Positions 1-64,000 of a stretch of DNA of 64,000 bases are shown here, one piece after another; positions within the stretch are counted from its first letter, which is position 1, and the number at the start of each line of letters is the position of its first letter. The translations under genes were made by a program, and so were the position numbers. The stretch comes from an uncultured Alphaproteobacteria bacterium. Its GTDB lineage: Bacteria > Pseudomonadota > Alphaproteobacteria > HIMB59 > GCA-002718135. The stretch is from contig CACIED010000004.1 in NCBI GenBank assembly GCA_902585605.1, positions 1,637-65,636 of the forward strand. Direction: 5' to 3'. The notes under the pieces were generated by a model that was given only the letters and a program-made list of their open reading frames with translations, was not told where the DNA came from and did not search any database.

Positions 1-61
1 CGTGAAGATCAGGTATTTTTATTGAAGGATTTATCCTAAAAATATATTTTGTAAGTTACTT

Positions 62-1051
62 ATGAAAACAATTAGTGCCATCTTAATAATTTTATTAACC
101 TTCAGTTTTGTAATGCCCTCTAATGCCAAAGATTTATACAAGAAAAATCTAGGCATAAAAAAAAGTGATACTACACTTCAAGGTTGGGAAGCATGGAGAG
201 TGACAGGAAAAAAACAATTAAAAAAATATGAGAAAAAAAACAAGATAAAACTTTTTTCTATTGTCGATAACCCTACTCGTTTAGGGAAAACAGCATTTTT
301 TATTCAGGCACCAGGAGATGAATGTTTCCAAAGAGAAGAAGACTGTGATCGTAATGAGGGTTCTTACAAAAGAGTAGAAGCTAAGCAAATAGATGATGGT
401 GGAATATTGGGTGAGGTTTGGGTAACATATAGTTTTAATGCTCCTGAAGGGTCTCAATGGCAAAAATATGATCCCCATATTTTGCAATTCCATAGTGGTG
501 TTGCTGAATTTCCTCCTTTGTTTCTTTTAGGTATTAGTTCTAAATATGGTTTAAAATTAAGAGTTGAGCCGTTGAAAGGATTGGTCAATTGTGATGGAAC
601 TATAGACGAAAGACAAGATAATGATGATGCTAATTATTGTGGTAGGGAATTAAATACTTACTCCCTCATACCAATATCAAAACTAAAGAGTAATGTATGG
701 TATGATTTATTATTTAACATTAACTTTGATAGTGATCCGAATATAGGTTTTTTCAAAGTTTGGTTAAATGGTGATTTAATTATAGATGAAAAAGGACAAA
801 CTCTTTGGGAAGAAAAACCAATAGAAGAAATAGAGTTTAATCATGCTAATTTTAATTTTGGTATTTATGCTCAATTTATAGAAAATTATTCGCAATCAAT
901 TTATGCCGATGAGATTCGCAAAGCTGGATCATGTGAAGAGCTTAAATTAAATGACCTTGGTTACAAATGTGATGATTTGATAAATCAAAATGGAGGTATG
1001 TTACCAAAAGAAATCGAAGATATTGTAACAGGAGAGTTTACATACAACTAA
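62..1051 (+). CDS. Secreted polysaccharide-lyase-like (beta-sandwich, heparin lyase I/PF14099-like) protein
   Basis: N-terminal signal peptide (MKTISAILIILLTFSFVMPSNA). Motif order R.EAK / ILQFH / WYDLLFNI / FKVWLNG / FNFGIY / IYADEIR is typical of this fold. Confidence 0.55.
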   Translation: MKTISAILIILLTFSFVMPSNAKDLYKKNLGIKKSDTTLQGWEAWRVTGKKQLKKYEKKNKIKLFSIVDNPTRLGKTAFFIQAPGDECFQREEDCDRNEGSYKRVEAKQIDDGGILGEVWVTYSFNAPEGSQWQKYDPHILQFHSGVAEFPPLFLLGISSKYGLKLRVEPLKGLVNCDGTIDERQDNDDANYCGRELNTYSLIPISKLKSNVWYDLLFNINFDSDPNIGFFKVWLNGDLIIDEKGQTLWEEKPIEEIEFNHANFNFGIYAQFIENYSQSIYADEIRKAGSCEELKLNDLGYKCDDLINQNGGMLPKEIEDIVTGEFTYN

Positions 1052-1063
1052 AAATTATAACTA

Positions 1064-1086
1064 TTTACGCGTATAGGACGCGTGAA
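1064..1086. other. GC-rich hairpin with two ACGCGT palindromes
   Basis: TTTACGCGT-atagg-ACGCGTGAA forms a 9-bp stem with one G.U pair, 12 nt after the stop of ORF 62..1051. No U-tract follows. Confidence 0.5.
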
Positions 1087-1139
1087 CTGAGAGCATTCTA
1101 AAAAAAACAAGAGAAAAAAAATAAAAATAACAATTATAG

Positions 1140-1152
1140 TGGGGCGTTCTGT
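1140..1152. repeat. 13-bp direct repeat (att-like copy of the tmRNA gene 3' end)
   Basis: TGGGGCGTTCTGT at 1140-1152 is identical to 1930-1942. Confidence 0.85.
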
Positions 1153-1273
1153 ATAACGACTACTAAATCATTATTAACAGAAAATAAGGACTTTTGGAAA
1201 CTTCTTCGTAGAAACTTCGTAGTAAGTTTTCTTTATTTGTCAGATTTCTTGTTTTAGTTCTTCGTAGTCTTTT

Positions 1274-1801
1274 TTATTCTTTAATTAAGGATAATAATTT
1301 CTTTGCTAGTCTAGAAACTGCCTTTCTTCTATCTTTTGAAAGTTTTTTAATAATTTTTATATTTTCTTTTATTGTTTTATTATCAATTTTATTGAAAGTT
1401 ATTAGAGCATTCATTGATTGACACAAAACAATCCAATCACTGGAATTATTAAGATAATCAGATACAATTTTTTTTGCTTTTTTTTGTTCTTTATTTTCTA
1501 ATTGATTAACTAATTCTGAAAATAATTGAGCGCAGGTCCATTGTGTGGAAGATTGTTTTATTTTTGAAATTTTGTTTAAGAAAATATGTTTAAAATCTAA
1601 AAACCATTCTGGTTTTTGTCTAAATATTCTTTTAAAGGCATTTGATGTTCTTAATCTTACTATTTGGTCTGTGCTTGAATAACACTTAATTAATGGATTA
1701 ATTCTATTTTTTTTAACAATAACATGTTCAACAACTTTTATTGTATTACCTAGTGAATTTGGATGACCTCCAGTTAGTTCAGACTCATAATTCATTATCA
1801 A
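1274..1801 (-). CDS. Conserved hypothetical helical-repeat (HEAT/ARM-like) protein
   Basis: 175-aa ORF with motifs LTGGHPNSLG, VRLRTSNAFKR, QWTCAQL, DWIVL and DRRKAV, which I recognise from a widespread uncharacterised family. Confidence 0.7.
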   Translation of the reverse strand: MIMNYESELTGGHPNSLGNTIKVVEHVIVKKNRINPLIKCYSSTDQIVRLRTSNAFKRIFRQKPEWFLDFKHIFLNKISKIKQSSTQWTCAQLFSELVNQLENKEQKKAKKIVSDYLNNSSDWIVLCQSMNALITFNKIDNKTIKENIKIIKKLSKDRRKAVSRLAKKLLSLIKE

Positions 1802-1929
1802 TTAATTTGTTTAAATAAATCTGACAATTAACATTACCTAATAATAAATTATATATTTTCCTTAGTAGTAAACTTCGTAGAGAGGTTTTTAAAAGAAATT
1901 GTTGATTTGATTAGATAATATTTAAAAAA

Positions 1930-1942
1930 TGGGGCGTTCTGT
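1930..1942. repeat. 13-bp direct repeat, copy coinciding with the tmRNA gene 3' end
   Basis: TGGGGCGTTCTGT, the reverse complement of ...ACAGAACGCCCCA at the end of the tmRNA coding piece. Confidence 0.85.
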
Positions 1943-2175
1943 TGCTCGGTGCCCCTGACCGCGCTCACCTAGAATCTAGGCAGCAAGTGCTAATCTATTA
2001 TCGTTAGCGTTTATAAAATAGCCCGATAACGGTGGTACAATACCGGATAAAGTCTTTGTCTTTGAATTACCGTCAAACCTATTTCGTCCCCATATTTGGT
2101 GGAGACGCCGGGTACCGCCCCCGGGTCCGAATAACTTATTGCACAAAGCATTTATTATCTTAGTTGCAAGCAACG
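1931..2175 (-). ncRNA. ssrA: Circularly permuted two-piece tmRNA (alphaproteobacterial type)
   Basis: Minus strand has the acceptor piece ending GGACCCGGGGGCGGTACCCGGCGTCTCCACCA (CCA ends at 2097), then a 5-nt spacer AATAT. The coding piece starts GGGGACG (2091) and pairs with CGTCTCC, including the G3.U alanine determinant. Tag frame ANDNRLALAA-stop at 2008..1976. Outer ends are approximate. Confidence 0.93.
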
Positions 2176-2277
2176 ATATTATTATACCTTAAACTAATTA
2201 TACTTGAAAGTTTTGTCTTGAAACCTAGCAATTAAAAAAAAAAATTGCTACTAATAAAGTGATAAAACAAATAAAAT

Positions 2278-2766
2278 ATGATCAAAGCAATCATGGCAAT
2301 TGATGAAATGGGAGGCATAAGTAAGGGCCAAAGTATGCCGTGGCCTAAAAATTCAATTGACTTAAAATGGTTTAAAGAAAATACTATAAATAATGTAGTT
2401 GTAATGGGAAGGAAGACCTGGGAAGATCCACTTATGCCCACACCTCTAAAATCAAGAATAAATGTTCTTATTACAAACAAAGATAAAGAATTAATAGAAG
2501 GAGCAGATTATTACTTTAGTGGGAACATAGATAATCAAATTCAGAATCTTCAATCAGAATATATGGAGAAAGATATTTTTATAATTGGTGGTTCAGAAAT
2601 AATAAATTTAACTTTTAAATCCATAGAACAATTTTATCTCACTAGAATCTACGGTAATTATAATTGTGAAAAATTTATAGATATCACTTCTATAGAAAAT
2701 AATATGAAAATGATTAAAAAAATAAATGGTGACTCAACTTGCCATTTTGAGATTTGGGAAAGATGA
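2278..2766 (+). CDS. folA: Dihydrofolate reductase
   Basis: MPWP..DLKWFK..T, VVMGRKTW and IFIIGG motifs. Confidence 0.95.
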   Translation: MIKAIMAIDEMGGISKGQSMPWPKNSIDLKWFKENTINNVVVMGRKTWEDPLMPTPLKSRINVLITNKDKELIEGADYYFSGNIDNQIQNLQSEYMEKDIFIIGGSEIINLTFKSIEQFYLTRIYGNYNCEKFIDITSIENNMKMIKKINGDSTCHFEIWER

Positions 2767-3593
2767 AACAATACCTAGATGCTTTAAGATATTGTTATGA
2801 TAATGGCTCTGATGTTGAAAGTAGAGCGGGTGGTGTTAGAAAGTCTTTTGGATATCAAATGCATTATGATCTATCAAAAGGTTTTCCTGCTATAACGACT
2901 AAAAAACTAGCATGGAAATCTGTAGTTTCAGAGTTATTGTGGTTCATCGAAGGTTCAGACGATGAGAGAAGACTTGCTGAAATTTTATACAATGATTCAA
3001 GAGAAAATTTAAAAGATAAAAAAACTATTTGGACGCAAAATGCTCAAGCTGATTACTGGAAATCACACGCTAGGTTTGAAGGAGATGTTGGTAAGATTTA
3101 TGGAGTTCAATGGAGAAATTTTAATGGAGAAGATCAAGTATTAAATCTAATTAGAGGATTAAAAGAAGATCCAAATGGAAGGCGTCATATAATTTCTGCT
3201 TGGAACCCACCTGAGATTAAAAATATGTCATTGCCAGCATGTCATGCTTTTTCACAATTTTTTATTTCAAATAACAAACTAAGCTGCCAATTATATCAAA
3301 GATCATGCGATATGTTTTTGGGAGTTCCATTTAATATAGCCAGTTATAGTCTTTTGACTCATATGTTAGCTAGAGAGTGTAAATTAGAAGTTGGAAATTT
3401 TATTCATTCTTTAGGAGATTTTCACATTTATAATGAACATTTTGAGCTGGTTAAAATCCAATTAGAAAGAGAGCCTAAAAAATTACCTGAGCTTCAATTT
3501 GAAACAAAAGACTTTTTTAAATACAACGTAAATGATTTTAAATTAATAAACTATCAGCATCATGAAAAAATTGATGCTTTAATGAATGTTTAA
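2763..3593 (+). CDS. thyA: Thymidylate synthase (ThyA)
   Basis: TTKKLAW, ELLWF, YGVQWR, catalytic LPACH, YQRSCDMFLGVPFNIASY. Start placed at ATG 2763 (ATGA overlap with the folA stop). Confidence 0.96.
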   Translation: MKQYLDALRYCYDNGSDVESRAGGVRKSFGYQMHYDLSKGFPAITTKKLAWKSVVSELLWFIEGSDDERRLAEILYNDSRENLKDKKTIWTQNAQADYWKSHARFEGDVGKIYGVQWRNFNGEDQVLNLIRGLKEDPNGRRHIISAWNPPEIKNMSLPACHAFSQFFISNNKLSCQLYQRSCDMFLGVPFNIASYSLLTHMLARECKLEVGNFIHSLGDFHIYNEHFELVKIQLEREPKKLPELQFETKDFFKYNVNDFKLINYQHHEKIDALMNV

Positions 3594-4633
3594 TCTAAAG
3601 ATTTTTTTAAATTTTTTGCAATTGATATAAATTTTTTTGAAATTTCACCATCTGGATTGTCTATCAAAGCAGGTATTCCATTATCTGATTGAATTCTTAA
3701 ATTTGTATCAATAGGAATTTCTCCTAAAAAAGGTATTTTAGATTCTTCAGCTTCTTTTTTTACACCATCTTTTGAAAATATATAATGTTTCTGATTACAA
3801 TTATTACATATGAAATAACTCATATTTTCAACAATACCAAGAATATCAACATTTACTTTTTTAAACATATTTATTCCTTTTCTAGCATCAGTAAGAGCTA
3901 CATCTTGAGGTGTAGAAATTACAATTGATCCAGAAAGTTTTGAACTTTGAGCCAAAGTAAGCTGAGCATCTCCAGTGCCTGGTGGCAGATCTATTAAAAG
4001 GTAATCTAATTCACCCCATTCAACTCCATTAAACATTTGCTCTAAAGCTTTCATAACCATTGGTCCTCTCCAAATTGTTGGAGCTTCAGAGTCTAGAATA
4101 AATCCAATAGACATTAATTTTATTCCATAATTTTCTAAAGGTATAAGTTTTTTGTTTTCATTCATTATAGGTTTTTTTGAAATACCCATCATTCTAGGAA
4201 TGCTAGGACCATAAATATCTGCATCAAGTAAGCCAATTTTAAGATCTAGCAAGCTTAATGCTGTGGCAAGATTTACCGAAAATGTTGATTTGCCAACCCC
4301 CCCCTTACCACTAGCAATTGCTACTATATTTTTTGCATCAATTTTAAATCTTCTATTATCCCTGTTATTTGTTTTAGTACTCTCTACATCTGAGTTTATA
4401 ATTACATTCACAGAAAGTATTCCAGAAATTTGTTCAACATTATTTTTAAGCAATCTTACAATATTTAGATAAAGATCTTCTTTTTGACCTTTTACAAGTA
4501 AGGAAATGTTTACATTTCCATCTTTTACAACTGCTGAAATATTTTGATTTTTAGGATCAAAACTAAGATTTGTTTCAGGATCACTAAATTTCTTAGAAAA
4601 TGTATAAATTAAAGATAAAATTTCATCAGACAT
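3590..4633 (-). CDS. mrp: Mrp/ApbC/NBP35 Fe-S cluster carrier ATPase
   Basis: ASGKGGVGKST, DADIYGPS, WRGPM, DLPPGTGD and ENMSYFICxxC. Confidence 0.95.
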   Translation of the reverse strand: MSDEILSLIYTFSKKFSDPETNLSFDPKNQNISAVVKDGNVNISLLVKGQKEDLYLNIVRLLKNNVEQISGILSVNVIINSDVESTKTNNRDNRRFKIDAKNIVAIASGKGGVGKSTFSVNLATALSLLDLKIGLLDADIYGPSIPRMMGISKKPIMNENKKLIPLENYGIKLMSIGFILDSEAPTIWRGPMVMKALEQMFNGVEWGELDYLLIDLPPGTGDAQLTLAQSSKLSGSIVISTPQDVALTDARKGINMFKKVNVDILGIVENMSYFICNNCNQKHYIFSKDGVKKEAEESKIPFLGEIPIDTNLRIQSDNGIPALIDNPDGEISKKFISIAKNLKKSLD

Positions 4634-4719
4634 ACTTGATTTTTCCAGATTTACTCAAATATTAGTTATTAAATTATATAATTAGTGTTAGTAGATAGAG
4701 CCAATATTATCAATAATAT

Positions 4720-5826
4720 ATGAACTGGAATAAAAATAACAACGACAATAATCCTTGGGGATCAGGTGGAAATAACAACCCTTGGGGTTCAGGAGGTTCT
4801 GGAGACGGTCCAAATAGAAGAGATTTTGAAGATTCCATTAGAAAAGCAAAAGATAGATTTGGCAATTTTAAGTTTGGTGGCAGACGTAACCTTTCAATAT
4901 TTATAATAGTAGCTATTTTACTTTGGTTAGCTACTGGTTTTTATAGAGTCGAGCCTGATGAACAAGGTGTAGAGCTTTTATTTGGAAGATGGAATGGTCA
5001 AACAACTGAGCCTGGATTACATTACTTTTTTCCAACTCCAATTGGTAAAACTGTTACACCTAAAGTTGAAGTAATTAGAAAAATCAACGTTGGATTTAGA
5101 AGCGCAAGTGATCTTGGTTTCGGCTCAAATTCAAATGCAGAAAGAAAAGTTATTGAAGAAAGTTTAATGCTTACGGGTGATCAAAATATAGCAGATGTTG
5201 CATTTACAGTACTATTCAAAATAAAAGATGCTGGAAATTTTCTGTTCAAGCTCAGAAATCCAGAACTTACTGTTAAAGATATGTCTGAAAGTGTTGTACG
5301 TGAAGTTGTTGGTCAAAGAGATCTTCAATTCTTACTTACAGAAGGTCGTCAGGAGGTTGAACAAGTTGTAAGAAATGAATTACAATTAGTTTTAGATTCC
5401 TATGAAAGTGGTGTTTTAATTCAATCAGTGCAGCTTCAAAGTGTTGATCCGCCCGATCAAGTTATTGATGCTTTTGATGAAGTTCAAAGAGCAAGACAAG
5501 ATAAAGAAAGATTAGTTAATGAAGCAAACACTTATTTAAATAGAATTGTACCTAATGCTCGTGGTGAAGCAGCCAAACTTGTTGAAGCTGCTACAGCATA
5601 TAAAGAGCAGGTAGTTAAACAAGCAGAAGGTGTGGCACAAAATTTCATCGATGTTTACAATAGTTATAAAGATGCAAAAGAAGTAACTAAGAGAAGAATT
5701 TATTTAGAAACTTTAAGAGAAGTTTTAGAAGGTAAGAACAAAATAATTTTAGATGATACTGGAAATGGACAGGGTGTGGTTCCTTACCTTCCATTAAATG
5801 AACTTAAAAAGTCAGGAAATAATTAA
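4720..5826 (+). CDS. hflK: FtsH modulator HflK
   Basis: NPWG-rich N-terminus, single TM helix, SPFH domain (MLTGDQNI), AFDEVQRARQD. Confidence 0.95.
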   Translation: MNWNKNNNDNNPWGSGGNNNPWGSGGSGDGPNRRDFEDSIRKAKDRFGNFKFGGRRNLSIFIIVAILLWLATGFYRVEPDEQGVELLFGRWNGQTTEPGLHYFFPTPIGKTVTPKVEVIRKINVGFRSASDLGFGSNSNAERKVIEESLMLTGDQNIADVAFTVLFKIKDAGNFLFKLRNPELTVKDMSESVVREVVGQRDLQFLLTEGRQEVEQVVRNELQLVLDSYESGVLIQSVQLQSVDPPDQVIDAFDEVQRARQDKERLVNEANTYLNRIVPNARGEAAKLVEAATAYKEQVVKQAEGVAQNFIDVYNSYKDAKEVTKRRIYLETLREVLEGKNKIILDDTGNGQGVVPYLPLNELKKSGNN

Positions 5827-5827
5827 G

Positions 5828-6703
5828 ATGAGATTTAGTGCAAGAAATTTACTTATAGTTCTAGTTTTATTTGTTATTTTCCTTACTTTCACGGGAGCTT
5901 TTTTTATTGTAAATGAAACTAAGCAAGCTTTAGTGCTCCAATTTGGTGACCCAAGAAAAGTTGTTACAAAACCTGGCCTTCAATTTAAAATTCCATTTAT
6001 TCAAGATGCTGTTTTTTTAGATTCTAGATTACTTAATCTCGACCCCCAACCTGAAGAAATGATACTTTCAGATCAAAAAAGGATTATTGTTGATTCATTT
6101 GCTAGATACAACATTGTTGATCCTCTAAAGTTTTATCAGACAGTTAGAAATGAAACTACATTTTCAGATAGATTTGGAAGAATTATAAATGCGGCAGTTA
6201 GAGGTGTTATTGCACAATACTCATTAACATCACTACTAAGTGATGAGCGTATTAATATTATGAATGAAATTGAAAAACAAATTAAGGTTAATGAGAATTC
6301 TTTTGGCGTTAAAATTGTAGATATTAGAATTGGAAGAACAGATTTAACCGAACAAGTATCTAATAACGTTTATCAAAGAATGCGTTCTGAACGTGAAAAA
6401 GAAGCAAATTTATTAAGAGCAGAAGGTGAAGAACTTTCTAAAGAAATTGTTGCTTCAGCAGATAGACAACAAACAGTAATTCTAGCCGAAGCCGAAAGAA
6501 CTTCATCAATATTAAGAGGTGAAGGAGATGCTGCTAAAAATAGAATATTAGGTGATGCTTATAGTCGTGATGAGGAATTTTTTGATTTTTTAAGAACAAT
6601 GCAAGCTTGTAAAGATACTTTTGGAGATACAGAGATGTCCATGGTAATTGCCCCTGGGGAAGTCTGTGAAAAATTTTTTGGTGAAATAGATATCCAAAAT
6701 TAA
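5828..6703 (+). CDS. hflC: FtsH modulator HflC
   Basis: QALVLQFG, YQRMRSEREKEA, RAEGEE; follows hflK. Start placed at ATG 5828. Confidence 0.95.
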   Translation: MRFSARNLLIVLVLFVIFLTFTGAFFIVNETKQALVLQFGDPRKVVTKPGLQFKIPFIQDAVFLDSRLLNLDPQPEEMILSDQKRIIVDSFARYNIVDPLKFYQTVRNETTFSDRFGRIINAAVRGVIAQYSLTSLLSDERINIMNEIEKQIKVNENSFGVKIVDIRIGRTDLTEQVSNNVYQRMRSEREKEANLLRAEGEELSKEIVASADRQQTVILAEAERTSSILRGEGDAAKNRILGDAYSRDEEFFDFLRTMQACKDTFGDTEMSMVIAPGEVCEKFFGEIDIQN

Positions 6704-6903
6704 TGTTTGAAATATTACTAATAAGCATAGGTCTAGTGCTGATCATTGAAGGCATACTGTATTTTTTCCTAGCGAACAATTTAAAGAAATATTTCGATAT
6801 GCTTTCTATTATTAATCCACAAACTGTAAAAAATATTAGTTTATTTTTTGCTCTTCTAGGACTGTGCCTTATTTATTTCACGTTCAAATACTATGAAAAT
6901 TAA
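6703..6903 (+). CDS. DUF2065 family small membrane protein
   Basis: IGLVLIIEGILYF motif; conserved position after hflC. Confidence 0.85.
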   Translation: MFEILLISIGLVLIIEGILYFFLANNLKKYFDMLSIINPQTVKNISLFFALLGLCLIYFTFKYYEN

Positions 6904-8266
6904 TATGAGAATTAAATTTTTATTCTTAATTTCTATTTTATTTTCGAAACCATTACTTGCTGTACCTGAGAGTTTTGCTGATTTAGTAGAACAATTATCT
7001 CCTGCAGTAGTTAGTATTGCATCTACTACTATTGTTGAAAATAATAACCAAAATCAAATACCACAATTTCCAGAAGGATCTCCTTTCGATGATTTTTTTA
7101 AAGAATATTTTGATCGTGATCAAAGACGATCACAACGACCAATGACAGGACTTGGGTCAGGTTTTATAATAAGTGAAGATGGTATAGTTGTTACTAATAA
7201 TCATGTAATTGAAGGAGCCGACGAAATAACTGTTATCCTAAATGACGAAACAGAGTTTACAGCTGAATTACTTGGAAGAGACCCCAAAGCAGACATAGCT
7301 GTATTGAAAATTGATCCAAAAAATAAAAAACTTACATATGTTGGTTGGGGAGACTCGGATAAGATGAGAGTTGGAGATTGGTCAATTGCAATTGGAAACC
7401 CTCTTGGTTTGGGAGGAACTGTTACAGCAGGAATTATATCTGCAATCTCAAGAGATTTAGGTAGTGGGCCATATGTTAAATTTTTACAAACAGATGCATC
7501 TATTAATCGTGGTAATTCCGGTGGACCATTATTTAATTTAGATGGAGAGGTAATAGGAATTAATACGGCAATTGTTTCGCAAACAGGTGGAAGTATTGGT
7601 TTAGGATTTGCAATACCTGCGAACAGTGCCAAAAAAATAGTACAACAATTAAAAGATTTTGGAAAAACTAAGAGAGGTTGGCTAGGTGTACAAATTCAAC
7701 CTGTTACAAATGATTTTGCGGAAAGTCTTGGATTGCCTGATCAAAAAGGTGCATTTATATCTAATGTCAATCCAAATGGTCCCTCAAAAACTGCTGGATT
7801 AGAACCAGGCGATGTAATTTTAAAATTTAATAATATAGAAATCAAAAAGATGCCTGATTTACCAAGAGTTGTTGCAGAGTCAGATGTAGGTTCTACTGCA
7901 ATATTAGAAGTGTGGAGAAAAAATAAAAAAATTCGTATTGAGGTAATATTAGGAGAATTACCTGGAGAGGTAGTTACGGAAAGAAAAACAACTACAAATA
8001 TTGAAAAAAATTTAAAAATTGAATCTTTAGGAATTACTATTGAAGATCATAAAAGTGGGGTTAAAGTAATTTCAATTGATGACATTGATAGTAGTTTGCA
8101 AAATGGAGATATAATCACAGAAGTTAATAGAGAAAGTATTAACAATATGAGTTCATTTGAAGAATTAGTAAATTCTTTAGAAAAAACAGGTAGATCCTCA
8201 TTATTACTAAAAATAATTAGAGATGATGAGCAAAATTGGGTAACAATTAAATTTAAGAATAATTGA
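6893..8266 (+). CDS. degP: DegP/Do-family periplasmic serine protease
   Basis: GSGFII, TNNHV, DIAVL, INRGNSGGPL catalytic motifs; PDZ domains. Confidence 0.92.
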   Translation: MKINMRIKFLFLISILFSKPLLAVPESFADLVEQLSPAVVSIASTTIVENNNQNQIPQFPEGSPFDDFFKEYFDRDQRRSQRPMTGLGSGFIISEDGIVVTNNHVIEGADEITVILNDETEFTAELLGRDPKADIAVLKIDPKNKKLTYVGWGDSDKMRVGDWSIAIGNPLGLGGTVTAGIISAISRDLGSGPYVKFLQTDASINRGNSGGPLFNLDGEVIGINTAIVSQTGGSIGLGFAIPANSAKKIVQQLKDFGKTKRGWLGVQIQPVTNDFAESLGLPDQKGAFISNVNPNGPSKTAGLEPGDVILKFNNIEIKKMPDLPRVVAESDVGSTAILEVWRKNKKIRIEVILGELPGEVVTERKTTTNIEKNLKIESLGITIEDHKSGVKVISIDDIDSSLQNGDIITEVNRESINNMSSFEELVNSLEKTGRSSLLLKIIRDDEQNWVTIKFKNN

Positions 8267-9186
8267 AAACTCAAATCTATTTTGTATTAGGGCCTACAGC
8301 ATCAGGAAAATCAAAATTTGCTTTAAGTCTAGCTAACAAACTAAATGGTGAGATTATAAATGCTGATAGTATGCAAATTTATCATGAGTTAAATATCTTA
8401 ACTGCTAGACCAACTATAAATGATCAAAAAAAAATTAATCATCATCTTTATGGATTTGTAAAAGGTGATGTTAGATTTAATGTTCAAAAATGGTGTGAGG
8501 AAGCATCAAAAAAAATTAATTATTTGATTAATAAAAATATAACACCTATTTTAGTTGGAGGTACAGGTCTTTACGTAGAATCTTTAATTAATGGAATAGT
8601 TTCAATTCCATCTATTCCAGAAAAAGTAAAAATAGAAGCAGATAAAATGATTTTAAAAATTGGTAAGGAAAATTTTTTTAATTTAGTTAAAGAGCTTGAC
8701 AGTGATGCAATGATTAATATTGCACAGAACGATATTCAAAGAACAAAAAGAATATGGGAAGTTAATCTTTTTACTAAGAAAAAATTTAGTGACTGGAAAA
8801 AAAGTAAAAATAAAAATTTTATTAATTTAGAAAATTATAAAATATTATTATTTCTTCCAAATAGAAAAGAAAACTATAGAAGAGTAGATCATAGAACACA
8901 TTTAATGATCCAAGATGGCGCTATAGAGGAAGTTAAAAATTTACTTAAATTAAATTACAAAAATAGTTTACCAATAATGAAAGCTCATGGGGTTCCTGAA
9001 ATTCAATCTTATCTTAACAACGAAATATCAATTCAAGAATGTATTTCTAAAATTCAGCAGGTCACAAGAAATTATGTAAAGAGACAACACACTTGGTGGA
9101 GATCTTCAAATCTTAATATTTTTAAAAAATTTGATCAATTTCCAGACAAAATTGACATTAAATCCATTAATTTAGACCAAAATTGA
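8263..9186 (+). CDS. miaA: tRNA dimethylallyltransferase
   Basis: GPTASGKS, INADSMQIY, LVGGTGLY, TRNYVKRQHTW. Confidence 0.95.
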   Translation: MKTQIYFVLGPTASGKSKFALSLANKLNGEIINADSMQIYHELNILTARPTINDQKKINHHLYGFVKGDVRFNVQKWCEEASKKINYLINKNITPILVGGTGLYVESLINGIVSIPSIPEKVKIEADKMILKIGKENFFNLVKELDSDAMINIAQNDIQRTKRIWEVNLFTKKKFSDWKKSKNKNFINLENYKILLFLPNRKENYRRVDHRTHLMIQDGAIEEVKNLLKLNYKNSLPIMKAHGVPEIQSYLNNEISIQECISKIQQVTRNYVKRQHTWWRSSNLNIFKKFDQFPDKIDIKSINLDQN

Positions 9187-9233
9187 ACTAATTTATTGAT
9201 TTTATTTTATCCACAGCCTAAGAGCTAAAATCA

Positions 9234-10999
9234 ATGAACAATGAAATAACAGGTGCTGAAATTGTCTTAAAAAGCTTGGCTGAACAAGGTGTAGAAGTTG
9301 TATTTGGATATCCTGGCGGTGCAGTATTACCCATATATGATACTTTATTTAAACAGAATTCAATTAAACATGTTTTAGTAAGACAGGAAGGTGGCGCGAT
9401 ACATGCAGCTGAAGGTTATGCCAGGTCTACTGGTAAAACAGGAGTAGTCCTCGTAACATCAGGACCGGGGGCAACAAATGTTGTAACTGGTTTAACTGAC
9501 GCAATGATGGATAGTGTTCCTATTGTATGTATCACTGGACAAGTTCCACAGCACTTAATTGGCAGTGATGCATTTCAAGAATGCGACACAACAGGTATTA
9601 CAAGACCTTGTACGAAACATAATTATTTAGTTAAGGATGTAAATAAATTATCTTCAGTTTTTCATGAAGCATTTACTATTGCTCAAAATGGAAGACCAGG
9701 ACCTGTATTAATTGATATACCAAAAGATGTTCAATTTGCTTCTGGAACTTATGAAGAAAAAAGTAAAATAATTATACCTTCACATAGATTATTTGAACCA
9801 AGTCCTGATTTTGAAAAAAATAAAATTGAAGAAGCAGTAGAATTAATTTCAAAATCTAAAAAACCAATTTTTTATATTGGCGGTGGATGTATTAATTCTG
9901 GTCCAAAAGCTTCAAAATTAGTTAGAGAATTTATAAATATGGTTGGATCACCTGTAACAATGACTTTAATGGGTCTTGGTGTAGTAGCTTCATCAGATAA
10001 AAACTCACTTGGCATGCTTGGTATGCACGGAATGTATGAAGCTAATATGGCAATGCATGAATGTGATGTTATGATTAATATTGGAGCAAGATTTGATGAT
10101 CGTGTTACAGGAAGACTTGATGCTTTTTCACCAAATTCAAAAAAAATCCATATTGATATTGATGAAAGTAATATTAATAAAACTATAAATGTTGATGTTC
10201 CAATAATAGGTGATGTAAAACAAGTTGTTGAAAAGATGATTGAAGTTTGGAAAGAAAAGAAACTTCAGATTGATGATAAGGCACTTAAATTATGGTGGGA
10301 TAAAATAACTAAATGGAAAAAAGTAGATTGTTTAAACTACAATAACGAAGGTAAACAGATTAAACCTCAATATGCAGTTCAAAGACTCTACGAGTTAACA
10401 AAAAATACAAAAACTTTTATTACTACTGAAGTTGGTCAGCATCAAATGTGGGCTGCTCAATTTTATAAATTTGAGCAACCAAATAGATGGCTGACGTCAG
10501 GTGGTTTAGGAACTATGGGATATGGATTTCCTGCCGCAATTGGAGCTCAAATTGGACATCCAGATGCCTTAGTGGTCGATATAGCAGGAGATGCTTCTAT
10601 TCTTATGAATATTCAAGAAATGAGTACAGCAGTTCAATATAGACTACCAGTGAAAATATTTATCCTAAATAATGAATACATGGGTATGGTAAGACAATGG
10701 CAGGAACTCTTACATGGTGGAAGATATTCCGAAAGTTATACTGATAGTTTACCTGACTTTGTAAAATTAGCTGAAAGTTATAAAGCTGTAGGTTTAAGAG
10801 CGAAGACTACTGATGATCTTGATGATGTTATAACGGAAATGATTGAAACAAAAAATACAGTTATTGCAGATATTTGGGTTACTAAAGAAGAGAATTGTTT
10901 TCCAATGATACAAAGTGGTTCTGCTCATAATGAAATGATGTTAAGTAAAGATCAAAAACAAGATAAAAAATCAGCCGAAAAAGGAAAAATTTTAGTTTA

Positions 11000-11000
<1 letters not shown>
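9234..11000 (+). CDS. ilvB: Acetolactate synthase large subunit
   Basis: FGYPGGAVLP, RPGPVLIDIPKD, GMLGMHG, SGGLGTMG, GDASILMN. Confidence 0.96.
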
Positions 11001-12561
<1,561 letters not shown>

Positions 12562-12590
12562 ATGAAAGTTTAATAAAATTTTTATTAGTG

Positions 12591-12596
12591 TATAAT
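12591..12596 (+). promoter_or_regulatory. -10 box of a probable leaderless leuA promoter
   Basis: Perfect TATAAT ending 7 nt before the leuA ATG; no Shine-Dalgarno sequence. Confidence 0.45.
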
Positions 12597-12603
12597 CATT
12601 GTA

Positions 12604-14160
12604 ATGACTGAAAAAATTTATATTTTTGACACAACTCTTCGTGACGGAGAGCAGTCTCCGGGAGCATCAATGAATTTAGATGAAAAACTTCAAATTGCTG
12701 AAGTACTTGACTCTATGAAGGTTGATATCATTGAAGCAGGATTTCCAATTGCTTCTAATGGAGATTTTGAGGCAGTTTCTGAAGTTAGTAAGCATGTAAA
12801 ACACTCAACTATAGCTGGTTTAGCAAGAGCAAGTTTTAGAGATATTGACCGTGCTTGGGAAGCAGTACAATATGCTAAATCTCCAAGAATTCATACTTTT
12901 ATTGCAACCAGCCCTCTACATATGAAATATAAATTAAAGAAAACTGAAGAAGAAGTTTTAGAAGCTATTAAAAAGACTGTCTCTCACGCAAGAAATCTTT
13001 GTGATAATATTGAATGGAGCTGTGAAGATGGTGGAAGATCAGAGTTAGAATTTTTATATCAATGTATTGAGCTTGCTATTAACTCTGGCGCTTCAACAAT
13101 AAATATTCCTGATACGGTTGGTTATACACTACCAGAAGAGTTCGGTAAAATTTTTAAAAATGTAAAAAATAATGTTCCTAACATTGATAAGGCAATTCTT
13201 TCTACTCACACACATAATGACTTAGGTTTAGCCACAGCAAATAATGTTGCTGCAATTAAACAAGGTGCAAGACAAGTAGAGTGCACAATTAATGGTATGG
13301 GTGAAAGGGCTGGAAATTCTTCACTAGAAGAAATTGTTATGACTTTAAAAGTAAAAAAAGATCTAATGCCTTTTCATACAGATATTAAAACTGAATCTAT
13401 TATGAAAGCTTCTAGATTAGTATCATCAATAACAGGCTTTCCAGTTCAGCCAAATAAAGCGATAGTTGGTGCAAATGCTTTTGCTCATGAAGCAGGAATA
13501 CATCAAGATGGTATGCTTAAACATGCTGGAACTTATGAAATTATGACGCCTGAATCAATAGGGTTGAACAAATCTTCACTAGTTCTTGGCAAACATTCAG
13601 GCAAACATGCATTTTCAGAAAAATTAAAAGAACTTGGTTATGAAGTGGGTGATAATGCCTTAATGGAATTATTTGGAAGATTTAAGGATTTAGCAGATAA
13701 GAAAAAAGAAATATTTGAAGAAGATTTAATCGCATTAGCAGAAGATAGAACATCGACTTATGATGAACACATTAAGTTTGTATCCTTAGAGGTAAATGCT
13801 GGATCTGTCGAAAAAGCTGAAGCTAAATTAAAGATAGAAATTAACGATAATTTGGAAAATATTAAAATTAACGGTAATGGCCCTGTTGATGCAACATTTA
13901 ATGCTATAAAAAAACTTACAAATACTGAATTTAAGCTTAAGCTTTATCAGGTAAATGCAATTACAGCAGGAACTGATGCGCAAGGAGAGGTCACTGTTAG
14001 ACTTGAAGATAAAGATTTATCATCTCAAGCAAAAGGAAGTGATCCTGATATTATTGTTGCTTCAGCAAAAGCTTATATAAATGCATTAAACAGATTGATC
14101 TTTAAAAAAACTAAATCTATTAAAGAGAATACAGCAAGTTTAAAAATAGAAGGGGTTTAA
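12604..14160 (+). CDS. leuA: 2-isopropylmalate synthase
   Basis: FDTTLRDGEQ, HTHNDLG, GERAGN, HEAGIHQDG; C-terminal regulatory domain. Confidence 0.97.
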   Translation: MTEKIYIFDTTLRDGEQSPGASMNLDEKLQIAEVLDSMKVDIIEAGFPIASNGDFEAVSEVSKHVKHSTIAGLARASFRDIDRAWEAVQYAKSPRIHTFIATSPLHMKYKLKKTEEEVLEAIKKTVSHARNLCDNIEWSCEDGGRSELEFLYQCIELAINSGASTINIPDTVGYTLPEEFGKIFKNVKNNVPNIDKAILSTHTHNDLGLATANNVAAIKQGARQVECTINGMGERAGNSSLEEIVMTLKVKKDLMPFHTDIKTESIMKASRLVSSITGFPVQPNKAIVGANAFAHEAGIHQDGMLKHAGTYEIMTPESIGLNKSSLVLGKHSGKHAFSEKLKELGYEVGDNALMELFGRFKDLADKKKEIFEEDLIALAEDRTSTYDEHIKFVSLEVNAGSVEKAEAKLKIEINDNLENIKINGNGPVDATFNAIKKLTNTEFKLKLYQVNAITAGTDAQGEVTVRLEDKDLSSQAKGSDPDIIVASAKAYINALNRLIFKKTKSIKENTASLKIEGV

Positions 14161-15204
<1,044 letters not shown>

Positions 15205-15212
15205 TAATTATA

Positions 15213-16034
15213 ATGGCACCAAAGTTCCAAATAAAGATTTTTCAATTATCAAGATTTATAAAAAACTTTACAATTATTTCTGTAGTCACGATTTCATTTC
15301 TTTTAGTCTTTTTTTCAAAAACTGATTATTATCTTGTATATGGGATAAAAAATATATCGAGTGCTGTAGTCGTTCCAGTTACAAGATTTATTTCAGCACC
15401 TGTAAATGCTTTTTCAAATTTTGTTGACGAATATAATGAATTTAGAAGTTTAAAATTTGAAAACAAAATTCTTCAAGAAGAAATAATACGTTTAAAAAAA
15501 TGGCAAACATTAGCAATACAAAATTCAAGAGAGAATAAAGTTTTAAAAAAACTGCTAAATGCAACTGATAATAATTTAATTTTAATTAAAACTGCATCTC
15601 TTGTTAATAGAAATGATACTATTTATAGTAAACTTATAAACTTGAATGCTGGTTATGAAGATAAAATTAAGAAAAATATGTCAGTTATCAATGAAAGAGG
15701 ATTAGTCGGTAAGGTAATTGATACAACTGCTAAAAATTCAAGAGTTATACTTTTAACTGATCCAAATTTATCTATTTCAGTAAAATCTATATCGGATGGT
15801 ATTTTTTCGTTACTAACTGGCAATGGAGATGGCAAATATCTAGTGAGCTCTTTTGTGAAAGAAAATAAAATGCCAAGATTAGGAGATATTGTAGTGACAA
15901 GTGGCACAGCGCAAATTTTCCCCGTAGATTTATTAGTTGGTAAAGTAGCTAAAGTTGAAAAAAATAGATTTTTCGTTCTACCATTTGTTGATTTTGAAAA
16001 TATTGATTATCTTCAAATAGTTACTTCAAAATAA
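15213..16034 (+). CDS. mreC: Rod shape-determining protein MreC
   Basis: TM helix plus coiled coil, GLVGKV, SRVILLTD, VVTSG; follows mreB. Confidence 0.9.
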   Translation: MAPKFQIKIFQLSRFIKNFTIISVVTISFLLVFFSKTDYYLVYGIKNISSAVVVPVTRFISAPVNAFSNFVDEYNEFRSLKFENKILQEEIIRLKKWQTLAIQNSRENKVLKKLLNATDNNLILIKTASLVNRNDTIYSKLINLNAGYEDKIKKNMSVINERGLVGKVIDTTAKNSRVILLTDPNLSISVKSISDGIFSLLTGNGDGKYLVSSFVKENKMPRLGDIVVTSGTAQIFPVDLLVGKVAKVEKNRFFVLPFVDFENIDYLQIVTSK

Positions 16035-16519
16035 TGGAGTTTTCCAAATTATTTAATTCCTCTATAAAACTAAATATTATTCTAATTATAAGCTTTTCAA
16101 TTTCTGTAAATTCTTTTATTTTATTTCCAAATATTAATAATGCATTTTACGTACTTTTCCACTTAACTTTTATCTATCTAATTTTTTATCATTATCATTA
16201 TTATCTTTATGTCGTTGCTATGGTATATGGAATTTTATTTGATATATTATTATTAAATTATATAGGTGCGCATTTAATAACTTTTTTATCTGTTTTAATC
16301 TTTTTTGTTTTACTTAAAAAATATTTAATTAGATTATCTTCTTATCAAATAATTTTTATTTATTTTATAACTTTAATAGTTTTACTTTTATTTGAACAAT
16401 TATTAGCAAATCTCATAAATGACTATAAATTTAATGTATTTTTAATTTTCAATTTCTTTTTAATTTCTTTAATTATTTTTATTCCTACTGTATTTTTATT
16501 TAATAAGTTAGATAAGTGA
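16034..16519 (+). CDS. mreD: Rod shape-determining protein MreD (diverged)
   Basis: Hydrophobic 161-aa protein with YGILFDILL; located between mreC and mrdA. Confidence 0.75.
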   Translation: MEFSKLFNSSIKLNIILIISFSISVNSFILFPNINNAFYVLFHLTFIYLIFYHYHYYLYVVAMVYGILFDILLLNYIGAHLITFLSVLIFFVLLKKYLIRLSSYQIIFIYFITLIVLLLFEQLLANLINDYKFNVFLIFNFFLISLIIFIPTVFLFNKLDK

Positions 16520-16520
16520 C

Positions 16521-18323
16521 ATGTTCTATTCAGATGATAAAAAACAATATTCAGTACTTAATAGAAGAACGTTTTTTTTATATTTATTAAAGGTATCATT
16601 TTTTGGAATTGTAGGATGGAGACTATATGATATTCAAATCAAAAATTCTGAAAAATATAAGACTCTTTCTAAAAATAATCAGATAGATGTGGAAATTATA
16701 TACCCTCTTAGAGGAAAGATTTATGATATTAATAATAAGATCTTAGCATCTAATACTAAAGTATTTGACGTATACATAATTCCTGAAAATACCAAAAATA
16801 TAAATAAATCTCTTAACGAATTAAATCAAATTATAAAAATAGATTTTAGTGATAGAAGAAAAATAATAGAATTATCTAAAAAAGTTAAAAAATTTGAAAA
16901 AATAAAAGTATTAGAAAACATTAATTGGTCTGAACTTGAAAAAATTGAATCAAATAAGTTTAATATTGAGGGAATATTTATTTCTCAAGATTATATGAGA
17001 ATTTACCAGTATAATAATACTGTTTCACATTTAATTGGTTATACAAATAAACCTAATCGAGAAGAAGTAGAATTACCTTTTATTGCAAATATGCCTAATT
17101 TAGAAATAGGAAAAGATGGTATTGAAAAAAGTTTTAATCCTAATCTCATTGGTAAATCAGGACAAAGAGAGATTGAAGTAAACTCTTATGGAAGAGTAAT
17201 ACGTGAAATATCTAGGCAAGATAGTCAAAAGGGAAATGATATTTATATTACTATAGATCTAAGAATTCAAAAATATGCTTTAAATTTATTAAAAGAACAT
17301 AAGGCAGGATCAGCGGTACTTATGGATATTAACAATGGAAACATCCTATGTATGGCTTCTACTCCATCTTATAATCCTAATAAAATTATACAAAAACCAA
17401 ATAAAGAATATTGGGACTCAATTTTAGAGAATGAACTCTCACCACTTACTTATAGATGTATTCAAGGTTTGTATGCCCCAGGATCAACTTTTAAAATGGT
17501 TGTTGCGATTGCTGGAATTGTACACGGGGTAATAGATACTAATACAAAACATTTTTGTAGTGGAAAAATTGGTTTGGGAGATAGACTTTATCACTGTTGG
17601 AAAAATAATGGTCATGGATTAATGAATGTAAGTGATGCAATTAAAGAATCATGTGATGTTTATTTTTATGAAATCTCAAAAAAGATAGGCATAGATAAAA
17701 TTGCTGAAGTTGCTGAAGATTTTGGTTTAGGAAAAATTTATGATGTCCCCTTACCTAATCAAAAAAAAGGCATAATTCCTTCTCGTGATTGGAAAAAGAA
17801 AAAATATGATGAAAGTTGGTATCCTGGAGAGACTTTAATTTCAGCAATTGGACAAGGGTTTGTATTAACTAATCCACTTCAACTTGCTGTAATGACTTCA
17901 ATAATTGCTTCTAATGGAAAAAATGTAAGACCAAATATAATTAAAAAAAATAATGATTTTGAATTTGAAAAATTAGAAAAATATCAGAATGCAATTAAAA
18001 TTATCAAAAGTTCAATGTTTAAAGCTGTTAATGAAAGTAAAGGCACAGCATATAATTCAAGATCAGAGTCTACACCTTTTGCAGGTAAAACAGGTACTTC
18101 ACAAGTTAGAAGAATAACTGTAGCTGAAAGAGAAAGTGAAGATTTTAGGAAAAAAGATGTAGAATGGAAAAAAAGAGATCACGCTTTATTTGTAGGATAC
18201 ATGCCAGTTGAAAACCCTAGATATGCTGTTTCGGTTGTTATTGAGCATGGAGGCTCAGGTGCATCAACTGCTGCACCTATAGCAAAAGAAATTTTTCAAT
18301 TTATAAAAAAATTAGAAACTTAA
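16521..18323 (+). CDS. mrdA: Penicillin-binding protein 2
   Basis: PGSTFK (SxxK), SCD (SxN-like) and AGKTGT motifs. Confidence 0.95.
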   Translation: MFYSDDKKQYSVLNRRTFFLYLLKVSFFGIVGWRLYDIQIKNSEKYKTLSKNNQIDVEIIYPLRGKIYDINNKILASNTKVFDVYIIPENTKNINKSLNELNQIIKIDFSDRRKIIELSKKVKKFEKIKVLENINWSELEKIESNKFNIEGIFISQDYMRIYQYNNTVSHLIGYTNKPNREEVELPFIANMPNLEIGKDGIEKSFNPNLIGKSGQREIEVNSYGRVIREISRQDSQKGNDIYITIDLRIQKYALNLLKEHKAGSAVLMDINNGNILCMASTPSYNPNKIIQKPNKEYWDSILENELSPLTYRCIQGLYAPGSTFKMVVAIAGIVHGVIDTNTKHFCSGKIGLGDRLYHCWKNNGHGLMNVSDAIKESCDVYFYEISKKIGIDKIAEVAEDFGLGKIYDVPLPNQKKGIIPSRDWKKKKYDESWYPGETLISAIGQGFVLTNPLQLAVMTSIIASNGKNVRPNIIKKNNDFEFEKLEKYQNAIKIIKSSMFKAVNESKGTAYNSRSESTPFAGKTGTSQVRRITVAERESEDFRKKDVEWKKRDHALFVGYMPVENPRYAVSVVIEHGGSGASTAAPIAKEIFQFIKKLET

Positions 18324-19420
18324 TGTTAAATAAAATTCAAAACTTAAATTATTTATTGATTTTTTTAGTAATATTAATTTCATTTATTGGAGCAGCAGGT
18401 TTATATTCTGCTGCAGGAGGATCATATAATCCTTGGGCATCAAGACATTTAATTAGATTAGTTTTATTTATTTTTTTAGCAGTTATTCTAGCCTTATTAA
18501 ATATCAAGTATATTTATCAATTTGCGTATGTTTTTTTTATCTTATCTTTGTTACTGTTGCTTTCTGTAGAATTAATTGGTGTTTTTGGCAAAGGTGCAAC
18601 TAGATGGATAAATTTATTTGGCTTTAGCATTCAACCTTCGGAATTAATAAAAATAACTATTATACTTGCACTGGCGAGATTTTATCATGATTTAAAATTT
18701 GATGAAATTAAAAGAATAAAAAATTTATTTTTTCCAATTTTAATTTTGTTTTTACCTTTTGCTTTGGTAGTAGTTCAACCAGATCTTGGAACTGCTTTAA
18801 GCATAGCAATGCTTGGAATTCTCGTTCTATTTGCAAGTGGAATAAGAATTTGGAAGTTTGTATTAGGATTTTTTGTTCTAATTTTATCAATTCCTTTGTC
18901 ATTAAATTACTTACAACCATATCAAAAAGATAGAATTTTCTCTTTTTTAAATCCTGAAGCAGATGCGCTTGGCAGAGGATATCAACTCATACAATCAAAA
19001 ATTGCTTTAGGATCGGGAGGTTTAACAGGTAAAGGATTTTTGGAAGGCTCTCAATCTTATCTACAATATTTACCTGAAAAACAAACTGATTTTATATTTA
19101 CGTTAATTGGAGAAGAATTTGGTTTTATTGGTACTATATTTATAATTTTACTATTTTTTTTATTAATTTCAGTTTGTTTTTATGTAAGCATTAAATCAAA
19201 TCATATCTTTGGTAGGATTCTTTCTATCGGAGTTGGCAGCAATTTATTTATATATGTGATAATGAACATATCTATGGTATCTGGATTAATGCCTGTTGTT
19301 GGAATTCCATTACCTTTAGTTTCTTATGGGGGATCAGCAATGCTTGCTATAATTATATCTCTGGGATTAGTTCTTAACGCAGAATTGAATGCAAATTTAA
19401 AGAAATTACATAATGCTTGA
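18323..19420 (+). CDS. rodA: Rod shape-determining protein RodA
   Basis: IQPSELIK, QPDLGT, PEKQTDFIF, PLVSYGGS. Confidence 0.95.
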   Translation: MLNKIQNLNYLLIFLVILISFIGAAGLYSAAGGSYNPWASRHLIRLVLFIFLAVILALLNIKYIYQFAYVFFILSLLLLLSVELIGVFGKGATRWINLFGFSIQPSELIKITIILALARFYHDLKFDEIKRIKNLFFPILILFLPFALVVVQPDLGTALSIAMLGILVLFASGIRIWKFVLGFFVLILSIPLSLNYLQPYQKDRIFSFLNPEADALGRGYQLIQSKIALGSGGLTGKGFLEGSQSYLQYLPEKQTDFIFTLIGEEFGFIGTIFIILLFFLLISVCFYVSIKSNHIFGRILSIGVGSNLFIYVIMNISMVSGLMPVVGIPLPLVSYGGSAMLAIIISLGLVLNAELNANLKKLHNA

Positions 19421-20183
19421 AATAAATAAGGTTCATAAATTTTTTGGAGGATTAAAAGCAGTTCATAACGCATCAATGAAAGTTGAAATGGGTTCCATTA
19501 CAGGTTTAATAGGTCCAAATGGAGCAGGAAAAACAACATTATTTAATACTATTGCAGGATTATATGATCCAGATAAGGGAAATATAATTCTTAATAATGA
19601 AGATATTTCTTTTTTAAAACCACATGAGTTATTTGCTAAAGGAGTTCTAAGAACCTTTCAAATTGCCCATGAATTTTCAACTTTAACTGTCCTTGAAAAT
19701 TTAATGATGGTACCACCAAATCAATTTGGTGAAAAATTATCATATGCTTTATTAAGTAATGCTAAAGTAAAACAACAAGAAGAAGAAATAAGACAAAAAG
19801 CTATAGAAGTAATAAATTTTTTAAATTTAAGTCACTTAACTCAAGAACTTGCTGGCAACTTATCTGGTGGTCAAAAAAAACTACTTGAGTTAGGGAGAAC
19901 CATGATGGTTGATCCTCAAATCGTTTTACTTGATGAAGTAGGAGCCGGAGTTAATAGAACACTTCTAAATGAAATTACAGATGCAATATTAAGATTAAAT
20001 AAAGAAAAGAATTATACTTTTTTCGTAATTGAACATGATATGGGCCTTATTGAAAAAATTTGTGATCCTGTAATCGTGATGGCGGAAGGTTCAGTTTTAT
20101 TTAAAGGAAATTTTAATGAAGTAAAAAATAACGATACAGTTATAGAAGCTTATTTAGGAAAAGGTATTAATAATAAGAATTAG
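19413..20183 (+). CDS. livG: Branched-chain amino acid ABC transporter ATPase (LivG-like)
   Basis: GPNGAGKTT, LSGGQKK, IEHDM. Confidence 0.88.
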   Translation: MLEINKVHKFFGGLKAVHNASMKVEMGSITGLIGPNGAGKTTLFNTIAGLYDPDKGNIILNNEDISFLKPHELFAKGVLRTFQIAHEFSTLTVLENLMMVPPNQFGEKLSYALLSNAKVKQQEEEIRQKAIEVINFLNLSHLTQELAGNLSGGQKKLLELGRTMMVDPQIVLLDEVGAGVNRTLLNEITDAILRLNKEKNYTFFVIEHDMGLIEKICDPVIVMAEGSVLFKGNFNEVKNNDTVIEAYLGKGINNKN

Positions 20184-20189
20184 AATTTT

Positions 20190-20894
20190 ATGAATAATTT
20201 AATTGGTAAAAATTTAACAGCTGGATATGGAGGGGTTGATATAATTAAAGATATTAATCTAGAAGTAAACGAGAGTGAAATTGTTGTCATCGTTGGTCCA
20301 AATGGAGCAGGGAAATCAACAGCAATGAAAGCATTACTAGGCATGTTAAGTTTAACTTCAGGTTCTGTCGAATATTCAAATGAAGAAATTTCTTCAATGC
20401 TTCCTCAAAATAGAATTAATTTAGGATTGGCTTTCGTTCCTCAAACAAACAATGTGTTTACTGGTATGACAGTAGAAGAAAATTTAGAAATGGGAGGGTT
20501 TTTAAGAGAGGATGACATTATTCATACAATTAATGATGTTTATGACCTTTTTCCTATTTTAAAAGAAAAAAGAAATCAAAGTGCAGGAGAATTATCTGGA
20601 GGTCAAAGACAACAAGTAGCTTTTGGAAGAGCTCTTATGACTCAACCAAAAATTTTAATGTTAGATGAACCAACTGCAGGAGTATCACCAATAGTAATGG
20701 ATGAGTTATTTTCAAGAATCATAGAAGTTCGTAAAACTGGTGTTGGGATACTAATGGTTGAACAAAATGCAAAACAAGCACTTGGTATTGCTGATAGAGG
20801 ATACGTATTAGTAAATGGAAAAAATAGTAGAGAAGGTACAGGTGAAGAGTTACTAAATAATCCAGAAGTTAGAAAGTCTTTCTTAGGAGGTTAA
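20190..20894 (+). CDS. livF: Branched-chain amino acid ABC transporter ATPase (LivF-like)
   Basis: GPNGAGKST, LSGGQRQ, LDEPTAG, MVEQN. Confidence 0.88.
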   Translation: MNNLIGKNLTAGYGGVDIIKDINLEVNESEIVVIVGPNGAGKSTAMKALLGMLSLTSGSVEYSNEEISSMLPQNRINLGLAFVPQTNNVFTGMTVEENLEMGGFLREDDIIHTINDVYDLFPILKEKRNQSAGELSGGQRQQVAFGRALMTQPKILMLDEPTAGVSPIVMDELFSRIIEVRKTGVGILMVEQNAKQALGIADRGYVLVNGKNSREGTGEELLNNPEVRKSFLGG

Positions 20895-20895
20895 A

Positions 20896-21909
20896 ATGAT
20901 TGATTTTCTGCATTCTATAATTGTACTTCTGAATTTTATTATTATTCCTGGTATTTCTTATGGATCTCAACTAGCACTTGGAGCACTTGGAGTTACATTC
21001 GTTTATGCCATACTTCGTTTTGCAAATTTTGCACACGGAGAAATAATGTCATTTGGAGCGATGATAACAATTTTATTTACATGGTTTTTTCAATCACAAA
21101 ATATTGGTTTAGGAATTCTGCCAACTGCCTTGTTAGCTTTACCTGTAGGAATAATAGCAACAATTATCTTATGTATTATTTCTGATAAATTTGTTTTTCA
21201 ATATTACAGATATCAAAAAAGTGTTCCTGTTGTTTTAGCGATGGTTTCAATAGGGGTTATGTTCGTAATAAATGCAATAATAAGAATTGTTATTGGAACA
21301 GAAACTATAAAATTTTCTGATGGACAGAAATTTATAATGAAAGCGAAACAGTTTAAAGTAATGACGGGTTTAAATGAAGGATTAGCATTAAAATCTTCTC
21401 AAGTAATTACAATATTAATTACTATTTTACTTTTAACTTTTACTTTTTGGTTTTTGCAAAAAACAAAAACTGGAAAATCAATGAGAGCATTTTCTGATAA
21501 TGAAGATTTAGCATTATTATCAGGTATTAATCCTGATAGAGTAGTATCCACTACTTGGATTATTGTAGGAGTTCTAGCTTGTGTTGCAGGAACACTTTAT
21601 GGTTTAGATAAAAGTTATAAACCTATTATTTATCTCAATTTAGTCTTGCCAATATTTGCCTCAGCAATTGTTGGAGGCATTGGCAGTCCTTTTGGAGCTG
21701 TGGTAGGTGGCTATGTAATAGCATTTTCAGAAATTATGGTTACCTATGCTTACAAGAAGTTTTTTGTGTATCTACTCCCAAGCTCTTTAGAGCCAAGTGG
21801 TTTAGTACAATTACTTTCAACAGATTATAAATTTGCTGTATCATTTTCAATTTTAGTCATCGTTTTACTAATAAGGCCATCGGGAATATTTAAAGGAAGA
21901 GTTTTATGA
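20896..21909 (+). CDS. livH: Branched-chain amino acid ABC transporter permease (LivH-like)
   Basis: FANFAHGE, GKSMRA, IVGGIGS. Confidence 0.85.
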   Translation: MIDFLHSIIVLLNFIIIPGISYGSQLALGALGVTFVYAILRFANFAHGEIMSFGAMITILFTWFFQSQNIGLGILPTALLALPVGIIATIILCIISDKFVFQYYRYQKSVPVVLAMVSIGVMFVINAIIRIVIGTETIKFSDGQKFIMKAKQFKVMTGLNEGLALKSSQVITILITILLLTFTFWFLQKTKTGKSMRAFSDNEDLALLSGINPDRVVSTTWIIVGVLACVAGTLYGLDKSYKPIIYLNLVLPIFASAIVGGIGSPFGAVVGGYVIAFSEIMVTYAYKKFFVYLLPSSLEPSGLVQLLSTDYKFAVSFSILVIVLLIRPSGIFKGRVL

Positions 21910-23279
21910 TGAAGTTTGAAAGATATGAATGGGTAGCCATTACAATCATGATCTCCCTTTTTATTTTTGTAGGTTTTATTCAAGGATGGTCTGTAAGTTT
22001 AGTAATTTTAAATATGTGTATTATTTCAGCAATAATGACAATGGGGGTCAATATTTCTTGGGGTTATGCAGGAGTAATTAATTTTGGTGTAATGGGTTTT
22101 TTGGCAATGGGTGGATTAGCGGCAGTCCTTGTATCTTACCCTCCCATAACCGAGTCATGGCAGGTTGGAGGTAGAGGGCTAGGAATTAGTTTTGCTTTAC
22201 TTGTCGTATTGGTAATTGCTGTAATGTATATTAATAAAACAATAATCCAAAAAAGAAATAGATATATTTTAAATTCTCTCATTATTTTTTTTGGAATTTT
22301 AATTATCAGACACTTTTATTTAAATGCCACACATAATATTGAAGACGTTAATCCGGCAATTGCAGGGTTTTTAGGTGGTCTTGGATTACCAATAATTTTC
22401 TCTTGGATAGTAGGAGGTTTTTTTGCTGCAGGTGTCGCATTTGTAATAGGTAAAGTTGCTTTAGGATTACGATCAGATTATCTTGCTATTGTTACACTTG
22501 GTATATCAGAAATAGTTGTAAGTGTTTTAAAACATGAAGAATGGTTGTCTCGAGGAGTAAAAAATGTAATCGGTTTAAAGAGACCAGTGCCATATGAAAT
22601 AAATTTACAAAATACCGATTGGTTTATTGAATTAGTTACATACCTCAATGCATCTAAGTTAAATAATATTATTGATGTAAGTGAGAGGCAACAAGTTTTA
22701 AATAATCTTATTATTGATGCCTCAGGAATATTTGTAAAATTATCATACGCAATTTTATTTTTGATTGTAATGTTTATAATTTTTTATTTTGCTAACAAGG
22801 CTCAATTATCTCCATGGGGAAGAATGATGAGAGCAATTAGAGATAATGAAACAGCTGCTAATGCAATGGGTAAGGATGTAGTTAAACAACATTTAATTAT
22901 TTTTGTTATTGGAGCTGCAATTGTAGGTGTTGCTGGTGCAATGTTAGTGACATTAGATGGCTTATTTACCCCATCTGGATATAGACCCTTACGTTTCACA
23001 TTCATCATCTGGATCATGGTTATTGTTGGCGGTAGCGGAAATAATTTAGGTGCTATATTTGGTGGATTTGTTATTTGGTTTTCTTGGATCGAAGCAGCAC
23101 CACTTACAACATTTATTATAAATCAATTAACCATAGGATTAGAACCAGATAATGCTTTAAAATTACATTTACTAGATAGCGTACCTTATTTTAGATACTT
23201 ATTAATGGGATTAATTTTATTATTAATTTTACGATATAGACCTAAAGGAATAATTCCTGAGAAAGTTAGACATTCATAA
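21906..23279 (+). CDS. livM: Branched-chain amino acid ABC transporter permease (LivM-like)
   Basis: LRSDYLAIVTLG, WGRMMRAIRDNE, IVGGSGN. Confidence 0.85.
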   Translation: MMKFERYEWVAITIMISLFIFVGFIQGWSVSLVILNMCIISAIMTMGVNISWGYAGVINFGVMGFLAMGGLAAVLVSYPPITESWQVGGRGLGISFALLVVLVIAVMYINKTIIQKRNRYILNSLIIFFGILIIRHFYLNATHNIEDVNPAIAGFLGGLGLPIIFSWIVGGFFAAGVAFVIGKVALGLRSDYLAIVTLGISEIVVSVLKHEEWLSRGVKNVIGLKRPVPYEINLQNTDWFIELVTYLNASKLNNIIDVSERQQVLNNLIIDASGIFVKLSYAILFLIVMFIIFYFANKAQLSPWGRMMRAIRDNETAANAMGKDVVKQHLIIFVIGAAIVGVAGAMLVTLDGLFTPSGYRPLRFTFIIWIMVIVGGSGNNLGAIFGGFVIWFSWIEAAPLTTFIINQLTIGLEPDNALKLHLLDSVPYFRYLLMGLILLLILRYRPKGIIPEKVRHS

Positions 23280-23307
23280 AAAAAACCCCAGCACATATGC
23301 TGGGGTT
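23279..23307 (-). terminator. Intrinsic terminator between convergent livM and livK
   Basis: 10-bp stem AACCCCAGCA-cata-TGCTGGGGTT (23284-23307), followed by a U-tract on the minus strand. Confidence 0.85.
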
Positions 23308-23330
23308 AGTATAAAAATTGTTATTAAATA

Positions 23331-24512
23331 TTAAAGAGCACCAACAGTAACGAAACCGCCACCACTAACTTCTAACTCTTTAAAAGCACCAGCTGCATCA
23401 CCTAATGCATTAAACTCTACGTCTGTTGCACCTTGGTAATTTATATCTTTTCCTTCAGCTAACATTTGTAAGCCGTAAGATAATTGACCAGGATTAATGA
23501 TAATACCTGGCGCATTAGATACTTTTCCAATATTTTTTAGAATTGATTGCTTATCAGCAGAACCTCCAGCTTGAATTGCAAGAGCAATAATTGCTGCCGC
23601 ATCATAAGATTCACCAACATAAGGTGCGCTTCCATCCATGCCATTAGCAGCTGCTAATTCGCCAAATTTAGCTGAACCTTTTGAAATTGCGCCTGGCATC
23701 GAACCAAATGATCCTTCTAAGTCTGCACCAATATTATCTACAATTGATTGACCAATCATACCATCAGACAGAACAAAAGTGTCAAATGCACCTGAATCTA
23801 AAGATGCTTCGATCATTCCTTTTCCACCATCATCAATATAACCAATTACTAATAGAGCATCACCACCAGCTGATGCAAGAACACCAACTTCTGATGAATA
23901 ATCAGCTTTACCATCTTCGTGTGCAGCAGATGCAGTGATAGTTCCTCCACCCTTAGCAAATGCAGCTTCAAACACTTCAGCTAACCCTTTTCCATAGTCA
24001 TTATTAGTATATGTTACAGCAATACTACTAATTCCTCTGTCTAGTGCTAGTTTAGCAAGTACTTGTCCACCTTTTGCATCTGATGGAGCTGTACGCCAAA
24101 ATGTACCAGCATCAGCAACTTTACTTAAACCAGGTGAAGTTGCAGATGGAGATACCATTAAAATACCATTTGGTACTGCAACGTTAGCATTGATTGCACC
24201 TGTTACACCTGAACAGTCAGCACCCATGATAGCTGTTACACCTTGTGCAACTAGATCCTCAGCAGCAGCCGTAGCAGCAGCAGAGTCTACACAAGTTGAA
24301 TCAGCTTCTAAGATAGTAATAGTTTCACCACCTAAAAGATTTCCAGAGTTTGATGCTTCATCAAATGCCATTCTCGCACCATCTCTCATAGCAGGAGTTA
24401 AAGATTCAATTGGTCCTGTAAAACCAAGAATAATTCCTACTTTAATTTCTGCTAATGCAGCAGTCGTTACAGTCGACAAACTTACAATAACAGCTAGAAG
24501 TAATTTTTTCAT
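23331..24512 (-). CDS. livK: Branched-chain amino acid ABC transporter periplasmic binding protein
   Basis: Signal peptide, GIILGFTGPIESL, SPSATSP, FWRTAPSD, NNDYGKGL. Confidence 0.88.
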   Translation of the reverse strand: MKKLLLAVIVSLSTVTTAALAEIKVGIILGFTGPIESLTPAMRDGARMAFDEASNSGNLLGGETITILEADSTCVDSAAATAAAEDLVAQGVTAIMGADCSGVTGAINANVAVPNGILMVSPSATSPGLSKVADAGTFWRTAPSDAKGGQVLAKLALDRGISSIAVTYTNNDYGKGLAEVFEAAFAKGGGTITASAAHEDGKADYSSEVGVLASAGGDALLVIGYIDDGGKGMIEASLDSGAFDTFVLSDGMIGQSIVDNIGADLEGSFGSMPGAISKGSAKFGELAAANGMDGSAPYVGESYDAAAIIALAIQAGGSADKQSILKNIGKVSNAPGIIINPGQLSYGLQMLAEGKDINYQGATDVEFNALGDAAGAFKELEVSGGGFVTVGAL

Positions 24513-24663
24513 ATTTCCTCCAAAAAAGTATACTTTTTTATATACGGTACCTCATATACTAGTTCCAAAAATCAATCATGCAGTTTTTTCATAAAAATAC
24601 CCAAGATTTTAGCCAAAAACCATAAATTGACTTCATTTGCCTCACCGGATAAAGATCAAACGT

Positions 24664-25644
24664 ATGACAATTGGAATTTTAGGTGGGGGAGTTTGGGGGA
24701 GTGCACTTGCCCGAGTATTAAGTAATAATAAAGTTATCATTTATGCTCGAGATGAAAAAATTGTTAAATCAATAAATGAACATAAAATTAATCCAAAATT
24801 AAAATACAGTTCATTTAATGAAAATGTAACCGCTACTACTTCTTTAAAAGAAATTAGAAATGTTAAATTTTTATTTATAACTTTACCTGCACAAAACATT
24901 AGGGAGGTAATTAAACATTCATCATTACATAATAAAAATCATCATATCGTTATATGTTCTAAAGGTATTGAAATATCGTCGTCAAAATTTTTAACAGATG
25001 TATTTCAAGAAATGATGCCTTTTAAATCAATTAGTATTTTATCAGGCCCATCTTTTTCAAATGAAGTATCTCAAAGTTTACCAACTGCAGTAACGCTTGC
25101 AACAAAAGATAAAAAAGATTTTGAGAAAATTTCTAAACTAATACCTAACAAAGAGTTTAGAATTTATTATTCAAATGATTTAATTGGAACACAGATAGGC
25201 GGTGCGTTAAAGAATATATATGCAATAGCTGCTGGTGTTGCAGAAGGATTAAATTTAGGAGAAAATGCTAAAAGTGCACTCATATCTAGATCTTTTGCAG
25301 AAATGACAAGATACGCAAAAAAATTTAAAGCTGATAAAAACACATTATTTGGTTTATCAGGGCTTGGCGATCTAATTTTAACATGTAGCTCTATAAATTC
25401 TCGTAATACACAGTTTGGTATTAAATTAGCTTCTTCAAAATATGATAATTTTTTAGATCTTTTACAATCGCAAGAAGTAACAGAGGGTTATTATACAGTT
25501 AAAGCAGTCTATAATATTTCACAGAAAAAAAATATTGATATGCCACTTATGGAGTCTGTATACAATATACTTTATAACCAACATGATTTAAAAGAAGAAC
25601 TAAAAAATTTACTGAGTAGACCAATAACAGAAGAGAAAATTTAA
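24664..25644 (+). CDS. gpsA: NAD(P)H-dependent glycerol-3-phosphate dehydrogenase
   Basis: GGGVWG, CSKGIE, LSGPSF, GGALKN, GLSGLGDL. Start placed at ATG 24664. Confidence 0.93.
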   Translation: MTIGILGGGVWGSALARVLSNNKVIIYARDEKIVKSINEHKINPKLKYSSFNENVTATTSLKEIRNVKFLFITLPAQNIREVIKHSSLHNKNHHIVICSKGIEISSSKFLTDVFQEMMPFKSISILSGPSFSNEVSQSLPTAVTLATKDKKDFEKISKLIPNKEFRIYYSNDLIGTQIGGALKNIYAIAAGVAEGLNLGENAKSALISRSFAEMTRYAKKFKADKNTLFGLSGLGDLILTCSSINSRNTQFGIKLASSKYDNFLDLLQSQEVTEGYYTVKAVYNISQKKNIDMPLMESVYNILYNQHDLKEELKNLLSRPITEEKI

Positions 25645-25648
25645 ATTG

Positions 25649-26593
25649 ATGACAAAGAAAACATTTTATAACTTAGATACAAGCTGGGTTAACAATACGC
25701 AAATTAATTCGAGTGCTGTAGAGCGTCGAACATCTACCTTAACTAAAAGAAGAACTGTAAAAAAGGAATTTCAAGTTGCTTGGTTGTTAAAAGCTATTAC
25801 TTTGATTGATCTTACTACACTAAGTGGTGACGACACTTTTGGAAAAGTTGAAAGACTCTGTAATAAAGCTCTTAATCCCATTGATGATTATATTCTTCAG
25901 GATTTAGGACTAGAAAATAATGCAGTAAGAGTAGGAGCTGTGTGTGTCTATCACCATCTAATAAAAGATTGTACAAAACTAATTCAAAACAAAATCCCAA
26001 TTGCAGCGGTTTCTACTGGTTTTCCTGCAGGTTTATCATCTTACACGACTAGAAAAAAAGAAATTTCTGACTCTATTAAAGATGGTGCTGATGAAATCGA
26101 TATTGTTATTAATAGAGGATACGTTCTCCAAAATAATTGGAAAAAATTATATGATGAGGTTCGTAGTTTTAAAGAAACTGCAGGTAAAACAAAAATTAAA
26201 GCTATTCTTGGTGTTGGTGATCTTGAAACTCTTCGAAATGTAGCTAAAGCATCTTTAGTTTGTATGATGGCTGGTGCTGATTTTATTAAAACATCAACAG
26301 GAAAAGAAAGTATAAATGCTAATTTAAATAATAGTCTTGTCATGTTGAGAATGATTAGAGATTTTTATACAAAAACTGGAAAAAAGATTGGTTTTAAACC
26401 TGCAGGTGGAATATCAACGGCTAAATCTGTCTTAGAATTTTTAATATTGGTTGCTGAAGAATTAGGATTTGAATGGGTTAATCCTAAATTATTGCGAATT
26501 GGTGCTTCTAGTTTATTAATTGATATAGAAAGACAACTCTATCACTACACTAGTGGCAGGTATGCAAATCAAGAGAAACTTGCAATAGGATAA
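25649..26593 (+). CDS. deoC: Deoxyribose-phosphate aldolase (long type)
   Basis: IDLTTL, GADEIDIVINRG, ADFIKTSTGK, GFKPAGG, RIGASSLL. Confidence 0.95.
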   Translation: MTKKTFYNLDTSWVNNTQINSSAVERRTSTLTKRRTVKKEFQVAWLLKAITLIDLTTLSGDDTFGKVERLCNKALNPIDDYILQDLGLENNAVRVGAVCVYHHLIKDCTKLIQNKIPIAAVSTGFPAGLSSYTTRKKEISDSIKDGADEIDIVINRGYVLQNNWKKLYDEVRSFKETAGKTKIKAILGVGDLETLRNVAKASLVCMMAGADFIKTSTGKESINANLNNSLVMLRMIRDFYTKTGKKIGFKPAGGISTAKSVLEFLILVAEELGFEWVNPKLLRIGASSLLIDIERQLYHYTSGRYANQEKLAIG

Positions 26594-26594
26594 T

Positions 26595-28955
26595 ATGGAT
26601 AAAGTTATTAAAAATTTTCAAAATATATCTTATGGGCCAGCACCAGAAGACAGCAAAGAAGTTAATAGTTGGATAAAAAATTTAAAAAATCCAAATAATC
26701 ATTTTATTAATGGTAAATTTGTAAAATCGTCTAGCTCAAAAAAATTAAATATAATTAACCCTTCTACAAATAAAAAAATAGCAACATTGTCTGTTGCTTC
26801 TAAAAAAGATGTAAATGCTGCTGTTAGTGCTGCCAAAAAAGCTCATGTCAAATGGTCAAACCTTTCATCGTTTGATCGATCAAAATATTTATACGCCCTT
26901 GCACGTCTCATACAAAAAAATTCAAGGTTTATTTCTGTTTTAGAGACCATTGATAATGGTAAGCCTATAAGAGAAACAAGAGATATAGATATTCCGCTTG
27001 TTGCAAGACATTTTTATTATCATGCTGGCTGGGCTGCGAGGAATACAAATAACTCTGATAATTCTATTGGTGTCGTAGGGCAAATTATACCATGGAACTT
27101 TCCCTTATTAATGTTAGCGTGGAAAATTGCACCTGCAATTGCTCTTGGAAATACAGTAGTATTAAAGCCGGCAGAGTATACTTCTTTAACAGCGATTTAT
27201 TTTGCTGAACTTTGTCAGAAAGCTAAAATTCCACAAGGTGTAATTAATATTATTACGGGAGATGGCTCTACTGGTGAACATATAACATTACATAAAGATG
27301 TTAAAAAAATTGCATTTACTGGGTCAACTGAAGTTGGAAAAAAAATAATTCAAACAAATACTAATCCAGATAAAAAAATGACAATGGAACTTGGGGGCAA
27401 ATCACCTTTTATTGTTTTTGAAGATGCTGATTTAGATAGCGCTGTAGAAGGTGTTGTTGATGCGATTTGGTTTAACCAAGGTCAAGTATGTTGTGCTGGA
27501 TCAAGACTCTTAGTACAAGAAAGTATTGAGAAAAAATTTATCCAAAAACTTAAGAAAAGAATGGAAAAACTTCGTGTTGGTGATCCACTAGATAAGTCTA
27601 TTGATATTGGCGCTATAGTTGCACCTGTCCAACTTAAAAAAATTAATTCTTTAGTAAATAAAGCACAAAAGGATGGAAATAAATTATGGCAACCTTCATG
27701 GTCATGTCCAACAAATGGTTTATTTTATCCTCCATCTTTATTTACAAATGTAACACCGTCATCTTTTATTGCTCAAGTAGAAATATTTGGTCCAGTTTTA
27801 ACAACAATGACATTTAGAACACCTAGTGAAGCTGTATCCATTGCCAATAATACTCCATACGGACTTGCTGCGAGTATTTGGTCCGAAAATATTAATTTAG
27901 CTTTAGATATTGCTCCAAAAGTAAAAGCTGGAGTCATTTGGATAAATTCTACAAACTTATTTGATGCTGCCTGTGGTTTTGGAGGATACAAAGAAAGTGG
28001 TTTTGGAAGGGAAGGCGGATCAGAAGGTATCAGAGCATATTCAAAATTACCACTTCCTCTCTCTAAGTCAAAAAGAGGAAAAAAATCATCTAAAGGTCAA
28101 TCATCTAATGCTATCGATAGAACACCGAAATTATATATTGGAGGAAAGCAAAAAAGACCTGATAGCGGTTACTCATTTTCTTCTTATGATGCTCATAATA
28201 ATTTTATTTGTGATGTTCCAAACGCAAATCGCAAAGATGTAAGAGATACAGTAGAGGTTGCATCTAAAGCAGTTAGCAAATCTTCCACTAATTTTAATAG
28301 AGCTCAAATTCTTTATTACTTAGCTGAAAATTTACAAGATCGAAAAAATACCTTTTCTAGTTTGCTGTCTTCTTTAATTGGTATTTCGCAAAAAGATGCT
28401 GAAAAAGAATTTGATCAATCAATAGAAAGATTATTTTATTATGGCGCTATGGCTGATAAGTTTGAAGGCTCTATACATAATCCTCCTATAAGAGGTTTAA
28501 CACTAGCTGTTAAAGAACCGATAGGCGTTGTTGCAAATATTTTAAATGATGATTATCCACTATTAAGTTTAATAACTACATTAGGATCAAATTTTGCAGC
28601 AGGAAATGCTAGTATTATTGTTCCAGGACAAAAGACATCTCTTTTAGCAACGGAAATATATCAACTACTTGAAACTTCTGATGTTCCAGCTGGGTATATT
28701 AATATCCTTACAACTAAACAAAATAGTTTGAATAAAATCTTATCTGAACATGAAAATATTGATGGTATTTGGTTTTTTAGTGAAAATAATAATGAGCGTT
28801 TAAAAGTTATTCAAAGTACAACATCAAATTTGAAAAGAAGTTGGTGTCCACAATCAAAAAATCTTGATTGGTCTTCGAAAGAAGAATATTTCTTAGAAGA
28901 GTTTTTATATCAAAGTACACAAGTAAAAAATATTTGGATCCCATACGGAGAGTGA
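26595..28955 (+). CDS. Two-domain aldehyde dehydrogenase (ALDH16-like)
   Basis: First domain has PWNFP, FTGSTEVG, MELGGKS and GQVCCAG. A second, degenerate ALDH-like domain follows (786 aa in total). Confidence 0.88.
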   Translation: MDKVIKNFQNISYGPAPEDSKEVNSWIKNLKNPNNHFINGKFVKSSSSKKLNIINPSTNKKIATLSVASKKDVNAAVSAAKKAHVKWSNLSSFDRSKYLYALARLIQKNSRFISVLETIDNGKPIRETRDIDIPLVARHFYYHAGWAARNTNNSDNSIGVVGQIIPWNFPLLMLAWKIAPAIALGNTVVLKPAEYTSLTAIYFAELCQKAKIPQGVINIITGDGSTGEHITLHKDVKKIAFTGSTEVGKKIIQTNTNPDKKMTMELGGKSPFIVFEDADLDSAVEGVVDAIWFNQGQVCCAGSRLLVQESIEKKFIQKLKKRMEKLRVGDPLDKSIDIGAIVAPVQLKKINSLVNKAQKDGNKLWQPSWSCPTNGLFYPPSLFTNVTPSSFIAQVEIFGPVLTTMTFRTPSEAVSIANNTPYGLAASIWSENINLALDIAPKVKAGVIWINSTNLFDAACGFGGYKESGFGREGGSEGIRAYSKLPLPLSKSKRGKKSSKGQSSNAIDRTPKLYIGGKQKRPDSGYSFSSYDAHNNFICDVPNANRKDVRDTVEVASKAVSKSSTNFNRAQILYYLAENLQDRKNTFSSLLSSLIGISQKDAEKEFDQSIERLFYYGAMADKFEGSIHNPPIRGLTLAVKEPIGVVANILNDDYPLLSLITTLGSNFAAGNASIIVPGQKTSLLATEIYQLLETSDVPAGYINILTTKQNSLNKILSEHENIDGIWFFSENNNERLKVIQSTTSNLKRSWCPQSKNLDWSSKEEYFLEEFLYQSTQVKNIWIPYGE

Positions 28956-28967
28956 TATACTAAAAAT

Positions 28968-29426
28968 ATGTTAATTAATGTCGATCCTATTTTAAGTCCT
29001 GATATATTAAAAACATTACGTGAAATGGGTCATGGTGATAGACTCGTTATATCCGATATTAATTATCCTGCTCATTCGAACCACAATAGAGTTCACCGAT
29101 TAGACGGCCTTGATATGACAACTGTCATGAGAGCTGTTTTATCTGTTTTTCCATTGGATAGTTTCGTAGAGTCAGCTGTTCACCGTATGGAAGTCGATAA
29201 TCAACCAGATGAAATTAATGATGCGAATAAAGAAGTAATTGATGCAATTAAAGATGTATCAGGAGATCATTGGAATATTGGTTCATACGAAAGACAAGAA
29301 TTTTATAAGCAATCAAGATCAACCTATGCATATATTACGACAAGTGAAAGACGACCTTACTGTAATTTTATTTTAACAAAAGGTGTTATTAAACCAGATG
29401 GAACCGTTTGGATAATCGATAAATAA
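28968..29426 (+). CDS. RbsD/FucU family sugar mutarotase/pyranase
   Basis: LREMGHGDRLVISDINYP, ERRPYCNFILTKGV. Confidence 0.9.
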   Translation: MLINVDPILSPDILKTLREMGHGDRLVISDINYPAHSNHNRVHRLDGLDMTTVMRAVLSVFPLDSFVESAVHRMEVDNQPDEINDANKEVIDAIKDVSGDHWNIGSYERQEFYKQSRSTYAYITTSERRPYCNFILTKGVIKPDGTVWIIDK

Positions 29427-29428
29427 TT

Positions 29429-30343
29429 ATGTCGATTAGTATTCTTGGTATTTTTGTTGCTGATCTCGTTTTTTTTGGAGAAAAAATTCCAGTAGAGGGT
29501 GAAACTATTCTTGGTAAAAATTTTGTTATTGGCCCTGGTGGAAAAGGATCAAACCAAGCTGTAGCTGCAGCTAAAGCTGGTGCAAAAACTTTTTTTATAT
29601 CTAAGATTGGTGATGATCAATTTGGCTCAATGGCAACAGAAATTTACAAAAATTCTGGTGTTGATTATAGTAATGTCATTATTTCAAAAGATCATTCAAC
29701 CGGTGCAGCTGGCATACTTGTAAATGAAGAAACTGGAGCCAATGCCATTAATGTTTTCCCAGGTGCAGCAGGTGCAATTACTATTAAAGATATAGATAAA
29801 GCAGAAGAGGCAATTAAAAATTCAAGTATATTTCTTACACAACTAGAGGCACCAAAGGATGTTGTTACCTATGCATTAAAAAAAGCACATAGTTTAAATG
29901 TAAAAACAATTTTAAATCCTGCTCCAGCTGCTGAAATAGATGAATCTTTATTTTCTATGATTGATTATTTTACACCAAATGAAACGGAAGCTAGTTTTTA
30001 TGTCGATCACGATGTTGAAACACACGAGGATGCTGAGAAAGCTGCTATGCAATTATTAGATAAAGGTATTAAAAATGTCGTTATAACTCTTGGAGAAAAG
30101 GGAGCTTTCTTTGCTAATAGTGAAGAAAAATTCTCTTTACCTATAGCTAATCTTTCAAATCCAGTAGTGGATACCACTGGTGCCGGCGATGCTTTTAATG
30201 CAGGTTTTGCTGCGGCACTTACCGAAGGTCAAAATATTAAAGATGCTCTAAAATTTGCTACTGCTACAGCTGGCTTATCAACGACGAAAATTGGGACGGC
30301 AAATTCTATGCCTTCTCGAGAGGAAATTGATAAACTTCTATAA
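29429..30343 (+). CDS. rbsK: Ribokinase/deoxyribokinase (PfkB family)
   Basis: GGKGSNQA, TPNETE, ITLGEKG, VDTTGAGDAF. Confidence 0.88.
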   Translation: MSISILGIFVADLVFFGEKIPVEGETILGKNFVIGPGGKGSNQAVAAAKAGAKTFFISKIGDDQFGSMATEIYKNSGVDYSNVIISKDHSTGAAGILVNEETGANAINVFPGAAGAITIKDIDKAEEAIKNSSIFLTQLEAPKDVVTYALKKAHSLNVKTILNPAPAAEIDESLFSMIDYFTPNETEASFYVDHDVETHEDAEKAAMQLLDKGIKNVVITLGEKGAFFANSEEKFSLPIANLSNPVVDTTGAGDAFNAGFAAALTEGQNIKDALKFATATAGLSTTKIGTANSMPSREEIDKLL

Positions 30344-30355
30344 TTATTGTATAAT
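30327..30355 (+). promoter_or_regulatory. Sigma70 promoter
   Basis: TTGATA (30327-30332), 17-nt spacer, TATAAT (30350-30355); ATG follows 9 nt later. Confidence 0.7.
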
Positions 30356-30364
30356 AGAGGCATT

Positions 30365-30544
30365 ATGCAATTATTTTTAGAAAGACTGATCTATTTTTGG
30401 GCTGGGATTACAGCTATCGGTCTTTTAATAGCTGTAGCTTACTGGGCAATCGCAACTATAATTTATGTAGCCTTTATCTCTCTTTTTGTTGCTATCGTAG
30501 CTACTCTTTTCTATCATTTTTATTGGTCCAAAAGAGATAATTAA
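30365..30544 (+). CDS. Small two-TM membrane protein, function unknown
   Basis: 59-aa hydrophobic ORF immediately behind a consensus promoter. Start placed at ATG 30365. Confidence 0.6.
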   Translation: MQLFLERLIYFWAGITAIGLLIAVAYWAIATIIYVAFISLFVAIVATLFYHFYWSKRDN

Positions 30545-30576
30545 TAGTCTATAAATACCAATAAGGTTATTTATCA

Positions 30577-32088
30577 GTGTCAAAATATATATTTTATGAT
30601 CTAGAAACTTCAGGAAGAGGTAAGAAAGAATATCCAACTGCTTTTGGTACAACTCCAAAATGGGAGCAGATAATGCAAATTGCTGCAATAGTTACTGACT
30701 CAAAGTTTAATCAAACAAATCAAAATATGAATGAGTTCTGCAGACCTCGAACATCAGTGATTTCTCAACCTGGTGCATTAATAACAACACTTAAAGGTAT
30801 GCGTGAAGCACTTGATGCTCCTCAGTCATCTTATGAATTAATGAAAAAAATTAATGAAACTTTTGATGAATGGAAAAAAGATGATCCAAGTTCTACTTTT
30901 ATTGGTCATAATATAATTGAATTTGATGAATCTGTGCTCGAATACAATTTGTTTAGTCATATGTTTTATCCTTATGTAACAAGAAAAAGTAGGGGCGATA
31001 CATTAAATTTAGCCAGAGGTTTATATGCCATCAACCCATCAAGTATAAAAACACCTTTAACAGAAAGAGGTAATCCTAGTTTTAAATTAGAAAAAATTGC
31101 AGAGATGAACAACTTACCTGTCGAATTTGCTCACGATGCATTTTCAGATGTTAAGACATCAATTGCCCTGACAAAATATGTTAACGAAGCAGACACAACT
31201 AATTGGAATCAGCTTCAAATGACTATGAATAAAGAAGATGCCATTGAATATATAAATAAAAATAAAGGTTTTTGTTTTATGACTAGTTTTGGGGGAAGAA
31301 TTAAACTTCAAGCATTGTCGATGGTATGTGAGTCACAATATAATGGTTGGTTTCACTCAATTGATTTAGCTCATGATCCGACACCATTACTAGAAGCTAA
31401 TTCTGAGGAATTTAAAAAACTGATTAAAAGAAAAAATAGATACGTTATTACTAATCAGCACCCTATTATTCTACCAGGTAGGATTGCTTCTAATTATGAA
31501 CCATACGATGAGATTGGTTCAGATGTACTAAATGAAAGAGCTAAAATAGTATTCAAAAATAAAGATTTAGCAGACAAGTTTAAACTTATGGAAATTGATA
31601 GACGTATTGAAAAAGAAGATGAAAAATCGCAAGATAATGTTTTTCCTGAAAGTGCAGCAAATGCCTTTCTTGATTTTAAACAATCAACGGAAATAACAAA
31701 ATTTCATGAAAAGAATGACTGGAATGAAAAATATAAAATTGCTCTTTCAATTAAAGAGCCAAGAGCAAACTTTATTTTAAAAAGACTTATATTTGATGAA
31801 AGTCCAAAAACTCTATCCAAAGAAGATTTTAAAATGGTTCACCGAGAGTTACATGAAAGGTTAGTTATTAACCAAGAAAGACCTTTTACAACGATACCAG
31901 AAGCAATGTCTCAAACAGATACAGAATTAGTTAAAATGGAAGACAGTGATGATGAAAATAAAGCTCAAAAAATGCAAATTTTAAAAGATTACAATGTTTA
32001 TCTAAATTTTATGGAGAAATATTTTTCTAATAAAAATGCTGAACCTCTTCCAAGTGGTAAAGAGCTCAGCAAAATAATCTTTGGTTAA
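30577..32088 (+). CDS. sbcB: Exodeoxyribonuclease I-like DnaQ-family 3'-5' exonuclease
   Basis: FYDLETSG, GHNIIEFDE, SFKLE, AHDAFSDV. Confidence 0.8.
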   Translation: MSKYIFYDLETSGRGKKEYPTAFGTTPKWEQIMQIAAIVTDSKFNQTNQNMNEFCRPRTSVISQPGALITTLKGMREALDAPQSSYELMKKINETFDEWKKDDPSSTFIGHNIIEFDESVLEYNLFSHMFYPYVTRKSRGDTLNLARGLYAINPSSIKTPLTERGNPSFKLEKIAEMNNLPVEFAHDAFSDVKTSIALTKYVNEADTTNWNQLQMTMNKEDAIEYINKNKGFCFMTSFGGRIKLQALSMVCESQYNGWFHSIDLAHDPTPLLEANSEEFKKLIKRKNRYVITNQHPIILPGRIASNYEPYDEIGSDVLNERAKIVFKNKDLADKFKLMEIDRRIEKEDEKSQDNVFPESAANAFLDFKQSTEITKFHEKNDWNEKYKIALSIKEPRANFILKRLIFDESPKTLSKEDFKMVHRELHERLVINQERPFTTIPEAMSQTDTELVKMEDSDDENKAQKMQILKDYNVYLNFMEKYFSNKNAEPLPSGKELSKIIFG

Positions 32089-32873
32089 TGTTTGAGTTTC
32101 AATATTTTATCATTGGTATTGTCCAAGGATTTACTGAATTTTTGCCAATTAGTTCTTCTGGTCATTTAGTTCTTGTATCAGAACTTATGGTTTGGCAAGA
32201 TCAAGGTATTTTCACTGATGTCGCTGTTCATATTGGAACATTAATAGCAGTTATAATTTATCTAAGATCACATATAATAGTATTATTTTATAATTTTCTT
32301 TCTTTTAAATTTGCTGCAAATGATAATTTAATTAAAATTATTATTGCAACAATACCTGCTGTTATAGTTGGTTTTTTTATTTTTGATTTAGTTCAATTAT
32401 ATTTTCGAGATATCAAAGTTGTTGCAGTATCAAGTGTTGTTTTTGCTGCTTTATTATTTGTAGCAGATCATTTTAAGATGAAAATATCATCTTGGGAGAA
32501 TATGAGTTATTTGCAAGCCTTTATCATTGGTTTATTTCAAGTTTTAGCATTTATACCTGGGGCAAGTAGAGCAGGTGTTACAATTACTGGAGCACGTTTT
32601 TTGGGTTTTGATAGATCATCATCAGCAATATTTTCTATGCTTTTATCCATTCCAATTATTTTAGCATCTTTAGTCTTAACAAGCTTAGATTTAGTAATTA
32701 GTGATGAAACAAATGTTAATTTATATAAATCTTTATTTGCTGGAGTTGTAGCATGTATTACTGCACTATTATCAATAAATATTATGATGCTAATAATACA
32801 AAGATCAACCTATAATATATTTATTATTTATAGAGTTATTTTAGGTTTTATATTATTATACTTCTATGCTTAA
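32088..32873 (+). CDS. uppP: Undecaprenyl-diphosphate phosphatase
   Basis: QGFTEFLPISSSGHL, IPGASRAG. Confidence 0.95.
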   Translation: MFEFQYFIIGIVQGFTEFLPISSSGHLVLVSELMVWQDQGIFTDVAVHIGTLIAVIIYLRSHIIVLFYNFLSFKFAANDNLIKIIIATIPAVIVGFFIFDLVQLYFRDIKVVAVSSVVFAALLFVADHFKMKISSWENMSYLQAFIIGLFQVLAFIPGASRAGVTITGARFLGFDRSSSAIFSMLLSIPIILASLVLTSLDLVISDETNVNLYKSLFAGVVACITALLSINIMMLIIQRSTYNIFIIYRVILGFILLYFYA

Positions 32874-33795
32874 GATAAGTGGAGTTTTCAGTGCAGCTTT
32901 AACTCCAGTTAAATCTGATCTTACAATTAATCAGGATCTTTATTTACGTCATTGTCAGCATCTTATGAGACAAGGCCATGATGGTCTTGCAATTTTTGGC
33001 ACGACAGGTGAGGCAAATTCATTTAGTCTTGTTGAAAAAAAAAGTAATATAGAGTTCTTAATAGAAAATAGAATTGATTCAAAAGTTTTGATACCAGGTA
33101 CTGGATCATCTTCTTTAAATGATGCCATTGCAATGACAAAGCATGCTTCAAAAATGAATGTTAGGGCGGTTTTGCTTTTGCCCCCATTCTTTTATAAAAA
33201 TGTAACAGATGAAGGTGTTATAAATTATTATAGAAATATTATTGAAAGTGTTGAAAACAGTAATTTTCAATATTTACTTTATCACATTCCTCAGAATACT
33301 TATGTTCCAATTAATTTTAAAATAATTGAAACATTGTTAAAACTATATCCAAACAACGTTGTTGGATTGAAAGACTCAAGTGGAAATTATGATAATATGT
33401 TAAAATTAATTAAATATTTTAATGATTTTGCTGTTTTTTGTGGAGATGACTCTATTGCTTTAAATGTAGTTAAAAGGGGAGGGGCTGGAGCAATAACTGC
33501 AGGTACAAATGTATCTGGTAAATTATTGTGTCATATTTTAAAAAATTTCAATAATGAAAACAATTTAAAAAATTTTAATGAATTACAAGATCTTCAAATT
33601 AAAATTAGGAAAACTGTTACTTCAGTAGAGTTAATAAGTTTAATGAAAGCTTTTTTTTCTATAGAAGATAATATACCTGAGTGGAACAATGTGCTACCGC
33701 CTTTAAAAAAAATTGAAGATCCCAAAAATCATAAAACTGTTTTGCTACTAAAAGAATTAGTAAATAAGATAGATCCGCTAATATCGAATTCTTGA
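32866..33795 (+). CDS. DapA/NanA-family class I aldolase (substrate uncertain)
   Basis: GTTGEA, LYHIP (catalytic Tyr), GLKDSSG (Schiff-base Lys). Confidence 0.85.
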   Translation: MLKISGVFSAALTPVKSDLTINQDLYLRHCQHLMRQGHDGLAIFGTTGEANSFSLVEKKSNIEFLIENRIDSKVLIPGTGSSSLNDAIAMTKHASKMNVRAVLLLPPFFYKNVTDEGVINYYRNIIESVENSNFQYLLYHIPQNTYVPINFKIIETLLKLYPNNVVGLKDSSGNYDNMLKLIKYFNDFAVFCGDDSIALNVVKRGGAGAITAGTNVSGKLLCHILKNFNNENNLKNFNELQDLQIKIRKTVTSVELISLMKAFFSIEDNIPEWNNVLPPLKKIEDPKNHKTVLLLKELVNKIDPLISNS

Positions 33796-34137
33796 ATTAA
33801 AAAATTTTTTAGCTAGACCTGAAATTAAATTTTGAACAGGTTTAAGAAAAACTGCAAACCCAATACAGTCAGTAAAAAATCCAGGAGTAATTAATAGTAA
33901 ACCTGATACTAATAGAAATATACCACCCTTTATTTCTTCAGTGGGCATTACACCTTGAGATAAATTTCTTTGTGCATCAAACAATAATTTAACTCCTTGT
34001 CTTCGTACAAGAAATATTCCAACTAAAGCAGTAGTAAGTATAATTGCAATAGTATTTAAAATTCCTATACTAGAGCCAATTGTAATAAAAATACTTATTT
34101 CAATAATCGGAATTATTATAAAGGCTAGAAAAATCAC
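33778..34137 (-). CDS. fxsA: FxsA family membrane protein
   Basis: PIIEISIFITIG, LLITPGFFTD. Confidence 0.9.
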   Translation of the reverse strand: MIFLAFIIIPIIEISIFITIGSSIGILNTIAIILTTALVGIFLVRRQGVKLLFDAQRNLSQGVMPTEEIKGGIFLLVSGLLLITPGFFTDCIGFAVFLKPVQNLISGLAKKFFNSRIRY

Positions 34138-35138
34138 TAGCGTACTATACCAGTTTTTTCATCCTCAATGTTTTTTTCTATTTTATTCTCAAATTCTCTT
34201 AATCTTTTATAGACACTAGCTAATTCAATAATTGTAGGCCATGCTCTAAATAAGTATTGAAGTGAACCTTCTACTCTTCCGAAAGCTCTTATAATTTGTT
34301 GCATAACACCGAGTGTCATTACTCCAGCTACAATTGCTGGCGCTAAAAAAATGTAAGCAGCAAGAACGTTAGCTTGTAGATAGGCTAATCTACCTATACT
34401 AAAATAGAGATAGTACAAATAACTTTTGAAGTGAATTTGCCTTACACCATCAAAAAGTTCTTCTAAAGATTTAGGTCTAATACTTCCATCATCCTCAGCA
34501 ATAACCAAAATTTTTCTGTAAGCCGCTTCTTTCTTTTGAAGATCATATTCAATCCCTACTAATCTTAATAACCATGCTAGTACAATCATTAAAATTGTAC
34601 CACCTACTGCCCATATAAACGCTCCAGATACTAAACCATACTGCCAGTCACCAAACCACAAGATCGGTATACCAACTGAAAGAGTCATTAAAAGAGGGAA
34701 AAACTCTACTAGAACCAAAACTGACTCAATTAAGCTTGTTCCAAGACCTTCCATAATTCTACTAAACTTTATGGTATCTTCTTGAACCCTTTGACTTGCA
34801 CCTTCAATAGTTCTCGCTTGATCATAAACACTATGGTACCACTCAACCATTGCAGTTCTCCATCTAAAAAGAAAATGTGAAGTTAGAAATGAAATTGCTA
34901 GTCCTAATGCAATTGAAATAGCAGCTAATTGAGCAAAGCTAAAAAGAGCTCCCATATATTCTTGCATGGTTATAGCATTTGGCGTTCCAAGTGCTTTTTG
35001 AATCATGTCGTAAAATTCACCAAACCATTCATTTATTTGTACATCGATTTGAACTTGAACCCATATAGAAGTAAGAATAACTACAGATCCTACATAAGCC
35101 CACACGTACCATTTTGGTTCAGTGAAAAATTTAAACAT
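34137..35138 (-). CDS. sbmA: SbmA/BacA-like peptide transporter
   Basis: INEWFGEFYD, FRWRTAM, IEGASQRVQEDT, QKKEAAYRK, QIIRAFGRV. Confidence 0.9.
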   Translation of the reverse strand: MFKFFTEPKWYVWAYVGSVVILTSIWVQVQIDVQINEWFGEFYDMIQKALGTPNAITMQEYMGALFSFAQLAAISIALGLAISFLTSHFLFRWRTAMVEWYHSVYDQARTIEGASQRVQEDTIKFSRIMEGLGTSLIESVLVLVEFFPLLMTLSVGIPILWFGDWQYGLVSGAFIWAVGGTILMIVLAWLLRLVGIEYDLQKKEAAYRKILVIAEDDGSIRPKSLEELFDGVRQIHFKSYLYYLYFSIGRLAYLQANVLAAYIFLAPAIVAGVMTLGVMQQIIRAFGRVEGSLQYLFRAWPTIIELASVYKRLREFENKIEKNIEDEKTGIVR

Positions 35139-35189
35139 TTAATATATATAGATTTAATTGTTATTAAAAAAAGAAGCTGAAAGTATTAG

Positions 35190-35273
35190 TTATTTCTTCT
35201 TTTGACGTTTCTTGTTTCTTCTATATTTAGAGCCTCTTTTACGTCTACCTCTATGTTTTTTTGGATATCCCAT
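35190..35273 (-). CDS. 27-aa Lys/Arg-rich peptide (not in the ORF track)
   Basis: ATG..TAA frame MGYPKKHRGRRKRGSKYRRNKKRQKKK. Fills most of the lysR-sbmA gap and has a promoter-like sequence upstream. Confidence 0.7.
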   Translation of the reverse strand: MGYPKKHRGRRKRGSKYRRNKKRQKKK

Positions 35274-35284
35274 AATATAGATAC

Positions 35285-35312
35285 GGTATACAAAAATAAA
35301 AAATTAAGTCAA
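35285..35312 (-). promoter_or_regulatory. Putative sigma70 promoter for the 27-aa ORF
   Basis: Minus strand TTGACT, 16-nt spacer, TATACC, ending 11 nt before the ATG. Confidence 0.4.
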
Positions 35313-35315
35313 AGA

Positions 35316-36203
35316 CTAATAGTGCCAATCTTTAGCTTCATTAAATAAAAAATCCCTAAAAACTTCAAGTCTTCTATCATTTTTAAAAGATTCAGAATAA
35401 ACAAAGTATGTTTGATATGATGGGCCTTCTAAGTTTGGTAGAACGCGTACAAGTTGAGGTTTGTCTGAAACCATATAATCGGGCAAAGATGCTAAACCAC
35501 CACCTTTTTCAACAGCAAGTGACATCGCATAAATACTATTTACTCTAAATTTAGGTCTTCTTTTTACACCTTCTTTACCGATTTTTAATATCCAGTCAAT
35601 ATTTGAGATAGGAGAAGGTAAGCCAGCTCCAAAGCAGATTAAATCATGTTTATCTAAATCATTAACATTTCTTGGTATGCCACTTTTCTGCAAATAATCT
35701 GAAGAACCATAAATATGGTTGTGAAAGTTAACAAATTTTTTAAAAATTAAATTTGCTTGTGTTGGTTTTTTTACTCTAACTGCAACATCAGCTACTCTTG
35801 CTGCTAGATCAACTTCTTCGTCGCTCATTACAAGACTTACATCAATTTCAGGATACTGATTAGCAAATTTATTTATTCTTGGAGTTAACCAAGTTGAACC
35901 AAAACCAACTGTTGTACTTACAGTTAATTTTCCAACTGGTTTAGTTTTTTTATCTAATAATTTTTTTTCAAAATCGGAAATAGAAAAATTAATTTGATTT
36001 ACAGTATTAAATAAATTTTCACCTTGCTCTGTTAATCTTACGCCTTTTTGATGTCTTATAAATAAAGGTGTTTTTAAGTCATATTCGAGATCTTGTATTT
36101 GTCTGCTAAGTGCGGATTGACTGATATTAAGTTTAGCACTTGCTTTAGAAATACTTCTTGATATTGCAATTTCGTAAAATGATTTTAATTTATCCCAGTC
36201 CAT
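35316..36203 (-). CDS. LysR-family regulator, LsrB/VtlR-like
   Basis: MDWDKLK..SQSALSRQI HTH, VGFGSTWL, and a C-terminal VFRDFL...KDWHY resembling the conserved alphaproteobacterial LsrB/VtlR clade. Confidence 0.85.
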   Translation of the reverse strand: MDWDKLKSFYEIAISRSISKASAKLNISQSALSRQIQDLEYDLKTPLFIRHQKGVRLTEQGENLFNTVNQINFSISDFEKKLLDKKTKPVGKLTVSTTVGFGSTWLTPRINKFANQYPEIDVSLVMSDEEVDLAARVADVAVRVKKPTQANLIFKKFVNFHNHIYGSSDYLQKSGIPRNVNDLDKHDLICFGAGLPSPISNIDWILKIGKEGVKRRPKFRVNSIYAMSLAVEKGGGLASLPDYMVSDKPQLVRVLPNLEGPSYQTYFVYSESFKNDRRLEVFRDFLFNEAKDWHY

Positions 36204-36850
36204 TATCTTAAGGAATTTATAATTTCGCTATATTTTTTTTGATTATGAGATAATAAATAAGATCCTACTGCTAACACATTAGCACCATTATCTTTACATA
36301 TTTTTGCATTTTCATTATTTACTCCACCATCAACAGCTATGTCGTAGTTATAATTATTATTTTTTCTAATTTCATCTAAATCTTTAATTTTTTTCACTTG
36401 CTCATGCATAAATTTTTGACCACCAAAACCAGGTGTGACTGTCATAACTATTATTTGTTGCACTTTACTTAATAAATGATCAATATCTGCAATATTTACC
36501 TTAGGGTGAATGGCTATTCCTGCTTTAATTTCAGTATCACTTATCATTTTAATAATTTCTTCTGGGTTATCATCAGCCTCAGGATGAAAAGTAATGATAT
36601 CTGAGCCAGCTTCTACAAATTCATTGATATATTTCTTTACCGGTTTAATCATGAGATGCACATCTAAAATTTTAGAGGTAACCTTTCTTAATGATTTAAC
36701 TATATTTGGTCCAAAAGTAATATTGGGGACATAGTGACCATCCATGATGTCTATATGAATATAATCAGCGCCATTTAGATCTAAAGATCTAACTTCTTCT
36801 TCTAATTTAAGAATATCTGCTGATAATATTGATGGTGATATTTTTATCAT
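36203..36850 (-). CDS. rpe: Ribulose-phosphate 3-epimerase
   Basis: ISPSILSAD, HIDIMDGHYVPNITFG, MTVTPGFGGQKF, VDGG. Confidence 0.96.
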   Translation of the reverse strand: MIKISPSILSADILKLEEEVRSLDLNGADYIHIDIMDGHYVPNITFGPNIVKSLRKVTSKILDVHLMIKPVKKYINEFVEAGSDIITFHPEADDNPEEIIKMISDTEIKAGIAIHPKVNIADIDHLLSKVQQIIVMTVTPGFGGQKFMHEQVKKIKDLDEIRKNNNYNYDIAVDGGVNNENAKICKDNGANVLAVGSYLLSHNQKKYSEIINSLR

Positions 36851-36888
36851 TTATAAATAGATATATAATATATAAATAAACATTCATA

Positions 36889-37233
36889 ATGAATTCTATC
36901 ACAGAAAAACCTTGGGGATCATTTGAGATACTAAAGTCAGGTAAAAAATTCCTAGTAAAAAAAATTTTTGTAAAACCAGGAGGAGTTTTATCTCTTCAAA
37001 GTCATGAACATAGATCTGAGCATTGGATTGTAGCTGAAGGAGAAGCTGAAGTCACAATTGACAAAAAAGTAATTAATTTAAAAGAAAATGAAAACATTTT
37101 TATTCCTAAAGGGGCAATTCATAGAATGGCTAATAGAAAAGATCTCGATTTAGTTATTATAGAAATGTGGTACGGTGATAATCTTAATGAAAATGATATT
37201 ACAAGGTACGAAGATATTTATGAAAGAATTTAA
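36889..37233 (+). CDS. Cupin, mannose-6-phosphate isomerase type II C-terminal-like
   Basis: KPWG, LSLQSHEHRSEHW, DITRYED. Confidence 0.88.
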   Translation: MNSITEKPWGSFEILKSGKKFLVKKIFVKPGGVLSLQSHEHRSEHWIVAEGEAEVTIDKKVINLKENENIFIPKGAIHRMANRKDLDLVIIEMWYGDNLNENDITRYEDIYERI

Positions 37234-37616
37234 TGCTTATTAATACTCCTATATCGCTTGGCGAACTTGTAGATAAAATTTCTATATTAATTATTAAACA
37301 GAAAAATATAACTGATGAAACTAAGCTTGATCATGTCAAAAAAGAATTAGATTTTCTCCAAAAGACATTGATGAATTATGTTCAACAAGAAGAAATAAAT
37401 AATTATTTAGAAAATTTGATAAACATTAATTCTAAACTCTGGAATATAGAAGATGATATTAGGGAGTGCGAAAGAAAAAAATTATTTGATCAATCATTTA
37501 TTGATTTAGCTAGAAGTGTCTATTTTACAAATGATGAAAGAGCAAAAGTAAAAAATGATATTAATAAAACCTTTGGCTCTGAATTAGTAGAGGTAAAATC
37601 TTACGAGGAATATTAA
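37233..37616 (+). CDS. DUF6165-like conserved hypothetical protein
   Basis: ISLGELVDKISIL, LWNIEDDIRECE, ARSVYFTND, EVKSYEEY. Confidence 0.75.
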   Translation: MLINTPISLGELVDKISILIIKQKNITDETKLDHVKKELDFLQKTLMNYVQQEEINNYLENLININSKLWNIEDDIRECERKKLFDQSFIDLARSVYFTNDERAKVKNDINKTFGSELVEVKSYEEY

Positions 37617-38654
37617 TTAATAAATTCTTGAAACACTTTTTGTAACAAGAGATACTAATTTTTCTTTGTAAATGTTATCTTTAAATATATCAACTGAATC
37701 TACAGCTACATTTGAAAAGTGATTAGCTCTTGTTAGAGTATCCTCAATACATTGGTATTTATTTATTATTTCTAAAGCCATTTCAAAATCACCATCATTT
37801 TGGTTAAGATCAGATATTACTCTTTCCCAAAACTTTTTTTCTTTATCATTTGATCTTCCATAAGCTAAAATTATTGGAAGAGTAATTTTACCTTCTTTAA
37901 AATCATCTCCAGTATTTTTTCCTAATATTTTTTTGTTTGAAGAATAATCAATAGCATCGTCAATTAATTGAAAAGTCATGCCAAAGTTTGTTCCAAATGA
38001 TTTCAATGCATTAACCTCGGCTTCTGTTCCAAGACCACTAATTGATCCAACTTGACATGCTGCACTAAATAAAGAGGCAGTCTTTGCATTTACAACTTCA
38101 AAATAAATATTTTCATTTATTTCTAAATTTTTATCATTAACAAGTTCTAAAACTTCTCCTTCAGAAATTACAACACTAGTATCTGCTAATATTTTTAACG
38201 TTTCAGTATTTCCATATTTTGTCATTAGTTGAAAAGCTCTACTGAATAAAAAATCACCAACTAATACACTTGTTTTATTTTTCCATTTCTCATTTGCTGT
38301 AGGTTTTCCTCGTCTTTGTTTACTCTCATCTATTACATCATCATGTAATAGTGTTGCTGTGTGAATAAATTCTACTGCTGCAGATAGACCGATATGATTC
38401 ATTTTATTTTCAATTTCACTAGTTCCATTTCTTGTCATATGAAAACTTGAAACAGTTAAAAGAGGTCGTAATCTTTTACCACCTGATAAGATAAGGTATT
38501 TTCCAACTTCATGAACTAAGGGTACATTACTATCTAATTTATCAAGAATTATGGTGTTTACGGATACTAAATCTTCTTTACATAAATCTGTTAATTCTCT
38601 GATTTCATCTTCAAATGAAAAATCTTTTTTTCTAAGTGGAAGAACATTATCCAT
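37617..38654 (-). CDS. ispB: Polyprenyl diphosphate synthase
   Basis: GGKRLRP, LLHDDVID..RRG, FQLIDD, GDDFKEGK. Confidence 0.92.
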   Translation of the reverse strand: MDNVLPLRKKDFSFEDEIRELTDLCKEDLVSVNTIILDKLDSNVPLVHEVGKYLILSGGKRLRPLLTVSSFHMTRNGTSEIENKMNHIGLSAAVEFIHTATLLHDDVIDESKQRRGKPTANEKWKNKTSVLVGDFLFSRAFQLMTKYGNTETLKILADTSVVISEGEVLELVNDKNLEINENIYFEVVNAKTASLFSAACQVGSISGLGTEAEVNALKSFGTNFGMTFQLIDDAIDYSSNKKILGKNTGDDFKEGKITLPIILAYGRSNDKEKKFWERVISDLNQNDGDFEMALEIINKYQCIEDTLTRANHFSNVAVDSVDIFKDNIYKEKLVSLVTKSVSRIY

Positions 38655-38783
38655 ATTGTTTAACTATTAGAATATTATGCTAATTCATTAACTTAATTGA
38701 CGCACTTAAACTCAAATTACCAAAATTACAAACAAATGCTACATAACGCTTTAAGAAAAGATTAACATTTGTTATTAGATATT

Positions 38784-39599
38784 ATGTTTAAAAGGTTATT
38801 TTCAAAGAGTACTACAATACCAGTTTTACGTTTATCTGGCATTATATCATCACAGTCAGGCTTAACAGGCTCTGGTTTAGCAATCAATAATTTAGAAAAG
38901 TTAATTGATAAGTTATTTGCTGATAAAAAATCTCCTGTTGTAGGTTTGGTCATTAATTCACCTGGAGGTTCTCCTACACAATCCTCTTTAATAGCAAAAA
39001 AGATCATTGATCTGGCTAAGGAAAAAAACAAAAAAGTTTTAGCATTCGTTGAAGATGTTGCAGCTTCTGGTGGTTATTGGTTAGCATGTGCTGCTGATGA
39101 AATATATATTGATCAAAACTCTGTTATTGGATCAATAGGTGTTATTTCACCAGGTTTTGGTTTTGTTGATCTTCTAAAAAAAGTTGGAATTGAAAGAAGA
39201 GTGTATACATCTGGAAAAAGTAAAAGTTTTCTTGATCCTTTCAAAGAAGAAAAACAGGAAGACATTGATAGATTAAAAAATATTCAAGAACAAATTCATG
39301 ATAATTTTATTAATTATGTGAAAGAGAGAAGAGGTTCAAAACTCGATCAGAATAAATTGGATGACATCTTCTCTGGTTTATTTTGGGTTGGTAATAAAGC
39401 TATCGATTTAGGTTTAGCAGATGGTATTGGTGCAATAAAACCAATTTTAGAAGAGAAGTTAGGAAAAAAAATTAAAATTAAAATAATCAGTCAAAAAAAA
39501 TCATTTTTACAACGTAGATTTTCTTCTTCAATATTTAATTCTGATGAAATTGTAAATAAAATTGAAGAACGAATTATGTTTTCTAGGTTTGGCTTGTAA
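38784..39599 (+). CDS. S49 family peptidase (SppA-like)
   Basis: INSPGGS, AASGGY, GSIGV. Start placed at ATG 38784. Confidence 0.9.
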   Translation: MFKRLFSKSTTIPVLRLSGIISSQSGLTGSGLAINNLEKLIDKLFADKKSPVVGLVINSPGGSPTQSSLIAKKIIDLAKEKNKKVLAFVEDVAASGGYWLACAADEIYIDQNSVIGSIGVISPGFGFVDLLKKVGIERRVYTSGKSKSFLDPFKEEKQEDIDRLKNIQEQIHDNFINYVKERRGSKLDQNKLDDIFSGLFWVGNKAIDLGLADGIGAIKPILEEKLGKKIKIKIISQKKSFLQRRFSSSIFNSDEIVNKIEERIMFSRFGL

Positions 39600-39760
39600 T
39601 GAAATTTCTAGTTTTAGTTGTAATTTTAGCTTCTATTTTGTTATTTTTAAGATTTAAGAAAAAAAAACAAGACAAATTCACTAATAATAAAGTAAATAAT
39701 GACTCAGTAATCGATTTAGAGAAAGATCCAAAAACGAAAGAATATAAACCAAAAGATTAA
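39599..39760 (+). CDS. 53-aa single-TM protein (not in the ORF track)
   Basis: [23 protein letters not shown]...[22 protein letters not shown] coupling to the S49 stop; ends 7 nt before glyQS. Confidence 0.75.
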
Positions 39761-39767
39761 GAGTTAT

Positions 39768-41129
39768 ATGACTGCACAAACAATGGAAGAGTTAGTTTCT
39801 CTTTGTAAAAGAAGAGGTTTTCTATTTCAATCAAATGATATCTATGGTGGTATTAAGGGGTTATATGATTATGGACCAATGGGCGTCGAGTTCAAAAATA
39901 ATCTTAAACAAGCTTGGTGGAAATCAATGGTATATGAAAGAGATGATACCGAAGGTTTGGATGCCTCAATTTTAAGTTCTCCAGTAGTTCTAAAACATTC
40001 AGGCCATGAAGATACTTTTACCGATCCTCTGGTTGATTGTCGGGCATGTAAGTCAAGGTGGAGAGCAGATCAATTATTTGAAAATAATAAATGCCCAAAT
40101 TGTAAATCGGAAGATCTTACTGAGCCAAGACCTTTTAATTTAATGTTTAAAACTGCAATTGGACCAGTAGATGATGGTTCGTCATTCGCATATTTAAGAC
40201 CAGAAACGTGTCAGCAAATTTTTACTAATTTTAAAAATATATTAGATTCAACTTCTAGAACTGTTCCTTTTGGTATCGCACAAATGGGAAAAGCATTTAG
40301 AAATGAAATAACACCTCGTAATTTTATCTTTAGAGTTAGAGAGTTTGAACAAATGGAATTAGAGTTTTTTGTTAAACCAGGTACTGATGATAAATGGCAT
40401 GAATATTGGATAAATAAGAGAATAGAATGGTGGGTTAATCAAGGCATAAAAAAAGAAAATTTAAAAAAAATTGAAGTAGAAAAAAATGAACTAGCTCACT
40501 ACTCAAAAAGAACTGTAGATATCAATTATGTGTTTCCTCACGGTGAAGAGGAACTAGAAGGGGTAGCCAATAGAACTGACTTTGACTTAGGCTCTCATAC
40601 TAAAAATCAAAACGATTTCAAAATTACTTCAGAAGTTATGAAAAATTCCTCTTCAACTTCAAAATTAGCTGTTCAAGATTTAGAAGAAAAAAAATGGTAT
40701 ATTCCTTACGTAATTGAGCCATCAGCTGGTGTTGATAGAGGAGTTCTTGCTTTGTTAAATGAAGCTTATCGTGAAGAAAATGTAGATAAAGATAATAAAA
40801 GAATTCTTTTATCTCTAAAACCTCATCTTTCACCTATTAAAGCTGCAGTTATTCCTCTCAAAAAGAATAATGAGGAATTAGTTAATTTATCTAAAGAAAT
40901 AAAATCTAATCTACAGAAATTGGGATTGGGTAGAGTTGTTTTAGAAAATTCAGGAAACATTGGTAAGAATTATAGAAGACATGATGAAATAGGAACACCA
41001 ATTTGTTTAACTGTAGATTTTGAAACTCTAGAAGATAAAAGTGTTACTGTTAGAGATAGAGATACTATGAAACAGGAAAGAGTTTCTATTGAAAATTTAT
41101 CTGAATATTACAAAAAATATTTTAATTAA
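39768..41129 (+). CDS. glyQS: Glycine--tRNA ligase, homodimeric (alpha2) type
   Basis: [51 protein letters not shown]; anticodon domain [10 protein letters not shown]. Confidence 0.95.
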
Positions 41130-41138
41130 TAAAATTGT

Positions 41139-42287
41139 ATGAAAAAAGTTAGTGATATTCATGCAATAAAAATTATTTTTTTTATAACCGCTTGTTATGT
41201 AGGTTTATGGGCTATTAGGATACCCACCATAAAGGATCAACTTCAAACAGATTATGTTGGTGTTGGATATATTATGTTATCATTTGCAATTGGTTCAATT
41301 TTTGCGATGATTTTTGCAAATGCTCTTATTCTGAAAACTTCTACAAAATCTATTTTAACATGTACCTTAATTGCCGAAGGTTGTTTGTGGTTGCCAGTAC
41401 CTTTCATTCAAGAGTTATGGCTTTTTATGATTTTCTCATTTGTTTTTGGTATGAGTTATGGTGCATTCGAAATAGCATGCAATGTTTATGCATCAAATTT
41501 AGAAGTTAGAGAAAAAAAATCAATGATGTCAGGGTTTCATGCATTTTGGAGTCTTGGAGTTTTATTTGGTTCTCTAATTACAAGCTTTTTGCTAGAGTGG
41601 AATTATTCTTTTATTTTTAATATACTTTTGTATGTCATTATTCTTCTTCCTCTGAGTTTGTATTTTGTACTTTGTTTAGAGTCACAAGTTGAAACAAAAC
41701 CACAAAACTCCAGTAAAAAAAATATATTTTTTATTTGGCCCTTACTTATTTTTTTATTAGCATTAATTGCAATGGCAAACGCTCTAACGGAAGGAAGTGT
41801 AGATGCATGGGGAGCTCTCTATATGAGAGATTTTATTCAAGTTGATGGTTTCTATATCGGCTTAGCAACTCTAAGTTTTAATATTTTTATGGTTATCGGA
41901 AGATTTAGTGGTGATTGGGTAAGAGATAAAATCGGAGTTTTTCTTTTGATTTTCTTTTTATTTTTATCGACGATTATAAGTTTAATAATTTTATCTAATT
42001 TCAGCAGTATTTATGCAGCTATTATTGGTTTTTCATTATTAGGTATCGGAGCATCCTCAATTGTTCCTATCGCATATAGTTTAGCTGGAAAAATTGAAGG
42101 AATTGATAGTGGAGTAGGGATAACAATCATTTCAATTGCAGTTTACGGAACATTTATAGGGGCTCCAGCTTCATTAGGATTTATTGCAAACAACTATGGA
42201 ATTAATAATATATTTGTTCCAATGCTAATAATTTTTATAATTTTAATAATTCCAGTAAGTTTTTATAGAAAAAAATTTTTAGTTTAA
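41139..42287 (+). CDS. MFS transporter (YbjJ-like)
   Basis: About 12 TM helices; SMMSGFHAFWSLG, VIGRFSGDW. Confidence 0.82.
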   Translation: MKKVSDIHAIKIIFFITACYVGLWAIRIPTIKDQLQTDYVGVGYIMLSFAIGSIFAMIFANALILKTSTKSILTCTLIAEGCLWLPVPFIQELWLFMIFSFVFGMSYGAFEIACNVYASNLEVREKKSMMSGFHAFWSLGVLFGSLITSFLLEWNYSFIFNILLYVIILLPLSLYFVLCLESQVETKPQNSSKKNIFFIWPLLIFLLALIAMANALTEGSVDAWGALYMRDFIQVDGFYIGLATLSFNIFMVIGRFSGDWVRDKIGVFLLIFFLFLSTIISLIILSNFSSIYAAIIGFSLLGIGASSIVPIAYSLAGKIEGIDSGVGITIISIAVYGTFIGAPASLGFIANNYGINNIFVPMLIIFIILIIPVSFYRKKFLV

Positions 42288-43109
42288 AAAATTAAAAGAT
42301 AATGAATCATTAATTACTAAATTTTGATCTTTATTTTTTATTTCATTAACAAAATTAATATTTAATGCTGCAAAAATATTTGAATTTGCTTTTGATACAA
42401 TTGTACCTATTTTTTTATTATCTACTATCAACTCATCTCCCACTAGCACATTTCCACGTTTTATTTTTAAAGCGTAAAGTTTTTTCTTGAGTAATCCACG
42501 GTATTTCATTCTTGCAGTAATTTCTTGACCCACATAGCATCCTTTATCCCAATCAATAGCATTTAAATTATCAAAATTATTTTCTAATAATAAAGATTTA
42601 TTTTCTAAAATATCAAATGGTGAATAGGGTGTTGTATTTTTAATTAAAATTTCATGATATTCTGTTTCATTAATTTCTTTCAATCTCTCTTTTTCAATTA
42701 ATATTTTTTTATTCGTTATAAGTTTTTTACCTAAGTTTATATTTCTAGGATCATTTAAATAAACATTATAATCGCCTTTATAATCTATATTAAATAATGA
42801 ATAAGAATTAAGATTATTAATTTCTTTAATTTCTATATCAGAGCGAAGTTTATAAATCTTTAATCGTGATAATAAATTATTAAAAAATTTATCATTAGTT
42901 TCAAAAATATAGTTTCCATTTATATTGAATATAAAAAAATCTGCTAAAAATTTACCCTGAGGTGTTAATAGACATGAATAAATAATTGATCCATCGTTAC
43001 ACTTTTGAATGTCATTAGTAATTAAATTTTGAATAAATGATTTACTATCTTTTCCAGAAATCTCAAAAAATCTTGAATTCAGATGCTGAAAAAAGTATTT
43101 ATTTTTCAT
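42279..43109 (-). CDS. ygfZ: YgfZ folate-binding Fe-S/tRNA-modification protein
   Basis: LLTPQGKF, KGCYVGQEITAR. Confidence 0.93.
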   Translation of the reverse strand: MKNKYFFQHLNSRFFEISGKDSKSFIQNLITNDIQKCNDGSIIYSCLLTPQGKFLADFFIFNINGNYIFETNDKFFNNLLSRLKIYKLRSDIEIKEINNLNSYSLFNIDYKGDYNVYLNDPRNINLGKKLITNKKILIEKERLKEINETEYHEILIKNTTPYSPFDILENKSLLLENNFDNLNAIDWDKGCYVGQEITARMKYRGLLKKKLYALKIKRGNVLVGDELIVDNKKIGTIVSKANSNIFAALNINFVNEIKNKDQNLVINDSLSFNFLN

Positions 43110-43154
43110 AATTATCTAAATATATATTGAATATATTAAAAGTGTAATATTTCT

Positions 43155-44078
43155 GTGAAAATTCTTGTTATTTCGTCAAATCTTATTGGAGATACAATTC
43201 TATCAACTGGAGTAATAAATTATTTTAGTAATAAATATCCTGAAACTAAATTTACATTTGTAATTGGTCCATCTGCTAAATCAATTTTCAAAAACTTTAA
43301 ATCTGTAGAAAACATAATCACTGTTTCAAAAAAAAAATACAATATGCATTGGCTAGATATAATTTCTAATTGTTATGGAAAGAAATGGGATATAATTATT
43401 GATTTTAGAAGTTCGTTGTTATCATATTTTTTAAAACATAAGCAAAAATTTATTTTTAAAAAAAAATCTAATCTAAACCATGTACAGCAATTATCTAATT
43501 ACTTTAAATTTGATTGTTCAGATTTGTTTATTGAGACAAATACAGAAGAAGAAGAAATAGTTACAAAACATTTGTCCGATGATTTTAAATATTTTGTTAT
43601 ATTTCCAGGTGGAAATTGGAAACCAAAAATTTGGAGTATTAAAAATTATAATTCACTATTAATCAAAATTTTATCTCAAAATAAAAATATTAAATTTATT
43701 TTAGTTGGTTCAAAGTCAGAAGCAGAACATTATTTAAATGAAATAACAAAAAATATTGATAGTAATAAGATAATTAATTTATTTGGTGCATCATTGACTC
43801 AAACTGCTGCTTATATGAAGAAATCTAAATTATTTATTGGAAATGATTCAGGATTATCACATATGGCTTCAGCCACAAAATTAAAGTCTATAGTACTATT
43901 TGGGCCAACAAATGATGTGATTTACGGTCCGTTTATGAAAGATTCACAAGTTATAAGAACAAATGAAAGCTATGACTATTTTAAAAGTATAAATATTGAT
44001 AAAACAAAGTCCTATATGGACTCTATAAGCGTAGAAAAGATTTATTCTACATTACAAAAAAATAATTATTGTGAATAA
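43155..44078 (+). CDS. Glycosyltransferase family 9
   Basis: IGDTILS, FIGNDSGLSHMA, LFGPT. Confidence 0.88.
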   Translation: MKILVISSNLIGDTILSTGVINYFSNKYPETKFTFVIGPSAKSIFKNFKSVENIITVSKKKYNMHWLDIISNCYGKKWDIIIDFRSSLLSYFLKHKQKFIFKKKSNLNHVQQLSNYFKFDCSDLFIETNTEEEEIVTKHLSDDFKYFVIFPGGNWKPKIWSIKNYNSLLIKILSQNKNIKFILVGSKSEAEHYLNEITKNIDSNKIINLFGASLTQTAAYMKKSKLFIGNDSGLSHMASATKLKSIVLFGPTNDVIYGPFMKDSQVIRTNESYDYFKSINIDKTKSYMDSISVEKIYSTLQKNNYCE

Positions 44079-45105
44079 AAATATTGAAATAATTCAGCCT
44101 GATGATTGGCATGTACATTTTAGAGAAGGTGACATGTTAGAAATGGTTACCGATTTCTCCTCAAGAATAAATAACAGATGTGTGGCAATGCCAAATACAG
44201 AAATTCCCATAACAGATACTAATAAAGCCACCGTTTATAAAAAACTTTTAAATAAAGCATCTAGTAATAATTTTGAACCACTTATACCTTGTTATTTAAA
44301 TGAAAATTTAGATCTAGAAGATTTTAGAAAAGGTATTCAAAATAAAGTTTTCTTTGGATCTAAACTTTATCCCTCAAATGCAACTACAAACTCAAGTCAT
44401 GGAGTAAACGACGTTTCAAAAATTTTTAAATTTTTGGAGATTTTAGAAGAAGAAAAAAGCCCATTACTAATACACGGTGAAAAAGTTGCTGAGAATATTG
44501 ATATTTTTGATAGAGAAAAATACTTTATAGATGATGAATTAAGCATTATTAGAAAAAAATTTCCTCTTTTAAAAATTACTCTAGAGCATGTATCAACTTC
44601 ATATGGAGTAAACTATGTAAAAGAAAATCAAAATATCGCAGGAACAATTACACCACACCATATGCTTTTAACAAAAAAAGATGTATTTCATGAAGATTCT
44701 ATTAATCCCCATCATTTTTGTATGCCAGTCGTCAAAAACGAAACAGATTTAATAGAATTAAGAAAAGCAGCATGTCACAATAATTCTAAATTTTTTTTAG
44801 GTACTGATTCAGCTCCACATCCAATTCAAGAAAAAAAACCAGATATGTCATCTAAACCAGGAATATTTTCCTCTCCTTGCTCACTAGAATTATATGCAGA
44901 AATTTTTGATCAAGAAAATGCAATTGATAAGTTAGAGATATTTTGTTCAATTAATGGTGCAAAACATTACAATTTTCCAATCAATGATAAAAAAATTAAA
45001 TTAGAAAAAGAGGAATGGATTATGACAGAATTATCTAGTTATAAAGATGTTCAGGTTAAGAATTTTTATGCTAATAAAAAAATTAATTGGAAAGTAGTTC
45101 ATTAA
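44071..45105 (+). CDS. pyrC: Dihydroorotase
   Basis: PDDWHVHFR, KLYPSNATTNS, LIHGE, EHVST, FLGTDSAPH. Confidence 0.95.
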   Translation: MNKNIEIIQPDDWHVHFREGDMLEMVTDFSSRINNRCVAMPNTEIPITDTNKATVYKKLLNKASSNNFEPLIPCYLNENLDLEDFRKGIQNKVFFGSKLYPSNATTNSSHGVNDVSKIFKFLEILEEEKSPLLIHGEKVAENIDIFDREKYFIDDELSIIRKKFPLLKITLEHVSTSYGVNYVKENQNIAGTITPHHMLLTKKDVFHEDSINPHHFCMPVVKNETDLIELRKAACHNNSKFFLGTDSAPHPIQEKKPDMSSKPGIFSSPCSLELYAEIFDQENAIDKLEIFCSINGAKHYNFPINDKKIKLEKEEWIMTELSSYKDVQVKNFYANKKINWKVVH

Positions 45106-45122
45106 TCTTTATAGAAATATTA

Positions 45123-45479
45123 ATGTCATTAGGAACAAAAATTTATACTTGGCTTAAGGGAAACTTAGTTGGTAGTGATGAATTAGGAAATAAATACTAC
45201 TGCAGTTCTAAAAATTTTAAAAATTTAAAAGCAAAAAGATGGGTAATTTTTAATGGTGAAATAGAAGCATCAAATATTCCACCGCACTGGCATGCTTGGC
45301 TTCACAAATCGATTGATAAGCCTCCACTTGACTATTCACATAAATATAAATGGCAAAAAAATCATAAACCAAATATGACTGGTACTAGTGATGCATATTT
45401 CCCATCATCTCATCCTCTTTCAAAAAATTATGACCCAGAAAAAAAAGAAGAAGAATATAAATCTTGGACTCCTAATTAG
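45123..45479 (+). CDS. NADH:ubiquinone oxidoreductase accessory subunit (NDUFA12 family)
   Basis: VGSDELGNKYY, RWV, EASNIPPHWHAWLH, PNMTGT. Start placed at ATG 45123. Confidence 0.9.
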   Translation: MSLGTKIYTWLKGNLVGSDELGNKYYCSSKNFKNLKAKRWVIFNGEIEASNIPPHWHAWLHKSIDKPPLDYSHKYKWQKNHKPNMTGTSDAYFPSSHPLSKNYDPEKKEEEYKSWTPN

Positions 45480-45834
45480 AGTAACAATTTTTTTTTTCCT
45501 ACCACTAACTGTTTCTGCTGAGACTATTAAAAAAAAATATGCTTCTTTTAAGTTATTAAATAAAACTACTAATAAAGTTTCTACAAAAGATATTTTGGTA
45601 AGTTCTAAAATATCATGGGAAACTTTAAATATTGAAGTTTTGTATTGCGGTAGTACTCCTCCAACTGAAATTCCTGAAGATTATGTTTTGATAGATGTCT
45701 ACGATACTATCAATAATGAAAATATTAATATTTATAAAGGCTGGATGATTTCTTCTTCTCCTGATGTTACTCCATTAGAAAATCCTATTTATGATCTTTG
45801 GTTAGTTGATTGTAGTAATGATAAGACTTCTTGA
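45430..45834 (+). CDS. DUF2155 family protein
   Basis: Signal-like N-terminus, LLNKTTNK, GWMISSSP, ENPIYDLWLVDC. Start uncertain. Confidence 0.8.
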   Translation: MTQKKKKKNINLGLLIRVTIFFFLPLTVSAETIKKKYASFKLLNKTTNKVSTKDILVSSKISWETLNIEVLYCGSTPPTEIPEDYVLIDVYDTINNENINIYKGWMISSSPDVTPLENPIYDLWLVDCSNDKTS

Positions 45835-46442
45835 AAATTATTAACTTCCTTAAAATAATTTTCAATCTCTAAACTTTCTTTTAGTTTATTTTCATAAATT
45901 TCAGTTTCTATTTCATACGCCCCAAACTGAACTAAATGAGGATTGAAAAACTGTGAATCTAAAATAGAAAAATTATTTTTTTTCAATATTGCCAATAAAT
46001 AAAGTAGACAAAATTTACTTGTATTGGTCTTTAAACTAAACATGCTTTCACCAAAAAAACATGATCCTATATGTAAACCATATAAACCACCAATTAGATT
46101 ATCATCTTCATAACATTCTACACTGTGACATTTACCTATTTTATGTAATTCAATAAATGTATCTAAAATAATTTTATTAATCCAAGTATCTTGATCTTTT
46201 CTTTTAATTTCTTTGCATAACGTAATAACTTTTGCAAAATTTTGATTAATTTTAAAACTATATTTTGTTTTTTTAAACTCACTAAAAAGTTTCTTTGGAT
46301 AATGAAAATTTGAAATTGGAATGATAAATCTTAATTTGGGTTTATAAAATTTTATTTCTTCAGAATACTTACTATCAGCCATCGGAAAGTAAGCTTTTTT
46401 ATAAAATTCTATTAAGCTGTTTAAATCAATTATTTTACTCAA
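45789..46442 (-). CDS. aat: Leucyl/phenylalanyl-tRNA--protein transferase
   Basis: YFPMA, TWIN, HSVEC, GGLYG, FFGESMFS. Confidence 0.93.
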   Translation of the reverse strand: MSKIIDLNSLIEFYKKAYFPMADSKYSEEIKFYKPKLRFIIPISNFHYPKKLFSEFKKTKYSFKINQNFAKVITLCKEIKRKDQDTWINKIILDTFIELHKIGKCHSVECYEDDNLIGGLYGLHIGSCFFGESMFSLKTNTSKFCLLYLLAILKKNNFSILDSQFFNPHLVQFGAYEIETEIYENKLKESLEIENYFKEVNNFQEVLSLLQSTNQRS

Positions 46443-47766
46443 TTAAATTTGACATAAAATTAATGTTGTAACTTCCTCTTTTAAACTCATCAGTTTGAAT
46501 AATTTTTTGATGTAGTTGAATATTAGTATTTATTCCCATAATTACATATTCTTCTAGAGCTCTATTCATTTTATTTAGAGCTTCTGATCTTGTTGCACCG
46601 TAGGTAATTAGCTTCCCAATCATACTATCATAGTGGGATGGAATTGAGTATCCATCGTAAACAGCTGAGTCAACTCGAATACCTAGTCCTCCAGGTTGAT
46701 GATATTGTGTTATCTTACCAGGTGACGGTATAAAACTCTCTGGATGTTCGGCATTAATTCGACACTCAATTGAGTTACCTTTTAATTTTATATCTTCTTG
46801 TTTTATCGATAGTTTTTCACCATTCGCGACAAGAATTTGTTCTTTAACAAGGTCAATGCCAGTAACCATTTCTGTAACTGGGTGCTCAACTTGTAATCGT
46901 GTATTCATTTCCATAAAATAAAATTCATTATTTTCATATAAAAATTCTAATGTTCCAACACCTTCATATCCGATTTCTTTCATAGATTTTCTACAAAGAT
47001 CAGAAATTTTTTCTCTATTTTCATTTGTTAGAACTGAACTTGGACTTTCTTCAATAAGTTTTTGATGCTTCCTTTGAATTGAGCAATCTCTTTCTCCAAG
47101 AGTAACAACATTTCCAAATGAATCACAAAGAACTTGAATTTCAATATGTTTAGGAGATGTTAAAAATTTTTCTAAATAAACATTTTCATCATTAAATGAT
47201 TTTTTTGCTTCAATTTTTGCTTCATTTATAGCTTTATTTAAATCATCTTCTTCTGTAACAATTCTCATACCTTTTCCACCACCACCACTCGCTGCTTTTA
47301 CTATAATTGGGTATTTTACTTTTTTTATAAAATCTTCAATTTTATTTTTATCGCTTAAGTCATTTATACCTTTTACTGTTGGCACCCCAGTTTGATCCAT
47401 TATTTTTTTCGCGTCAATTTTGTTACCCATCATTTTGATATGTTCCGATTTAGGCCCAATAAACTTAATATTGTGTTCTTCAATAATTTCGGCAAACCTT
47501 TGATTTTCACTTAAAAAACCATATCCAGGATGAATGGCATCTACATCAGTTAATGTTGCAGCAGTTATAATTGCAGGTATGTTTAAATAACTAGATTGTG
47601 CAGAGGCTGGTCCAACGCAAATACTTTCATCTGCCATTCTTACATGCATTGCATTTTCATCAACATCAGAGTGAATGGCTACAGTTTTTATTCCCAGTTC
47701 TCTGCAGGCTCTAAGAACACGTAAAGCAATTTCGCCTCTATTAGCAATCAGTATTTTTTTGAACAT
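46435..47766 (-). CDS. accC: Acetyl-CoA carboxylase biotin carboxylase
   Basis: IANRGEIA, HPGYGFLSEN, GGGGKGM, MNTRLQVEHPVTE. Confidence 0.96.
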   Translation of the reverse strand: MFKKILIANRGEIALRVLRACRELGIKTVAIHSDVDENAMHVRMADESICVGPASAQSSYLNIPAIITAATLTDVDAIHPGYGFLSENQRFAEIIEEHNIKFIGPKSEHIKMMGNKIDAKKIMDQTGVPTVKGINDLSDKNKIEDFIKKVKYPIIVKAASGGGGKGMRIVTEEDDLNKAINEAKIEAKKSFNDENVYLEKFLTSPKHIEIQVLCDSFGNVVTLGERDCSIQRKHQKLIEESPSSVLTNENREKISDLCRKSMKEIGYEGVGTLEFLYENNEFYFMEMNTRLQVEHPVTEMVTGIDLVKEQILVANGEKLSIKQEDIKLKGNSIECRINAEHPESFIPSPGKITQYHQPGGLGIRVDSAVYDGYSIPSHYDSMIGKLITYGATRSEALNKMNRALEEYVIMGINTNIQLHQKIIQTDEFKRGSYNINFMSNLIE

Positions 47767-48212
47767 TATTCAAAAATTATAAGAGTATCACCATATTCAA
47801 CGGGCTGGCTATTCAATGTAACTATTTTTTTGATAATACCAGATCTAGGAGCTTTGATTTCATTAAAGGTTTTCATTGCTTCAATTAACAATAAAGTATC
47901 ACCGGCTTTAACATGTTGACCAACTTTTACATAAGGTTGCGAATTTGGATCAGCAGAAAGATAAGCAACTCCTACCATAGGAGACTTAACAATATTATCT
48001 TCGTTTACAACATCATTTGTATTTTCAACATCTTTAACTTCAGTATTTTTTTCTATTTTTTGAACGGAAACATTGTTTTCAACAAAGTTATTTGAGGTAA
48101 TCTCAATTTCATAATCATTTTTTTTTATTTTTATTTTAGTAACACTATTAATTTTGGATTCTTTAACGATTAACTTAATATTCTCCAAATCTGTTTTATC
48201 TATTTTAGTCAT
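47766..48212 (-). CDS. accB: Biotin carboxyl carrier protein
   Basis: KSPMVG, IEAMKTFNEI. Confidence 0.93.
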   Translation of the reverse strand: MTKIDKTDLENIKLIVKESKINSVTKIKIKKNDYEIEITSNNFVENNVSVQKIEKNTEVKDVENTNDVVNEDNIVKSPMVGVAYLSADPNSQPYVKVGQHVKAGDTLLLIEAMKTFNEIKAPRSGIIKKIVTLNSQPVEYGDTLIIFE

Positions 48213-48214
48213 AC

Positions 48215-48652
48215 TTATTTATAAATTAATTTGTGTATTGCTTCAATTCCTAGAAGATAACTATTTCCACCAAATCCACAAATTAAACCATGCACTCCTT
48301 CAGAAGTAATACTTTTTTTTCTATACTCTTCTCTTGAATAAATATTTGAAAGATGAATTTCTATCTTGGGCTTATTTATTGCTCTTAATGAATCTAGAAT
48401 TGCTATGGATGAATGAGTAAATGCTGCTGGATTAATAATTAGACCATCAAATTTATCTTTTACTTCATGAATTTTATCAATTATTTCGCCTTCATTATTA
48501 GATTGGAAAAAAATAATTTCTAATTTTTTCTCTATACCTTTTTTTTCACAATTAGATTTAATTTTATCTAAACTGTCTTTACCATAAATATCATCTTCTC
48601 TATTACCTAATAGATTTAGGTTAGGGCCATTAATAATTAATATTTTTTTCAT
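48215..48652 (-). CDS. aroQ: Type II 3-dehydroquinate dehydratase
   Basis: INGPNLNLLG, QSNNEG, NPAAFTHSS, EIHLSN. Confidence 0.95.
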   Translation of the reverse strand: MKKILIINGPNLNLLGNREDDIYGKDSLDKIKSNCEKKGIEKKLEIIFFQSNNEGEIIDKIHEVKDKFDGLIINPAAFTHSSIAILDSLRAINKPKIEIHLSNIYSREEYRKKSITSEGVHGLICGFGGNSYLLGIEAIHKLIYK

Positions 48653-48653
48653 T

Positions 48654-49712
48654 CTATTTAAAATGCTTACTTAATTTTAAACCTTGATTTTGATAATTTG
48701 ATTTAATATCTTTTCCGTATACAATATTACTATTTTTGTTCAACTTTTCATATTTAATTCTAGCTATAGTTTGACCATCTTCTAATAAAAAAGGGACTTC
48801 ATTTGTTTTTACTTCCAAAACAGCATATGATCCTTTACCAAGACCAAAACCAGGATCAAAAAAACCTGCATAATGTGCTCTGAAGTCTCCAATCCCTGTA
48901 TCATATGGTATCATTTCTCCAGCTAAATTTGATGGTATCACAACCTTCTCTTTTGATCTCAAAATATAAAACTTGTTTTTTTCAATTACTAATTTTTTTT
49001 TGTTTTTTCTAATTACATTCCAAAAATCATTTATTTTATGAGATTTAATTTTAGAAAAATTAAGAACTGGAGTATGTTTTTTGGCTACGTAAGCTACTAT
49101 ATTTGACCCAGCTAGATCAACTGATAACTTTAATCCGTTATCAATTTTAATATTGTCTCTAGTTAGATTTGAAATTTTTTGTTTTTTATTCAGGTTAATT
49201 AGTTGTTTATCAGTCAAATAATTATGATTTTTATTTACAAGTCTCAATTGATTTAAAGAATTATTTTTTTTAAAAGATACATCAAATGATCTTGATGTTA
49301 TTTCTAAAAATATCTCACCTTTATAATTTTTAGGAATTTTTTCGTATTCTTCTGCATAATCAACAAGTGTTCTGCAAAAAATATCTAATCTTCCAGTGCT
49401 GCTTTTAGGGTTGCAGTGACCAAATATATTATTTTTTAAGTTAAGACTTTCATTAAGTTTAACAATGTAAGTCTTGTTTTTTTTAAATATAAATTCTTTA
49501 CTTAGATTTATTTTTTTAATAGCTAAATCTTTTAATTTATCTCTAACTTTTGAATTATAGGATAAGAAGCTATTCTTAATTTCATAGCATTCCTCACTTA
49601 ATGACAAGTCCATGCTTGATGGTTGTATTTGGTTATTTCTTATATTTTTGGTTATAACGAAATTTTTATTAACTAAATTTATGTAATCTTGATATACTAG
49701 AGAACCGTTCAT
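48654..49712 (-). CDS. dcd: dCTP deaminase (alphaproteobacterial long type)
   Basis: IQPSSMDL, NPKSSTGRLDIF, FRAHYAGFFDPGFG, NYQNQGLKLSKHF. Confidence 0.88.
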   Translation of the reverse strand: MNGSLVYQDYINLVNKNFVITKNIRNNQIQPSSMDLSLSEECYEIKNSFLSYNSKVRDKLKDLAIKKINLSKEFIFKKNKTYIVKLNESLNLKNNIFGHCNPKSSTGRLDIFCRTLVDYAEEYEKIPKNYKGEIFLEITSRSFDVSFKKNNSLNQLRLVNKNHNYLTDKQLINLNKKQKISNLTRDNIKIDNGLKLSVDLAGSNIVAYVAKKHTPVLNFSKIKSHKINDFWNVIRKNKKKLVIEKNKFYILRSKEKVVIPSNLAGEMIPYDTGIGDFRAHYAGFFDPGFGLGKGSYAVLEVKTNEVPFLLEDGQTIARIKYEKLNKNSNIVYGKDIKSNYQNQGLKLSKHFK

Positions 49713-51014
49713 TAATTTACATTCTGAATTATATTAATAAGTTTTAATAAATCACTATCTTTAGTACTTTTAAAATTTTTTATTTCAATATCAAAAACTT
49801 CTTTTTCAATATCATTAATTGATAAAAGAAAATTAAAGAATTGTAACCATTCTTTTTTATTTAATTTTTTTACTAGTTCAAAATATTTAAAGAGAACATT
49901 TTTATTATTATAAAATTTATATAAAAGATCTTTATTACTATCAAAAATTATCTCTGTATCACTATTAGATAAATTTTTTATTTCTAAATTTTCAAAGATT
50001 CTAATTTGAGAATAATAATTTGTAGGATATTTTTCTAAATTTTTTTTATAAAATTTTTTAGCTTCTTTAGTATATCCATAAGAGAATAATATATCTGCTT
50101 TAGTTTCTAGAAGAAAATTATTTTTACTCATTTTAATTATTTCATTTAAATTTTGTAAGGATTTTTGTAGATTTCCACTTTTAGCTAATTTAATTGATTC
50201 TGCATAAGTTTTAAAAGGTTCATTTAATTCACTTAACCTTTCCTCATTATCACTATAACCTATAAATTTTGCTCTAATGTAGTTAAATCTTTGATTGTAA
50301 CTTTCATTAAAATTTTTTTCTTTATTTTTTTCGAAATTTTTTATTAATAAAATTCTATCCTCAAAATATGGATGTGTACTAACTCTTTGTTTATCTTTTG
50401 AAAAACCTTGATTTAATAATTTTTGTTCTATTGTTTCTAATAATGTTTGAATGGATTTAGAATTTGTTTTTAGTAAATTTAGTGTTTTTAAAGCATATAA
50501 ATCTGCTTCCATTTCTTGATCTTTACTAAGAACAATATATTGATTTGATAAAGTAGCTGAAGTCAGAATACTGCCTTGTAACAATTGAGGGTTTTGAGTT
50601 AATGCTGATCCAGCTATTACAGATAAAAGTCCTAAGGTATTATATTTTTTAGTATTTTCTATTTTTTTTTTTTCTAAGTGTAATATGATTGAGATCTATA
50701 TGTCCAACTTCATGAGCTAATACTGACAATAAAGCAACATAATCTGAGCAATGAACAATTAAACCAGAATTAATATGTATTATATTATTAATATCTACAA
50801 ATGCATTTATTTCATCACTATTATTTAATTTAAAATTAATTTTTTTATTTATTTTATTTACTTCAGTAATATCTTTAATAATTTCTTTTACAAATTCTTC
50901 TGTTTCATAATCTAATATTTGTGAACTATAACTAATGTTTGAAGAAAAAATAAAAAATAACAAATAAATTAATATTTTTTTAAGACCACCATCCAGTTTT
51001 TTCTTCATCTTCAT
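49712..51014 (-). pseudogene. M48 metalloprotease with TPR-like C-terminus (BepA-like), split by a +1 frameshift at an A12 run (real or sequencing artefact)
   Basis: 5' ORF 51014..50649 has INAF and AHEVGH (HEXXH). 3' ORF 50584..49712 has QEMEAD and STHP. Removing one A from the run at 50662-50673 fuses them. Confidence 0.8.
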
Positions 51015-52905
51015 TTATTTCACTCTCTATTAAATTTATATCTTTTTGTTGATCATTTTTATCATCTTTAGTTATTTCATTTTCATCTAAATTGTTTTCC
51101 TTAATACTTTTTTTTGATTTTTTAGTTTTTATTATCTTCTTTTTTTTAATTACTTTGGTAGTTTTATTTTTTTTCTTCTGTTTATTTATTTTTTCTTCAT
51201 CCTTAGACTGTTTATCTTCATCAATTTCAATTAAAGGATCATGTAAAGAATATTGCGGATTAAAATAAAAATTAATCTTAGATTCAAATTTATTTTCCAA
51301 TGAATGAATCTCACTCTTTTTATTATTTAATAAATTTTCTGCTAAACCACTATTACACTTTACATTTATTATTGAATTTTTGTTTTCAGAGATTTTTTCT
51401 TTAATCACTTTTATTATTTGATCTATAATTGATGAAGAATTTAATATTAATCCCGAACCTTTACAATAATTACATTTTTCAAATGATTTATCTATCAAGC
51501 TTGATCTTAATCTTTGTCTAGATAGTTCCATTAATCCAAACATACTTATTCTACCAACTTGGACTCTCGCTCTATCTCTTACAAGAGCAGTTTTTAAACT
51601 TTTTTCAACTTTAAAATTATTGCGATAATCATCCATATCGATAAAATCTATAACTACCAAACCCCCAAGATCTCTTAATCTAAGCTGTCTAGCTACCTCT
51701 ACTGCAGCTTCTAAATTTGTTTTTAGAGCGGTATTTTCAATATTTCTTTCTGATGTATTTTTTCCAGAGTTTACATCTACTGCAACCAATGCTTCAGTTG
51801 TATTAATTACAATTGAGCCACCAGATTTTAGTTTTACATTTAGACTAAAAAGATCATTAATTTGTGTTTCAATATTATTGGAGGCAAATAATGAGTTCTC
51901 ATCAGATTTATATTGCTTTACTTTTCGAACAAATGTTGGTGCTAAATTTTTTGTAATCTTTTTAACTTTGTCGTATCCATCTTTACCTTCAACTAAAATT
52001 TTTTCTACATCTTCACTTAGCATATCTCTAATAGCTCTTTTTAGAACATTGCCTTCTTCATGTATCATCTCTGGTGCTTCAGATTTTAAAGTAAGTTCTC
52101 TAATTTTATTCCATTGGCTTACAAGGAATGAAAGATCTTTTGATATTTCTTTTTTTGTTCTACCAATACCTGCTGTTCTTACAATTACTGACATTTTTTC
52201 TGGTATCTCAACTGATGACAATATTTTTTTTAATTTTTTTCTCTCTTCAATATCCCCTATCTTTCTAGATATTCCATCACTATTCATACTATTGGGCATT
52301 AGAACACAATACCTTCCGGCAAATGATAAGTAAGTCGTCAAAGCAGCTCCCTTTAAACCTCTTTCTTCTTTGTTGATTTGAACAAGTAAAACTTGTTTTG
52401 GTCTAATTACATCTTGAATTTTATATTTCCTAAAAAAATTAAAATACTCTTTTTTTGGAGTTAATTTTTTACCTTTTCTTTTTTTAATTGAAATGATTTT
52501 ATCTTCATTGATATCCTCACTTTCTTCAAGTTTATTTTCAATATTGTTTTCTTCTAAATTTTCTAATTCGTTTTCATTATCTGTAGGAGTTATTTCTTCA
52601 TCTTCATTGTTGTTATTTATTTTTTCATTTAACTCTTTTATTTTTGCTTCATCCGCAGCAGGAATTTTGAAATAATCAGGGTGAATTTCTGTTAGAGGAA
52701 GGAAACCATTTCTATTTTTTCCAAAATCAACAAATGCAGCTTGAAGTGAAGGCTCAATCCTTGTTATTTTAGCTAAATAAACATCGCCTTTAACTGCATT
52801 TTTTTTATTTGTTTCAATTTCAAAATCATCAAGTTTCCCATCTTCTGTAACTGCGATCCTTGTTTCAATGTTATTTGTAGTATCAATAAGTATATTTTTT
52901 GACAT
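50980..52905 (-). CDS. rne: Ribonuclease E/G
   Basis: EPSLQAAFVDFG, GFLPLTEIHPDY, AVDVNSG, VIDFIDM, LMELSRQR, CxxC. Confidence 0.93.
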   Translation of the reverse strand: MSKNILIDTTNNIETRIAVTEDGKLDDFEIETNKKNAVKGDVYLAKITRIEPSLQAAFVDFGKNRNGFLPLTEIHPDYFKIPAADEAKIKELNEKINNNNEDEEITPTDNENELENLEENNIENKLEESEDINEDKIISIKKRKGKKLTPKKEYFNFFRKYKIQDVIRPKQVLLVQINKEERGLKGAALTTYLSFAGRYCVLMPNSMNSDGISRKIGDIEERKKLKKILSSVEIPEKMSVIVRTAGIGRTKKEISKDLSFLVSQWNKIRELTLKSEAPEMIHEEGNVLKRAIRDMLSEDVEKILVEGKDGYDKVKKITKNLAPTFVRKVKQYKSDENSLFASNNIETQINDLFSLNVKLKSGGSIVINTTEALVAVDVNSGKNTSERNIENTALKTNLEAAVEVARQLRLRDLGGLVVIDFIDMDDYRNNFKVEKSLKTALVRDRARVQVGRISMFGLMELSRQRLRSSLIDKSFEKCNYCKGSGLILNSSSIIDQIIKVIKEKISENKNSIINVKCNSGLAENLLNNKKSEIHSLENKFESKINFYFNPQYSLHDPLIEIDEDKQSKDEEKINKQKKKNKTTKVIKKKKIIKTKKSKKSIKENNLDENEITKDDKNDQQKDINLIESEINEDEEKTGWWS

Positions 52906-53015
52906 AATGCCGAAACTCCGTAAAAATTTTTATATGTTAAAATCATATCTGAATATTTGTATAATATTTGCCTATTGTCATATTTTTAACTATTTCTCAA
53001 TGTAGATTATCTAAT

Positions 53016-55367
53016 ATGTATAATTTTTTTAACTATATAAAATTATTACTAATTTTTCTATTTATATTTGGATTTATTTCAATATTTTCAATTTTTTATA
53101 TACTCTGGCAATATTCATCAGAATTACCGTCTTATGAAAGTATTTTAAAATATAAACCAAATCTATCTTCAAGAATTTATAGTTCAGATGGTTTTCTTTT
53201 AAAAAGTTTTTATCTAGAAGAGAGGATATTCATACCTGAAAATAGAATACCTAAAGATATCAAAAATGCTTTTCTAGCATCTGAGGATAAAAATTTCTAT
53301 GATCATTATGGTATAGATGTAATTGCAATTTTTAGAGCTTTATTAACAAACGTTTTAAATATAAATTCTAACAGAAGGGTAGTTGGAGCTTCTACGATTA
53401 CTCAACAAGTTGTAAAAAATTTATTGTTAAGTAATGAATTAAGTTATTCAAGAAAAATAAAAGAAATTATTTTAGCCATAAGAATTGAAAATATTTTAAA
53501 TAAGCATGAAATTTTAGAATTATATTTAAATGATATTTATTTAGGTTTTGGTTCTTATGGAATTGGATCTGCGAGTTTAAATTATTTTAATAAATCAATT
53601 TATGATCTTGAACTTCATGAGATAGCTTTTTTAGCAGCATTGCCTAAGGCACCAAATAATTACAATCCCAATTCAAATTATGTAAAAGCTGTAGATAGAA
53701 GAAATTGGGTAATCGATAGAATGTATGCAAATAAATTTATTGATAAGGAAGATCTTGACTATAAAAATCAACCTCTAGAAGTATACAATCGAGCAGATAT
53801 TGAATTTTCCGATGCTGATTATTATTATGAAGAAATTAGAAAGGAACTTTTTAAAAAATATGGCAAAGAAAAACTTTACTCTGAAGGACTCATAATTAAA
53901 ACCGCACTTGATTCAAGTATTCAACAAAGTGCTAATTTGAGTCTTGTTGAAGGATTAATTGAATATGAAAAAAAACAAGGATGGAATGGTCTTATTGAAA
54001 ATACAACATTAGATGAATTTTTGAATAAGAAAGCTTTTTATAACGATAAAAATCCCTTTATTGCAAATTGGGAAACTGTAATTATTGATTCTGTAAATAA
54101 AAAAAAATTAGAAGTAATAAATCTCAATAAAAATAAATTTAACATCAATTTAGAAAATGAGTTCAATAACTGGTTACTAAATATAACTTTTAATAAAGGA
54201 GACGTTATCTATGTAGAAAAAAGGAACAGTACTTATATCATTAATCAAGAGCCAAGTGTAAATGGGGCCATAATTGTTATTGATCCACATTCTGGAGATA
54301 TTTTAGCTTTATCTGGCGGTTATAGCTTTAAAAAAAGTGAATTTAATCGTGCTACACAGGCAAAAAGACAACCTGGTTCAGCTTTTAAACCAATTGTTTA
54401 TTTAGCTGCTTTAAATGAGGGTTATTCTCCTGCTACTTTAATACTAGATGCTCCTTATGTTGTTGATCAAGGTCCAGGACTTCCAAAATGGAAACCTTCA
54501 AATTATACAGACGAATTTTATGGTCTTACAACAATGAGAACAGGTATAGAAAAATCAAGAAATCTTATGACTGTAAGACTTGCTAATAGAATAGGAATGA
54601 AAAAAATTTTAGATATGGCAAATAATTTTAATATTAATGAAGGATTAGATAAAAACCTTTCAATGTCTTTGGGTTCTGGTGTTGTAACTTTAAAAGAATT
54701 AACAAATGCATATGCAATAATTGCAAACGGTGGAAAAAAAATACAACCTAAATTAATAACAAGTATTTACTCAAAAGATGGAGAAAAAATTTATGACACA
54801 AGATTAAAAAAATGTTTTGGGTGTAGAATTGATAAAATATTATCAAAAAATAAAATCCCTGAATTAAATGAAACTAAAAATATCATTGTTGATCCTAGAT
54901 TAACTTATCAAATAACTTCAATGATGGAAGGTGTTATTAAAAGAGGGACAGCAAAAAAATTAAAAGATTTAAATATTCCTATAGCAGGCAAGACTGGAAC
55001 AACAAATCAGAACAAAGACGCTTGGTTTATAGGATATACTCCTGATTTGGTAATAGGCGTTTATGTAGGATATGATCAACCAAAATCTCTTGGATATAAA
55101 CAAACTGGATCTAGTGTTGCAGTTCCAATATTCAAAAATTTTGCTAAAAAAATAAAAATTAATAAAAACAAAAAACCATTTAGAATTCCATCAGGTATCA
55201 GTTTTGTAAGAATTGATCCTAGCAGCGGCATAATATCGAATAATGAAGGGGGTATTAATGAACCTTTCATTTTAGGTTCTGAGCCATATTCAGGAAATAT
55301 TAATGTCATAGATGGATTAGAAAATTTTAATAATAATTCCATTTCAGGGACAGGTGGTTTATTATAG
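53016..55367 (+). CDS. mrcA: Penicillin-binding protein 1A
   Basis: Transglycosylase EDKNF and GASTITQQ; transpeptidase GSAFKP, SRN, AGKTGT. Start placed at ATG 53016. Confidence 0.93.
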   Translation: MYNFFNYIKLLLIFLFIFGFISIFSIFYILWQYSSELPSYESILKYKPNLSSRIYSSDGFLLKSFYLEERIFIPENRIPKDIKNAFLASEDKNFYDHYGIDVIAIFRALLTNVLNINSNRRVVGASTITQQVVKNLLLSNELSYSRKIKEIILAIRIENILNKHEILELYLNDIYLGFGSYGIGSASLNYFNKSIYDLELHEIAFLAALPKAPNNYNPNSNYVKAVDRRNWVIDRMYANKFIDKEDLDYKNQPLEVYNRADIEFSDADYYYEEIRKELFKKYGKEKLYSEGLIIKTALDSSIQQSANLSLVEGLIEYEKKQGWNGLIENTTLDEFLNKKAFYNDKNPFIANWETVIIDSVNKKKLEVINLNKNKFNINLENEFNNWLLNITFNKGDVIYVEKRNSTYIINQEPSVNGAIIVIDPHSGDILALSGGYSFKKSEFNRATQAKRQPGSAFKPIVYLAALNEGYSPATLILDAPYVVDQGPGLPKWKPSNYTDEFYGLTTMRTGIEKSRNLMTVRLANRIGMKKILDMANNFNINEGLDKNLSMSLGSGVVTLKELTNAYAIIANGGKKIQPKLITSIYSKDGEKIYDTRLKKCFGCRIDKILSKNKIPELNETKNIIVDPRLTYQITSMMEGVIKRGTAKKLKDLNIPIAGKTGTTNQNKDAWFIGYTPDLVIGVYVGYDQPKSLGYKQTGSSVAVPIFKNFAKKIKINKNKKPFRIPSGISFVRIDPSSGIISNNEGGINEPFILGSEPYSGNINVIDGLENFNNNSISGTGGLL

Positions 55368-55376
55368 ATTAAATTT

Positions 55377-56472
55377 ATGGAAAATATTGAAATAATTGAA
55401 ACTAGTTTAAAAAAAATAAGATCAAATTTAGATCTTATAAGGAGGGGGGTTTGACTATAAATCCCTAGAGGATAAATTAACTGATTTAAAACTTAAAAGT
55501 TCAGATCCTAATATATGGGTGACTAATGAAGCTAAAAATATATTTCAAAAAATAAAAAAAATTGAAAATAAAATTAATGATTTTAGTAAATTAAATAAAT
55601 TATTAAATGAAAATGAGGAAATATATAATTTTATTCAAAAAAACAAAGATGATTCTCTCTTAAATGAACTGCAAAAAGAAGTAGAAATTACATTAAAATT
55701 ATCTGAAAAAATCCGTTATTTGAATTTATTAAATGACGAAGCTGATCACCTTAATGCATTTATAGAAATCCATGCAGGTGCTGGGGGCACTGAGAGCCAG
55801 GATTGGGCAGAAATTTTACAAAGAATGTATCTCCGATGGGCTGATGATCAAGAAAATTGCAAAGCAATTTTATTAGGGGAAATGAGGGGAGAGGAAGCAG
55901 GTATTAAATCATGTACGTTAAAAATTTTAATGGATTACTCATATGGATGGCTTAAAAATGAAAGTGGTATACATAGATTAGTCAGAATTTCTCCTTTTGA
56001 TAGTAATAAAAGAAGACACACTAGTTTTGCAAGTATTTGGGTTTATCCAGAAATTGATGATAAAATTGAAGTTGAAATCAAAGACAGTGATTTAAGGATA
56101 GATACATACCGTGCATCTGGAGCAGGAGGTCAGCATGTAAATAAAACTGATAGCGCCGTTAGAATTACACATTTGCCTACAAACATAGTTGTTCAATGCC
56201 AAAGTGATAGATCTCAGCATAAAAATAGATCAAATGCCATGAAAATGATAAAATCAAGAATTTATGAGAAAGAACTTCAAAAAAGAAAAGAAGATGACAA
56301 TATAAAAAATAAAGAAAAAAAAGATATTGGTTGGGGAAATCAGATAAGATCTTATGTTTTGCACCCTTACAAGCTAATAAAAGATTTAAGAAGTGGATAT
56401 GAGACTTCAAATGTAAAAGATATTTTAGATGGCAAAATTAATGACTTTTTAGAAAACTCTCTTACTTTATAA
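55377..56472 (+). CDS. prfB: Peptide chain release factor 2, interrupted by a +1 shift near codon 25
   Basis: Frame 0: MENIEIIETSLKKIRSNLDLIRRGV-stop (AGG AGG GGG GTT TGA C, 55440-55455). The +1 frame continues DYKSLED... into GAGGTESQDW, SPF and GAGGQHVN. Confidence 0.93.
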
Positions 56473-56475
56473 AAA

Positions 56476-57714
56476 TTATATTATTTTTAAGATTCCAACT
56501 TTCTTTTTCCCAATCATTATTTTAATTTCATTCTTTTCTGAGAAATCATTTAAAGATAGGTCACTATTCTTATACAAAACATCATTTACTTTTATTCCAT
56601 CAGATTTTATTAATCTTTTAATTTCACTTCTACTATTAACTAGCTTTAAACCTTCAATAGCGTCTAAAATTGTAAATTTTCCATTTTTTATATTTAATCT
56701 TTGTTCTGAAATATTCGGCAATCTTTTATCTACAATGTTAGAATCAAAAATGTTATTTGTTATTTGTATTGCTTCATCAGCATCTTCTTTTCCTCTTACA
56801 AGTTTAGTTATTTCATATGCGAGAGTTTTTTTAGCTTCATTTATTTCTTGGCCTTTAAGTTTTGACAATTTTTTTATTTCTTCTATTGAAATTTTCGTAA
56901 ATAAATTTAGAAATCTTGGAACATCTTCATCATTTACATTTCTCCAATATTGAAAAAAATCTAAACTAGATATCTTATCTTTATTAAGCCAAATTGCTCC
57001 GTCTGCTGTTTTACCCATTTTAGAGCCATCATTATTTGTTATTAGTGGAGAAGTAATGCCAAATGCATCTCTTTTATTTATTCTTCTTATGAAATCTACT
57101 CCACTTAATATATTGCCCCACTGGTCAGACCCACCCATCTGTAATATACAATTAAACTCCTTATTTAAGTGATAAAAATCATATGCTTGAAGAAGCATGT
57201 AATTAAATTCAAGAATTGATAAGGGTTGTTCACGGTCTAATCTGTTTTTAATTGAATCAAAAGTTAGCATGCGATTAAGTGTAATTTTTGATCCAAATTC
57301 TCTTAGAAAGTCAATATAGTTTATATTGGAAAGCCATTCATAATTATTAATTATTAGTGAATTTTTCTTTATATTTATAAATCTATCAAATGTTTTTTCA
57401 ATGTTTTCTATATTTTTATCTATTTCTTTTTTGCTTAAAATTTTCCTAGTTTGATCTTTGCCAGATGGATCACCAATTAATGTTGTTCCTCCACCAACTA
57501 AGGCAATTGATTGATGATTATAAAAATCAAGCCAGTGAAGCAACATTAATTGGATCAAACTTCCTACGTGCAAACTATCACTTGTTATATCAAAACCAAT
57601 ATAGCCTGATATTTTATTTTTAGACATAATATTATCTAAATTTTCAATTTCTATATCTTGATATATGAATCCTCTTTGTTTAATTTCTTGCAGAAATTCT
57701 GATTTAAATCTCAT
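56476..57714 (-). CDS. tyrS: Tyrosine--tRNA ligase
   Basis: HVGS (HIGH-like), QMGGSDQWGN, KMGKT; C-terminal S4 domain. Confidence 0.96.
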   Translation of the reverse strand: MRFKSEFLQEIKQRGFIYQDIEIENLDNIMSKNKISGYIGFDITSDSLHVGSLIQLMLLHWLDFYNHQSIALVGGGTTLIGDPSGKDQTRKILSKKEIDKNIENIEKTFDRFINIKKNSLIINNYEWLSNINYIDFLREFGSKITLNRMLTFDSIKNRLDREQPLSILEFNYMLLQAYDFYHLNKEFNCILQMGGSDQWGNILSGVDFIRRINKRDAFGITSPLITNNDGSKMGKTADGAIWLNKDKISSLDFFQYWRNVNDEDVPRFLNLFTKISIEEIKKLSKLKGQEINEAKKTLAYEITKLVRGKEDADEAIQITNNIFDSNIVDKRLPNISEQRLNIKNGKFTILDAIEGLKLVNSRSEIKRLIKSDGIKVNDVLYKNSDLSLNDFSEKNEIKIMIGKKKVGILKII

Positions 57715-57716
57715 TA

Positions 57717-58361
57717 TTAGTTATTTTTTATAGTTTGATTAATATATTCATTTATTGATTCATCAAATTCATTAGAATAACTTTCATAAAAATGATCTGC
57801 GCCCTTTATTGGTTTAAATTTAATATCAACTTTTTTTTGTTGCTGAAGTTTTTCTACAAGTATCTTTGTGGAATCAAATGAAGCAATATTATCTTTATCT
57901 CCATGAACTATTAATCCAGATGATGGACATGGTGCCAAAAAACTAAAGTCTCTTAAATTTGCTGGTGGAGAAATACTAACAAATCCATTTATCTCAGGTC
58001 TTCTCATTAATAATTGCATTGCTATCCATGCTCCAAATGAGAATCCAGCTACCCAACATATTTTAGAATTTGTATTATACTGTTGTAACCAATCTAAAAC
58101 ACAAGCTGCATCACTGAGCTCTCCCTCACCATCATCGAAAACACCTTCACTTTTCCCAACTCCTCTAAAATTAAATCTTATTGTTGAAAATCCTGCTTTT
58201 ATAAAAATTTTGTACATTTTGTATACTATTTTAGTATGCATAGTCCCACCTTTTGATGGATCTGGATGTAAAAGTATTACTGTTGGAGAATCATCTCTGT
58301 TGTTGTGCGAATACTTAGCTTCTATTTTTCCCTCTGGACCTGGAATTAATATGTCTACCAT
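57717..58361 (-). CDS. Alpha/beta-fold hydrolase (conserved alphaproteobacterial, Fe-S locus associated)
   Basis: LHPDP..GGTM, RFNFRGVG, AGFSFG, ADHF. Confidence 0.85.
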   Translation of the reverse strand: MVDILIPGPEGKIEAKYSHNNRDDSPTVILLHPDPSKGGTMHTKIVYKMYKIFIKAGFSTIRFNFRGVGKSEGVFDDGEGELSDAACVLDWLQQYNTNSKICWVAGFSFGAWIAMQLLMRRPEINGFVSISPPANLRDFSFLAPCPSSGLIVHGDKDNIASFDSTKILVEKLQQQKKVDIKFKPIKGADHFYESYSNEFDESINEYINQTIKNN

Positions 58362-58417
58362 TTGATAAAGCTATTATTGAAGTTATATGATTTTGTAAAT
58401 ATAGATGTTTGAAATAT

Positions 58418-59512
58418 ATGAATTCTCTTGGTTTTGACAAGTTAGAAAAAGATACAAAAGTTGTCGTTGCGATGTCTGGAGGTGTAGATAGCTCAGTTGC
58501 AGCCGTAATGCTAAAAAAACAAGGTTATGATGTAATAGGCATTACACTTAAATTATACAATAACTCCAATGTGTCAAATAGTAAATCATGTTGTGCTGGT
58601 ATTGATATTGCAGATGCTAAAAAAGTTGCTCTAAACAATGATTTCAAACATTTAGTTTTAGATTATCAAGATAAATTTTTTGATGGAGTCATCAATAATT
58701 TTGTTGATTCATACGCTAATGGAGAAACTCCTTTGCCTTGTGTAAAGTGTAATCAAACAGTTAAATTTTCAGATTTACTTAATGAAGCAAAAAAAATGGG
58801 AGCAGACGCATTAGCCACAGGACATTATGCAATTAGAAAAGGATCTTTAAACAATGCAAGTTTGCATAAAGCAAAAGATTTTTCAAAAGATCAAAGTTTT
58901 TTTCTATTTTCAACACTTCAAGAGCAATTAAATTATGTTAGGTTCCCATTAGGTGATTTCAAAAAATCTGAAATTAGAGAATTAGCTAAAGAATATAAAC
59001 TAAGTGTCAGTGATAAGCCTGATAGCCAAGATATCTGTTTTGTAACATCTGATTCCTATAGAGATTTTGTTAAAAATCTAAATCCAAGTGTGAACAAAAA
59101 AGGTATAATCTATGATACTAATAAAAATATTCTTGGAACTCATGAAGGAATTAGTAATTATACAATTGGTCAAAGAAAAGGTATTGGTATAAGTGGTTTA
59201 AATGAAGCTTTATACGTTATAGACATAAATAAAAATCAAAATTCAATTACTTTAGGCACAAAAGAAAAATTGAAAAAAAATGTTATTAATTTCAAAAATA
59301 TCAATTGGTTGGGTGGTAATATTTTACCTAAAAAACTTGATTGTTCAGCAAAAATAAGATCTACACAAGTAGATTTACCAGGAATACTTGATATTGACAG
59401 TGATCATGGAACTTTTACATTTGAAACAGAATTAGATAAAACTTCTCCTGGACAAGCTTGTGTTTTTTATAAAAATGACCAATTACTTGGCGGTGGCTGG
59501 ATTACTTCATAA
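58418..59512 (+). CDS. mnmA: tRNA 2-thiouridylase MnmA
   Basis: VAMSGGVDSS, PCVKCN, ATGHY, KDQSFF, SQDICF, PGQACVFY. Start may be TTG 58409. Confidence 0.95.
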   Translation: MNSLGFDKLEKDTKVVVAMSGGVDSSVAAVMLKKQGYDVIGITLKLYNNSNVSNSKSCCAGIDIADAKKVALNNDFKHLVLDYQDKFFDGVINNFVDSYANGETPLPCVKCNQTVKFSDLLNEAKKMGADALATGHYAIRKGSLNNASLHKAKDFSKDQSFFLFSTLQEQLNYVRFPLGDFKKSEIRELAKEYKLSVSDKPDSQDICFVTSDSYRDFVKNLNPSVNKKGIIYDTNKNILGTHEGISNYTIGQRKGIGISGLNEALYVIDINKNQNSITLGTKEKLKKNVINFKNINWLGGNILPKKLDCSAKIRSTQVDLPGILDIDSDHGTFTFETELDKTSPGQACVFYKNDQLLGGGWITS

Positions 59513-59591
59513 ATTTAAAATCAGTTCTAAATTTGCTTAATTTTTGTTGAATTAACTAGATTTTTTCAATTAATGAATTAGATGATGTATT

Positions 59592-61043
59592 GTGAACTCA
59601 GAAACTCTAAATACATTAGATTCTTATAGTAAAAATAAGTACAAGTATGGCTTCGTTACAGAAATAGATGAAGAAAAGCCAAAAAAAGGATTAAACGAAG
59701 ATATCATAAAATTTATTTCGCTAAAAAAGAATGAGCCAGAATGGATGCTTGAGTGGAGATTAAAAGCATTTTCAAAATGGAAAAAAATGAAAGAGCCAAA
59801 ATGGGCAAACCTTAATTTTCCTGAAATTGATTATCAAGATATCTACTATTACTCTGCCCCAAAAGGCTTTGACAAGAAGCCAAAAGATTTAAGCGAAGTA
59901 GATCCAAAGCTTATAGAGACATATAATAAACTAGGTATTCCTCTAGAGGAGCAAAAAGTATTAGCGGGTGTTGCTGTTGATGTTGTGTTTGATAGTGTTT
60001 CAGTTGCAACCACCTATAAAGGTGAATTAGAAAAGCTTGGTATAATTTTTTGTTCCATCGGAGAGGCAATTCAGAAACATCCTGAAAAAATAAAAAAATA
60101 CTTAGGATCAGTTATACCAGCTGGAGACCATTCATTTTCTGCATTAAATTCAGCTGTGTTTACTGATGGATCATTTGTATACATTCCAGAAGGTGTAAAA
60201 TGTCCAATGGAGCTATCAACTTATTTTAGAATTAATGCAGAAAATACCGGTCAATTTGAGAGAACTCTAATTATTGCAGACAAAGGTAGTTATGTTAGTT
60301 ATCTAGAAGGTTGCACAGCTCCAAAAAGAGATGATAACCAATTACACGCAGCTAATGTAGAATTAATTGCTCTAGAGGATGCTGAAATTAAATATTCAAC
60401 TGTTCAAAATTGGTATCCAGGAGATGAAGATGGAAAAGGTGGAATATACAATTTTGTTACTAAAAGAGGTCTTTGTGCAGGTAAAAATAGTAAGATCTCT
60501 TGGACTCAAGTAGAAACTGGTTCTGCTATTACATGGAAATATCCTAGTTGTATTTTAAAAGGGGATAATTCAATTGGTGAATTTTACTCTGTAGCAATAA
60601 CAAATAATTTTCAACAAGCTGATACGGGAACAAAGATGACTCACATTGGTAAAAATACCAAAAGTAAAATAATATCAAAAGGTATTTCTCTTGGTAAATC
60701 TCAAAATACTTACAGAGGTGAAGTTTCTTTTTTAAGAAAAGCAGATAAGGCAAGAAACTATACTCAATGTGATTCTTTGTTAGTAGGAAATAAATGTGGA
60801 GCACACACAGTTCCTTACATTGACTCAAAAAACAATACAGCAGTTATTGAGCACGAAGCTTCGACTTCTAAAATAAACGAAGACCAACTTTATTACTGCA
60901 GACAAAGAGGTTTAAGCCATGAAGAAGCAGTTTCATTAATAGTTAATGGTTTCTGCAAGCAAGTTTTACAAGAACTTCCAATGGAATTTGCTGTTGAAGC
61001 ACAAAAACTTGTATCTATTTCTCTTGAGGGAAGTGTTGGGTAA
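59592..61043 (+). CDS. sufB: Fe-S cluster assembly protein SufB
   Basis: [40 protein letters not shown]. Confidence 0.96.
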
Positions 61044-61044
61044 T

Positions 61045-61785
61045 ATGTTTTTAGAAATTAAAGATCTATCTGTAAAAATTGAAAATAAAAATATTCTTAA
61101 AAAGCTTAATTTGAATATTAATAAAGGTGAAGTGCATGCAATTATGGGTCCGAATGGATGTGGTAAAAGCACATTAGCAAACGTTCTAGCAGGTAAAGAG
61201 GATTACGAAATCTTAAATGGTAAAATTAATTTTAAAGATAACGATTTATTTGATTTAAATATTGAAGAAAGAGCTCAAGAAGGAATGTTTTTGGCTTTTC
61301 AATATCCAGTTGAAATACCTGGAGTAAATATCACTCCATTTTTACATTCTGCAATTAATTCAAAAAGAAAACGTATGAACGAAGAAGAAATTGATAATTT
61401 ATCATTTGCTAAGCTTTTAAAATCTAAAGCTAGTGATTTAGGTATAAACATTGATATGCTTAAACGATCAGTTAATACAGGATTTTCTGGAGGAGAAAAA
61501 AAACGTTACGAAATTTTACAAATGAGCATTCTTAATCCAGATCTAGCTATTTTAGATGAAACTGATTCAGGACTTGATATTGATGCTCTTAAAATTGTTA
61601 CTGATGGGGTTAACAAACTTAAATCAAAAGATAATTCATTTTTAATAATTACTCATTATCAAAAACTTTTAGATTATATTAAGCCAGATTATGTGCATGT
61701 TATGGTAGATGGCTCTATTGTCAAATCAGGAGGTTCCGAAATTGCTGCCGAAATAGAAAAAGATGGATTTCAAAAATTTCAGTAA
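61045..61785 (+). CDS. sufC: Fe-S cluster assembly ATPase SufC
   Basis: MGPNGCGKST, FSGGEKKR, LDETDSGLDIDA. Start at ATG 61045. Confidence 0.96.
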   Translation: MFLEIKDLSVKIENKNILKKLNLNINKGEVHAIMGPNGCGKSTLANVLAGKEDYEILNGKINFKDNDLFDLNIEERAQEGMFLAFQYPVEIPGVNITPFLHSAINSKRKRMNEEEIDNLSFAKLLKSKASDLGINIDMLKRSVNTGFSGGEKKRYEILQMSILNPDLAILDETDSGLDIDALKIVTDGVNKLKSKDNSFLIITHYQKLLDYIKPDYVHVMVDGSIVKSGGSEIAAEIEKDGFQKFQ

Positions 61786-63011
61786 TGAATATCAAAGATA
61801 ATTATTTAAAAAATAGAAAAAATATTTTTTTTTCACTAAACAAAGACATTCAAAATCATAGAGAAAAATTGATAAACATTTTTGAAAACGATAGTTTTGA
61901 TAGAAAAAATAATGAAAGTCTAAAAAATATAAATCTAAAAAACTTTATTGATTTTAATTACAAATATCTTATCCCGGAAGAAACAACAGTAATAAATAAT
62001 AATCAGGAAAATAACTACTCAATAGTTTCTGTAAATGGTCAATGTTCGAGTTTCAAAGATGATAAAATTGAAATTACTAAAATTTCAGATGAAGATTATA
62101 ATGATTTTTCTGAAAATAATACAATTGAAAAAAATGATCATTTTGTAAATTTAAATTCATTATTTTTAAATAGTGGTTTTAAGATTATTATAAAAAAAAA
62201 TAATAACATTAAAATAAAAATTTCAAACATTGTAACAGATGATGATTTAACTATTTTCCAAAAAAATAATATTATTTGTGAAGAGGGATCCTCCTTAAAT
62301 TTAATTGAAGAATATGAAAATAAAAATAATGCTACATCAAATATATTAAATGTAATTAAATTAGAAAAAAATTCTCAGTTATATCATTATTTAATACAAG
62401 ACAATTCTCCCAATTTTAATTTAATAATTACAAGTCATTCTTCATGTAAAAAAAATTCTACTTACAATCAAAAAGTGTATAATTTTTCTGAAGGTTATGT
62501 AAGAAATTTTCATTATTCTGAGCTGATAGAAACCAACTCAGAAACTAATTTACAGGGAATATTTTTTCTAAAAAATAATAACACATCTAACAACAAAACT
62601 TTTGTTAAGCATTTAGCTGAGGATTGTAAAAGTAACCAAGTTTATAAAGGTATTTTGAACGATCGTTCTAAAGCAACATACTTTAGTAACACTCAGGTCG
62701 ATCAAGTTGCTCAAAAAACAGAGGGATATCAACTCAGCAAAGGGATACTTTTATCTGATAATGCATCGTATTTTTCTAAACCTGAATTAAAAATATATGC
62801 TGATGACGTAAAATGTAATCATGGCTCTACCATTGGACCAATAGACGAAAATGCTATTTTTTACCTTCGATCTAGAGGTATGAGCAAAATTGCGGCAACT
62901 AAAATATTGATATCATCATTTATTAATGAAGAATTAAGTAGTATTGATAATGAACAAATGTCCGAAATAATACAAAAGAAACTAGTAAGATATTTAAGTA
63001 AAGTGAAATGA
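61785..63011 (+). CDS. sufD: Fe-S cluster assembly protein SufD
   Basis: SKPELKIYADDVKCNHGST, FYLRSRG. Confidence 0.9.
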   Translation: MNIKDNYLKNRKNIFFSLNKDIQNHREKLINIFENDSFDRKNNESLKNINLKNFIDFNYKYLIPEETTVINNNQENNYSIVSVNGQCSSFKDDKIEITKISDEDYNDFSENNTIEKNDHFVNLNSLFLNSGFKIIIKKNNNIKIKISNIVTDDDLTIFQKNNIICEEGSSLNLIEEYENKNNATSNILNVIKLEKNSQLYHYLIQDNSPNFNLIITSHSSCKKNSTYNQKVYNFSEGYVRNFHYSELIETNSETNLQGIFFLKNNNTSNNKTFVKHLAEDCKSNQVYKGILNDRSKATYFSNTQVDQVAQKTEGYQLSKGILLSDNASYFSKPELKIYADDVKCNHGSTIGPIDENAIFYLRSRGMSKIAATKILISSFINEELSSIDNEQMSEIIQKKLVRYLSKVK

Positions 63012-64000
63012 ATATCTCAAATTTAAAATCTAAATTTCCTGTATTTAAAAAAAATCCTAATCTAGTTTTTTTAGACACTGCAGCTTCAGCATTAAAAGTT
63101 GATGAAATGATTGAAACCACCAATAACTGTTACACAAATGAATATGCAAATATTCATAGAGGTAATTATGAATTAAGTTCAAAGTTAACAAAAAAATTCG
63201 AAGATGCTCGAAAAAAAATTGCAGATTATTTAAATACATCTGAAAATAATATTATTTTTGTTAAAAGTGCTACAGAAGGTATTAATTTAGTTGCTTCTTG
63301 TATGTCCAAAAAATTGATTAAAGATGGTGATGAAATAATCTTAAGTTACCTTGAACATCATGCTAATTTGATCCCTTGGCATTTAATTGAAAAAAAGATA
63401 AAAATTATCCCCCTAGGACTAAACAAAAATAGTGAAATCTACTATGATGAATTAAATGATAAAATTAACTCTAAAACCAAATTAATTACATTAACTCACA
63501 TGTCAAATGTTACTGGATCAATAACTAATTTCGATAGAGTAAAAGAAATTGCAAAAAAAGAAAATATTCCACTACTATTGGATGGCTGTCAATTTGCTCC
63601 ACATAAAAAAGTTGATCTAAAAGATTTAGATCCTGATTTTTATGTTTTTTCTGCTCACAAAATGTATGGCCCTTCAGGTCTTGGTGTATTGTATATGAAA
63701 GATAAGTGGATAGATGAATTTACTCCTTACCAAGGAGGAGGGCAAATGATAAACGATGTAGATATCGACAAGAGTACATATGCAAATGGTTATGAAAAAT
63801 TTGAGGCAGGTACCCCTCCTATTGCTCCAGTTATTGCATTCTCTTCTTCATTAAATTTTATGAATGAAGTTGATCCAAATGTTATTTATGATCATGAAAT
63901 GCAACTTCATGATTATGCTTATGAAAAACTCTCAAAATTCAATAATTTAAAAATATATGGATCAAATAAAAACAAAGGTGCAATTATTTCTTTTAATATT
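63008..64000 (+). CDS. sufS: Cysteine desulfurase SufS (3'-truncated by the window end; not in the ORF track)
   Basis: Open frame from ATG 63008: FLDTAAS, ANIHRG, LEHHANLIPW, DGCQ, FSAHKMYGP, FEAGTP. Confidence 0.93.
   Translation, partial: MNISNLKSKFPVFKKNPNLVFLDTAASALKVDEMIETTNNCYTNEYANIHRGNYELSSKLTKKFEDARKKIADYLNTSENNIIFVKSATEGINLVASCMSKKLIKDGDEIILSYLEHHANLIPWHLIEKKIKIIPLGLNKNSEIYYDELNDKINSKTKLITLTHMSNVTGSITNFDRVKEIAKKENIPLLLDGCQFAPHKKVDLKDLDPDFYVFSAHKMYGPSGLGVLYMKDKWIDEFTPYQGGGQMINDVDIDKSTYANGYEKFEAGTPPIAPVIAFSSSLNFMNEVDPNVIYDHEMQLHDYAYEKLSKFNNLKIYGSNKNKGAIISFNI

Follow-up and report, generated by a model that had tools for sequence, protein, structure and literature searches.

The window, by which we mean the whole 64-kb stretch of DNA analysed here, is part of a SAR11-type (Pelagibacterales) chromosome. 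It carries ssrA (positions 1928 to 2213, minus strand), the gene of a two-piece (permuted) alphaproteobacterial tmRNA with the tag ANDNRLALAA, which matches the Rfam model alpha_tmRNA (RF01849) over its full length with 215 bits and is called as a permuted tmRNA by ARAGORN. The 3' end of ssrA serves as the attachment target of what is, in all likelihood, a site-specifically integrated one-gene cassette of 790 bp (1140-1942), an assignment that we grade jointly with the overall explanation developed below. The cassette is bounded by a 13-bp direct repeat, TGGGGCGTTCTGT, at 1140-1152 and 1930-1942. The ssrA-proximal copy (1930-1942, minus strand) reads ACAGAACGCCCCA on the tmRNA strand, constitutes the last 13 nt of ssrA and forms an attL-type junction; the ssrA-distal copy (1140-1152, minus strand) is a displaced duplicate of the ssrA 3' end and forms an attR-type junction. 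The crossover core comprises 12-13 nt, is identical to the 3' end of ssrA on either side of the cassette, and places the crossover somewhere within ACAGAACGCCCC; many loci belong to the 13-nt identity class. The RNA folds of both core regions are unremarkable.

The cargo gene, taken from the list of open reading frames (1274-1795, minus strand), is codirectional with ssrA and encodes a HEAT-like repeat protein of 173 amino acids. The protein has no Pfam or PHROG family. Its structural model (pLDDT 95) consists entirely of helical repeats, the best PDB fold being AlkD2 (E 7e-3). We found 164 relatives, Bacteroidota among them, and the identical protein on at least 23 contigs of different SAGs. 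This HEAT-like ORF is the whole ORF content of the cassette, and no integrase gene lies beside ssrA in the window. A phage origin of the cassette was rejected, as it has no DNA match in the phage collection and the cargo has no relative in viral contigs. On the far side of the distal core follows a further cassette of a different class, which extends beyond the window start. Its arm sites (1065-1083, minus strand) are ACGCGTCC (1076-1083) and ACGCGTAA (1065-1072), with offsets of +69 and +80 from the 1140-1152 core, a geometry that, together with the ACGCGT-type words, is that of a class with a 23-nt core. Its cargo (62-1051, plus strand) is a secreted polysaccharide-lyase-family protein (PF14099, E 2e-16) with no entry on record; the same gene comes after the 800-bp cassette in two other loci (L016 and L094).

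Within the cassette, a short word recurs on both sides of the cargo. Exact copies of CTTCGTAG start at 1204, 1215, 1260 and 1873, and these four are the only ones in the window, all on the plus strand and all in one 677-bp stretch (1204-1880). In 100 shuffles the word occurred 0.35 times on average and at most twice, so that none of the shuffles reached four. With one mismatch allowed, the window holds 14 copies against 18 expected, which is chance level, and 5 of the 14 lie in the 1204-1880 stretch. One of them is CTTAGTAG at position 1861. The longer word AAACTTCGTAG is found at 1212-1222 and 1870-1880. The left pair of words is separated from the left repeat by 51 nt and the right pair from the right repeat by 49 nt; the motif coordinates and distances to the repeats given in the preliminary description were all verified in the sequence. 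Read on the minus strand, that is, the ssrA strand, CTTCGTAG becomes CTACGAAG, the form used from here on. The ssrA-distal arm (1153-1267, minus strand) contains three exact sites (1260-1267, 1215-1222 and 1204-1211), corresponding on the tmRNA strand to CTACGAAG at -115, -70 and -59 from the distal core. The ssrA-proximal arm (1861-1929, minus strand) consists of a 49-nt AT-rich spacer followed by arm sites and is eroded in the window copy, with one exact site (1873-1880) and one carrying a single mismatch (1861-1868).

The AT-rich spacer also contains AATCAACAATTTC (1895-1907, minus strand; GAAATTGTTGATT in plus-strand letters), one mismatch from the IHF consensus. The preliminary description had taken it for an IHF site between the arm pair and the core. 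The match is present, and its position in the arm is conserved, with ATCAAYAAT recurring in the proximal arms of relatives; a comparable IHF match is missing from the arm of L112, a locus described below. At up to one mismatch, the window contains 248 matches to WATCAANNNNTTR, where 273 would be expected, or about one per 260 bp. Because such matches occur at chance frequency, this one has no statistical weight. We likewise found no terminator-like site that would favour a regulatory reading of the region, and promoter-like sites are at background level. A MITE or insertion sequence was dismissed, as all arm words point the same way and what is duplicated is invariably the end of ssrA. A literature search with the literal motif returned unrelated primer sequences only.

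To place the words in a wider context, we used a comparison set of 57 species-level SAR11 loci totalling 408 kb. Mapped against ssrA, as the preliminary description had proposed, the motif proved almost confined to the surroundings of ssrA-end cores and not randomly distributed: on the ssrA strand the loci contain 180 copies, 178 of them between -125 and +100 relative to such a core, and a single copy sits on the opposite strand (2.7 expected per strand). Together with the shuffles, this rules out a chance origin of the repeated words. Nor are they absent from the ends of homologous ssrA islands, being present at fixed offsets in dozens of SAR11 genomes. The geometry is constant across loci and cargoes, at +62, +74 and +85 on one side and at -115, -70 and -59 on the other, measured from the ssrA-end core; the proximal-arm consensus of the relatives accordingly reads core, N48, then CTACGAAG at +62, +74 and +85. 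One and the same pair of arms, of about 95 and about 120 nt, encloses 13 unrelated cargo types in 40 cassettes, and the distal arm is conserved among all 13 cargo types. Conservation begins and ends exactly at the outermost sites, with arm columns at 0.93-0.97 compared with 0.73 on the cargo side. On these grounds, a site-specific integrase very probably docks at the CTTCGTAG words, as predicted from their arrangement. The searches of viral contigs gave two kinds of hits that were discarded. Contigs with the ssrA-end 16-mer as a candidate attP were either AT-rich, with phage tmRNA-like genes beside nrdA/nrdB, or unrelated and GC-rich; contigs with pairs of arm words had coding-sequence or tandem-repeat matches only and no core.

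The arms and the core are joined in an integrase-bearing element. In two metagenome loci (L112 and L117), the distal arm, a single core and the proximal arm form one unit without ssrA. This undivided attP has the same six sites as the cassettes and adjoins an ORF of 426 amino acids, whose stop codon falls between distal sites 1 and 2, so that its final codons belong to the distal arm. The two ends of L112 share 316 nt, and L117 spans their junction, which indicates a circle or tandem of about 7 kb. Besides the 426-aa ORF, the element encodes several small ORFs and a small serine resolvase (PF00239); no primase, helicase, packaging gene or replication initiator and no conjugation genes were recognised in it. 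By sequence, the 426-aa ORF matches no Pfam or PHROG family, and its PDB profile match is weak (E 0.21). Its family nevertheless has invariant R236, K271, R354-H355 and Y386, with Y or I at the first histidine position and a variable second one, and two members carry PF00589. The AlphaFold model (pLDDT 80) features an N-terminal four-strand sheet plus helix, and all 50 matches listed by Foldseek against the PDB are tyrosine recombinases (XerA, Tn1549 Int, XerH, IntI, Cre and lambda Int among them). Because of the conserved residues and the predicted fold, we identify the 426-aa ORF as a divergent tyrosine recombinase, the putative cognate enzyme. According to the model, its N-terminal domain may be a separate arm-binding domain, and the integrase would be the protein that binds the words. 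In a further locus (L137), the element stands in tandem with the 800-bp cassette, in the order integrase, distal arm, core and then the proximal arm of the cassette. An abundant integrase of 330 amino acids (P0036) was rejected as the cognate enzyme, as it adjoins ssrA in another SAR11 clade without CTACGAAG arms.

Across integrase families, the arm word co-varies with the enzyme. P0121-P0123 go with CTACGAAG, P0133 with TACACGAAG, P0127 with ACTATGTACC, P0124 with TACTATGAAC and P0140 with CTACACACT; related integrases have different arm words in the same geometry. A second, canonical PF00589 integrase (L089) is accompanied by GTGCCGTTT at +69/+80 and -151/-140/-38, and the same word is found in an integrase-less cassette (L039). 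We considered whether the words could instead be bound by another protein of the 7-kb circle, as replication iterons, partition sites or operators of a regulator or excisionase, and be found at cassette ends simply as neighbours of the core. Iteron-type origins consist of direct repeats with a period of roughly one helical turn, next to AT-rich DNA, a description that also fits the six direct repeats with their near-helical-turn spacing and AT-rich neighbourhood. The element is apparently circular with several small ORFs and a serine resolvase, and co-variation with the words could hold for any element protein just as it does for the integrase. Position alone is no proof of function, because neighbours of the attP core become element ends whatever they do. 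Such a role would, however, give integrase-less cassettes no reason to retain both arms up to the outermost site. Moreover, the words are distributed over both sides of the core, at conserved, lambda-like distances, rather than forming one block by a rep gene, an unrelated canonical integrase class follows the same design at the same locus with a word of its own, as expected of arm sites, and no replication initiator was recognised. We therefore regard binding by a protein other than the integrase as very improbable.

The preliminary description held that the cassette had kept a complete attP while losing or never having an integrase, and both points can now be stated more precisely. The distal arm is indeed complete with its three exact sites. 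The proximal arm is not: set against the consensus of three, it has one exact and one degenerate site, the third consensus site being absent through the deletion of one 11-nt unit. As for the integrase, loss is the part that stands. The stretch 1233-1267 (minus strand) is the remnant of an integrase-gene 3' end and matches the last codons of the gene plus its stop. It reads CTACGAAGAACTAAAACAAGAAATCTGACAAATAA in the window, with a premature TAA; at the same stretch the full element encodes ..TTKNQNKKSDK and then a stop (CAG ACT ACG AAG AAC CAA AAC AAG AAA TCT GAC AAA TAA in L112). As this remnant persists in the cassette, it is unlikely that the cassette never had an integrase. Of 10 class-A cassette ORFs scanned singly, none gave an integrase-family match. 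Eighty island ORFs surveyed with Pfam likewise yielded no integrase among the 25 most frequent of the 66 families matched in all.

A subset of the SAR11 loci provides information on the movement of the cassette. Empty attB sites exist in two of them (L035 and L051), and the last core of occupied arrays is followed by the same rhodanese flank as at these empty sites. Among 16 genomes, the cargo gene has a mean nucleotide identity of 98.4%, compared with 86.4% for the adjacent DHFR gene and 88.5% for thyA, and it is more conserved than thyA in 119 of 120 genome pairs. Judged by these identities, the cassette has spread recently between species. Its near-identity could alternatively have arisen by homologous recombination via the conserved ssrA and rhodanese flanks, and the most serious rival to our reading builds on this route: the cassette would be a fixed, immobile relic that is spread through its flanks, with motifs that are decaying and unselected. 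Several observations are in line with such a relic. The ssrA genes of these genomes are 96% identical and could act as a recombination anchor, the cassette is nearly always the first unit after ssrA in a conserved position, and the SAG loci examined yielded no class-A integrase, the enzyme being confined to metagenome contigs. In the window copy and in L049, the proximal arm is reduced to the +62 site plus a degenerate copy, one site having been lost and another mutated, and other cassette copies have single-site mutations too. Motif columns are barely more conserved than spacer columns (0.973 versus 0.926 in the distal arm, 0.882 versus 0.843 in the proximal arm). Spread through the flanks alone nevertheless fails to explain four loci (L005, L011, L031 and L047) in which the cassette is located behind a cassette of another class and not directly at ssrA. 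The sharply bounded arms common to 13 cargoes point to repeated cassette formation or exchange and not to one ancient insertion, and present-day metagenomes hold the undivided attP beside an intact integrase, also in tandem with this very cassette. Taken together, an immobile relic is an unlikely account of the locus.

The explanation that we favour, and to which we assign a high probability as a whole, is that of lambda-type arm sites on an integrase-less cassette derived from the integrative element of about 7 kb. In a lambda-type attP layout, the CTACGAAG words would be the arm-type sites to which a heteronomous tyrosine integrase binds with its N-terminal domain. On the ssrA-proximal side, up to three tandem sites would lie one helical turn apart and about 50 nt off the core; on the ssrA-distal side, a site pair would be joined by one further site. 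The 13-bp repeats would represent the crossover core, one copy being the functional ssrA end and the other displaced. The cassette would descend from the element with its joined arms, one core and 426-aa tyrosine recombinase. It may be mobilised in trans, with the integrase of the element acting on attL and attR of the cassette, or in cis, when an integrase-bearing element stands in tandem and the outer sites recombine. We postulate that the window copy is still excisable; given that one proximal site is lost and another mutated, it is perhaps a poor substrate now. The central proposal of the preliminary description, an integrase-less cassette with lambda-type arm sites flanking the core that is kept for mobility, is thereby upheld, first by the 13 cargoes and the undivided attP with its putative integrase, and further by the co-variation of word and integrase, the empty attB sites and the higher conservation of the cassette relative to its neighbour genes.

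By analogy with known systems, we class the arrangement as a lambda-type attP on a CIME-like cassette. The attP of phage lambda Int has the arm sites P1, P2 and P'1-P'3 together with IHF sites, and the systems of L5, HP1 and Tn916 are likewise heteronomous. The SAR11 system resembles them in its short core, which is common to element and chromosome and duplicated on integration, and in the direct-repeat words, which are unrelated to the core and located on both sides of it at fixed distances. In one arm, three tandem sites follow each other at steps of about 11 nt, with about 50 nt between them and the core. The unit as a whole is about 230 bp long, the end of the integrase gene coincides with the edge of the att site, and the modelled integrase features an extra N-terminal domain. 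It differs from the lambda type in that the element is not a phage, the integrase is too divergent for Pfam and PHROGs, the two-piece tmRNA gene is targeted at the 3' end of its coding piece, one-gene cassettes without an integrase make up most of the copies, and a role of IHF is unsupported. CIMEs are cis-mobilizable elements of the streptococcal ICE families, flanked by att sites and devoid of an integrase, which are mobilised after accretion with an ICE. The cassette is similar in being placed between functional-looking attL and attR without recombinase or transfer genes, in having att sites common to an integrase-bearing relative (L112/L117) and in the tandem of L137. In contrast to CIMEs, the SAR11 cassettes are much smaller, at 0.6 to 3 kb and often with one gene, a single site accommodates many types of cargo and several classes of specificity, and the partner is a 7-kb element without conjugation genes. 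Integron cassettes also form arrays of mostly single-gene, recombinase-less units at one site with a recombinase encoded elsewhere. Unlike these, the SAR11 cassettes have no attC hairpin or attC-like inverted repeat, no adjacent IntI-type integrase and no common promoter; their sites consist of core plus arms, double-stranded and lambda-like, and several integrase classes use one site.

Islands at ssrA have been described in other bacteria. In Dehalococcoides, some lack an integration module and were proposed by the authors to be cis-mobilizable (PMC3146451). These islands span 10-30 kb, are inserted in the T-loop region and rely on the large serine recombinase DsiB, with no arm-type sites described (PMC3146451); their repeat is a 20-bp T-loop-region sequence, whereas here it is the last 13 nt of the permuted ssrA, and the recombinase beside the att site is here of the tyrosine type with arm sites. 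Tycheposons of Prochlorococcus and the additive flexible islands of streamlined plankton likewise bring cargo beside tRNA and tmRNA genes, with partial RNA-gene repeats between units and integrases that are rare relative to islands, and a tmRNA-linked island has already been noted in SAR11 within this group of studies (10.1101/2020.12.28.424599; PMC10872708; PMC11796062). Tycheposons measure 4-200 kb and encode a recombinase of their own along with hallmark genes of replication or packaging, in contrast to the 790-bp one-gene cassette. None of these three papers describes arm-site codes or minimal one-gene cassettes with complete arms (10.1101/2020.12.28.424599; PMC10872708; PMC11796062).

More tentatively, and with somewhat less than even confidence, we propose an integron-like cassette exchange anchored on the ssrA 3' end in SAR11. 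Several tyrosine integrase families would each have a private arm-site code, the candidates being CTACGAAG, TACACGAAG, TGCACACAC, ACTATGTACC, ACGCGTAAT, GTGCCGTTT and others, and rare small circular elements would carry these enzymes, which would insert, excise and reshuffle abundant, integrase-less one-gene cassettes with a minimal attP, possibly as a main route of flexible-gene movement between SAR11 species. No bacterial group in the ocean is more abundant than SAR11, the standard textbook example of genome streamlining and of a genome poor in mobile elements. For one hotspot, the cassettes offer a concrete candidate mechanism for the movement of its large flexible gene pool, in the form of one-gene units that appear to have crossed species boundaries recently. 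The comparison defines a minimal attP of about 230 bp and a candidate integrase family missed by standard profiles, and the pairs of arm word and integrase form a natural specificity series for arm-binding domains. With the ssrA-end core and class-specific words at fixed offsets as signatures, metagenomic counts of cassettes, their cargo and their turnover become feasible. Should the integrases function in heterologous hosts, they would provide orthogonal recombination tools for AT-rich genomes and possibly a genetic handle on SAR11.

The tmRNA gene ssrA of the window (two-piece alphaproteobacterial type, 1928-2213, minus strand; Rfam RF01849, 215 bits; ARAGORN tag ANDNRLALAA) lies in AT-rich DNA (window G+C about 29%), with DHFR and thymidylate synthase genes on its far side. 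Its final 13 nt form a direct repeat, TGGGGCGTTCTGT, at 1140-1152 and 1930-1942, which reads ACAGAACGCCCCA on the ssrA strand. The sole ORF between the two copies encodes a cargo protein of 173 amino acids (1274-1795, minus strand, the strand of ssrA), for which a Pfam search returned no family. Inside the repeats, CTTCGTAG occurs exactly at 1204, 1215, 1260 and 1873, CTTAGTAG at 1861, and AAACTTCGTAG at 1212 and 1870. These positions, reported in a preliminary description, were all reproduced on re-reading the sequence, as were the distances of 51 and 49 nt between repeat and motif pair. The exact 8-mer CTTCGTAG has four copies in 64 kb, all on one strand and within the cassette; shuffled sequences gave 0.35. 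The two motif sets had been described as the arms of a complete attP. This applies to the set far from ssrA (distal arm), while the arm near ssrA (proximal arm) is eroded relative to an 801-bp consensus, with one exact site, one mismatched site and one 11-nt unit absent. The proposed IHF site at 1895-1907 is a real match, but carries no weight: allowing one mismatch, the window contains 248 copies of the consensus where 273 are expected.

To place the cassette among its relatives, 57 loci were collected by a 20-nt ssrA-end pattern, nearly all from SAR11 single-cell genomes, and oriented on the ssrA strand, on which the motif reads CTACGAAG. Of 180 copies in 408 kb, 178 fall between -125 and +100 of an ssrA-end core, the repeat copy from which offsets are counted; the opposite strand holds one copy, with 2.7 expected per strand. 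The sites of this cassette class (class A, 13-nt core) are fixed at +62, +74 and +85 past a core and at -115, -70 and -59 ahead of the next. The cassette of about 800 bp found in the window is present in approximately 25 loci. Among 40 cassettes bounded by this same pair of arms there are 13 cargo types, the alternatives including ORFs of 881, 607, 293 and 264 amino acids, a GNAT-like ORF, an SGNH/acyltransferase pair and others. The outermost distal site and the last proximal site are the exact limits of conservation, with column values of 0.93-0.97 in the distal arm versus 0.73 on its cargo side, and 0.84-0.88 versus 0.65 for the proximal arm. Arrays reach five cores. At two unoccupied sites (L035, L051), a rhodanese gene directly follows the ssrA end, and the same flank lies past the last core of occupied arrays. 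The 20-kb loci show an island bounded by ssrA on one side and by rhodanese, cytochrome b, SspB, fumarase, LpxC and FtsZ genes on the other. Three loci (L114, L116, L119) carry a class-A cassette with GNAT-like cargo at the ssrA of another clade (core ACAGAACGCTCC, 31-33% G+C); their distal arm has lost its core, so this end is decayed.

Viral contigs gave two further observations. Eight AT-rich IMG/VR contigs (L067, L068, L069, L072, L075, L076, L079, L084) contain a tmRNA-like 3' end (..GGGGCACCTGGCAACAGAACGCCCCA), with ribonucleotide-reductase-like genes just upstream of it; they resemble tmRNA genes encoded by phages and were rejected as attachment sites. A viral contig of 176 kb and 37% G+C (L109/L126, Ga0316189_10000012) carries TTACTACGAAG four to five times in tandem, overlapping a repetitive ORF, with no ssrA core nearby.

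None of the ORFs tested in class-A cassettes matched any integrase family. Scanning metagenomes for three tandem sites without the 800-bp cassette behind them returned 18 loci. In two of these, L112 (7360 bp) and L117, the two arms are joined through one core (ACAGAACGCCCCT) into a unit of about 230 bp without ssrA, as in an attP. Directly upstream of this unit is an ORF of 426 amino acids, whose final codons (ACT ACG AAG AAC CAA AAC AAG AAA TCT GAC AAA TAA) cross the first distal site, so that the stretch of distal arm shared by every cassette, with window 1233-1267, is its 3' remnant. Such a remnant in the cassette argues for loss of the integrase, rather than for its never having been present, which had been offered as an option. 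An inverted repeat, TTATTTGTCAGATTTCTT / AATAAATCTGACAATTAA (1233-1250 / 1814-1831, 89% complementary), flanks the cargo ORF, its left half falling within the remnant. The two ends of L112 share a 316-nt overlap with 94% identity and L117 joins end to start, which indicates that the element, about 7 kb long, is circular or tandemly repeated. Its further products include a small serine resolvase (PF00239) and two or three putative lipoproteins, alongside several orphan ORFs; the small ORFs belong to no recognisable families, and none of its genes could be recognised as serving replication or packaging.

The 426-aa protein itself has no Pfam or PHROG match. Its family comprises 20 clusters, two of them with PF00589, and R236, K271, R354-H355 and Y386 are invariant throughout. 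The AlphaFold model (mean pLDDT 80) consists of an N-terminal four-strand sheet with a helix, a helical middle and a C-terminal domain. All 50 PDB matches listed by Foldseek are tyrosine recombinases, the best among them being XerA (1e-5), followed by Tn1549 Int, XerH, IntI, Cre and lambda Int. The PF00589 family members, invariant residues and model fold together mark the protein as a tyrosine recombinase, the putative cognate integrase of class A. An abundant group of 330-aa integrases (P0036) was rejected as the cognate enzyme, since it adjoins ssrA in another clade without CTACGAAG arms. Identical P0036 proteins lie right behind ssrA of that SAR11 clade in L096-L105 (e.g. L096 7889-8993), with no second core in the following ~6 kb; 154 blocks of the collection index this protein, which could be the attachment site's resident integrase.

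Arm word and integrase vary together. Family members at 32-43% identity keep the layout, in which the integrase gene ends within the distal arm, followed by the site pair, about 50 nt and the core, and their words differ: CTACGAAG for integrases P0121-P0123, TACACGAAG for P0133, ACTATGTACC for P0127, TACTATGAAC for P0124 and CTACACACT for P0140. The P0127 loci include both the attP form (L139-L141) and the integrated form (L142). L137 encodes an integrase with 85% identity to the L112 protein; behind the gene come its distal arm, a core, and then the 800-bp cassette with its proximal arm and unique start, an order that places full element and cassette in tandem.

De novo repeat counting gave every cassette class at ssrA its own word and fixed geometry. 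Class A' has a 14-nt core and TGCACACAC at +59/+71/+82 and -115/-70/-57; class B has a 23-nt core and ACGCGTAAT, GTGCGTAAT, ACGCGTC, GTGCCGTTT or GGCGACTT at +69/+80 and -160/-149/-38. Past the distal core of the window, ACGCGTCC at +69 (1076-1083) and ACGCGTAA at +80 (1065-1072) match the words and geometry of class B, which marks the segment with the polysaccharide-lyase gene (62-1051) as the next cassette, of that class. This second cassette (window 1-1139) extends past the window start. A 23-nt-core element in L089 retains its integrase right behind core and proximal arm; this canonical PF00589 protein is frameshifted in an A-run near 11285 and has 515 relatives in SAR11 metagenomes. GTGCCGTTT stands in both arms, and the same word is found in a cassette without integrase in L039. 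The L089 element (CACIBE010000006.1, 10644-14092; 3.4 kb) lies directly behind the 800-bp cassette and also holds an ArsP-type permease, an ArsR-type regulator and a partial cytochrome b duplicate.

We postulate that a heteronomous tyrosine integrase would place its central and catalytic domains on the core and its N-terminal domain on the CTACGAAG words, forming a lambda-like intasome with the 230-bp attP. Recombination at the 12-13-nt ssrA-end identity would insert the element, restore ssrA and displace a core copy. If the interior were then lost or replaced and only the arms kept, one-gene cassettes would result, on which the integrase of a resident or incoming full element may act in trans or after tandem insertion. 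The comparisons show the anatomy and distribution of the sites, a candidate integrase, its co-variation with the arm word, empty sites and recent spread; arm binding, the crossover point, direction factors and current activity of the window copy are the parts of this scheme that we infer. In design, class A follows a lambda-type attP, and the cassette is the counterpart of cis-mobilizable elements of streptococcal ICE families. The array resembles the ssrA islands of Dehalococcoides, which employ a serine integrase (PMC3146451), and tycheposons are the Prochlorococcus counterpart. In SAR11, a tmRNA-linked island and tRNA-repeat cassettes (PMC11796062) and many tyrosine-recombinase regions of the Pelagibacter mobilome (PMC11876622) are on record; the searchable literature yielded no account of these arm words, minimal cassettes or the 426-aa integrase family.

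The cargo protein is a member of a widespread, uncharacterised family of about 175 amino acids, with 164 relatives detected, among them some in Bacteroidota and other phyla at 40-50% identity, and invariant residues including GHPNSLG close to the N-terminus. Its confident model (pLDDT 95) shows HEAT-like helical repeats; the best PDB match, AlkD2, is weak (E 7e-3) and followed by generic HEAT/ARM proteins, and an uncharacterised archaeal HEAT-like protein is among the profile hits. Exactly this 173-aa protein recurs across different single cells, in at least 23 contigs. Across 16 species-level genomes with all markers, mean nucleotide identity is 98.4% for the cargo ORF, 96.3% for tmRNA, 88.5% for thyA and 86.4% for DHFR, and the cargo is more conserved than thyA in 119 of 120 genome pairs. 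This identity means recent transfer of the cassette between species; the route may have been site-specific movement, or else homologous recombination via the flanks.

What the first reader, a model, noticed from the sequence alone, without database searches (positions are those of the whole stretch)
35190..35273. Unannotated 27-aa peptide with 16 Lys/Arg and no acidic residue
Seen: MGYPKKHRGRRKRGSKYRRNKKRQKKK (9 K, 7 R) with a promoter-like TTGACT-N16-TATACC just upstream; it is below the ORF-track cutoff. Known: tiny basic proteins of this composition include lineage-specific ribosomal proteins (bS22, bTHX, eL41-like) and nucleic-acid-condensing peptides. Inference: a candidate novel ribosomal or nucleoid micro-protein, or a leader peptide controlling sbmA (a U-rich tract follows the stop).
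Basis: partly seen in the sequence, partly recalled or inferred. Interest (0 to 1): 0.62.

Follow-up and report, generated by a model that had tools for sequence, protein, structure and literature searches.

The report
Conserved 27-residue polycationic micro-protein gene
A real, unannotated gene for an almost invariant 27-residue lysine/arginine protein is present in nearly all SAR11 and HIMB59/AEGEAN-169 ocean bacteria and, in longer form, in their phages; it most likely binds the ribosome or another RNA, and it is not a leader peptide for sbmA.

Summary
The ORF is real. It lies on the minus strand at 35273..35190, and the quoted promoter and U-tract are present. It is the most basic of 5083 small ATG ORFs in its genome.

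It is a protein-coding gene under strong purifying selection:
- 91 distinct coding sequences give only 10 protein variants, all exactly 27 aa.
- 26 of 27 third codon positions vary.
- 35 different DNA sequences encode the identical protein.

It is single-copy in 48/51 genomes of its own order and 129/138 Pelagibacteraceae. It is absent from about 700 other sampled Proteobacteria.

At least 8 different downstream contexts, several convergent, rule out an sbmA leader. In strain HIMB5 it is the "uORF-5" motif of Stav et al. 2019, which was read there as a cis-regulatory uORF.

It matches no bTHX, bS22, bL37 or eL41 model, although typed controls did.

New here: 16 phage contigs carry C-terminally extended copies that are also under purifying selection. 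One sits inside a tRNA array and others sit near a phage GroES.

Best reading (about 0.5): a lineage-specific ribosome-bound micro-protein that phages copy, as they copy bS21. A general nucleic-acid polycation is the main rival. No expression data could be obtained.

The parts
35190..35273 (-). Coding sequence of the 27-aa polycationic micro-protein (ATG 35273-35271, TAA 35192-35190)
   Evidence: Translation is. The protein is 100 % identical across the genus and several sister genera, and 78 % identical in family f2 and in Pelagibacteraceae. 26 of 27 third codon positions vary, against 9 of 27 second positions.
35307..35312 (-). -35 hexamer TTGACT, 3 nt after the stop codon of the upstream LysR gene
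   Evidence: Coordinates are. TTGAC is kept at the same distance from the ATG in loci where the upstream gene differs (L027, L043, L045). The promoters of rpmH and rpsL in the same genome carry the same -35 hexamer.
35285..35290 (-). -10-like hexamer TATACC, 16-nt spacer from the -35
   Evidence: Coordinates are. The variants TATACC, TATACA, TATAAA, TATATG and TATAGG sit at the same place in relatives. The generic scan did not call it.
35274..35284 (-). 11-nt stretch between the -10 and the ATG, with no Shine-Dalgarno sequence. This implies a leaderless or near-leaderless mRNA (inferred, not shown).
   Evidence: Sequence is. In family f2 the equivalent stretch is 8-10 nt and unusually G+C-rich (gcctcgct, cgccgtc, cccctcct).
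35166..35204 (-). Weak terminator-like element: AAAAGAAG at the 3' end of the CDS pairs with CUUCUUUU and is followed by a U-run
   Evidence: The fold is. The whole transcript folds no better than shuffles (z = -0.29). A similar 'cttctttttt' follows the stop in most genus-level relatives. The strict terminator scan did not call it.
35316..36203 (-). Context only: upstream co-oriented LysR-family regulator
   Evidence: Pfam HTH_1 and LysR_substrate. It lies upstream of the peptide in 79 of the f1-type loci, is missing in 6 f1 loci, and is absent from all f2, Pelagibacter and phage loci.
34137..35138 (-). Context only: downstream co-oriented SbmA/BacA-family transporter gene
   Evidence: Pfam PF05992, E = 6.6e-129. 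It is the downstream neighbour in 57 of 133 loci only.

Best explanation
This is an autonomous, constitutively promoted gene for a 27-residue, +16-charged protein. The family pattern is MGYPKKHRGRRK-x-GS followed by a Lys/Arg tail, and the length is always 27 aa. It is a near-universal single-copy gene of Pelagibacteraceae (SAR11) and of the HIMB59/AEGEAN-169 order. The most likely mechanism is that the peptide docks along its whole length into a specific, conserved pocket of structured RNA. The best candidate is the ribosome, making it a lineage-specific mini ribosomal protein of the bTHX, bS22, bL37 or eL41 kind. Phages of these hosts have copied the gene repeatedly and added a C-terminal tail. 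By analogy with pelagiphage bS21, the phage copy would replace or join the host peptide during infection. SHOWN: the gene is real, it is under strong protein-level purifying selection, it is independent of its neighbours, it is restricted to these lineages and their phages, and it belongs to no known family. INFERRED: RNA or ribosome binding, replacement by the phage copy, and a leaderless mRNA. The confidence of 0.5 refers to the ribosome/RNA-binding mechanism. That it is a genuine functional protein gene I put at about 0.97.
For: (1) Protein-level selection. 133 loci give 91 distinct CDS and only 10 protein variants. Third codon positions vary at 26 of 27 codons, second positions at 9 of 27. 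35 distinct CDS encode the identical protein, with mean synonymous difference 0.44 and a maximum of 0.99.
(2) Non-basic residues and length are fixed. G2, Y3, P4, H7, G9, G14 and S15 are invariant, and so is the 27-aa length. This is the pattern of a peptide that fits a specific site, not of a generic polycation.
(3) Core-gene distribution. It is present in 48/51 genomes of the order (22/22 high-quality) and in 129/138 Pelagibacteraceae, always as one copy.
(4) Autonomy. It has its own conserved -35/-10 and at least 8 downstream contexts, several of them convergent.
(5) Promoter class. rpmH, rpmJ and rpsL in the same genome have the same TTGAC[TA] -35 and a short leader or C/G-rich stretch after the -10.
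(6) Phage copies. 16 viral contigs carry it, in 6 sequence types and at least 4 genomic backgrounds. One copy lies inside a 14-tRNA array, directly after tRNA-Asn. Seven lie two genes upstream of a phage Cpn10/GroES. One lies near a 2OG-Fe(II) oxygenase. Others lie in lysogeny modules.
(7) Phage variants track host-lineage variants. Type A is 26/27 identical to this window's peptide, and type F is nearest the Pelagibacter type.
(8) Phage copies are also constrained. In type C, 20 of 22 variable codons are synonymous.
(9) Precedents. Fjoh_1533 of Flavobacterium johnsoniae, a 30-aa 'hypothetical protein' of pI 12.7, turned out to be bS22 by cryo-EM (PMC7797042). Pelagiphage HTVC008M encodes a bS21 that enters ribosomes (PMC6375957).
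Against: There is no direct evidence of expression or of ribosome association. The gene is not in or near any ribosomal-protein operon. It is absent from one Pelagibacterales family (0 of 13 f245 genomes at E <= 1e-5; five of them re-searched at E <= 10 also gave nothing) and from a few Pelagibacter genomes, so it is not indispensable to that type of ribosome. 16S and 23S rRNA show no more nucleotide signatures specific to peptide-carrying lineages than control groupings do: 2 against 0-6 columns for 16S, and 6 against 4-20 for 23S. Codon usage does not resemble a highly expressed class, but the ribosomal genes of this genome do not differ from background either. Lysogeny-module and head-module positions in some phages would fit a DNA-binding role equally well.
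Confidence: 0.5

Rival explanations
1. It is a general nucleic-acid polycation. It neutralises and compacts DNA (nucleoid, or phage DNA in the capsid or during takeover) or coats RNA non-specifically, with no specific ribosomal site.
For: The charge is +16 over 27 residues with no acidic residue. Phage copies sit in a portal-to-capsid region and in exonuclease-to-integrase modules. The gene is not linked to ribosomal operons. No rRNA signature correlates with its presence. Earlier notes of this scan describe a second, unrelated Lys/Arg micro-gene in SAR11 and read it the same way.
Against: Non-specific polycations tolerate substitutions, length changes and K/R shuffling. Here seven non-basic residues and the exact length are invariant across two orders at saturated synonymous divergence. 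The head-region island of the phage also holds a host-type GroES, so it is an auxiliary-gene island rather than a structural slot. Another phage copy lies in a tRNA array.
Confidence: 0.25
2. It is a cis-acting leader peptide or uORF whose translation controls the downstream gene. This covers the first reader's sbmA read-through idea and the 'uORF-5' attenuator reading of Stav et al. 2019.
For: The ORF is short and co-oriented with sbmA, with a U-rich tract after the stop. In Pelagibacter the stop lies 6-8 nt before a co-oriented 237-aa membrane-protein gene. PMC6429828 classed the motif as a cis-regulatory sORF.
Against: The downstream gene is SbmA, an AhpD-like protein, MsrB, or the membrane protein, or else a convergent gene (MFS, TPR, mnmA and others) with nothing to regulate. 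The peptide stays identical throughout. In HIMB5 the cystathionine lyase gene named as the regulated gene is transcribed divergently from the ORF. The ORF also occurs in phage genomes. Every residue is under selection, not only a stalling motif. There are no alternative hairpins, the fold z-score is -0.29 and there is no Rfam hit.
Confidence: 0.04
3. It belongs to a LysR > peptide > SbmA/BacA > FxsA functional block. The cationic peptide would be regulated by the LsrB/VtlR-like regulator and would be a substrate or partner of the SbmA peptide importer.
For: The four genes are co-oriented in the window. LysR precedes the peptide in 79 loci of family f1 and SbmA follows it in 57. SbmA/BacA proteins are known importers of cationic peptides (established knowledge).
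Against: The peptide has no signal sequence or export partner. The block exists in only part of one family. LysR is deleted in 6 f1 loci, SbmA is replaced in more than 20, and neither gene is adjacent in f2, Pelagibacteraceae or phages, yet the peptide is unchanged.
Confidence: 0.05
4. It is a chance ORF in an A-rich intergenic spacer, or a conserved non-coding RNA or DNA element that merely happens to be open.
For: AAA and AGA codons are common in a 29 % GC genome. The ORF is below gene-finder cut-offs and is unnamed in databases. It appears only as JGI 'hypothetical protein' entries, and the window's own variant is absent.
Against: It shows the period-3 substitution pattern and AGA<->CGN and TCN/GGN synonymous swaps with an invariant protein. 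It is an extreme composition outlier. In many Pelagibacter genomes the open frame is exactly 27 codons. There is no RNA structure signal.
Confidence: 0.01

Closest known systems
uORF-5 motif of alpha proteobacterium HIMB5 (Stav et al. 2019, BMC Microbiol 19:66, PMC6429828, Additional files 1 and 3)
   Same: It is the same ORF. The motif is NC_018643.1/446013-445846. In genome G803 (one contig of 1,343,202 bp) the homologue MGYPKKHRGRRKMGSKKRRARKKNKKK lies at 445937-445854 on the same strand, filling that intergenic region. The paper describes the product as enriched in arginine and lysine.
   Different: The paper lists 118 representatives, SAR11 only, and interprets the ORF as a cis-regulatory attenuator of the cystathionine beta-lyase gene. 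Here that gene is divergent from the ORF. The family extends to the HIMB59/AEGEAN-169 order and to phages, in unrelated contexts, which argues for a trans-acting protein.
bS22 (Mycobacterium; Flavobacterium johnsoniae Fjoh_1533), bTHX (Thermus, plastids), bL37 (Actinobacteria, Planctomycetes), eL41
   Same: All are 24-33 aa with pI above 12 and are highly conserved within a lineage. They are stand-alone genes, often unannotated until seen in a ribosome structure (PMC7797042).
   Different: No sequence relationship was found. The typed controls hit their own Pfam and NCBIfam models at E = 1e-12 to 1e-18, whereas three variants of this family hit nothing at E <= 10. A family profile finds no PDB chain at E <= 10. 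With all filters off it finds none of bTHX, bS22, bL37, eL41, bL32, bL34 or bL36. Ribosome binding is not shown for this peptide.
Phage-encoded ribosomal protein bS21 of Pelagibacter phage HTVC008M (Mizuno et al. 2019, PMC6375957)
   Same: It is a small basic host protein copied by phages of the same hosts, it is under purifying selection in the phage, and it was acquired from the host lineage (for this family).
   Different: bS21 is a known ribosomal protein that was shown to enter ribosomes. For this peptide that step is only an analogy. The phage copies here carry extra C-terminal tails of 2-13 residues.
Second SAR11 polycationic micro-gene
   Same: It is an unannotated stand-alone Lys/Arg micro-protein gene conserved in SAR11.
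   Different: It has a different locus (between the fadD-like and carD/cdnL genes), variable length (21-38 aa) and almost pure K/R composition. The present family has fixed length and seven invariant non-basic residues. No comparable second ORF was seen among ATG-started small ORFs of this window's genome.

Membership tests
bTHX (Pfam PF17070, NCBIfam TIGR04560 / NF011339) | Sequence match to the Thx profile | tested here: not met
   There was no hit at E <= 10 for three family variants. A typed Thermus Thx control scored E = 6e-18 (Pfam) and 1e-18 (NCBIfam).
bS22 / mS38 (Pfam PF08213 COX24_C, NCBIfam NF047430) | Sequence match to the bS22 profile | tested here: not met
   There was no hit. 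A typed mycobacterial bS22 control scored E = 4e-12 and 3e-17.
bL37 (NCBIfam NF047428 Myco type, NF047429 Plancto type) | Sequence match to either bL37 profile | tested here: not met
   There was no hit. The typed control scored E = 6.5e-14.
eL41 (Pfam PF05162) | Sequence match to the L41 profile | tested here: not met
   There was no hit. The typed control scored E = 3.9e-12.
Ribosomal protein, in the functional sense | Stoichiometric presence in purified ribosomal subunits, or density in a ribosome structure | not testable with these tools
   I found no Pelagibacter, HIMB59 or AEGEAN-169 ribosome structure or ribosome proteome. The family profile finds no PDB chain.
Ribosomal protein, in the functional sense | Genomic linkage to ribosomal-protein or translation genes | tested here: not met
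   Cellular loci are flanked by LysR, SbmA, an AhpD-like gene, MFS, metC, a membrane protein and mnmA. Only one phage copy lies in a tRNA array.
Ribosomal protein, in the functional sense | rRNA features that co-vary with presence of the protein | tested here: inconclusive
   In 16S, 2 columns are specific to carriers: a 1-nt deletion in a hairpin loop, and G>U in the h44 region (helix assigned from memory of the E. coli sequence, not mapped here). In 23S, 6 columns are specific. Control groupings give 0-6 and 4-20 columns.
Leader peptide / attenuator uORF | Constant association with, and orientation toward, one regulated downstream gene | tested here: not met
   There are at least 8 downstream contexts, several convergent, and also phage contexts.
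Leader peptide / attenuator uORF | Alternative terminator/antiterminator RNA structures | tested here: not met
   The fold z-score is -0.29. There is only one weak A/U-rich stem, and no Rfam match.
uORF-5 motif (Stav et al. 2019) | Same locus, strand and Arg/Lys-rich product in HIMB5 | tested here: met
   The coordinates coincide within NC_018643.1/446013-445846. That G803 is HIMB5 is inferred from the contig length and these coordinates, because the handle itself carries no name.

The most novel reading that the evidence does not exclude
The peptide is a previously unseen ribosomal protein of the ribosomes of SAR11 and HIMB59/AEGEAN-169, the most abundant heterotrophs in the ocean. Their phages carry tail-extended versions that replace it during infection to re-programme host ribosomes. 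This would be a second, independent case of ribosome hijacking by a phage-encoded ribosomal protein, alongside bS21. It would also be a shared derived character bearing on the disputed SAR11-HIMB59 relationship.
Probability: 0.3. Interest if true: 0.8.

Novelty: new variant of a known kind. Interest (0 to 1): 0.62.

Why it matters
SAR11 and its HIMB59/AEGEAN-169 neighbours are among the most numerous cells on Earth, and their genomes are models of streamlining. A gene kept invariant in such genomes, yet absent from NCBI annotation and from Pfam and NCBIfam, is almost certainly important.

- If it is ribosomal, it adds a lineage-specific component to a ribosome that has never been solved. It would also explain why phages of these hosts bother to carry it.
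- The phage copies give a new host-derived auxiliary gene. Because their variants follow host variants, they may also serve as a host-linkage marker for uncultured pelagiphages.
- The shared presence in Pelagibacteraceae and HIMB59 bears on the debated relationship of these lineages. There is also residual synteny with an MFS gene. The gene is absent from one Pelagibacterales family.
- It corrects a published interpretation (uORF-5 as an attenuator).

Tried and rejected
- **Family and structure searches.** Pfam, NCBIfam and PDB searches with the single peptide and with profiles gave no hit. A filter-free hmmsearch of the family profile against the genome's own six-frame translation found only the gene itself; the next hit had E = 5.6. 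Against typed bTHX, bS22, bL37, eL41 and the genome's bL32, bL34 and bL36 it found nothing.
- **bL32 resemblance.** A resemblance of the N-terminus to bL32 (MAVPKRK...) was considered. It was rejected as no more than 'M..PK' plus basic residues.
- **Weak class-level hits.** Hits at E = 0.001-1 across the class were inspected. They are out-of-frame or arginine-rich noise in GC-rich genomes.
- **RNA element.** There was no Rfam hit and no fold signal.
- **rRNA signature test.** 16S and 23S showed no excess over control groupings.
- **Codon usage.** It is uninformative, because ribosomal genes match background in this genome. The peptide gene does have an excess of CGT/CGC, AAG and GGC, which breaks up A-runs.
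- **GenBank phages.** tblastn of the phage variant against GenBank phages found nothing, probably because of low-complexity masking. The cultured relative HTVC023P truly lacks the gene.
- Structure prediction needs at least 30 aa.
- **Literature.** Searches for SAR11 small-protein, Ribo-seq or ribosome cryo-EM work found nothing on this gene except Stav et al. 2019.

Full report
**1. Observation**

The ORF exists exactly at 35190-35273, but on the minus strand (ATG 35273, TAA 35190-35192). It encodes MGYPKKHRGRRKRGSKYRRNKKRQKKK. That is 9 K, 7 R, 1 H and no acidic residue; predicted mass is 3457 Da and net charge about +15.6.

- TTGACT at 35312-35307.
- A 16-nt spacer.
- TATACC at 35290-35285.
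- 11 nt to the ATG, with no Shine-Dalgarno sequence.
- CTTCTTTTTTT at 35176-35166 after the stop.

The generic promoter and terminator scans do not call these sites. The transcript folds no better than shuffled sequence (z = -0.29).

Flanking genes on the same strand:

| Gene | Window coordinates |
|---|---|
| Ribulose-phosphate epimerase | 36203-36850 |
| LysR-family regulator | 35316-36203 |
| SbmA/BacA-family transporter (E = 6.6e-129) | 34137-35138 |
| FxsA | 33778-34137 |

In the 1.46-Mb, 29 % GC genome the ORF is the single extreme outlier among 5083 ATG ORFs of 20-45 aa. It has 59 % K+R; the next has 45 %. It is more basic than the genome's own bL34 and bL36, which appear in the same list.

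**2. It is a protein-coding gene under strong purifying selection**

Six-frame searches gave these counts:

| Set searched | Genomes with one copy |
|---|---|
| 41 genomes (own + 40 relatives) | 37 of 41 |
| Genomes of the order, at least 85 % complete | 48 of 51 (22 of 22 high-quality) |

The protein is 100 % identical across the genus and several sister genera. It is 78 % identical in the second family.

From 133 loci I extracted 91 distinct coding sequences that encode only 10 protein variants. All are exactly 27 residues. Variable sites by codon position:

| Codon position | Variable sites (of 27) |
|---|---|
| First (includes AGA<->CGN synonymous changes) | 13 |
| Second | 9 |
| Third | 26 |

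Thirty-five different DNA sequences encode the identical protein. Their mean synonymous difference is 0.44 and reaches 0.99.

M1, G2, Y3, P4, K5, K6, H7, R8, G9, R10, R11, K12, G14, S15, R18, K25 and K27 are invariant. In many Pelagibacter genomes the open frame is exactly 27 codons, which fixes the start codon. Rfam finds nothing in the region.

**3. Distribution**

Record titles place the window's relatives among uncultured 'MarineAlpha5' / HIMB59-type alphaproteobacteria. Further homologues are in Candidatus Pelagibacter.

- In Pelagibacterales, 129 of 138 high-quality genomes of the main family carry one copy.
- None of 13 genomes of a second family does at E <= 1e-5; five of them re-searched at E <= 10 also gave nothing.
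- One complete Pelagibacter genome has a 1-nt deletion in an A-run.
- Nothing credible was found in about 290 other alphaproteobacterial genomes (weak hits inspected).
- Nothing was found in a 400-genome sample of the phylum.
- Three variants exist in JGI/IMG as unnamed or 'hypothetical' proteins. The window's own variant is in no protein collection.

**4. It is not tied to its neighbours**

Clustering of the flanking ORFs of the 133 loci shows the following downstream genes:
- SbmA, in 57 loci.
- An AhpD-like protein, in 19 loci.
- MsrB.
- A 237-aa membrane protein, in Pelagibacter, 6-8 nt after the stop.
- Convergently oriented genes: an MFS transporter, a TPR protein, mnmA and others.

Upstream genes are LysR (79 loci, family f1 only), the epimerase (6 f1 loci where LysR is missing), a divergent MFS gene (f2) or a divergent cystathionine lyase gene (Pelagibacter).

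The TTGAC -35 stays at the same distance from the ATG where the upstream gene differs. This excludes a dedicated sbmA leader. It also weakens the LysR-peptide-SbmA block idea noted earlier in this scan.

**5. Prior notice**

Stav et al. 2019 (PMC6429828) list a 'uORF-5' motif in strain HIMB5 at NC_018643.1/446013-445846. They describe its product as Arg/Lys-rich, report 118 representatives in SAR11 only, and interpret it as an attenuator upstream of cystathionine beta-lyase.

Genome G803 is one contig of 1,343,202 bp. It has the family member at 445937-445854 on the same strand, filling that intergenic region. So uORF-5 is this gene. In that genome the lyase gene is transcribed divergently, so it cannot be regulated by translation of the ORF. 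The co-oriented downstream gene is the unknown membrane protein, which has no Pfam match.

**6. Not a member of any known micro-protein family**

- Pfam, NCBIfam and PDB searches with single sequences and with profiles give nothing at E <= 10.
- In the same runs, typed controls found their own models at E = 1e-12 to 1e-18: Thermus Thx, mycobacterial bS22 and bL37, and eL41.
- With HMMER filters off, the family profile hits only itself in the genome's six-frame translation (E = 4e-14; next hit 5.6).
- It hits none of bTHX, bS22, bL37, eL41 or the genome's own bL32, bL34 and bL36.

**7. Phage copies (new)**

Sixteen IMG/VR contigs encode homologues. All keep the first 21-25 residues and add C-terminal tails, for total lengths of 29-40 aa. 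The contigs have 30-44 % GC. Their genomic backgrounds are genuinely viral:

| Contigs | Position of the peptide gene |
|---|---|
| Seven (type C, L166-like) | Between a portal and a major head protein that is 67 % identical to the capsid protein of Pelagibacter phage HTVC023P. It lies two genes upstream of a phage Cpn10/GroES. HTVC023P itself lacks the peptide. |
| L163 and L170 types | Between a PD-(D/E)XK exonuclease and an integrase |
| L165 | Near a 2OG-Fe(II) oxygenase |
| L174 (81.5-kb fragment, about 37 % of a large phage) | Inside an array of 14 tRNA genes, directly after tRNA-Asn |

Phage variants resemble particular host variants. Type A is 26/27 identical to this window's peptide, and type F is closest to the Pelagibacter type. 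In the seven type-C copies, 20 of 22 variable codons are synonymous, including in the tail.

This is the pattern of a host gene acquired several times by phages and kept functional. It parallels the bS21 of pelagiphage HTVC008M, which enters ribosomes (PMC6375957).

**8. Mechanism**

Shown: the gene is an autonomous, strongly constrained, lineage-wide protein gene, and phages copy it.

Inferred: invariance of the non-basic residues and of the length argues for a defined binding site rather than bulk charge neutralisation. The best precedent is the family of 24-33-aa ribosomal proteins. One of these, bS22 of Flavobacterium johnsoniae, was an unannotated pI-12.7 'hypothetical protein' until cryo-EM placed it between h44 and h45 (PMC7797042).

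Supporting hints:
- The promoter resembles those of rpmH, rpmJ and rpsL in the same genome.
- The phage contexts are a tRNA array and a GroES island.

Against:
- There is no operon linkage.
- The gene is absent from one Pelagibacterales family.
- The rRNA comparison is inconclusive. Two 16S columns (a hairpin-loop deletion, and a G>U in the h44 region; the helix is my reading of the alignment against remembered E. coli sequence, not a mapping) and six 23S columns are specific to carriers. Control groupings give similar numbers.

My estimates:

| Reading | Probability |
|---|---|
| Ribosome / structured-RNA binding | about 0.5 |
| General nucleic-acid polycation | about 0.25 |
| LysR/SbmA module | about 0.05 |
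| cis-regulatory leader | about 0.04 |
| Chance ORF or non-coding element | about 0.01 |
| Roles not listed | the rest |

**9. Limits**

No expression evidence could be gathered. That G803 is HIMB5 and that G025 is HIMB59 are inferences from contig lengths and coordinates.

**10. Verdict**

The 'novel micro-protein' interpretation is supported as far as sequence analysis can go, and the sbmA-leader alternative is rejected. The family is new to the curated libraries. It was noticed once before under a regulatory interpretation that the wider data contradict. Its phage-borne, tail-extended paralogues had not been described in anything I could find.

Noticed in passing
L166 4001-4108 (also L167, L168, L172, L173, L175, L177); L163, L170, L165, L169; L174 4001-4090: Phage-encoded, C-terminally extended homologues of the peptide occur in at least four phage backgrounds. 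One lies inside a 14-tRNA array of a large phage fragment. Seven lie in a portal-to-capsid island that also holds a Cpn10/GroES gene and a GTA-type 3-TM holin.
   Followed up: partly
L161 2855-3015 (genome G803, inferred to be HIMB5, 445854-446014): The published 'uORF-5' attenuator of HIMB5 is this peptide gene. The cystathionine beta-lyase gene it was said to regulate is transcribed divergently from it. The co-oriented gene 8 nt downstream is a 237-aa multi-pass membrane protein with no Pfam match.
   Followed up: yes
16S rRNA alignment, column 1420 (the ACC[CT]GAAG > ACCTTAAG stretch, h44 region as I read it against remembered E. coli sequence) and column 827 (hairpin loop): All nine peptide-carrying genomes (Pelagibacteraceae, HIMB59, AEGEAN-169 type) share U where 11 non-carriers have an invariant G, including the sister Pelagibacterales family. 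They also share a 1-nt loop deletion. Control groupings give similar counts, so this is a lead and not a result.
   Followed up: partly
L159 (genome G797, C1:396729-396808): One complete Pelagibacter genome has a 1-nt deletion in an A-run of the peptide gene (AGAAAACAG > AGAAACAG). The cause is either a homopolymer assembly error or a rare real frameshift.
   Followed up: no
window 35190-35273 and relatives: Relative to both the genome background and the ribosomal-protein genes, the peptide gene over-uses CGT/CGC (32 % against 10 % and 5 %), AAG, GGC and AAC. One reading is that this breaks up long A-runs that could cause slippage. The A7 run CCAAAAAAACA itself tolerates synonymous changes.
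   Followed up: partly
L021-L024, L046-L050 (family f2, HIMB59 type), 8-10 nt before the ATG: The stretch between the -10 (TATAGT or TATAC) and the ATG is strikingly G+C-rich (gcctcgct, cgccgtc, cccctcct) in a genome of about 30 % GC. It resembles the discriminator of stringently controlled promoters. rpmH in the window's genome has a similar GCCCAG after its -10.
   Followed up: no
L125 534-1754; L021 760-1962; L026 downstream: An MFS-type transporter gene lies near the peptide gene in Pelagibacter (beyond metC), in HIMB59 (divergent neighbour) and in two AEGEAN-169-type loci (convergent neighbour). This residual synteny is compatible with vertical inheritance from a common ancestor of the two orders.
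   Followed up: no
window 35316-36203 and 36203-36850: The LysR gene start overlaps the epimerase stop by one base. In 6 related loci the LysR gene is absent and the epimerase gene directly precedes the peptide gene.
   Followed up: partly
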